A stretch of DNA of 52,614 nt, filler included, from Sphacelaria rigidula (Eukaryota): NCBI GenBank assembly GCA_964200075.2. It is 4 parts of 4 records of this genome, joined end to end, with 100 filler letters (N's around TTAATTAATTAA, not from the genome) between each part and the next. Parts side by side here need not be neighbours in the genome. Positions count along the whole stretch, not along the records: positions 39,539 to 52,614 come from CAXNAA020003171.1; 3 more parts are not named here. The stretch is one strand, 5' to 3'. Shown here piece after piece: positions 1-52,614 of this stretch; position 1 is the stretch's first letter; every line of letters starts with the position of its first letter. The notes under the pieces are model-generated. The model saw only the letters and a program-made list of their open reading frames with translations, was not told where the DNA came from and searched no databases. A program made the position numbers and the translations under genes.

Positions 1-135
1 CGATAACGCCACGGCGCTTCGCGCTTGGTGATTGAGTGCGAGCCTGGTCCGGCGAAAACCCGGCGTGCTCCGTCCCGGCATTGTAGGGATGTGGTCTGAT
101 GACTATGGCATACATGATCATGAGTACACCCCCCC
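1..135 (-). repeat. Interspersed repeat family A, partial copy at contig start
   Basis: Reverse complement of ~15690-15812 (gccatagtcat...cgccggaccaggctcgcactcaatcaccaagcgcgaagcgccgt). Confidence 0.8.
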
Positions 136-259
136 GGTAACGATCGAAGGCACTTGCGGACGGTACTTCCCTCGGGTTTTGTCGCATACTGGCTAGCCTC
201 CTCAAACCTCATTTCATTGATCAACCTTATTTAATAGAATCCCCTGTTCTTTGACGCGA

Positions 260-1656
260 GATCGATTTTTCTGTGGATGATCATGGGTAAGGGTCATTCG
301 TGTCATCTTGCAGCTGCAGAAGGAGAAAGACGCCTAGTAGTCGCAAGCTTGAAATGACCCCTGGACGAGCCGTATACCCATGAGAAAAGTTGGAGATCGA
401 CTTGCTGAGCATAGACACTGCATCGCATCCGAACAACACGTACATTATTTTGATGGTAGATCGAACCTCCAAGTTCCCATTCGGCTTCCCACTCCAAACA
501 AAGCAGACTGAAAGTGTAGCTCGCATCCTTGCCGAGCTATGCTTGACATTCGGCGTGCCTCACAAAATCCGCAGTGGCGGAGGAAGGGGATTTAAAGCCT
601 AGGTGGTGACACACCTGTGCAGGTGACTCAAAGCAGACATTGCTTTTGGACCTCCCGATCACTGCAGAGGACAAGGAACAGTCGAGAGGTTGGGGGGATG
701 GCTACTAGACATGCTGGCGGAGCTGTGTAAGTCATCTCTAGATCGATCATTCCCCTACATTATGAGGTGGGATCGAGTAAAGGACTGGATGCCTTGGTGG
801 AGCAGCGCGGACATAATCTCAAGGAGGTACGTCTAGCTCTTGAGAAGAGTCACACCGCGAAAGAATCGACTTGTGCGAAAATGAACGCCTCTATCATGAG
901 ACCCTTCCCCGGAGTGTCTGCTAGAGAAGGAGATCTGGTCATGGTACGCGAATCAGACAGCATGATACACCGGGATGGTAAGGGTAGGAAACTGCAACAC
1001 GAATGGTATACGGGGCCCTGAAGAGTGAAGGAAGTACTGATGACAGGCCTTAGTGTAGAGGTAGTCACGCAGGGTCGTAAACGTCGTACACGTAGGGTAA
1101 CCGTCTCGGAGGTAAAACCCTTTCATGTTCGTCCACCGCACCTCAGGCACTCAATAGCTGACGAATTTGCGCAACACATATGGGGTACAGACTGGAAGTC
1201 CAACACCACCCCTCCCCAAAACCACCAATTCGTCACCTTGGTGGATCGCCGTGAAATCTACTCCACGACAGGCACGAAGCAGTGGGAATATAAGGCGAGA
1301 TCTTTGGGGGGAGGGGGGTGTCAGACTGGTTGCCTGAGAGCCAGCTTCGAGACAGCGTTTCTCCTTTGAAACTAGACGCTTTCCACGCACTCTGGCACCT
1401 GTACAACCCTGCAGTTGCACCCAATCCACCCTTGCACTCCAAGAAGCGCCCCGCTCCGCTGTCGCGCAGTGACGCCTTGAAACGTTTCCCCATAGGTGTT
1501 ACCTTTTGGAAAGACTCTGGAGGTGTTCAGGTCAAAGGTCAGGTGTTTAACGACTGGAGCCGCTTTTGGCGAGTACGATACAAAGACGGAGACTGGGAGG
1601 AGCTATTCCGCCAGGAACTAGAACGCTTAGCGCGGGAAAAGGGACACCTACGGTAG
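260..1656 (+). pseudogene. Ty3/Gypsy integrase remnant (element 1) with C-terminal chromo-like and Tudor-like modules
   Basis: Stop- and frameshift-broken pieces: CSCRRRK (zinc-finger end), LEIDLL..YIILMVDRTSKF..FGVPHKIRS.GG..F (DDE core), VERLGG, GDLVMVR..KLQHEWYTGP (GPY/F-like), LVDRRE..WEYKAR..SDWLPESQL (chromo-like), FPIGVTFWK..GQV..WRVRYKDGDWEEL. Confidence 0.85.
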
Positions 1657-1753
1657 ATTTCACCGAAAAGGGACACCAACTTAAGACTGCAGCGGGGACG
1701 TTAAGGAGTAGTCATTGTATGAGATTGTACAGGATGTCATTGCACAGGGAAGG

Positions 1754-2979
1754 TGATAGTGAAATAAACGAAAGAAAAGTTATATATTGCTGGTGCCATA
1801 CTTTTGGGTCATGAATTGCGAGTGTCCTGTTTCTATGACTTGCGAGTGTTTCTGTTTCTTTTTCTTTTTCTTTTCGGGTGTTTTTGGCCTTGTCTGGTTC
1901 CCATTTTGTAACATACAAGTACCTGTATACCTCTCTTTTCATTTGTGTCCTCTTGATAACAGTTATTTCCCATTTTGTAACATGGGAATACATGTGTAAG
2001 CCAAAGCGCATGGGCTCTATCTTCAGTAGTATAAGCATCAGTAGTTACAGAGAGCACCCCTCAAAAGCTACACCCCTGTGACTATCGATCAGTTCGTGGA
2101 AAGGTTGTTATTAGCGAATCCAACCAACGTTGGATGTGGTTCAAGCCCCGCACTACCCTGGAATCCAGTGTAACTGATCTGGGGTGTCGACGCGCGATGA
2201 AGCTAATTAGCCAATCGTTTTCCAGTCTATAACTGAGATCCCGGGAAAACGACAGCGATCGTACTTGTCTGCAGTTTCTGTCGTTGGAAAGGGCGCTGCA
2301 GTTTTGTTTCCCTTTCCTAATGGATAGGGTTTTCCCCCGTCTAACAGGGTTTACCTATCGATTAGATACCGAGTTTTCCCTGCACTGTTAATTTGCAGGT
2401 TTTTCTTGTTTCATTATTCAGGCGTCGATGCACAGGCTTCGTTTTCCCAGCCCTTCCAGCCCTTGACATTGTTTTTTGTTTAGTCTTGTATATAACGCTG
2501 GGGGGGATGTTCCGGGTCTATTGGTTATTCTCCAGTCGAGTAGTAGGCTCTCTGCATCATGCTTTTGCTATGTCTAGTCCGACAGGTCATGTGCCATTTT
2601 TTAGTCTGTTGGATTTCTGAGGCAAGGGATGACCCCGGGCTCCCGTAGTCTTTTGGGGACTTATCTCGAGCCACGTTTAGCGGCCACTAGCCTGTTGCCG
2701 ATAATACAAGAAGCATCTACGCCATCACGGACTGCGATATCAGAGGCGTCTCTGGTCTTCTCCTAGTGTAAGCCTGACTTCCCTGCAACAGATGCTGTTC
2801 CGACATCTTTGCTGGTCAAGTGCATGCCGCCCGACTGTATGGAGGTCGGCTGATTCCGTGCTCTGTAAGTCGAACTCAAGCGAATCGATGCACGTTGATG
2901 GTGGTTGAGCGCCACTGCACGGGTGCCTATGAACTGGCACCCTTCACCCCCAGACGGTAACCATCGATTCGTGACATCA
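1754..2979 (+). mobile_element. Putative 3' LTR of Gypsy element 1
   Basis: Follows the integrase stop and a short purine tract AGGGAAGG (1746-1753). Starts TGAT and could end ATCA at 2976-2979. Non-coding. There is no second copy in the window to confirm the boundaries. Confidence 0.35.
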
Positions 2980-2986
2980 ATTTCGG

Positions 2987-3449
2987 TGTTACGGTGGTAC
3001 GACTTTTAATACTGGCGGCAGTAGTCCAACAAACACACAGAAAATTTGAAGAAATAATCTAATGTCATGAAACTAGGAGGCGTTTATGATCAAATCTGGG
3101 ATTTTATAGTTGCGGGTCTGATCAAGCTTGACTAGGCCGGATGTGAGACTGATCAAAGGTACAGGTACGGCTTTTCCCGAGCCGTGCCGTTTACTCGCTA
3201 AGGTGGAGCTGACAGCTAAGTAATTGCTATAGCCGGAGAGCAGCTGAGGGAGCATTGAACGGGGCGATAACGAATACGAGTGAACAAGAGTTTTTTGTAT
3301 CAAGTGGGTATAGCTTACTGCGTGAAGCTATTGTGGTATTAACTATTCTGGATATAATCGTAACCTTAATCTGAGAGGACTGATCCTTCCAAGGATCTGA
3401 CCTGACCAACGTGCACACAAGAGGGTGCACGCTTGATAACACCATAACA
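2987..3449 (+). repeat. 5' LTR of element 2 (463 bp)
   Basis: TG...CA termini with a 10-bp imperfect inverted repeat (tgttacggtg ... caccataaca, 9/10). The PBS begins after a 2-nt spacer. Confidence 0.7.
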
Positions 3450-3451
3450 TT

Positions 3452-3469
3452 TGGCGTCGACGGTAGGGC
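3452..3469 (+). promoter_or_regulatory. Primer-binding site, probably complementary to a tRNA-Ser 3' end
   Basis: TGGCGTCGACGGTAGGGC directly after LTR-terminal CA+TT. Its reverse complement reads ...CCTAC-CGTCGAC-G-CCA (T-stem, acceptor strand, G discriminator, CCA). Confidence 0.65.
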
Positions 3470-3675
3470 TGGTGTTACCCGTGGCCCTAACCCCACCCCT
3501 TCCCTCTGCTGCCGGCGCGGATCTCGTCGTACAAGCTTCAGTCCAAGATCGTTCCGTCGTGCAGGTGGCACCCACGACCGGACCCCCAACTGCTGGCACT
3601 ACCACCCACGCTGCCCCGCCGGTACACACTTTGTCAACATTCGCGGCTGCTTTTCCTGCCCCGGCTGATCATGAT

Positions 3676-6024
3676 ATGTTGCCACATATTTTGACTTCTG
3701 TTTCGCACAACTCAGGACACCCGTCTTCGGCCCCAGCGGCTGCTTCTGGCATCAATCTGGAACCAGCTCCTGTGCCAGACGTTAGTGTAACCACAGTACT
3801 GCAAGTTCTATGCAATACCTTGCTCCGCTCTCCTTCGGCTTTCGCCGACATGCAAGTAGCCCCCAGTGCCCAGCCCCGCGAAACCGCGCCCACCCCCACC
3901 GAACCTCGGCTTTCACCCACACCGCCACGGCCGCCTTCCCCCCGACACAACATAAACACCCCCGCTCGGCGGATGATCGCGCGTGACGACAATTCGAGAC
4001 ATACCTCTCGTTCTTCCCGTATTTCTACTGCCTCAAGGGTTTTTTCACGTCGGCGCTCGCCACGTAATAATGTTACTGTGCACGCCGATGCCACGAGGGA
4101 GATTTTTTCAGACCTTCCTTCAGCAGAGGAGTCGTCGATCGCGCCTTCCAGCGACCAACCGCCCTACGACTCACGCCATCGCAGTCGCCGAGCTCGACTA
4201 TCACGCAATAGCTCTTCCCGCTCTGACGCGGCAGTCATCCGTTCCTTGCGGCAACAACTTGCCGATTTACAGCGCACAGTACAAACACTTGTCAACAACA
4301 CCATATCTCCGCCCCCCACCGCGCCCCCCCAAACCGCAGCTTTTGCTGCCCCGGCTCCAGTTCCCGCTGCCGCCACCGTTGCCGACACTGACGCCGATAG
4401 TGGTACCCATGCTGGCTTCGGGGCCCCTTGTGCACTCGCACCCGCCTCAACCCCCCCTGCATCTACTGTCGTGCCGTCCAACCCTGCGCCTTCGTCGCAG
4501 CAGGATCGCCCACAGTCGGGTCCAGAGCACTGTCCACTTGGGCTCCCGCGTATTTTCATGGACCATGGCCGCACTGCCCAAAAACAACTCATCCGTGAGT
4601 ACGCTGACCACGCGCCGGCCATGATGAATGATTTCGTCAATCGGCAACGCAATACACATGCAGCGGCGTCTACACTTTCCACACCGAGGAGTATCACGCT
4701 CCCCTCCGCGAACTGCAGGAGGAGCGCTCACGCGCCTCTCACGCCGGAGCCGCTCCTCGCTCCCACCGCACGCCATCACCCCCCCCCTACTACGATCACC
4801 CGCCCCGACATCAGTGCCAAACCGCGCCGCTTCTCCATCCACTGCGATGACATCCCTTGGTTCATGCTTTCTGTGTAGAATCTTGCGGGCAAGTACACCC
4901 CCTCGAATCCTTTGCAAAGCTCTCGCGACGCTTGGCTAGCGCTCGTTCGACCACCCCAAAACGCAGTCGCTTCTTACCTGGAACACGTACTCCGTGATGT
5001 GGATCGCCGCTTGACCGGCTACTTTGATCGCAGCACTCAAGGGAGTGCTATACAACGACTTAGTTCTTTCGGTGTCGCAACAGATGTTCCCTTCGCGGAC
5101 TACCTCCGAAAATTCAAGCATCTCCTTTCCAGCACCATGGGGGTAGGTCGCCAGACTGGCTCATCAGACGCAATGTGTCAATCATACGTACGGAATAGTG
5201 TGTCCGAGCAGTTCCCGACTCTGATGCCGTCACTATTTCCAGGTGCTTTAGCTCACCGCGAAGTGCCTTATCCCTCTGTGGATGCGATATGGAGTGCGTT
5301 TGTCCATCAAGAAAATAATTTGACGCCAGCCATTCGTGGCGACAAGTATGCTTCAGCTCGTTCTCAGTCTGATTCTGCGCCTTCTTCGACCCCTTCAGGA
5401 TCCCGTGCCCGGCCCCACACTTCGCTTCGTTCCTCGTGGGTGCCTGCCTCCGTGACCGGCTCGATCATGAGCGTTGCAAACAAGAGAGATCCGTTCAGCG
5501 CCAGTTTTGACGGATGCCCATACTCCGCCGAGACTTGGGATGATGTTTACACTGTATCTACCTCTGCGTTTACTACGGATGACCCACATCTGTGGAACCC
5601 CCTCCTCTCGTCTGCTGCCAGACACGAGGCCTTCAGCCGCCACGCAAATAGTTGCATCAATTGTAACAACCAAGGGCACAGTATGCGCGATTGTACTCGC
5701 CCTTGTATCAACTCTTACGACCTCATGAACTCTGAGCTGCAGGACAGTGAGCCAGCATGGCGCCGATGGCAGAAACGCATGCGTGAATATCGCACACCCA
5801 ACCGTCATTCTCGCCGCCCTTTCAACAACCGCGACAACACTCGCTCAAATCGCGACAGTCGCAGCAACAACTACGACAACTCTGCCTCCCGGCGAAGAGA
5901 GAGTTTTTCTCACCGTCACCGGAATTCCGCTGGTAGACACCAGCGCACGGGGCCGAATTACAATCACTCGAACCCCAACGCCAGAAACCCTGGTTCCTTC
6001 ATGACTGATCGTACCGATCCATGA
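3676..6024 (+). pseudogene. gag: gag of element 2 (Pro/Ser/Ala-rich N-terminal part plus capsid/nucleocapsid part), interrupted
   Basis: ORFs 3451..4878 and 4912..6024. Zinc knuckle CINCNNQGHSMRDC (CX2CX4HX4C) near 5653, followed by an Arg/Asn-rich basic tail. Confidence 0.8.
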
Positions 6025-7089
6025 CATGCCGACGCCGGCGTTTTTACGTCTTCGGCGCCGCCGACAGCACACACGAAGACTATTTCAACACCGACCGCGG
6101 AACAAGTGACGATACTTTCTCGCTCAACCTCCCCGGCACTAGGCAGGAGTACCAATGACGGCCGCGCATATCAAACCCCGTCTTCACCTCTTCGCACACA
6201 GCGTAAACGTTGCGTTGACTCACAACTTAGCCCTACAGTCGGCTCTAGACTTGGTCCTTCAGAACTGAGCGTAAGTCTGAGGTGTGGGAACACCAACCGC
6301 CCGTCTCTGAGGCAAAGGCTTCCCTCAGCGACCTCACGCACAGGCAGTAGTGTAATTCACTCGACTGATTCAAGTATCGCTGGTCAGAATTTGACCACTT
6401 CGGACTAGGTAACACCCACCCAGGTCGAACGAGTTCATTCTTCGCGTTCATTGCACCATGCGAAGCTACTCCTGAATGGTTTCCACATAAACCATCCTAC
6501 TATACCTTCGGCTATGACTCCTCAGCCAAGCTTGCCAGCGGACAGTCCACAAGCTTCGCCCGAGCATGCCCCGATGCTGACCCCATTCACTCAACTGGAC
6601 GCAGTTGGGTTTTCCCCAAACACTTTGGAAGTTTCCCGCCATTTGTCACGGCGAGAGAGGAAGCCCCGTGAACATGCCCCCACTAAAGCGCGCGCATCGA
6701 CACGTACACCTCCCTCGAGTGGGAAATCTCGACCTCACTCTCTCCAAAATGCAACGACGTTGAGCTCGATGAATTTATCAAGTGCCCCAGAAAAATCCAA
6801 ATCAAATATTTCGGATATTTCTACCTCTTCTGCGGACTACACTGAACAAGATGCATCTACTCTAGACGTTGATACATGCCTTCCCAACACGGTCATATAT
6901 GAAATTGCTAATGACCAGCCGAGCTGTGCTCACTCTGGGGATTACGCATCATCCACCAAACTTTCTGGTGATCAAGTTGACCCCCCGGCGGATCACCACC
7001 CGTCCGTTTTCGCTGTCAGCACTACTGATTCCGATCAATTTTCCTTGGCTGAACATGGTCCGGATCTTGTCGGCGGTAAAGTGTCTGTT

Positions 7090-10000
7090 GATCCTGCCAC
7101 GTTTACTACTCGCGTAGCGCTCCATTGTGGACCATACGCAACCACGACTGCCAAATGCGTCTCTTCGTTAGACAGCGGCAGCCCACAAACATTTATTCGT
7201 GAATCAACGTGGGAACACATGAAACAGATTGGAGGTGCTTCAGAGCCATCCTACGATAGGGGGGGGGTATTTGGTTGCACGAAAAACGAGGCTCATAAGT
7301 GTGGCAGACATCCTNNNNNNNNNNCCACACTTGCGTTGCGCTTGTATTCGGTTCCAAACGGTATCAGGCAGTATGGATGAGCCTTAATGAAACACAACAA
7401 GCTTATTCGAACAACCGTTGTTGCTTTCAACGACGATCTGACGCGAAATTTCGAGCAACAAATGGTACAAAATACCCCCCCCTCTACCGTAGGATGACTC
7501 TTCAGCAGCCTGCGAAATCACTACCCAACCTCGAGTAGGGGGTGGTTTTGGTGACTCCACCGCACCTTTGACCACACGAATGTCAATTCGTCTCAGTGTG
7601 CAATTATTTCACAACACAACTCGTTCTGCCAGCCTTGCCATCTGGGCATCTGTTGTCCCCGACAGCACCATGGCTCACGCCTTACTCATGGGCCGAGATA
7701 GTTATATGCGTTTTGATCAACGCACCTATCGCACGCTACCAGCATTATCGCCACAGTCTGCGCCTCGTGAAGAACTCAACCTTGAACATTTCGGTACTCT
7801 TCACGGCGCCTTGGCCTATCAAAAAATGAACAAGCTATCGGAGCTGCTTACCATCACCGATACGATGGTACTGCTGGTGTTACCCTTTCCGACGATCCTC
7901 AACTGCTAGGAGATGCCCTCGTCCGCCGAAATGGCATGCCCGCCCTTACGGGACACTATCTCGCTGAAATTCTTCCTCGGGTTGGTGCGCCTACCGGCAC
8001 AAAACACTTTGTCTCCGCCGGAAAACAACTTTTGCCCCTCACGGGTCATGCTAACTTGGAACCTGGAGATGTTCTGGGTATCGCTGCTGCTCCTCTCATG
8101 CACATTCCACTTGAAACATGCGCCATTGAACCCTCGACGTCCAACTCGGCGCCTCCGACAGACGGTTCGGTCAATTGCATCGATGAGCCTTACTTCGACG
8201 TAACCTCTTCGTCTCCAGCACGTATCCACACCGTGGACCTTGCACCGTCAACGTCCGACCCTCCTGCTGAAGTGCTGCAACGCCTATCACCAGAATCTCG
8301 GACAAGTTTCTTGCACATATGGAACCAACTTCCATCCCATCTACGTGACATCAACCTTGACCTACATGGACCCAGTTGGGAACCCGCTGTAATCAAAGAA
8401 TTGAGCGATGTTCTATTGGAGTACCAAGACAGATTTTCTCGATCCAAAACGGATCTGGGGCATTGCAAAACGCTGCCCTTTGAAATCACCCTTCAACCTG
8501 GCGTTTCGCCAATCTCTTCTCGACCGTGTCGGACGAACCCCATCCTTACCAAAACATTTAACGCCATTTTAGATGCGTACTTAGGTGCCGGATTAATCCA
8601 ACACTCCTCTTCTCCGTGGGCCTCACCGCTAGTGGTAGTTCCCAAAACCGATGGAAACATACGCATCACCGTGACAACGGCTCAATCACGTTACTGTAGT
8701 GGGGAAAGTTCCCATTTCTCGCATAGATGAAGTCTGCGACTCTCGAGGCGAGGGCAAAATATTCAGTACCTTCGACCTCGCTTCTGAATGTTTCCAGAAT
8801 GCCATCCACCCTGATACAGTCCCACTGACAGCGTTCTGTACATCTTCTGGGCTCTACGAATGGATCCGTATCCCACAAGATGCCGCCACTGCACCAGGTT
8901 GTTTCCAACGCTTAATGCAACGCGTTACAGAGAATCTCGAACACATCATCATGTACTTGGACAATGCTATCGCATTTGATGCCTCCCCTCTTGCGTATGT
9001 GCACACCTTACGAGAGTTTCTTTCTCGCCTGAGGAAGTAAGATTTGAAGCTGTCTCCATCCAAAGCTTGCCTTGGCGCGACCGAACTGGATTTTCTGGGA
9101 CACTCAATTTCACCGGCGGGTCTACACCCCGAAACCAACAAAGTCAGGGCAATGACTGAATTGCCGATGCCCACAAACATTACGCAGCTCCGCTCATTAT
9201 TAGGTGGACTGTCCTACTATCGCATTTTTTTGCCTAACCTGTCCAAACTGATTCGCCCCATACTTGCTTAAAAAAGGCGCCACGTTTGTCTTCACCAAAG
9301 ACATGGAAGCTATCGTGCGCGACTTGCTGTAAACGCTCACCGAAAAATCGGTCCTTTGTTTCCCAGATTGGGATGCCGTCCAAGACGGCTCTCGCCTCTT
9401 TCAACTACATACAGACGCGAGCACCGACGGGTTCGGCATGGTCCTGAATTAACCTCAACTCGATGGCTCTATTCGACCCATCCTCTACATCAGTCGCGCC
9501 ACCCTGGCATACGAGGCCAACTGGAGTCCGCAGGAGCTGGAAGGTGGAGTCATCACTTGGGTCATAAAGCGCCTCCGACAATATTTGTTCCATGTGCCTG
9601 TCCAAATCTACACGGATCACGGAGCACTTGAACAACTTGCCAAAGTTGGCGAACATAACCCGCGTGTGCAACGCTGGTTGGAGTTTCTGACAGCTTATCA
9701 GCATACTGTCAAACACCGCCCAACACCAACGGGAATGCTGACCTTATCTCCCGCTTGCACCTCCCTCCAACGGCTGCCGATTTCAGCCCCGCTTGTCGAC
9801 TAACTGAACCCGATGGACCCGGCGTGTACCCTATCCGACGTTTCTCAACGCCCATTTACTTCACTGCCCAGAGACGGGTATGCACATGGGCGGCCCTCGC
9901 CCCCTGCCATATGATGCAGTCTTGGATGGGCTACAACCCACAGACGCTGATTTCGCCGATTTCCGTACTATCGGTCCTGGCGCAAATATTGCAGTTTCGC

Positions 10001-12529
10001 CGCCTCCAGTTGTCCATCTCATTTCCGACAAAACGCACTCTCGGTCTGCCGCCCGCACTAACCCTCCCCGCGCCCCACCGCCACCGACAACACTTACTGC
10101 TCCTACGAGCAGCGTAGCGCCGGCTCCCCGCAACACCGCACCACGAGCCTTGCCAACACTGGCCACGCGCAATTCTCACAACAAGCGCCGAGCGCGATCT
10201 CCGGCGCGCACTACTGCGACAACACCGCCCGCCGCAGCCCCGTCAGTGCCCACCCCTTCTGATGCTCCCGATGTACACATCGACGTTGGCACTCCCCCCC
10301 CGTCGCCTGTTCCACCACTCCGTGAGCTACCATGGTCGGCTCTCCGGCGGAAGACCAACTGCGCGAATTTGTCGCCAGTTACTCCCATCGTCATTGGGCT
10401 CGTGAACAACAAGCAGAACCATTATGCCGCGCAACCATGCGGTACCTCCGTGCTGGCTGCCCTGCCCCTATCCCGGCCAATATATTGGCTCCGGTTGGCA
10501 CACGACCACCACCAAACACCGCTGAAGTGTACGAACTCGCACGTAAAGGTACTATCTTCACCAATGATGATGGAATCGAACTGCTTGTCCGCCGCCCTAC
10601 GCCCCAGCGGGGTGTAACTTCACCCGCGCTCACTGGACGTCATGCACGCCTACTCGACGATGAACCCACTTGGATATATGTCCCATTTTCGATGCGACCG
10701 TGGGTAATGAAAGGCTGCCACACTGACCTGTCTTGCCACCTTGGCGTCACGCGCACATCAGCGTTACTCGAACGCTTTTACTGGTGGATCGGTATGGAGG
10801 TGTCCACCCGCTTCTGGATTCGGCGATGATTCAAGGGTCAAGCTCGCAAAAGCTCACGATAGACAATACGTTGGCCAGTTATTTCGGTGGCACTTCCAAA
10901 CGCTCCTGGTCACCTCGTATCTTTCGACTATTTCGGTCCGTTACCGCCCACTGACCGTGGCAACACCTACATCTTACTCTTTACCGATCGTTTCGGCAGC
11001 CACGCAGCCATGTACACGCAGTCACCGCTGGAGACTTCGCAGCCGCGGGCACAGCTAATATCTTAGTTCATGACTATATCAAGCACTATGGTTGCCCAAA
11101 ACGGCTTCTCTCCGACAATGGTCAGCATTTTTGCTCCGATCTCTCGGACGAACTGTATACGCTGCTAGGCATCCGCAAGATAGCCACGAGCGCTTACCAC
11201 CCTAATGGTAACGGCGGCACTGAACGAGTCAATCACAACATGACCCAGATGTTATCTATGGAGGTTACGATCGTCAAAACGATTGGGATCTTCATATTTC
11301 ACATGTCATACTGTCTGATAACAAATCAGTCAACGCTGCTACCGGTCTCTCTCCGAACGAGTTACATCTCGGCCGCTACCCCCGTCTGCCCATCACCGTG
11401 TTTGAGAGACACACCTTCGTGCACGCCAGCGCAAAGCTTTCACTCTCGTGCGTGAACACGCTATCAACACCTCGCGCGTTGAGAGATCTAATAATGACCT
11501 CTACAATTTGATGCACAAACGACCAACTTGGAAGGTTGGCGATTGGGTCTGGGTTTACAACAGTTTGTCAACCGTCCGCCAAGGCGCCGACAGAGCCACC
11601 AACGAGACAGTCTTGAAGACTAAGTCATCCCTCAACTGGACAGGACCATTCAAGATTCCGACAGTAGGGCCCTCGCCATCATCACCTGATGGCAAACCTG
11701 TTTGTGACAAACTTCTTTATCTCGATCTCCCTCGCGATCTTCAGGGATATGACGCCAAATCTCGCGTCTCTGTGCACCGTTGTAAACCTTGCATCAATCC
11801 GCATGACACTAGTGACATGCCCAAATATCTGCCTGCCGGTCTTACGCAGTACGTACTTGACAGCTATTCGACAAAGTCACCACCTTATCACGTAACTACC
11901 GACAATGTGACGGAACAACCGCTTCGTCTCGCCGTGTCCCACATTTCTGGCCACCGGATCACCCGCGGCCGAGGCGGTAAGATTGCTGTCATGTACAAAA
12001 CTCACTGGCAAGGCCTTCGGAGAGCGTCTTGGGAACGCGAACCCGATCTTCAGCTGCACCGCCGAGCTATTCTCCTGTACTGGACACAACCTCAACAGCA
12101 ACATCTTGCTAACAACAAGAAATATTGCAACATGCGCCGCGGCGCAGCAGCACGCGAACTTCACCGTGAGAAAGGTTGCGCTGTGTCGCCGATGACTATG
12201 AGTTGGTAGCTACCAAGCATTGGCATAAAAAGATCCGCGCGAAACAGGAAATCCTCCCCAAAGGCGCCTACCTCTGGTACAAAGGCAGCAACAACCCCTG
12301 GTGGCTAGGACAGACCCACTCCACAGATCTAACCGCGCCTGACACATACATCGTGCGCTTCATCGATGACCCCGGACCCGTGCAGCTCAAGCTCCGCCCA
12401 GAGGTTTATACCACAAGTCCACCCGCACCGAAAGGATCTTGGTGTCTTCAGCGACTCAAGTCCAACGGCCTCCGCCGTGGAATCCAACATAACATCGATC
12501 GCACACATGATGTCAACGCACCGCTTTAA
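7090..12529 (+). pseudogene. pol: pol of element 2: aspartic protease, RT, RNase H, integrase, chromodomain, PWWP/Tudor-like module; decayed
   Basis: Protease LDSGSPQTFI and LLMGRD. RT SSSPWASPLVVVPK.DG, FSTFDL, FQRLM, YLDN (degenerate YLDD), LRSLLGGLSYYR. RNase H LHTDAS, YTDH, RVQRWLEFL. Integrase CHTDLSCHLG..RFYWW, FDYFGP, LLSDNG, AYHPNGNGGTERVN, LNWTGPF. Confidence 0.95.
7315..7324. other. 10-N assembly gap inside the protease region
   Basis: Run of 10 N. Confidence 0.95.
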
Positions 12530-13080
12530 GCTTACACAGACCTCTTGCCTCCCCCTCCACGACATTTTTCCTTTTTCTTTTCTTCTCTTACCCTGTCATT
12601 GTCGTTTAGATATTTTTCTTTTTTTCCCTTCTCCCACCACTCAGGACACACCAGTGCCACCCACCAACTCCTTCAGCAGCCAGCAACCGGAGCCCCCTCA
12701 GCGCACAACATCGGACCACGAAGAGAACTTGCGTGAAGCACCTTCATTCTCGGCTACCGAAGCTTTTCGTATTCTCGCTTTTGACTTGTATGGCTGACAC
12801 TGGACCCTGACTGGCACTGGACCTCTTGCAGTCTTGGAATTGCTTATTCCCTTGCTTTCCTCAACCACCATGCTCTCGCCGCATGTGATTGACCTTTCGT
12901 CGGTTGACTTTGGTACCGCCCACGTAGGACACTTTCTACGATAGCCCCCCCCCAAAACCACCTTAAAGTGTCACGAAAAAAATGGCCATGAAGCGCCTGA
13001 TGTTCGGGTTCAGGGTGCATGGAGCGCCTCATATTGGCGGCATTGGCTAGCACGAACCCAAGCGTGGGAATTCCCACCTT

Positions 13081-13180
13081 NNNNNNNNNNNNNNNNNNNN
13101 NNNNNNNNNNNNNNNNNNNNNNNNTTAATTAATTAANNNNNNNNNNNNNNNNNNNNNNNNNNNNNNNNNNNNNNNNNNNN
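13081..13180. other. Artificial contig-joining spacer
   Basis: 44 N + TTAATTAATTAA (stops in all six frames) + 44 N. Confidence 0.97.
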
Positions 13181-13530
13181 CGCCGGACCAGGCTCGCGAT
13201 CAATCACTAAGCGCGAAGCGCCGTGATTTTCTCGGCGAGTCGCATGAAGGGTGAGCTGAATCCTGTCAAGATCGTTCCATCCGGAGAGTACTGATTATCT
13301 TGCATATGGATGATACCCTCCAATGAGTTGCTTCATTTTCTGGTATCGCCACTTCCAGAGACAGCCATGGCTTACACACTGCCTCATGAGTGTCTCACCA
13401 TTTAAACTTCACGGTAGTAGGATCATCTCCTTTGCGCGAAACTGAGGTTCTCCCACCCCGTACAATATGATCTAGCTCGACCACCATCATGCTTACCACA
13501 AAAAATACGCGAGCGCGTAAAAAAAATAGG
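13181..13530 (+). repeat. Interspersed repeat family A copy at contig start
   Basis: Aligns along its length with 15769-16110, including an identical cccgtacaatatgatctagctcgaccaccatcatg block and an A-rich end. Confidence 0.85.
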
Positions 13531-14966
13531 TGGCGGAAGTGTGACGAGAAATGAATTGGATTTTTTTACGGTAGTAGTGTGCAGCAGTAGGACGGTTCTT
13601 GTACTCCTGTGCCGAGACCCATGGGTACCCGTGGCTCATTCGTGGGTATCCATGGTCACTCATTGGTACCCACCAAGGTCTGCGGGCGCCTAATGAGTCG
13701 CACCGCGGGAAAACATGGGTGATCGTTGGTTTGGTCATGGTCCAGCCCGTAGGTTTCCATGGTTGCTCAAGAGGCAGTAGCGGTGCTCATGGACATATAG
13801 ATGATGCCAAACAGCGATTCGACGAGGGGTAAAACCGTTTTGTGTACACACCACGAGGATCAGCAGTAACCCACTGGAGATGGCTGACACATTTACCCTA
13901 TGGGTGATCGCCACTGCCCATGATTTTCCCGCGCTACCCGTGAGCCATCACACGCCGGTGGTGAGTCCAGAAACCCGTAGGCCTATCGGCGATAACCATG
14001 TGCATTCATCCTCAATACCACACATCGTTCCTACATCGTGCGTCACGCTCCCTATACAAGACCTCCTGGGTGACGGGTTATCGGCTACAAGCTACTTTCA
14101 CTCAAAAAAACATGGAAGGTATTCACTAGAACGTTTGTCGAGACCCACGATCACGCATGAAATTGAGCACATCTGCTTAACACTTCATTGCACAAGATGA
14201 ACTCAACACCGTGGCCGCGACTGCGTAGCGAGTTACGGCTCTGTTGGAGAACAACGAAGAAGTAAAGCAGACCAAAAATAAGCCGTTTCGTGGCAGTTTG
14301 TACACAAAATGGTCATGTGAGAGAAATTCACATTTTCCTTTCAGCCACTCCCTCCATCGGCTTCGCGAAGTATTTCACACGTGTATATATATGCATTCCA
14401 CACGCAGTGATCATAACTGTTGCTAATTGTGTATTCTTTTTTTTCGATATTTGCTCTTTAAATATTGGGATACTTGGCGGTCTCGTAACATTTTCTACGT
14501 TATGAACGGCTGAGTATTTCGCTTCTGACAGATGTTAGCGACACTTCCATCACTTTCGTCGTCGTTTGCCGTCCTGATAAGACATATGTGCATAACAATT
14601 TAAGTCGTAGCTGTCAAGTTCACGGAGAAACAGCTGGTGGAAATATGGCTCAGGTTCACTAGCATGTGTTTTCGAAACAATCCACCGATGGAAAAATATG
14701 TGGTTTTCTTATCCGGTTCTTGCATGATTCCACCAATCGCAATGGGGAATTTCTCACACGTGCGTGCTCATAGTGCCGAGGATGTGACTGAGGTTTTTGA
14801 CTCTCAATTCAAACACAGTACTCCGAAAGTGGACAGCTTCGAGGAATGATCATCCAAATGTCTAGATTGAAAAGACAAATATTGAACATGCACAAGCATC
14901 AGCAACGATTTGTTTTTCGAGTACGCACGTGATCGTAGATATCTATATAGTAAGTGCTACCGCCAA

Positions 14967-15115
14967 GCACCGGTAGTGTAATGGTCATGATCCAACTGAC
15001 ACCATAAAATGGAGAAAACGCGGGTTCAATTCCCGCCACATGCCCTTGGGGTTCTCCCTGGAAGTATTTGACTTCCGCCGGTGACAGCCTGAGGACGTGA
15101 GTAAGCAAACATAGT
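14967..15115 (+). mobile_element. tRNA-derived SINE-like element, family B
   Basis: A box TAGTGTAATGG, perfect T-arm GCGGG-TTCAATT-CCCGC (B box) and a broken acceptor stem. The body (aagtatttgacttcc...gtgagtaag) is shared with 28125-28270. Confidence 0.6.
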
Positions 15116-15689
15116 CTGGTTGAGTTTGTGTGATGACAGTTGACGTGGTGCACAAGTGCTGGTCATGATCCAATCCGTGAGACCAAAATACCATGGGTTG
15201 ATCCCTTGAGACCACGGACTCGTCCCCAGGGACGGGAGGGGGTTAGAAGTGAGGCAAAACGAAAAAGTCGAAAAATCAGAGGGAAGCAGACAAGTTATTA
15301 TATTTTGTCTTGGGAGAGAAAGCGTATACAATACTTCCCTGTTCCTACGTTGCCCCATGATCTCCGGGAGTTATGAATCGAAGTTCTGCCAAAGAGTGTC
15401 CATGTGTTCTGCAACAGGTAAAAAGCGTCGATCTTCCATCCCTTTTGCACCCGTGGCGGGAAACCAACTGCTGAAACGCTCGCCGGACGGTAGATATCAG
15501 CCCGGATGGACCCGCGTGATAGGAGATGACCAACTAGTCATGCGCATGGAACGGGTATGTCAAACTATGTCAAGGCCCGTCGCCCGTGTCCTCGGCCACT
15601 ATCAACTCTTGACCCCATTCTTTGTCAAGGAACATTTTCGCCGATTCGCTGTCCAGAAGTTTCCATGGGGCGGGAGGGGGGGGGATGCA

Positions 15690-16110
15690 CTCACGATCTT
15701 CCATGCCATAGTCATAAGACCCTTGACCTCGCATCGCTACAAAGCCGGGATGGAGCACGCCGGCTTTTCGCCGGACCAGGCTCGCACTCAATCACCAAGC
15801 GCGAAGCGCCGTAGTGTGTTCGGCGAGTCGCATGAAGGGTGAGTTGCATTCGGCTAAGATTGTTCCGCCCTGGAGCGTATTGATTATTTTGCATATGGAT
15901 GCCAGCCTCCAATGAATTGCTTCATCTTCTGGTATCGCCAATTCTAGCGACAGCCACGGCTTATACACTTCTCACGGATGTCTTACCATTGAAACACTAC
16001 GCAGTATGATCATCTCCTTTGCGCGGGACTGAGGTATCCCGTACAATATGATCTAGCTCGACCACCATCATGGTTACCGCAAAACAACGCAAGCGTGCGA
16101 AAAAAATCGG
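15690..16110 (+). repeat. Interspersed repeat family A, longest copy (extra fragment at ~16188-16236)
   Basis: Matches 13181-13530, the reverse complement of 1-135, and fragments at ~26069-26110 and 26229-26253. Confidence 0.85.
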
Positions 16111-17559
16111 CACCTGGTTGTCTAGCTTACGGGGAGAGTGGCGTGTCTGACAGCGTCATTTCCAACCGACGCCAACCCCATCGGGCGTCTCTACAAAGCC
16201 GCGACGGAGCACCCCGGGTTCTCGCCGGACCAGGCTGGGGGGAATGAGTTCCCAGACCGTCATAGAAAGCTTTCCAGTTCACCAGTGGTTGTTTACAGGT
16301 AATTTCCAAGTTAAGCAACAAACCTGGACAGATAAGAGTCGCCATTTTGTTAGTTTTGACTGGTCGCATAATCCACTAGGTTTATATGTTCCCTTACAAC
16401 TCATATTATGTTCCCCTACAACTCACCTGACGTCGACTGCTTGAGATCGCTTCTGCAATCGTCACTCAACTATTCGAGCAGCACACGAAAGCATGAGGCA
16501 TACAATAATTTGCTCTTCGCGCAGTCTCTGCGACCAGGCTATCCTTCATTGTGTTGCCAAGATGACTGTGTTGGAAGGGCTTGTGTTGTGTGGCACTGTC
16601 TTCTGGGATGTATATATATATATATATGTGTACATAGATCGACTACTGTCGCACTGGACAGTAATGTGTGGCAGAGGTGCATGGGTGGTTTGTTAGAGCA
16701 TTTGCTTCTGTAGCAGCAGAAGAAGCAAGAAGACGGTTTTCACAGGCGCTTATTCAGTCAACACATGATGAAAAGTACCTTATATTTCAAAGCAAAAAGC
16801 TGGAGCAAACGAAGGAGATTGACAGCGTAGGGGGCTGAGATGACCGAGTCCAAGCTTCCTCAATCCTGGAACAAAAAGCCAAGTCCGTACACGTACGTAA
16901 GACCCAATTGTATCATCCGGTTCGACTGCTGACGTGTTAGTCTCGCCAACTCTCACACTAGATCTACTGCAGCTACGTGACCTAGGTACCTTGATACAGT
17001 TCACTATCGTGTAACGAGCCATGGCAGCACATTTCTCACTGTAGTATCCTATGAACTATGTGGCTAAACGTGGAAGGATCTCAACAAAGATACACATGAA
17101 AGGGCACTACTTCATGGTTCGGGGTTTCGTTGAACCGCCACAAGTTGTACCGCTATTTGCTGTAGATCCGAGGTCTCAAACCACGGAGAATACAACCAGA
17201 CTGCAGACTGGGGCGTAAACGTCCCAAAAGACTGTTGTTGTTGTACAACACAACTCGTACGCAAACGATAGCAACAGCGTGTGGGAGACTGAGTAGTAGC
17301 GGTAACCAATGACGCTCCGATCCTCTCGTACGTACGGTGAAGCAATAGTGTAGTGGCGTAGTAATATAAGGCAGTTGAGATTATATGGCATGCAGTGCAA
17401 CATCACAATATGTTCGGGATGTGCCAGCGCTGCCTCGAAAGCACCAAGAGTGCGAACGCAGAGGCACTTGCTATTCATGAAAGCATGCACCTCACTAAAA
17501 TTTGGCCTCGAAACCGGTCAGGAGTTTGCCTGCACCAATTCCCATCCTACAGACGTTCA

Positions 17560-20250
17560 ACATTCACCCGCCATGTAAACATCAGTGAACAGTCGTGCTG
17601 CGTCATGTGAAAAAAAACAGTCCAAACCTTCATCGACCATAGGCGATCGGGGGAGACTCGAGGGATGGAGGGGGGGGGGGGCGTGGTCGAAGTACCAAGT
17701 GGATCGAGACTTGTTTCCGTCACAGCTTATTCGTAACCCTGGCCCAAACGGCGTCGCCCTGGTCATAAAGGCGAGCGGCGAACGCTGGCGGGCATTTGAG
17801 ATTTGGCATCCACGACGACGGGTTATCGTAAACTCAAACCCTCGTAGCCCAACATCGAAACATAGCGGATGGTTTACAACGTACACGGGTGACAGCACCG
17901 TTCTGTATTTATCGGCACGGTACGAAAAACCGTCGCCACAAGTCCACGGTTGAAGTGTGTTTATAAATGTGGCCTTGATACTCGCATCGTAAGGGCGCTG
18001 ATAGTCCCAAGAGCTTGCCAGCGTGTGCGGCACGCGTTGTTGCTCAGATCGTAGACCACTTACCGTTTGCAGGGTACGCTGTATACCGTGCCCGTAGCAA
18101 GGCAACAAAACGGTCGCGGCTTTGTTGGCCTTTTACATCCTATTGTATGCATCCATCCGCTCACCTCTCTGGTCATGTCGGGGGAGTCTAGCACCGGAGT
18201 TGCATTCATTGCGGGGGGAGAGCGGTCGTAGAAGCACCCCACTCGCGGATTGACTCCGTCGATTTGCACCACCTCGAACACCCTCATCTTGAGAACCCTG
18301 CCCCGGCGCACAGGAAATCACTCTTGGCAAAATTCGAGGGCAGTTCTTGCAGGTTCATTCTGACGTTCACTCATGCCAGGAGCAACTACTATATGCCAAT
18401 AAAGATTCCCGACTTTTCATCTCTGCTTGTGGACTCACAAGGGTTGTGGCATATCAGAACGTCAAGCTTGAGACTATTGCCGGTGCCACATACAACTGCA
18501 ACCGTACGCGGAAAATAAATGTTCGTGGAATGCACACCACAGTTTAATTCTCGGACGCCCGGATGCAGCATTCAGTATAAACAGTACAAGTCACTACTTC
18601 GTGGAAATGACTCTTGTTGGATACGATGTGAAGCACGACAAGGCTAACGGGGTACGAGCGCCTGTGATGTCTGCCGGACGAAATGAGCAGGGGTCAAAAC
18701 ACGTGTCGAGTGTTGATGAGCGCACACTTACCCCCCACACAATTCGCCCCCTGTTGCGCACTCCTCGTTACACTCCGAGATGTCGAGCTTGAGGCTTTCA
18801 AATCCCTCCTTCTCGTCGGTGGCGAAGCCGCACCAGCACTACGAAGATATGCACAGAAAAATCAGAGAATTTGTCGGTGACGCACAAGAAACAAGCTGGA
18901 GCAGGCATAACACCGACGTTCAGGCTTCTGCATATATGCCATATCACCCGAAGCATGAAATGTAATTACCCCGCGTTAGTACGCAGTTTGACATCCAAAA
19001 CAGAAAGGAGTGCAGGTAATCCCTGCATGGTTCCATTCACACCCGTTGTGGATATGCCATCGTCCACGGTACGGCAGTCACTTTTTAAACAGATGACGCA
19101 CTCACTCAATCGGGAACTTTTTCGCAGACTACGTTTTGTTTTTTTCGCCCGAAACTGCACGGATTAGTAGATGTTAGAATGAGGAGACAACATGTTCACG
19201 GACGATACTCTCCAGCTTCGTACTGCTGGGGCAATACGATATTAAAGCTAAAAGTTCGTTCTCGTACTTGAGGTTATCGCCCGTATTTTTCTCCAAAACC
19301 AAAAACGCGGTTTTCCGGCTGTAGCGCTGTTACCGGGTAGTCATGGCAGAAACGGAGCCTGAATGATCGTTCACCGTACCAGAACGGCCGGCATTGCTTC
19401 GGTCGATCGAATACGTGAGCGAGGCAGAATATGCCGCTGCGTACTCGTAGAACCCCCCGCGACCGTTTCACCCGTGAATCGTTCCAGGTTTATCGTTCAA
19501 AGTGCCATTTCTCTCGGGATGTGTTTCGGGTACTGCAGTACATATGTTTCAACTCTTCGAACTGTGGCATGAACCATTCACCATAAAAGGTTACAGTGAC
19601 CGAATGAACTAAAGTTAACGCCTTCAACCGAAACTTCTTTTGAATGACCACTACCCCGGCGAAAATACGGAACAAACTCCTTGAGCGAGATAGCAGTGAG
19701 GCTCATCAGTTGCGACAGACACAGGGTGCTCAAAAAATCGTGCAAATTCGGCAGTACTGGGTGTGTGGGCTCAAGTTCTCCAGCAGACCATTCGCTGCAC
19801 GGTCATAGGCGTTTGCGTCACGAACGTGTAACCACAATGTAATTTGATGGGTTGACATTGCGTGCCATGCATCGTCGCGGTCTACCATCATTACACATAC
19901 TGTGCCTAATGGCAGGTTAAATGTGCATCGAAGTCTTGGGAGAGTCGGTAGTTTGTTTCCCCTTCTGGAAACGGATCGTGTACTACGCCACTTCAAACAA
20001 TTGGTTCTCACATCGCGTACGTGGAGTGATTTCTTCCAAAGGTCAAGCGGACGCAACACTGGAAGCGAGCCCCTCCAACAAAGAATTGATCGCTGCACCA
20101 TGACCGATCCGTCGCAATAACACCCTGTGGTCGTGGTTCGGTGCTACCAACGGCTGCCGGTAATGGAAGGATCGATTACATGCGGTCGTCGACAGCACTA
20201 GACCATCACAAGGCCCCAGCAGCAGCGACGAATAGCCTGAACAACGATAC
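17560..20250 (-). mobile_element. Highly decayed Mutator/MULE-like transposase plus SWIM and Ulp1 (C48)-like protease remnants
   Basis: Motifs in the expected order on the minus strand: LVLSTT..YRQPL (~20150), VMMVDRDDA..HQITLWLHV (~19880), FYGEWF..TRNTSREKWH (~19520), GCEW..GLP/C (~19020, SWIM-like), TVLSPVYVVNHPLCFDV (~17880) and PMVDEGLDCFF (~17630). No TIRs identified. Confidence 0.45.
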
Positions 20251-23200
20251 ACAGACCAGCAGCCTCAACATTCCAGACGCCCACGTACTTGAGCGGAGCC
20301 ATAACCAACGAAGTGAAGGGTACCAGCAACAACCTGTGAACGGATATCTTGGGCACAAAGTATGAGTATACCTTGTACGGTTTTATCCACAATGCCCCCC
20401 CACTCACAAATGACTCTAAGGCAAGCAACAAATGAGTACTCACGATTGCCCAAGCTCACCTGAAAGTAATCCTCGAGGCCAAAGTGCGTGTAGTCAGGGT
20501 TTTCCCCTTTGCAGATGTCGAAACATTTCTTGACGCCACACGAGGGGGGAGTACGGGGAAGAGGAAGCGATGCACGGCGCAACAGCGGAAGGTACAGGGA
20601 GGGTGCGATATCAGCACGATGCGGTCCCTCAGTCGAGACTCAGCTGTGCCCTTTCTGCACTAGAGAACTTTTCAACAGCAGATCGATGACTGACCGCCAT
20701 CGCAAGCTTTCACGTTTCATGGTGTGATCCGATCCGATTAGTGTATACCTCGCATATTTAAAAGGTGGAAACGCGAAAAATCGCGCGCCGGTAACAAGCT
20801 GATGGTAAATACGCGAAGTAGCGGACGACAACCCTTAATGCAAACAGCGTAACGAGATGGCGCGCGAACGACGTTCGACCCGCGATGCTGATGCGAGCGG
20901 GACACACTTTGTAGTCAGGGAATCGTGCATGCCCACACAGAGAAGAGCAGGAGGATCAGTTCAGAAATACTTTCACGCGGAGGAGGACGTACTCTCTCAA
21001 CAGCAAAGTCGTTTCAGAACTCTCTGAATGCTGAGGAGCGCGTCCCCTCTGTGATTTGACACACTACATACACTTGGCGTTCACGTGGCGTTTGATCATG
21101 TGTATCGACGAAGTGGCCGACGTGACGCCCGGACTTGCACCTCGTACTTGACTCGCGTGGTAGGTGAATAGGGGGTCCAACCGGGTGTGTTACGACCGAT
21201 GAACATCGGCCGCGTCGCTGGACCGCGAAATCCTGATGCGTTAGATACTGGTGCTTGAATGCAGAAGCTGCAGCCGATCCACTACGACACACTGCATACG
21301 ACACACCGCTGACGTCTACTGCTCTACATTCAGCGACCACGCAAGTCCGCAATAAAGCATCATTTCCTACTCGCACTTGTACAAGAAGGATCTCGAAGAG
21401 GCGGGCTGCGAGGGCATCGAAACGACCTCTCGGATACGGATAAATCTCTTCACGGGGCACATTACTATACGCCTGGACGGTGAACGTTGAGCTGAGGGGA
21501 TTCTGGAGGGAGTCTTGGATGGGAAGGAGGGGTGCGTAAAGTGGGTGACGGAAACGAACCGGTGGGCATGTGTAGCCCACGGATGATTTGGAGTCGGGCC
21601 CGCCGTCATGTGGAAAAATAAACGCCGACTAAAACATCTAACGGCATGACCAGATCAACATGACCGCATGGGAACCCTCGGAGAAAGCCGCCGGTGAGAT
21701 AAGATACCAAAAGGAGAGGGAGGAAAGACGAACAAAGAGCCTCCGTAACAGAGTGGACGTGCCCCATGCACCACCTGCTGCACGCTAATGTGTCGCCTGC
21801 TTCCCTCCTTTCTTCCCCCTACTTTACCCGCTCCTATTCATTTCTTCACTCGTTTTATCCTTGCTCAGATTGATTTTTTCTGACTGTCCTTCCTCCTTTT
21901 GTTTTTCACCTCTGAATATATCTATCATTCATGTGTGCCAGTATATGACTTTCTCACCGTGTTTGATTTTGCCTCGCCGGTAACCCGTCGCTCGGGTTTT
22001 GTAGGCGAGATTCATGTTGACTGCATTTTTTTTACCATGGGAGAGACCTCTACAGCTCGCCACTCTCGTGGTGTACCCGCACAATAGGACTGAGGTTTAC
22101 ATCCGCTGCTAACCCGAAACTTCCATTTTTCGACCGCGGATCTGAATACAAGGGCTGGTGTGATGGAGAAAAAAGTTGCTAGTGTGTCCCAGATGCAAGC
22201 AAGAGCACAGTACGCTTTTTCTGTACTGGGGCTCGATTCCGAAACCATCCCACCGCGTCCTCCCTCGGCGAGGTCAGCTGTTGTGCACCAGCTTCGCCAC
22301 GGCATGAAGTCGTTTATGCTCAGGCGTGTCAACGGGCGGTCGTTCTGCACGAAAGATGCTTCGTGAGGCCGTTGTATGCCGCGCTCGAAAGCAGAAAATA
22401 TACCTTTTTTTTCGCTTCAAGACATTGAGAGAACAGTCTTTATCGTTGGATACATCAAGTGTATTATCGATAACTTTCGGCACGACAAAATACAGAGCAT
22501 ATTTCCCGCTAGCTGGGTACGATGCCAAGCTGTATGAATTTTGCACGGCAGCATCTTCAACATTCGTGCAACGCAGTTCAGCCGGCATGAGGAAATATGG
22601 GAAGATGAAAGTAGAACAGACCAGCGGTAATTAATGACCCGTCGCAATACCCCGAGTGATGTTCACCTCACTTTCTCTCCTCTTGCATCACCCTACATAA
22701 CTCTCGTTCAGGTCCCCGTTACAGTGGTCCGAGATATCCATATTTTTGTGAGGTGGAGCGCCAAGCAAGCCTCTAGATTTTTTTCTGATTCGAACAACAT
22801 GGGTGGGGCACAAAACCACGACGTTCCGAATCTAGCGATCCAACTTCACAAGCCATGCCTTTCAACAGAAATATATACCTCTTACCTGTCGGTACATGCC
22901 GCTGAAGCTGAATTCGTCGGGCATGAGGCGGTCCCGTTCGTTGTCCTGGTAGCATCCCAATTCCTTCCATCCAGTATCTATAATTCGCGGGAAGAGCCAC
23001 ACGACACGACACGAATGTGGGCCATGACGTTAGGACAGTGCCATGTGCTAATACGTGTAGACTAGCAGGCGTAGAGAGGAGTGCTCTCGTGCGTGAACCT
23101 GTCTCTTGTCACCCACGCACGTTTATATGACTGCAGCACAGTCTTCCTAACTAGGAAACAGATGGCTCTGCGCCTGAGCTTCCTTGCGACCGACGAGAAA

Positions 23201-23435
23201 TTTCCAGCATCCGATGCTGGATTGCATTTTGTTTTTGCTGTGTCGGCTACATGAAAAGGCAACACGGCCAGTTTCTTGTGTCGGCAGGCTACTGGACGCC
23301 CTCAGGTCGGGCAAGCCAACGCAAGAGCTTCAGACCAGTCGATATTATACATATATATGGACTTCAGCCGCTAACTTAGGCGATGCTGCTGATCAGGTTT
23401 ACTCCCCATGGGACAAAAGTAGCGCGCGCACTCAC

Positions 23436-24968
23436 AGGACACCGATTCGGGGCTGCGTGTTGATGTAACGGTGGGCGCCTCTTGCGAAGGCGATGGAGTC
23501 GGCGCCGGTACCGTTTGGATCGGTGATGGGCTGGTGGGCTCGAGCTCGGAGTCGACCATGAATTGAACCTGGGTAAAGTCGTCCAAGCAGAATAGCTTTC
23601 AGTAAGAAGGAGGCATGTATTGGGAATGTTCGAATATACGCCCGCGGTGCATCGTCGCAGAGGCTGGAGCTGGTGGCCGTCAGATTACGAGACAGACACG
23701 CTGTATGAGGGGCGTAGACGGACATGACGTTGAAATGTGTCAATCAAGGGCAAGAAAAGCTTGGGAATAGGCGCTGTGCTGAGTACAGATCCTGCACCAC
23801 GGTGCACGGGCAGGAAACTGTACAACAACAGTGCCCCGGTAGTCCCGAGACATCATCTGTCTCGGAGATTCTACTCGAACACCCCAAATGTATTGCTCTA
23901 GTTCATCCTTGACCTTGCGCTGCGAACCATATTTCTTACGAAGCGCCAACAGCATGACCTGTTACGCCTTATTCTTCATGGAATACAGGTGCGAGGCGGC
24001 GAAGGTCTACCGACCTTTCGGACTACTGCGGCGTTTACGAGTAACCACACATGACCAGTGCAATGGAGTGTCACTCAGTTTACGTATAATCCCCCGCGGA
24101 ATACTTGCTGCGGCGTTTGAAGGGATATCGTTTCCCAAACACGATTAGGCGTACATACGTGGATGGCCATCATTGATGTCGGCCCACATGATGACCGTTG
24201 GATGATTTTTTGATCAAGGACAACAACAACAAGACGATTACCTGTGCATATTTTTAGGTTATAAGTCTAGCTTTATCTCCCGCTATCCTCAAACTTGCCA
24301 CGATACGTAATTGTTATTCACACCTAGGTGCCACGTACGCCTCTGTCGTTTTCACTATTTCATCTGACCAATCCAAACCCTGCACATTTGCAGAATATTA
24401 GAAGCTCTAGAGGATCCTCGTAGAGTCTGGAGACTACCTGAGGATCTTAGAGGCATCATATCGACTGTCAGTGACTATATGTTTATCTGGAGTACTCTTA
24501 TTGGCCGGGTGTGCTGTACTCCCTCTCTCTCATCACCCACCTCCGTGATGCTGATCCAGTCTTGCCGGGGGCCATCATACTCCAGCACGATGGACGTGAC
24601 TTGCATGGCGATCAAGGTGTAGTCCTCGTACCCCTCCGTCTCCCCGCTGGACTCCAGTGTGGTCACTAAGTGTCCATCCACCCAGACGTTGACAGAACGA
24701 ATGCGCCGGTCTCCCTTCCACAAGGCCATCCGCATCTCCTGCACGTCCTGCGGTGCGTCGAACACGAACGTGAGCTTGCAGGTGTCGCCTTCGTCGTCTG
24801 AGTCTGAGGCGAACAATTTTCCCCTGCAGGACCAGCGCGAATCCGCCTCGATCGAGTCGTCGAGGACATTTCCCGCTATACATCCGCTCGGCTTGCAGCC
24901 GTAGCCCTCGGTCCTCGTGTCCCAAGCATTGGCGGAAACAGCGATGTTGCTTGCCGGTGTCAGGTAGG
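23436..24968 (-). CDS. Internal exons of a gene encoding an F5/8 type C (discoidin/CBM32-like) domain followed by a Pro/Ser/Thr linker
   Basis: Exon 24968-24541 (catag|..GAG|gtgggt): DSRWSC..F.FDAPQDV..MALWKGDRR..WISITE. It splices in phase 0 to exon 23568-23436 (cccag|VQFMV..PTSPSPIQTVPAPTPSPS..|gtgagt), completing the ITEV motif. Confidence 0.75.
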
Positions 24969-26068
24969 CTATGGATGGGGCAGCCAAGGCGGGTCACACG
25001 CAAATAAAACACAGAGGCGTGCACGATGATGTATGGGATAACACACATACGAGCCGTGCCCACCACAATCCTTTCAAGAGTCAGTCACAAATACGATTTG
25101 CTTAGACAGTAGGCAAAACCAAAATCAACCAACTGAGACCACACGCAATCCACCAGGTCGAGCATACGGTAGCAATGGCCATGGTGGAGGTGGAATAAAT
25201 AACATGCAGTACCCGTCCTTCAGCGTTTTTCGAGGTAGGCAGCATTTTCATCTTTGAGTTCAGCGACTCTATCCTGTGGATTGTTGCAAGTAGCCGGGGA
25301 AGCAGCACCGTGAGCAGAAGGATTACCTACCCCGGAGAGTTTGATCTGACGAAGCTACCGAGTTCACCGACGACCCCAAACATACCGATAGCACCTCTGA
25401 CGCGTGAGGGCTACTATCGCGGGTCATGTGCGGCTAGCAGGCGACGCAAGACACAAGTCAGGTGTGACAGTTGTATTGCCCGTGCGGAGGTATGTTATGC
25501 AGTGTATGTCAGCCGGGTTGTTTTTGGGCGACGACAAGGCGACGACTACTGTACTATCTCCCTCAAAATCTAGGCAAAAGGGGCTCTCGCCATTACAAAA
25601 ACGGGGCTGCATAATTGTCTTGGTGTAAGTTGTTGACGCGCATCGGCACCTGACGGGATATCTGAACTTTTATTCCAAAATAATTTTCTCGAATCTGAGT
25701 CAACCCAGATCGACCGTTTTGAACCTCGTCATTAATCTCACATAAAACATAAACTATCCCGTAGAGGAAATCTCTGGCACGATAAGCCATGCACCGAAGA
25801 AGAAAGCGGCGGAATCGTCAACAAATTGTGATGTGTTCGAGACTGACAGCGACAAGACAAGATTGGACAGAAACCTTCACTACAAATCGTCCCACCAACA
25901 TGATGATGAGCTCGTCCCGGATCCCCGCCACCTGTCATTCAACGCAACAACTGTTGTAAGTAAGGATAAACCAACGGGCGTGACTGGCAACAGCATTCGG
26001 TTGTAGGATGAAAGCTAAACATGTTCCCCCCAATTTGCGTCTGGTGCCCCCCTCCTGCGAGGTCAATG

Positions 26069-26260
26069 GTCATATGACTATGGCAAGCATGATCATGAGT
26101 ACACCCTCCTGCATTTCGTGGCTGTCTCTGGAAGTGGCGATACCAGAAGATGAAGCAATTCATTAGAGGCTGGCATCCGAATTCAAGATAATCAGTGGGC
26201 TTCCGGCCGCACAATCTTAGCAGGATGCAGCTCATCCTTCATGCGACTCGCCAAACACAC
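26069..26260 (-). repeat. Repeat family A fragments at contig end
   Basis: atgactatggcaagcatgatcatgagtacacc matches 99-130. ctcatccttcatgcgactcgcc is the near reverse complement of ggcgagtcgcatgaagggtgag. Confidence 0.65.
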
Positions 26261-26360
26261 NNNNNNNNNNNNNNNNNNNNNNNNNNNNNNNNNNNNNNNN
26301 NNNNTTAATTAATTAANNNNNNNNNNNNNNNNNNNNNNNNNNNNNNNNNNNNNNNNNNNN
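26261..26360. other. Artificial contig-joining spacer
   Basis: 44 N + TTAATTAATTAA + 44 N. Confidence 0.97.
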
Positions 26361-28124
26361 TGTGATCTGCCTCGATGGCACCGGACGATGTCATCGTCAT
26401 CCACCTAACTCTTGATCGAACTACAACCTTGATAGGGCAATCCGTACCTGCCTACGTACATCATTGAAAATGATGACTTGGGATGCACGTAAGAGCAAGA
26501 AATCACAAACGGGTTGGTCAGATTCTCTACGAAACGGGGTAGACAACAAATGCCGGCTGCCTGCCTTGCATTTCTGTTCCCGTAACCTCGGACGGTTCAC
26601 TCCATGGTGTTGCGCATTTCCTGAGCACGCTCAGGTTACCCCAAAATGCGTTTCATGTCATTTCTCCTCCATGACGTTAGCTCAGAGGTGACGTTTGTAT
26701 TCCGTATTCGGTATATCAATGATTGGGGGTATACGCACAGGCATCATCTCCTCACGGAATACCTAAACGTCCATTCTCGTACGTCCTCGCGAGGCCTAGA
26801 CTACTGTACATGCCGAACCGATCCGGCAATAAAATAAAGTTCAGGGAGTCTCAAATGCTTGGTATTTCGAACTGTGGCCGAAGAAATGGACCTCGCACGC
26901 AACACAGCACTATGATTTTGTTCCTTCGTTCGCTTGATGTAGTTTTAGCTTTTACTATCGTAGTGGTGGTGTTCCAAGTTTGTTTCTTGCCGTGAAAGAG
27001 CCCGCGAATGACAGTTCAGGCTCAGGTTGTGCGGTTCCCAATTAGCCTCCGTGACATCAACGTTTATTGTTTCGTTTTTTGTTTTCTTGTTTGTTCGGGC
27101 GACTTTCCTGTCTGAAGCAGGGGCCGAGCATTTCTCGTTCCTTTTCATTACTTCGTATATTTAAGGGCTTTCCGTCACCATTCCCATCGGAACCGGTGAA
27201 TCGTAATATATTTTTTTCATTCCTTTCCTTTTCCTTTCCTTTTCCTTTCCTTCATCGTTGCTTTATGTTCGATCGTCCTCTTTCAGACATTCTTTTTCTC
27301 TGTCATCTTCCACACTTTCATCTGTTTATTATGTTCCACCTACTTGTAGTATGTGTCGTTTTCCCCCCAGCTTTCACGAGTTTCCTTCGGTGATCGTGCC
27401 CACTTCACTTGCCTTACGATAGGTACGTCTGCCTTGTGGATAATGACCGCGATGACTGAAACCCTTAGGGATCAGTTGATGTGCAACAACCAGTCGAAGA
27501 AGCAATCAAATGAGAAACAACGAAATCCGAGTCACAGGGTGGTACAAACACACGGTACTGTCGCTAGGCCAAGGAGAGAACATATTGCAGATGTCCCGCC
27601 AATGCATGTAGGAGGTGACGGCGCATAATCAGACTAGGATCCGGCATGGGACTGTCGGCGGAAGAATGTGCGCATCGACGGTCGAGTTCTACGTTGACGC
27701 GCAGATGTGGGGTCGTCCAACATCCTGTGGGGCGGAAGATGAATGAGGGTCGCTATTTTGCTTGTGCTGTGCGGGCGATGGAGCGCTTGTCGGACATTTC
27801 ATTTTTCACAAGCAAACACGATAGGAGTTTCAAGAGTGCCCGTTTGTGCTTCGAATCTTCTATCCGTTCTTCCGTGGTGAGCGGCAGGCGGGTGGGGGAA
27901 GGACAGGGGCACGCCCAAGCTGACTTACAAGCATGAGGAAATTTTGCAGGAGGTCCATGCGAATTCAACTAGGCTTGAGGGCATCGGACATGCTCTGCAG
28001 ACGAGAGGGTGGTAATTTTTACCAGGCGCCCATCTGTTTAATCCCTCGCTTACTGGCCATCTCATTTGTAGCCCAGGAAAAGTACCGCAAGGGTGCGTGC
28101 AATTCATTTCGGCCTCTTGCAGCG

Positions 28125-28270
28125 GCACCGCGCCCTGGTGGTCTCAAATACGATAGTCCGACTGTCACCATTAGGGTGGAGAACGAGGTTCGATTCCCGT
28201 TTCGCTGAGATTTTCCTTTCAAGTATTTCATTTCCATCGTCGGAACCGTGAGTGCGTGAGTAAGTTGAGT
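28125..28270 (+). mobile_element. tRNA-derived SINE-like element, family B (Asp-like anticodon loop)
   Basis: CTGTCAC (28162-28168) and B box GGTTCGATTCC (28187-28197). The downstream aagtatttcatttcc...gtgagtaag resembles 15062-15104. Confidence 0.55.
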
Positions 28271-29882
28271 TTATTTTTTTGACAGGAAAATGTTTTGGAA
28301 GGAGTTGACGTGGTGAGGTGGTGCTCACCCAATCCACGAGACCAATAAACAAGGCGGGTAGCGGGGGAGAGATGGGTTAATATATTACGACCATCGACTC
28401 GACTAGAGGAAAGGAAGGGGTTCAAAGTGTGACGAGACAAAGAGAAGAGTTCTTCATTTGAAGATATGGCCACAACTGCGCAACACATCCTAATCCATAT
28501 TTCCCGCGTTTCATTCTGCCTCTGTTCGTCTTCGCTGATTTGCTTGCTTTCCTCGAACCGTAGACAAGGCAACCGTCCAGCATGGAGCCAGCTCAACAAG
28601 TGAGAAGTCGAATCAAGCGTGGTGATTTCTCGATACATTATACTACACGACTGTCACTATAAACAAGCCGCGACCCGACCTTCCAACGTCACATAAAAAG
28701 CATGGATCTCGCACACAACAACGACAGATTCTCCAACTTCCGCCGTGCGTTTTTCCGCACCAACTCCCGTCAGACGAGCTTTCCATCCTCTATACAGTAT
28801 TGAACGTGCTCAACGACATGCTTCTCGTCACCAGTAGCGTTGTGTCGTCCGAGACGGCGCCTTCAAACCATCCGCACCCAGTTACCTCTTTGAAAAAACG
28901 GGTCCCGCAACGTGTACTCTCAAATCACGGGCGGTTGCACGGACGAGGGGGCTCCATCCCCAGTCATATGAAAAATGACTTCGCTCCGCGTCCGTTTTCT
29001 ATCCACACAAAACAGAATTGGCCCACAACATGTACGCACAACACGTAATAAACGCCATTGTTGCCACAGAAACCGACATCAAACTGAATCGCAAGCACCA
29101 GCGGAGGCGTTAGTCAGGAACGAATGTAACTCCAGCTAAACATCGCTCACAACAATCTTGTGCCACAACAATAGTTCAAGCAAAACTGAAAAAACACTCG
29201 GCATGTCCCCGCCTTCTCGCTACAAGAAGCGAGCCAAGGTACATATATCTTCAGCAAATACAAGGAACACGCGCGGCGCGTGTTCGAACCCACTTGGCCT
29301 GACTTCCTACGCTCAGGTGACGAAACTTCTTCAACTAATCTAACCGGCCATCTTCTCTTCGCATCTCCAAAGGGCGTCAATGCCCCCCCCACCTACCACC
29401 TGTCTTGTCCCCAGGCTAACCAAGGTTCCCTGGAGGCAAGAGCCAAATCCACAATGGATGCCCCGTCATACGGCTATGCCTATCCTTTGGTTACAGCTGA
29501 TACAGTGCAACTTGCCCCAAGTCCTAGCCCAAGGGCTACATACTATGGTCGAAGCATTGCAGTGATGGCGATGGCATCGCCAGTTTCACCCCATCTTCCA
29601 CATGTCATCTGCAACAGAGGCAACGCACGACACACGAGAATGAAGGCCACGAAGGTACGGCAGGGGCTCGGCGCCGTGGCCGCGGTAAATGTCGACCAAC
29701 TCAGGTGCATGAAAACTGCCCAGGTGCAATATGCGATGGTAGAGCCAAAACTTCATTAACCCCACAGGGTACTGTATATCCCATGAAGTCTAGACCCTGA
29801 GTGAAAGAAGAGATCATGCGAGGAGCAGGAATGACTTGAGAAAACGAATCTACCGACAAAAAGCGAACCAACATTACTCACC

Positions 29883-31684
29883 TTACAACTCCCGGCAACA
29901 TGTCTCCACGCTGCACAACGCTTCCTCCAAGCTCGAGCTCGTGCCCCACCAGCTGACAAACTTGTAAGTTCTTTCCGCCCCCCTCCCGACAAATGATCTG
30001 AGCATGCGGCGTCCGCCATCGCCGCTAGCCATGTCACCAGAGTCCGACTCATAGCCGTCCGACAGGTCATATGAGAATTCATAAGGAAAGTCTTCATCGA
30101 AGAAGTCTTTGAAGGAAGAGGACCCGTCGTCGTAGCCGTACGAGTAGATGCCGTCGTCTCCATCGGCCCCGGGCCCGGGGGCTGGCTCGGGCGGTACCGT
30201 TTCCTCGTTGGGTTCTTGCTTGCACTCTTTGTCCGCGGCATTGTCTATGATGGCGAAGCCTGCCGGGCACGCGTAGGACATGCAACTGCCGTGCTGCTTA
30301 TCGGGTTGGTCTGCGGGAGTAGATACGTTGCGACGGAGGGCGCGAGGGAAATGAGATGGTGAGGTGGTTGAGCGGCTGCAGTTGTGCTGATATATGTCGT
30401 GCTCATGGGAAGGGGAGTATTATCTGCCGTGTGGGGGGGCTCAGCTGCATGTTGGCGCAAACATATATCATGAAACATCTCATGTATGTTGGACACGTAG
30501 TAGAGTTCGAGTCCGGGGAATTTCGTGCGGCGATACTCAAGTACTCTAGAATGCTCTGTACCTTGGGCAGTTGACGTATTTTGCACTCCGGAACCACCAC
30601 TATGTTGGTGACGAGTCAGTACCCAAGGTGATCTAGGATACGCAGTGAGTTCGACAGTCGATGCTCCCACGATTTGGGGAGCGATCATCAACACTCCCTG
30701 CAGCTGGTGGTGCAACTGCTCTGCGTTGCTCCGTGTTTTCGACAGTCGATACTCCACATGCTCGGGAATATCGATACCTCGGGTACTGGTGGATACTCAC
30801 GATTCATGACGTCGTGTTTCTCCCAAGTACCAGATGGGGCGAAAAGCTGGGCTCCATGTTCGACCTACTTACTTGCTGGCGCCGGTCGCTCGGCACGGCA
30901 GCATGACTTTCCGCCATTCTTGTGATCCGTCTAATTTCTCGGGGCGACCCCAGAGCGTCGAAGGAATCGACCCACGTCTCTTTCTGTACATGCCTGATAT
31001 CTCAGTATAGTACCACCGGTTAGATCGGCACTTCCGCACCGTACTCACGTTCTCATACGTCCAACGACCAAAGTCATGTGCTTCCGAGAAAAGGAACGCA
31101 TATAACAGTTGAATCTGCTAGGTATTGAACCCCCGGCGCCGATTTCAAGATGAACGGGCTCGAACATCGCAGGCTCATGTGTGTGGACCCCCGTGCGCGA
31201 GGCGGCCCCGAGTCGTAAGGTGCCGCGTACAATCAGAAAGGTTGTGACCTCATGTGCCTCAACCAGATCGTCCGGGCTTCAGTGAAACGTTGACATTCAA
31301 TTCCTGTCTACGCGATATCTATGGCGACACGCCATCAGCATTTCGTGGTGCAAAAAATTGGTTTGTACTCGGGGCGAGCACACTCATCCGAGGGAAAACA
31401 CAAGCCCACAAGCACTGGCACACGTACTCAAACTCCGGAGTATCTCTCCACTCACCAGCATCGCAGCACAATTCTTGGGTGCAGACGCCGTTCTCGCACG
31501 AGGTCGTGTCGGCGTAGGGAATTGGATTGGTGCCGGCTGCACACCCGAAGCTCGAGCAAAGCAACGAACAGCACTGCTCAACCTCGCACTCGCCGCCGAC
31601 GCACTCCACGGTGTGTGCGTCGGCGACCGGCACGTACTTGTTCGGACAGCCTATGGAGTTGCAGTATGCCGTGTGAGTTGAGAC
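29883..31684 (-). CDS. 3' coding exons of a Cys-rich repeat, probably extracellular protein
   Basis: Exon 31684-31456 encodes two C-x4-C-x14-C-x4-C-x4-CC repeats and ends G|gtgagt. It splices in phase 1 to exon 30310-29883 (cccgcag|), which encodes a third repeat and the TAA stop. Upstream exons near 32217-31912 and ~32500-32600 are possible but unresolved. Confidence 0.7.
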
Positions 31685-34078
31685 CTGGTCGGATGTTCGG
31701 GGAGAGCAGCAGCAGTAGTGCGGAGAGGAGTAATTCGCGAACGAACACGAGAGAGATGAGAAATGGGAACGAAAAAATGGAGATGTGCTGTACTTCGCTT
31801 TGCATTTCAACGCGGGCACTGCTTACAGTATGATGGGGGAACAACGGCTGTTTTCGTGGTCGCAGCCTAAAAAGCAGAGCACCTTGTGAAAAGTAACTGC
31901 AGCCCACGTACTTGACGGTACCACCATGAGCAATTGGGCCACGCGACGGGTAGAGAGGACAAGGACAAGCGTCACATATCTCGGAGGTTGCTGTCAATAC
32001 AACGTTGGTCGTGGTGGGTCCTCCTGAGGAGGGATAGACTTCATCTCGAAAAGACACGACCACTCTCACTGTGGGAGAAGTGCTGAACCCTGGCCTAGAG
32101 TTGGAAAAGGAGATGGCCGCAGGACATCCCAGGTGAACGTTAAGCAAAGAAACTTCAGGTATGGCTCTCGCCATCGAATCGGATGCATCGGACACACACT
32201 CCTGCTGGAGCTGCTGCTAATGGTGCACGGAAGGAGGAGCCGACAGAAGCAATAAATGCTAAGTCACAAGCCGGCCCCGAACACCTCCTGCCAAACCTTC
32301 ACGGACCTCCTCGAGAAAATGCGAGAATTCTGCACTTTACAGGAGTGCAAGTAGTACAACGGTCTTGACGTCACACCCCATCACAGACCTAGTTTCCGTC
32401 TTTCGACCATAGAGTGTAGGTCAGTCGATTGAGGGAAATTGAAAACAGAACAGGAGAGATGATTTTTAGCTCTGCATATATGACGGAATGCATTCACTCA
32501 CCTCCGCCTCTGTGACTCTTCGGGCCGAGCGCGCCCCGCGCAGTCCCGTCCTAGCGCCAAGTTTGACCCCTGCACGGCCCAAACACCGAGCGCACATGGG
32601 GCAGAAAATGCGGCCAATAAGTTGAAACTGCAGCGATACACGCGGACTGACTGCACTACAAAAATCATCATCAGTTTGTCAGATTGACATCCCTGGCCTA
32701 CGCGGCCGCAGACGGCTGACGAACGTCATGCGTTCAAAGCGTCCGCTTCTCTGCAGGGGTCAGATGTCCCAGATTGACAGACAATGCAATACCAGTCTTC
32801 CCGTAGAGCATTCGCTCGCAATCTCTCCTCAGGCCGTGCACACCCACATGCAACAAAAGCGTTTCTATAACAATGTACAGTAGTTTCGACCAGAACCAGG
32901 GGATATACATGTATTTAGGGGGGGGGGGGGGGGTCATTTGGTAATTTATCAATCATTTTTCGCGTACGACCCGTCATCCCAGTGAACGTTTGATCCTAGA
33001 GTTTGGGGATCGGGATATACCTGGAATCCGCTCCACATTCCGAAACAAAAATAATCTCTGCACTCAACGTTGAACGACCTACGGGCTGACCGGTCCTCGG
33101 GGGTCCTGTGACGACTAAACCCCAGGCTCTGACCCTTGGGTATGTTTGGAGCAGTCTCGATCGTTCTCGGGAACAAACGTCAAGTTTGTGTTTTAGTCCT
33201 ACCCACTCACTGCGCAAGAGCCGAGAAGCTGTATGTTTTTGGACCATTGACGGTCGATAAGCTCCGTGATGACGCCCTGATCCCGTATCACCCCGACGAC
33301 ACCAATTTGAGGATAGTGTTCGGAACACCACCTACATATATTCCCCGATTTCTTTGGACGCTAGAGCGTTCGAGGGATACGGAATACGAGAAACGTCAGA
33401 AAAATACCCAACTGCCAAAGTTGCCCAAGCTCTGTAAAGCACAGGGGGAGGGGAATATCAAGGTGGCAGGCTGGATACCTCTTGTATCGGCCAGAACTGT
33501 CACAGTTGTCTTAGAGGGGCACGATCAATATCGAGTGTCAACTCACACTCGATGCTTCGCGCAGTAGGTTCTCGTACCTATTAAATCAAATGGAAGTTTT
33601 TTTCCCACTTTTACCAACTTGACGGTTCTCGCTCCTAGCTTCACCCGTAGTCACCAGAGGTTATGCAGCGGTTGATGGCTGAACGTCCAAGCAGGGAGTG
33701 ACAGAGACGGGCGACGTCAATGCCTCTCCTTGGTCCTACCATCTACAGCCGAGAGGCGTGCTGCCTCCCGGGGACTGGGGAGAACACCAATCTGATCTGT
33801 AGTACCTGCCCCACCGAACTTGAGGGATTCCGTGTGCCTATTCTTCACACAGAAACATACTATTTCCGTACAAAGCTTGTGGCCTGCGGGTCTGAGGAGG
33901 AGGTACTATATGTGCCTCCTCACCTCATGACATGAAGCACTCCGGATCGCTCTTGTGGATAATTTTATAGACCCTCATTGATATTCAAACCTATATTGCG
34001 CTAAAGCCGAAAAGCAATGAATGTGTTCTGGACCGAAAACGGTAGATAGCAGCATCTCTGGTCAACTCAGCCCGTAAA

Positions 34079-34560
34079 GGCCGGATGTTATGGCAAACAG
34101 ATTTTTGACCCACGGATTGTCCACAGTGTGGACGTTTAACCCCCTTTTTGACCCCTAAACAGTGAAAATCGCCAACACACGTCTCGGGCATTTTGCATCA
34201 CCCCACAGAGAGGAGCCTAGTCTGCTCTTCAGATTCGCTTGACTCCGAGGTTTCGAGATTGGCCGCTGAACAATAATTCGTGTGCAAAAATCTGTGCTTG
34301 CCGACCCCCGCCAGTTTACCCAATAATCTGTGGAGATCGCCGCAAATATTTTTGCACACGGGTTATTGTTCAGCGACCGCTCTCGAAACCTTGGAGCCAA
34401 GCGAATCTGAAAAGCAGACTAGGCTCCCCTCTATGGGGTGATGCAAAGTGTCCAAGACGTGTGTTGGTGATTTTCGCTGTTTGGGGGCCAAAAAGTGGGT
34501 TAAACGTCTGAAGAGTGAACAATCCGTGGGCCAAAAACCTGTGTGCCATAACATCCGGCC
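34079..34560. mobile_element. Foldback MITE (482 bp, ~220-bp inverted arms), possibly PIF/Harbinger (Tourist-like)
   Basis: ggccggatgttatggca... pairs with ...tgccataacatccggcc. The arms pair with scattered mismatches around a ~43-nt loop. Flanks are AAA and TAA. Confidence 0.8.
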
Positions 34561-34815
34561 TAAGCCGTTCAATATTGAGCGCAAAAATAAATGATAGTTG
34601 TGTCTGATTGATGGAGCGGATGCCGAGTAGTATCTCCCGATCCCCAAACTCCGGGACCAAGCGTTCACTGGGAATAGCGGCGGTAAGCGAAAGGACTGTG
34701 AGAAACGCGACTACAAAAAAATAAAAATAAAATCTCATTCAGCTCGAAACTACGACGTATATTACAGTGTAGTGTTAGAACGACACCCTGTATAACTCAA
34801 ACCCAACACTAGGGA

Positions 34816-34920
34816 CACAATCTCGCGGCAAAAATGCCCCATGTTCACGTACACGAGGTGTGTTGGCGGCACAATCTCGCGGTAAAATTGCTCCATATTC
34901 ACGTACGCGTTGTGTATTGG
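34816..34920 (+). repeat. 54-bp tandem duplication (2 diverged units)
   Basis: cacaatctcgcgg..aa.tgc.ccat.ttcacgtac at 34816 and 34870. Confidence 0.8.
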
Positions 34921-35047
34921 GAGATTGTGCGATGGCGCAGTCCCTGAGATTGACAACGATGTGTTGCAAAACCTCGCACTGATTACACCCGCTATTAGAA
35001 GACAAGTTACGATATGTCAAGTACTGCAGAGAGTACCACGTCGCCCG

Positions 35048-35401
35048 TGTTGTTGTGTTGTCGTCCCATCTATTCTCGACGCCCGTCTACACCTTTCCGT
35101 GTGTGTGGGCGCACCAGCCGGGGTCACACGGGAGGAAGGTCAACACAGGAGTTTTTTTTCTTTCTTGTTTGCTTACAGTACTCCACCTTCCTTTTGCGGT
35201 GCTTGCCTTCATTTTTTATCGCGAGAGGGGTACAGCAGTCCCTTCACCTCGTCGACCGTTGAGTCGAATTTTGTGTACCCACAACATAGTCGCTCTCCAC
35301 TGTTGGGCATGGTGTGAGGAAAAATACCAGATCGCTACGAGATTTGAACCCACGACCCAACCATCAGAAGGTGTCGAGGTTACCAACTGAGCCACCGGGG
35401 C
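35048..35401 (-). mobile_element. tRNA-derived SINE, family C, full length
   Basis: The minus strand starts gccccggTGGCTCAGTTGGtaac (A box) ... gGGTTCAAATCtcg (B box) and ends in a (CAA/CA)-rich tail. Second copy at 46759-47080. Confidence 0.8.
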
Positions 35402-36245
35402 ACGGATAAACCACAGATTTTCCCGCGAACACATACGCCCGCGCGGAGTTTACCCGCACCTCGGGTGCTTTTTGCACTCACTACATGTTCGGTAGGTTCA
35501 TCTGTCACATTTTGCAAAAGATACGCGCCCAGTAACCGGTCTTACTGAAAGCTGTTTCTTGGACCGTAGTATTGTTCCCGGATAACGTATCCTACCTCTG
35601 TGAGTACAGTACTAGAGCACTTTACTCGTGAATGACGCAAGCGACAGTCGCGCTTGCGCAACTGCTGCCTACCCCCTGTTGGAGTAATTGAGTATCTTTG
35701 GAGAGGTCCACGACAAGGATCTACGATGTAGTGACTGACGTGACGTGTGGTGATATGGTTGAACACACGTGTAGGGTATTACACCGTATTTAGGCGTTCC
35801 GTTCCATGCGTGAAGTCTTGGCTTGGTGACATGGGGTATGTGGCTCGCACATCATCTCACTTCATTCCACCACCGCAGTCAGACTGGCTGACCTGCTTTA
35901 ATAAACTATCTCTACAACTACAACTCTTCACGGGCAACCGAGCCAACCAACACCCCCTTCTGATAGGTCTGACAGAGGAATAGCAAGATATCTCGCAAGC
36001 TACGTGACATTCATGTTTTATTTTGGGATTCAGACACGTGATAGACGCGCTACTCATCGTGCATGTCCTGTGCTTATCTCCACCTTTGTTTACGCTACAA
36101 GAATACTGCGGTGTGCCACACGAGTCGAAGTTCGCCCCGAAAGCAAAATATTCAAAAGCGGCGAAACAAACCATGTAGCTCTACGTGGTACATGTATACT
36201 CGTATCCCATTCCTGTTGCCGACAATTGTAGAACCAAGTATTTAC

Positions 36246-36309
36246 CTCGTGCTGATCCGACGCCGACGACGGCGAGAATGGCAGTCAAGAGAACGGCGTT
36301 GGTCTTCAT
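36246..36309 (-). CDS. First exon (signal peptide) of a putative secreted protein, paralog of the gene at 37665
   Basis: MKTNAVLLTAILAVVGVGSAR+G|gtaaat, with the same start context (ggcaa.aattATGAAGACC) and intron phase as 37665-37731. Downstream exons not resolved. Confidence 0.6.
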
Positions 36310-37664
36310 AATTTTTGCCGGCGTTTCGTATTACTGTGTGTTGAACTGCGGCGCTTCACTCGGTGGGAATGTTGATGCAGCTGTTCGATCCAATACCCTC
36401 GTTTGCCAAGTGGCTGGTGAACTACTGGTCCTCTCCGTTCTGCTGCTTGAGCACGATGAGAAGTGTAGATGATAGACAGAGGTTATGGACTTGTCTTGAA
36501 TGAGTGTAACGGAGAGAGGGAACTTCTGATGATGGTAGGGTGCAGGGAGAGCGTTGACTGTGGACTGTGAAGGGTGAGGGCTGCCGTGCCGTGAGAGGTG
36601 CGACTAAGCGGACCCCGACAGTAAGTTACACCCGATTACTACAGTAGAGACACCCTAACCCTCTGTGCGGAATCAACCATGCGACCTGTGATACCACTGC
36701 AGAACTTTATGCAAGTTCGGGTTCGTTCAAATTACACATGTACAATTACCGATACCCATGTACCGTTTCGCTGTGCGATGCAACGAAGCTCGTTTGTGGG
36801 ATGTTGTCGTCATGTCCACCGTGGTGCATTTTATTCTTCACGACCCTTGCCCGCCAGGGCATTTTCCAATTGAAAATGATGACGATTCAACAGACTACCC
36901 ACCCTGACCTCGCCATTACGTGACCGCGTTGAAAATAGTAGATTTAAGCTATCCCAAGAAAAGTACTCTGTACCGAGACCCTCTGGATAGGAATGTGCAT
37001 ACACGCGCCCTCGGAAACGTTCGTGCTGCGCAGACCAGAGGAACTCCGATTTGTCAGCCCTAGAAAAGTAGAAGTATTCATGTGCTTTGTACTCCTGCGT
37101 AGTGTTACAGATTATAATATATTTTTTGTATTACATCAATTATATTCGGAAATTCGAAGAAATTGGCAAAACTGGGGGCTTCACACTCCTTGGGGGCTCT
37201 TGGCACTGGATGAACACAACTTCCGCGTGAAGGAATCCGAACTTGCAAAAAATATCGATTGTATGGTTGATCATTCCACACACACCACTTTGAGTTGGAA
37301 TTTATCTACTCGAGTGTAACCTACTGCCGGGGTCCGCCGTGATGCACCGCCCCGCGCGCGGCCGCCCCCGCCTCTCACAGTCTGCGGCCAACGTTCCCCC
37401 CCAGGATACTGTCGCCATCATCACATCTCTCTACCCGTCGCTGACCATCGAGATCACCCATCTATTGTCGACACCTGCGGTACTCAAGCAGCGACATCAG
37501 AGAACGCAGTCAGTCAACGCCAGCGACTGAGGATACGGGCATCGAACCGCAACAGCATTATCCTTGAGGAACACTCACTCATCGATCGGCTGCATCTATA
37601 CGCAACGGGTGTACAAGTACTGCACTCCGCCAAGGCAAAGTATAACGGAACGCTGGCAAGAATT

Positions 37665-38324
37665 ATGAAGACCTACGCATCTCTCTTGGCTGCCACTCTC
37701 GCCGTCACCTTTGTCGGCGTTGGAGCACGAGGTGAGGATCTACCTAGTACAACTGTTAGTTGGTCGTGCACATATTGTGTGTCGTCGTATAATAGTGATA
37801 CCTGTCACCAGTGCAGGATTTTGGAACATACTCGAGATAGATTTTTCAACCGTCCTTGACATGGAACACTGCGGGGCCTTTCCCCCCTTACCGAGTTTTG
37901 TACGATAGAGACATCGCGCCATGGGCTTCCAATGAAAATTACTCCGGAGGATGTGGTGAGTGCGGGCGGTGTTGCTCGTGGGTCATGTGTGGTGGGTAGT
38001 GTCAAACTCTCGCCCCGAGTTTGCGAGTTGGCCATTTGTGCTCGTGTGGGACACTCACTTCTCTGATTTCGTAGATTGGTGCCAACTACCCCAACAGTAA
38101 GCTAGAAATGACAGTACGGTGCAGAAGTTGTGCAGAGGAAAGTTGGGGTAATTCGGACCTCGAGCTTGCGTGGCTCGCGAATACTGTAAGCACGTTCATG
38201 TACGCGGGCACGCCATGCTTACAGTACCACCACAACATTCCGTACGCTCTGCGTCGGGCCAGGCTTGTACTACGCTGAGGCTACGTGGGGGAGCGTGGTG
38301 CCGATCCCTGCAGCCGAGGACGCG
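37665..38324 (+). CDS. 5' exons of a putative secreted protein of unknown function
   Basis: Phase-consistent GT-AG exons 37665-37731, 37909-37955, 38075-38096 and 38263-38324 give MKTYASLLAATLAVTFVGVGAR-ETSRHGLPMKITPEDV-IGANYPN-SLYYAEATWGSVVPIPAAEDA. Confidence 0.55.
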
Positions 38325-49709: not shown

Positions 49710-52424
49710 ATGCCGCGGCATCGTATTGTCAAGGTTGAAGCATTACTGGTGTCGGTATTCCTTGTCGGTGTTGGGACGAACGTGGAGTGCTTCGCCCCTC
49801 CCTCTGCCTCGTTAGAAGTGAGTGCAGCGGGCCACCGCCGCATTGCCCGCAACAGGCACGCCAGTAGCATGCCTTCGCACGCCGCTTCAACAACATGGAC
49901 ACACCGCAGCAGATCCATAACACCATTGCTCCTGCAAAGCAGCAGACACAATTGCAGCCGTAAGCGACCCCGAACGCTTTCGCCATCCCGGTTGACTGTA
50001 GGAGATGATGGAGCCGAGACCTCAGCCGATACTGCTGAACTCAACGACGTCGTTGGCCGATCGAATGCCGTTGACAACCTCCCGCTTCCCCCGCGACTGC
50101 GGGCGATGGTGGAAAACCTCGACCGGCAGCCTGACTTGTGCAGCAAGAGCAAGCTCCTGGTTCACATGGGCGACGCGTTTTCGTTGACGGGTGCCTACTG
50201 CGCCAACAGCCCTTTAACATCGTCATCATCATCATTGAGTAATGAGGGCGCACCGCCATCAAAACAACCACCGCCGCCGCCGCCGCAGTTGCACAAAGTA
50301 CCTGGGTGTGTGTCCGAGGTGTACGTAGCAGTAGATGTGCGTAGTCGCGATGGTGGTGGTGGTGGTTGTGGATCCGTGCTTCCATCAGAATCATCAGAGT
50401 TGACGGAAGACACCACGAGGATGAACGTCGAACGCGAGATCGAAAATACTGCTTATGTGTCTATCTGTGGAAGCGCAGACGCGAGGGTGTCTCGTGGTAT
50501 CCTCGCGCTCCTGTCACAAGGATTGGAAGGGGAGAGTCCGGCGACGGTGCTGGGTCTGAGGGGCAAGGATCTCGCGATTGCCGTGGGAATGAGAGCGGGC
50601 CTGACGAGCAGTCGCATCAACGGCCTTGGAAACATGCTGAGCGTTATCCAGAGGGAGGTCTGGCAGCAGCAACAGCGCCTCGAAGAACAACGACGACCAC
50701 CACCATCACCAAAAACAGCCGCCGTAACAGCAACAGTCCCAGATGTAAAAGTGGCAACAATGACGCCAGCAAAAGATGAGGACGAGAAAAACGCCGCTAA
50801 TGACGATTGTGTCAATGAGGTGACGTTCTCCACCGGCGTCTATGACGACGCTGACACCCACGCCGACATCGGTGCCGTCGGCGAGGACTTGGGTAGCAGT
50901 AAACTTCACACCCCGCCAGTAATCGACGCTGCGGCAGCTGTTCCTGGGCCATCACCATTCTCGTCATCTCCTTTGCCTCGGAACGAATTCAGGGACGCTC
51001 CTGATCCGGCGATGGAAGCGAAGGAGGGAGAATATGCCGATCTATCAAGACGATCGGGCGGCTACAAAACCGATGCACATGATCGAGGGGCGCTTGATCT
51101 TGGATTGGGCGAGCGGAAGGAGACGAAGAAGGAGGAGGCTACACGCTGGACTCCGCTACCTGGCTCGGAGGACGAGGTAGCGGTGCTGTTGTCCGGGGGG
51201 GTGGACTCGTCGGTGGCGCTGCGGCTGTTGCAGGATCAGGGTTACCGTGTCCGTGCGTTTTACCTCAAGATCTGGCTTGAGGACGAGCTTGCGCACCTTG
51301 GGGAGTGCCCTTGGGTGAGACTTGAGAGCGTGCTATGCGTATGACTAGTTTTGTTGTAGACACTTGAGAATCGCGTTGCGGCTTAGAAGGGTAACGAAAT
51401 TGATGTGCAACCGGATCGACGTTTCTTTGTCTTCATCTCAAGTTGAAGGTGAGATTACCGTAGTTCTCGTTTGTTGGGAGTATGCGGAAAGATATCGTCT
51501 CGTGCGGCTGCAACCTAGTGGGTATGCTAATCCGCTTGAACCGCAACTGGCACCGTATCACGGTTGACTGCTTTGTGTAAGTAAAACGGTATGTACACGA
51601 GTCCTCCTTTAGGCGAGGTCTCGAAAATTTCCACGGAGATTTACATGAGCGCTGGTGCTAGTAGACTGCCTTTCTGTTTGCTGTACTCTACACACACACG
51701 CCCCTTTCATACACACTACACGCAACCGCAACTCATGGTTCTCACATTTTCCGTGCACTATATAGTGTACCGGTCGCAGTGATACGAACGAACAAACTTG
51801 CTATGCATGAGGCAGGAGTTAAATCTCAGTGTATGCTCCAACACTCATGATAAGGCCGCGTCTTGTAGTCAGAAAACGTATTCTCTGAGGACTACCCTTT
51901 TTGAACCTTTCATCGCTGATTTTTGGCGAAATATGGTCCTCGGCAGATTGGACCTCCTCTGAAAGAGTCTTTCAGGGGAAACCGAGTCCGTTTTCTGACT
52001 ATATAAAGCGGCCCAACACACCGTTGCGTATTTTCTGGTGACGGTTTTCCCCACCCGTACCCGAAAACCCTTGTCCCCCTAACTTCGGTGTTCTTCATAT
52101 TTTACCCCCCCCTCCCAAAAACAAACACACGAAAAACAAAAACACGCGCAGGAGGAAGACTTGGCCTACGCGACAGCAGTCTGTGAGAAGGCACGGGTGC
52201 CGCTGGAGGTTGTGCCGCTGCAGCGCGAGTACTGGGAACACGTGGTGGCTTACACGGTACGCGAGGCTCGGGCGGGGCGGACCCCTAACCCAGATGTGAT
52301 GTGTAACAGCAGGATAAAGTTCGGCATGTTTTATGATCACGTAGGGAGGCACTTCAGGCACGTCGCTACCGGACACTACGCGAGGCTTGAGCGCGATGGT
52401 GAGGATGGCACTCCCGACAACCAG
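49710..52424 (+). CDS. mnmA: Predicted plastid-targeted SufE-domain / tRNA-specific 2-thiouridylase MnmA fusion protein (exons 1-2; 3' end beyond contig)
   Basis: Exon 1 (49710-51314, ..ECPW|gtgaga): signal peptide ending VEC-FAP, SufE motifs ([44 protein letters not shown]), then MnmA PP-loop [14 protein letters not shown]. Exon 2 (52152-52424, gcag|..CAG|gtgagc): [32 protein letters not shown]. Confidence 0.92.
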
Positions 52425-52614
52425 GTGAGCGTTTGTTCACATCTCTCTGTATATATGAATCACATTGAGAGCAATGCTAGGAGACTGTGTCCGTGGGATG
52501 TGTGTGGCTTGGGGGAGGGGGGGGGGGGGGGGGGGAGGTCATAATTTTACATGCCGTGTTGATTGTGGGGGGGGGGGGAGGAAGGCGGTAGGTATGGTTT
52601 TTTTATACTTACAA

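What the first reader, a model, noticed from the sequence alone, without database searches (positions are those of the whole stretch)
49710..52424. SufE-MnmA fusion: a self-contained sulfur relay for organellar tRNA 2-thiolation
Seen: one open exon encodes a complete SufE-like domain (~50080-50660, putative persulfide Cys in KVPGC at 50307-50309, plus the SRxNG motif). A ~170-aa linker follows, then the start of MnmA (SGGVDS at ~51192), which continues in exon 2 ([15 protein letters not shown]). Because both domains start in the same exon, this is not a gene-model merge. Established: SufE accepts sulfur from the desulfurase SufS. E. coli MnmA is fed by IscS-TusABCDE, and Bacillus MnmA directly by YrvO. 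Plant SufE domains occur fused to partner domains (BolA, NadA). Inference: this is a Rosetta-stone fusion in which SufS loads the tethered SufE Cys, and the sulfur passes to MnmA for s2U34 on tRNA-Lys/Glu/Gln, or supports an Fe-S cluster on MnmA. That would couple the plastid SUF system to translation without a Tus relay. I do not know of this fusion being characterised, but I cannot search.
Basis: partly seen in the sequence, partly recalled or inferred. Interest (0 to 1): 0.88.

Follow-up and report, generated by a model that had tools for sequence, protein, structure and literature searches.

The report
Plastid SufE-MnmA fusion gene, alga
This is a real, expressed algal gene that joins a sulfur-carrier domain (SufE) to the tRNA-thiolating enzyme MnmA, but the same fusion is already noted in the plastid enzymes of the malaria and Toxoplasma parasites, so it is a sound new member of a known kind and not a new discovery.

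Summary
One open exon (49710..51314, +) encodes a signal-peptide-like N-terminus, a complete SufE domain (Pfam 53.5 bits, cut-off 27; SufE/CsdE fold), a ~150-aa low-complexity linker and the PP-loop start of MnmA. Exon 2 (52152..52424) continues MnmA with the D99/C102-equivalent residues. The gene runs off the window's 3' end. Contigs from three runs join 51314 to 52152 (GT..AG), carry both domains on one molecule and read on in frame into MnmA.

The SufE cysteine (codon 50307-50309) is invariant in 33 of 33 aligned fusion proteins. Through a compact ortholog it aligns with the active-cysteine loop of CsdE. The same architecture occurs in red algae, brown algae, diatoms, haptophytes and a chromerid (119 of 120 top profile hits). 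It appears in none of the 80 best prokaryote loci.

It is not new. Toxoplasma MnmA is described with a SufE domain (PMC9420914). P. falciparum MnmA is described with a SufE-like N-domain and the same relay hypothesis (PMC10219651). This scan already logged the fusion in a red alga (e1-559517).

Most likely mechanism, inferred and not shown: plastid SufS loads the tethered cysteine, which supplies MnmA for s2U34. Verdict: new member of a known kind, moderate interest.

The parts
49519..49709 (+). 5' untranslated region. It holds a 5-codon upstream ORF (ATG 49553) and an in-frame upstream ATG at 49659 that could be an alternative start.
   Evidence: Contigs of X1/X2/X4 begin at 49519, 49528 and 49540. 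Sequence read. Contigs cannot fix a true 5' end.
49710..51314 (+). Exon 1 coding part: 535 codons covering the targeting signal, SufE domain, linker and first 47 residues of MnmA.
   Evidence: Covered without a break by one contig in each of X1, X2 and X4.
49710..49790 (+). Signal-peptide-like N-terminus (hydrophobic core) followed by F-A-P-P. Read as the first half of a bipartite plastid signal of complex red plastids.
   Evidence: Sequence. Brown-alga orthologs P0012 and P0019 begin the same way and also have F after the hydrophobic stretch. The motif rule is recalled and no predictor was run.
50079..50714 (+). SufE domain (residues ~124-335) with two lineage-specific insertions (about residues 165-192 and 214-250).
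   Evidence: Pfam PF02657 at 53.5 bits. AlphaFold2 model with pLDDT 83 and pTM 0.78. Foldseek ranks 1-11 and 16 are all SufE/CsdE, prob 1.00, TM by target 0.64-0.78. Insertions seen in the alignment.
50307..50309 (+). Codon of the putative persulfide-accepting cysteine (residue 200, motif K-V-P-G-C).
   Evidence: Invariant in 22/22, 16/16, 33/33 and 29/29 aligned fusions. The same column in the compact ortholog P0042 aligns with the G-C loop of CsdE.
50715..51173 (+). Low-complexity, poorly conserved linker (~150 aa).
   Evidence: No Pfam match. Length and sequence vary among orthologs.
51174..51314 (+). Start of the MnmA PP-loop (HUP) domain. S-G-G-V-D-S lies at 51192-51209.
   Evidence: PF03054 residues 489-535 and TIGR00420 positions 2-48. 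Alignment with bacterial MnmA.
51315..52151 (+). Intron 1 (837 nt, GT..AG, phase 0).
   Evidence: Skipped in one contig each of X1, X2 and X4. Present in the contiguous contig of X5. Sites read.
52152..52424 (+). Exon 2 (91 codons): MnmA continues. The D99-equivalent codon is 52293-52295 and the C102-equivalent codon is 52302-52304 (D-type MnmA).
   Evidence: PF03054 at 97.3 bits. Numbering taken from the Klebsiella oxytoca MnmA of locus L041. Contigs cover it.
52425..52614 (+). Start of intron 2 (donor GTGAGC; contains long G runs). The rest of the gene lies beyond the window.
   Evidence: The contigs leave the window sequence at 52425 and run on for 664 nt. Their first letters read in frame as G-R-V-R-L-L-M-S-P-D, which matches the orthologs.

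Best explanation
This is a nuclear gene of an alga with a red-type complex plastid. Its nearest named relatives are brown algae. It encodes one polypeptide made of a signal peptide plus transit region, a SufE domain, a flexible linker and a D-type MnmA.

It is the algal counterpart of the apicoplast MnmA of Toxoplasma and Plasmodium.

Proposed working:
1. The protein is imported into the plastid.
2. The plastid cysteine desulfurase SufS (NFS2-type) transfers a persulfide to the invariant cysteine of the tethered SufE domain (residue 200).
3. The flexible linker lets that domain reach the MnmA active site.
4. There the sulfur is handed to the catalytic cysteines (C102/C199 equivalents) and inserted at C2 of ATP-activated U34 of plastid tRNA-Lys, -Glu and -Gln.

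The tether would replace the TusABCDE relay of E. coli and would make plastid tRNA thiolation independent of free SufE.

Shown here: the gene structure, the joined transcript-like contigs, both domain identities, the SufE fold, the invariance of the cysteine, and the taxonomic spread.

Inferred: plastid location, SufS as donor, the direction of transfer, and the tRNA substrates.
For: Both domains lie in one exon and on one spliced contig in three runs.

SufE domain:
- Pfam score above the cut-off.
- The best fold matches are all SufE/CsdE, including SufE bound to SufS (8vbs) and CsdE bound to CsdA (4lw4, 5ft8).
- The cysteine is invariant in 33/33 fusions from red algae, brown algae, diatoms, haptophytes and Vitrella.
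- In a compact ortholog the cysteine aligns with the G-C loop of CsdE. That this cysteine is CsdE's acceptor is recalled.
- D, G and R of the (A/S)D..R.. .RG and SRxNG motifs are invariant too.

MnmA domain:
- PP-loop and D99/C102 equivalents are in the window.
- The C199 equivalent is invariant in full-length orthologs.

Spread of the architecture:
- 119 of the 120 listed profile hits.
- 56 of the 120 listed single-sequence hits.
- 13 of 13 hits for a haptophyte-type SufE region.

The N-terminus is like that of the brown-alga orthologs, with F after the hydrophobic core.

Literature:
- TgMnmA has a SufE domain plus tRNA_Me_trans domains, and the section heading states that it localises to the apicoplast (PMC9420914, passages).
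- In P. falciparum, deletion of SufS or MnmA disrupts the apicoplast while deletion of free SufE does not. The authors propose that the SufE-like N-domain of PfMnmA could receive sulfur from SufS (PMC10219651, Discussion part 1 and passages).
Against: - No sulfur transfer was tested.
- The library type of the three runs with the joint is not on record (RNA is the tool's guess), and all three come from one study.
- Only about a third of MnmA lies in the window, so C199 and the C-terminal domains of this very gene were not seen.
- TIGR00420 stays under its whole-protein cut-off for that reason (92 against 237 bits).
- Plastid targeting rests on reading the N-terminus by eye and on a recalled motif rule.
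- The P. falciparum paper also states that SufS may pass sulfur directly to MnmA, and B. subtilis MnmA alone could replace PfMnmA in one of four attempts. The tethered domain may therefore help without being obligatory.
- Whether D-type MnmA works by persulfide or by a [4Fe-4S] cluster is disputed (PMC11784392, abstract).
Confidence: 0.65

Rival explanations
1. The tethered SufE domain works as it does in plant SufE3 (SufE-NadA). It recruits and activates SufS so that sulfide is delivered for building or repairing a labile [4Fe-4S] cluster on the MnmA domain (ligands D99, C102, C199). That cluster, not a protein persulfide, then carries the sulfur to U34.
For: - In Arabidopsis SufE3 the NadA domain alone does not complement, and the SufE domain is held responsible for reconstituting the 4Fe-4S cluster through NFS2 (PMC5890173, section 7).
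- E. coli D-type MnmA is reported to bind a cluster with 2 Cys + 1 Asp (PMC13066941, passages; PMC8053098, abstract in the listing).
- The three candidate ligands are invariant in the fusions.
Against: - The cluster dependence of D-type MnmA is contested (PMC11784392, abstract).
- In P. falciparum, loss of SufC/SufD (the Fe-S scaffold) or of free SufE does not disrupt the apicoplast while loss of MnmA does. This argues that MnmA there does not need SUF-made clusters, although in-situ assembly is not excluded.
- Nothing in the sequence tells the two routes apart.
Confidence: 0.2
2. The SufE domain is only a docking and activating module. It brings SufS to MnmA and stimulates desulfurase turnover, while the SufS persulfide goes straight to the MnmA cysteine as in Bacillus YrvO-MnmA. 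The SufE cysteine is not an obligatory carrier.
For: - The P. falciparum authors consider direct SufS-to-MnmA transfer the closest analogy (Discussion passage).
- B. subtilis MnmA without any SufE domain could replace PfMnmA in one line.
Against: A pure docking role would not require the cysteine, yet it is invariant in 33/33 fusions across very distant lineages. The SufE-family D and R positions are invariant as well.
Confidence: 0.1
3. The N-terminal region is a decayed or merely structural remnant, or the protein works in the mitochondrion with Nfs1 and not in the plastid with SufS.
For: - The SufE domain of this protein carries two long insertions, and the Pfam alignment covers only profile positions 44-120.
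- No targeting predictor was available.
Against: - The fold model is confident outside the insertions and matches whole SufE/CsdE chains.
- The key residues are invariant.
- The N-terminus resembles brown-alga orthologs, with a hydrophobic signal followed by F.
- The apicomplexan counterparts are reported to be located in the apicoplast.
Confidence: 0.04

Closest known systems
Apicoplast MnmA of Toxoplasma gondii (TGGT1_309110; PMC9420914)
   Same: Nuclear gene with a SufE Pfam domain N-terminal to the tRNA_Me_trans (MnmA) domains. Reported by the paper (section heading seen) to localise to a red-derived plastid.
   Different: Much longer, with domain coordinates up to residue 1560 and long insertions. 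It belongs to a non-photosynthetic parasite. The paper lists the SufE domain without discussing its role (passages seen).
Apicoplast MnmA of Plasmodium falciparum (PMC10219651)
   Same: A 421-aa N-terminal extension with a SufE-like structural domain, for which the authors state the same SufS -> SufE-like domain -> MnmA hypothesis. The genetics show dependence on SufS and not on free SufE.
   Different: There the SufE-like domain was detected only by structure-based analysis. Here it passes the Pfam cut-off. The authors could not express PfMnmA because of AT richness, and the algal genes do not have that obstacle. Supplementary figure 3-8 of that paper was not seen.
Arabidopsis SufE3 (SufE-NadA) and SufE1 (SufE-BolA) (PMC5890173)
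   Same: A plastid SufE domain fused N-terminally to a client or partner domain. In SufE3 the SufE domain activates the plastid desulfurase and is needed for the client's activity.
   Different: The client is quinolinate synthase with a 4Fe-4S cluster (or BolA), not a tRNA thiolase. These are green-lineage proteins.
E. coli IscS-TusA-TusBCD-TusE-MnmA relay and Bacillus subtilis YrvO-MnmA pair
   Same: The same end reaction, by a D-type MnmA with the D99/C102/C199 triad. Sulfur comes from a cysteine desulfurase.
   Different: E. coli uses five separate carrier proteins unrelated to SufE. Bacillus uses none. Here a single SufE-type carrier is tethered covalently. The details of the Tus relay are recalled, not read here.
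E. coli CsdA-CsdE
   Same: The best sequence matches among solved structures are CsdE chains. CsdE is a SufE-like acceptor that takes a persulfide from its own desulfurase.
   Different: CsdE is a free-standing protein. Its link to a tRNA-modifying enzyme (TcdA) is recalled only and is not a fusion.

Membership tests
SufE (Pfam PF02657) | Profile score above the curated cut-off | tested here: met
   53.5 bits against 27, E 2.6e-14. The aligned part is profile positions 44-120 of 121 only, because of an insertion.
SufE (Pfam PF02657) | SufE/CsdE fold over the whole domain | tested here: met
   AlphaFold2 pLDDT 83, pTM 0.78. Foldseek ranks 1-11 and 16 are SufE or CsdE chains, prob 1.00, TM by target 0.64-0.78. 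IscU/SufU follow only at E > 0.09.
SufE (Pfam PF02657) | Persulfide-accepting cysteine in the G-C loop | tested here: met
   Cys200 is invariant in 33/33 fusions. The same column in P0042 aligns with the G-C of CsdE. That this is the acceptor Cys of CsdE/SufE is recalled.
SufE (Pfam PF02657) | Accepts sulfur from, and stimulates, a SufS-type desulfurase | not testable with these tools
   Needs biochemistry. No genome is held, so the organism's SufS could not even be looked for.
MnmA / tRNA 2-thiouridine(34) synthase (PF03054, TIGR00420) | PP-loop S-G-G-x-D-S | tested here: met
   S-G-G-V-D-S at 51192-51209. PF03054 at 41.3 and 97.3 bits in the two exons.
MnmA / tRNA 2-thiouridine(34) synthase (PF03054, TIGR00420) | D99 and C102 (D-type active site) | tested here: met
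   P-N-P-D-V-M-C-N aligned with Klebsiella oxytoca MnmA residues 96-103.
MnmA / tRNA 2-thiouridine(34) synthase (PF03054, TIGR00420) | C199 and the middle and C-terminal domains; equivalog score | tested here: inconclusive
   These lie beyond the window end. TIGR00420 scores 92.2 bits against a cut-off of 237 on the fragment. They are invariant or present in full-length orthologs, and the contigs run on 664 nt in frame.
Plastid-type SufE-MnmA fusion (as in apicoplast MnmA) | SufE domain N-terminal to MnmA on one polypeptide | tested here: met
   One exon and one joined contig. Same order in 119 of 120 listed relatives.
Plastid-type SufE-MnmA fusion (as in apicoplast MnmA) | Orthology with the Toxoplasma and Plasmodium proteins | not tested
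Indirect leads only: a fusion in the chromerid Vitrella (P0042), and an Apicomplexa cluster of 974 aa as the second nearest Atlas cluster (score 0.96).
Plastid-type SufE-MnmA fusion (as in apicoplast MnmA) | Location in the plastid | not testable with these tools
   Only a signal-peptide-like N-terminus followed by F, shared with brown-alga orthologs. No predictor and no experiment.

The most novel reading that the evidence does not exclude
The SufE-MnmA fusion arose once in the red-algal line and was carried with the red plastid into ochrophytes, haptophytes, chromerids and apicomplexans. It is a marker of that lineage and is absent from prokaryotes and from the green line.

Its tethered SufE is the sole and obligatory sulfur entry into plastid tRNA thiolation. 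On this reading it works by building a labile [4Fe-4S] cluster in situ on MnmA, as SufE3 does for NadA.

Compact, easily expressed algal versions would then settle the persulfide-versus-cluster dispute about D-type MnmA.
Probability: 0.2. Interest if true: 0.6.

Novelty: new member of a known kind. Interest (0 to 1): 0.35.

Why it matters
Plastid-encoded proteins depend on s2U34 in tRNA-Lys, -Glu and -Gln. In apicomplexan parasites, loss of this one enzyme destroys the plastid. How sulfur reaches MnmA there is open, because the parasite enzyme could not be expressed (PMC10219651).

This gene and its many algal relatives show that the SufE tether, with its cysteine, is kept from red algae to brown algae, diatoms, haptophytes and chromerids. 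Selection is therefore on the carrier function. The algal relatives also offer ordinary-composition, compact orthologs for the biochemical test.

The work exposes an annotation gap as well. The Ectocarpus siliculosus protein P0239 starts inside the PP-loop and lacks the whole SufE part.

It does not reveal a new kind of system.

Tried and rejected
- Whole-genome look-up: no genome is held for this window. The rest of the gene, the organism's SufS and free SufE, and a possible second (mitochondrial) MnmA could not be sought.
- RNA runs: no listed holder is on record as RNA. The three runs used are RNA only by the tool's guess.
- Complex prediction, with the MnmA domain and SufE domain of the brown-alga ortholog P0031 and alignment A3: score 0.00 in both runs, controls not folded, no verdict. 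This is neither for nor against contact.
- Phmmer of the window's own SufE region against solved structures reached only the C-terminal half (E about 1e-3), because of the insertions. The Cys loop was therefore aligned through the compact ortholog P0042.
- Idea that the GC-rich P0048/P0058 group is green-algal: rejected. Its nearest named relative is Prymnesium, a haptophyte.
- Green lineage: no named green-lineage fusion was seen. The Atlas lists Chlorophyta (532 aa) and Streptophyta (509 aa) MnmA clusters without SufE among the three families it shows. This does not prove absence.
- Cyanobacterial origin: none of the 80 best prokaryote loci is cyanobacterial. However, the scan was pattern-limited and capped, and no tree was built, so the origin stays open.
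- Neighbouring open frames (ten, including 42544..44673 on the minus strand) gave no Pfam family, so the surroundings add nothing.
- Literature: searches 'SufE'+'MnmA' (8 papers held), 'SufE'+'thiouridylase' (4 papers) and two or more of SufE, tRNA_Me_trans, TrmU, MTU1 (87 papers, 15 listed) turned up only the Toxoplasma and Plasmodium papers for this fusion. No paper on the algal genes was found in the held library.
- Supplementary files and figure supplements were not seen.
Full report
**What is in the sequence**

A stop-to-stop open frame runs from 49647 to 51344 on the + strand (565 aa). From the ATG at 49710 it reads, in order:
- a short basic stretch,
- a hydrophobic core followed by F-A-P-P,
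- a serine/arginine-rich stretch,
- a region that Pfam calls SufE,
- about 150 residues of low-complexity sequence,
- the motif [12 protein letters not shown].

Pfam on this translation gives:

| Family | E-value | Bits | Cut-off | Residues |
|---|---|---|---|---|
| SufE PF02657 | 2.6e-14 | 53.5 | 27 | 237-315 |
| tRNA_Me_trans PF03054 | 1.7e-10 | 41.3 | 20.6 | 489-535 |

NCBIfam agrees. It finds the MnmA equivalogs and CsdE/SufE, all below their whole-protein cut-offs because only fragments are offered.

A second open stretch downstream matches PF03054 profile positions 38-134 (E 1.2e-27, 97.3 bits).

Splice sites read from the sequence:
- donor GTGAGA at 51315, directly after ...G-E-C-P-W;
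- acceptor AG at 52150-52151, directly before E-E-D-L-A-Y;
- a further donor GTGAGC at 52425.

Both junctions are phase 0, and the joined reading matches bacterial and algal MnmA column for column. The gene then leaves the window. No genome is held for it.

**Is it one gene product?**

I laid contigs of four public runs on 49400-52614.
- In X1, X2 and X4 (one study; library type not on record, 'RNA' is the tool's guess) a single contig of 2734, 2725 or 2713 nt behaves the same way in each run.
  - It covers 49519, 49528 or 49540 to 51313 without a break.
  - It skips 837 nt with GT..AG ends.
  - It covers 52151-52425.
  - It then runs on for 664 nt that are not in the window.
- The first letters of that loose end, read in the frame of exon 2, give G-R-V-R-L-L-M-S-P-D. 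This is the next conserved MnmA block of the Ectocarpus and Cladosiphon orthologs.
- In X5 (a second study) one 4521-nt contig covers 49400-52502 with the intron in place.

The joined form therefore exists beside the unspliced DNA form, and it carries the SufE region and MnmA together. This is what a spliced mRNA would give.

The caveats are that all three runs belong to one study, that they are contigs and not reads, and that the true 5' end cannot be fixed. The 5' part holds a 5-codon upstream ORF (ATG 49553) and an in-frame ATG at 49659. Orthologs begin at the position of 49710.

**The SufE domain**

The Pfam alignment covers only the last two thirds of the profile. The reason is visible in an alignment of 22 fusion proteins. 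This protein has two lineage-specific insertions, one before the cysteine loop and one after the first strand.

An AlphaFold2 model of residues 120-335, built with 33 aligned relatives, has pLDDT 83 and pTM 0.78. Confidence is low only in the insertions.

Foldseek against the PDB ranks SufE and CsdE chains first: ranks 1-11 and 16, prob 1.00, TM by target 0.64-0.78. These include SufE bound to SufS and CsdE bound to CsdA. IscU/SufU-type proteins follow far behind.

The cysteine of K-V-P-G-C (residue 200, nt 50307-50309) is invariant in:
- 22/22 fusions,
- 16/16,
- 33/33,
- 29/29.

The compact Vitrella ortholog aligns over residues 22-135 with CsdE (E 1.4e-6), and its G-C falls on the G-C of CsdE. 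That this is the persulfide-accepting cysteine of CsdE/SufE is my recollection of the family, not a result of a call.

The other invariant columns of the domain are a V three residues before the Cys, the D and G of the (A/S)-D-A-R-x-S-R-G block, and the R of S-R-x-N-G.

**The MnmA part**

I used the MnmA of Klebsiella oxytoca (locus L041) as a ruler. Exon 2 carries D and C at positions 99 and 102, so this is a D-type MnmA. Position 199 lies beyond the window. It is a cysteine in all 16 and all 29 full-length fusions aligned.

**Relatives**

- A single-sequence search found the architecture PF02657 + PF03054 in 56 of the 120 listed proteins. The remaining 64 comprise 63 that carry the MnmA family PF03054 without SufE, nearly all of 336-376 aa (two are 445 and 455 aa), and one partial protein (P0034) that carries only PF02657.
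- A profile of 16 full-length fusions found it in 119 of the 120 listed.
- A search with the SufE region of P0048 found both families in 13 of 13 hits. The nearest named hit was Prymnesium.

Named members:
- Brown algae: several Ectocarpus species, Cladosiphon okamuranus, Choristocarpus, Discosporangium.
- Diatoms: Cylindrotheca, Pseudo-nitzschia, Thalassiosira.
- Haptophytes: Prymnesium.
- Red algae: Gracilaria, Porphyridium, Purpureofilum, Rhodosorus, Cyanidium.
- The chromerid Vitrella.
- Transcriptome-derived (MMETSP) records labelled 'type:complete'.

The one exception is the Ectocarpus siliculosus protein P0239 (478 aa). It is 93% identical to residues 406-877 of the Ectocarpus sp. 4 fusion and begins at a methionine inside the PP-loop. 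It is therefore a truncated gene model, not a separate form.

In prokaryotes, the 80 best loci of a scan of 185,579 species genomes all matched only residues 194-593 of the query. That is the MnmA part, and none matched the SufE part. The best of them, a Dependentiae genome at 49% identity, encodes a stand-alone 350-aa MnmA. That scan is pattern-based and capped, so it does not prove absence.

No named green-lineage fusion appeared. The Atlas clusters of Chlorophyta and Streptophyta MnmA do not list SufE among the three families shown. This too is no proof.

**What is known**

[quoted passage not shown] A section heading states that TgMnmA localises to the apicoplast (PMC9420914, passages).
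- The P. falciparum paper reports a 421-aa N-terminal extension of PfMnmA with 'a SufE-like structural domain'. It writes that this domain could receive sulfur from SufS and pass it to the MnmA domain.
- The same paper shows that SufS and MnmA, but not free SufE, SufC or SufD, are needed to keep the apicoplast. It also states that recombinant PfMnmA could not be made (PMC10219651, passages and Discussion part 1).
- An earlier report of this scan (e1-559517) describes the same fusion in the red alga Cyanidioschyzon merolae and reached the same verdict. I did not see that gene, but I found the fusion in five other red algae.
- Three literature searches found no paper on the algal genes in the held library. 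Supplements were not seen.

**How it most likely works**

The best-supported reading is a tethered one-step relay:
1. Plastid SufS puts a persulfide on Cys200.
2. The flexible linker lets the domain reach the MnmA active site.
3. The sulfur goes through the MnmA cysteines onto ATP-activated U34.

Support for this reading:
- A whole SufE fold is kept.
- The cysteine and the SufE-family D and R are strictly kept across lineages that separated very long ago.
- The MnmA triad is kept.
- The parasite genetics make free SufE dispensable for the MnmA-dependent phenotype.

None of the transfer steps is shown.

The main rival borrows from plant SufE3. There the SufE domain is needed so that the NadA domain gets its 4Fe-4S cluster (PMC5890173, section 7). 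D-type MnmA has been reported to hold a 2Cys+1Asp cluster, which is disputed (PMC13066941, passages; PMC11784392, abstract).

A third reading sees the domain only as a SufS docking and activating module. It is weakened by the invariance of the cysteine.

A structure-prediction test of contact between the two domains gave no verdict and counts for nothing either way.

**Verdict**

- The fusion is already described in apicomplexans and already catalogued by domain databases in many algae.
- This window adds a well-supported ochrophyte member with direct evidence for the joined transcript form.
- Together with its relatives it shows that the fusion spans the red-plastid lineage.
- Its practical value is to offer expressible orthologs for a question the parasite field could not test.

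Noticed in passing
P0239 against P0019: The Ectocarpus siliculosus protein named 'tRNA-methyltransferase' (478 aa) starts at a Met inside the PP-loop. It is 93% identical to residues 406-877 of the Ectocarpus sp. 4 fusion. The public model seems to have lost the SufE domain, the linker and the first MnmA strand.
   Followed up: partly
L001:2998-4050 (Candidatus Dependentiae MAG): A stand-alone 350-aa bacterial MnmA is 49% identical to the fusion's MnmA part, well above the 38-43% of the other 79 prokaryote loci. It shares the block [10 protein letters not shown]...C-P-W that is otherwise typical of the algal fusions. This could be gene exchange with a protist host, in either direction.
   Followed up: partly
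window 48812-48907 and 49184-49230: Two tandem repeats lie upstream of the gene: a 36-nt unit x 2.7 copies (95% matches) and a 7-nt unit TGTACCC x 6.7 copies.
   Followed up: no
window 42541-44673 (-), also 3448-6024 (+): Long open frames (710 aa; 476 + 381 aa) have no Pfam family at E <= 0.001. The region 4-12 kb has a strongly negative GC skew (-0.17 to -0.22).
   Followed up: partly
window 52503-52614: Intron 2 holds long G runs. The DNA-like contig of X5 stops at 52502, and the tool skipped this stretch as repeat.
   Followed up: no
window 49577, 49911, 49927, 49934, 50322, 50996, 52347: The contig of run X4 differs from the window at seven places. T>C at 50322 changes Y to H, five residues after the SufE cysteine. 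The 99%-identical database protein P0003 and several orthologs also have H there. These are probably allelic or strain variants.
   Followed up: no
P0171: One 1186-aa relative carries a SET domain (PF00856) besides SufE and MnmA. This may be a merged gene model on a 5-kb contig.
   Followed up: no
window 49553-49570 and 49659: A five-codon upstream ORF lies in the 5' leader, and an in-frame ATG lies 51 nt before the chosen start.
   Followed up: no
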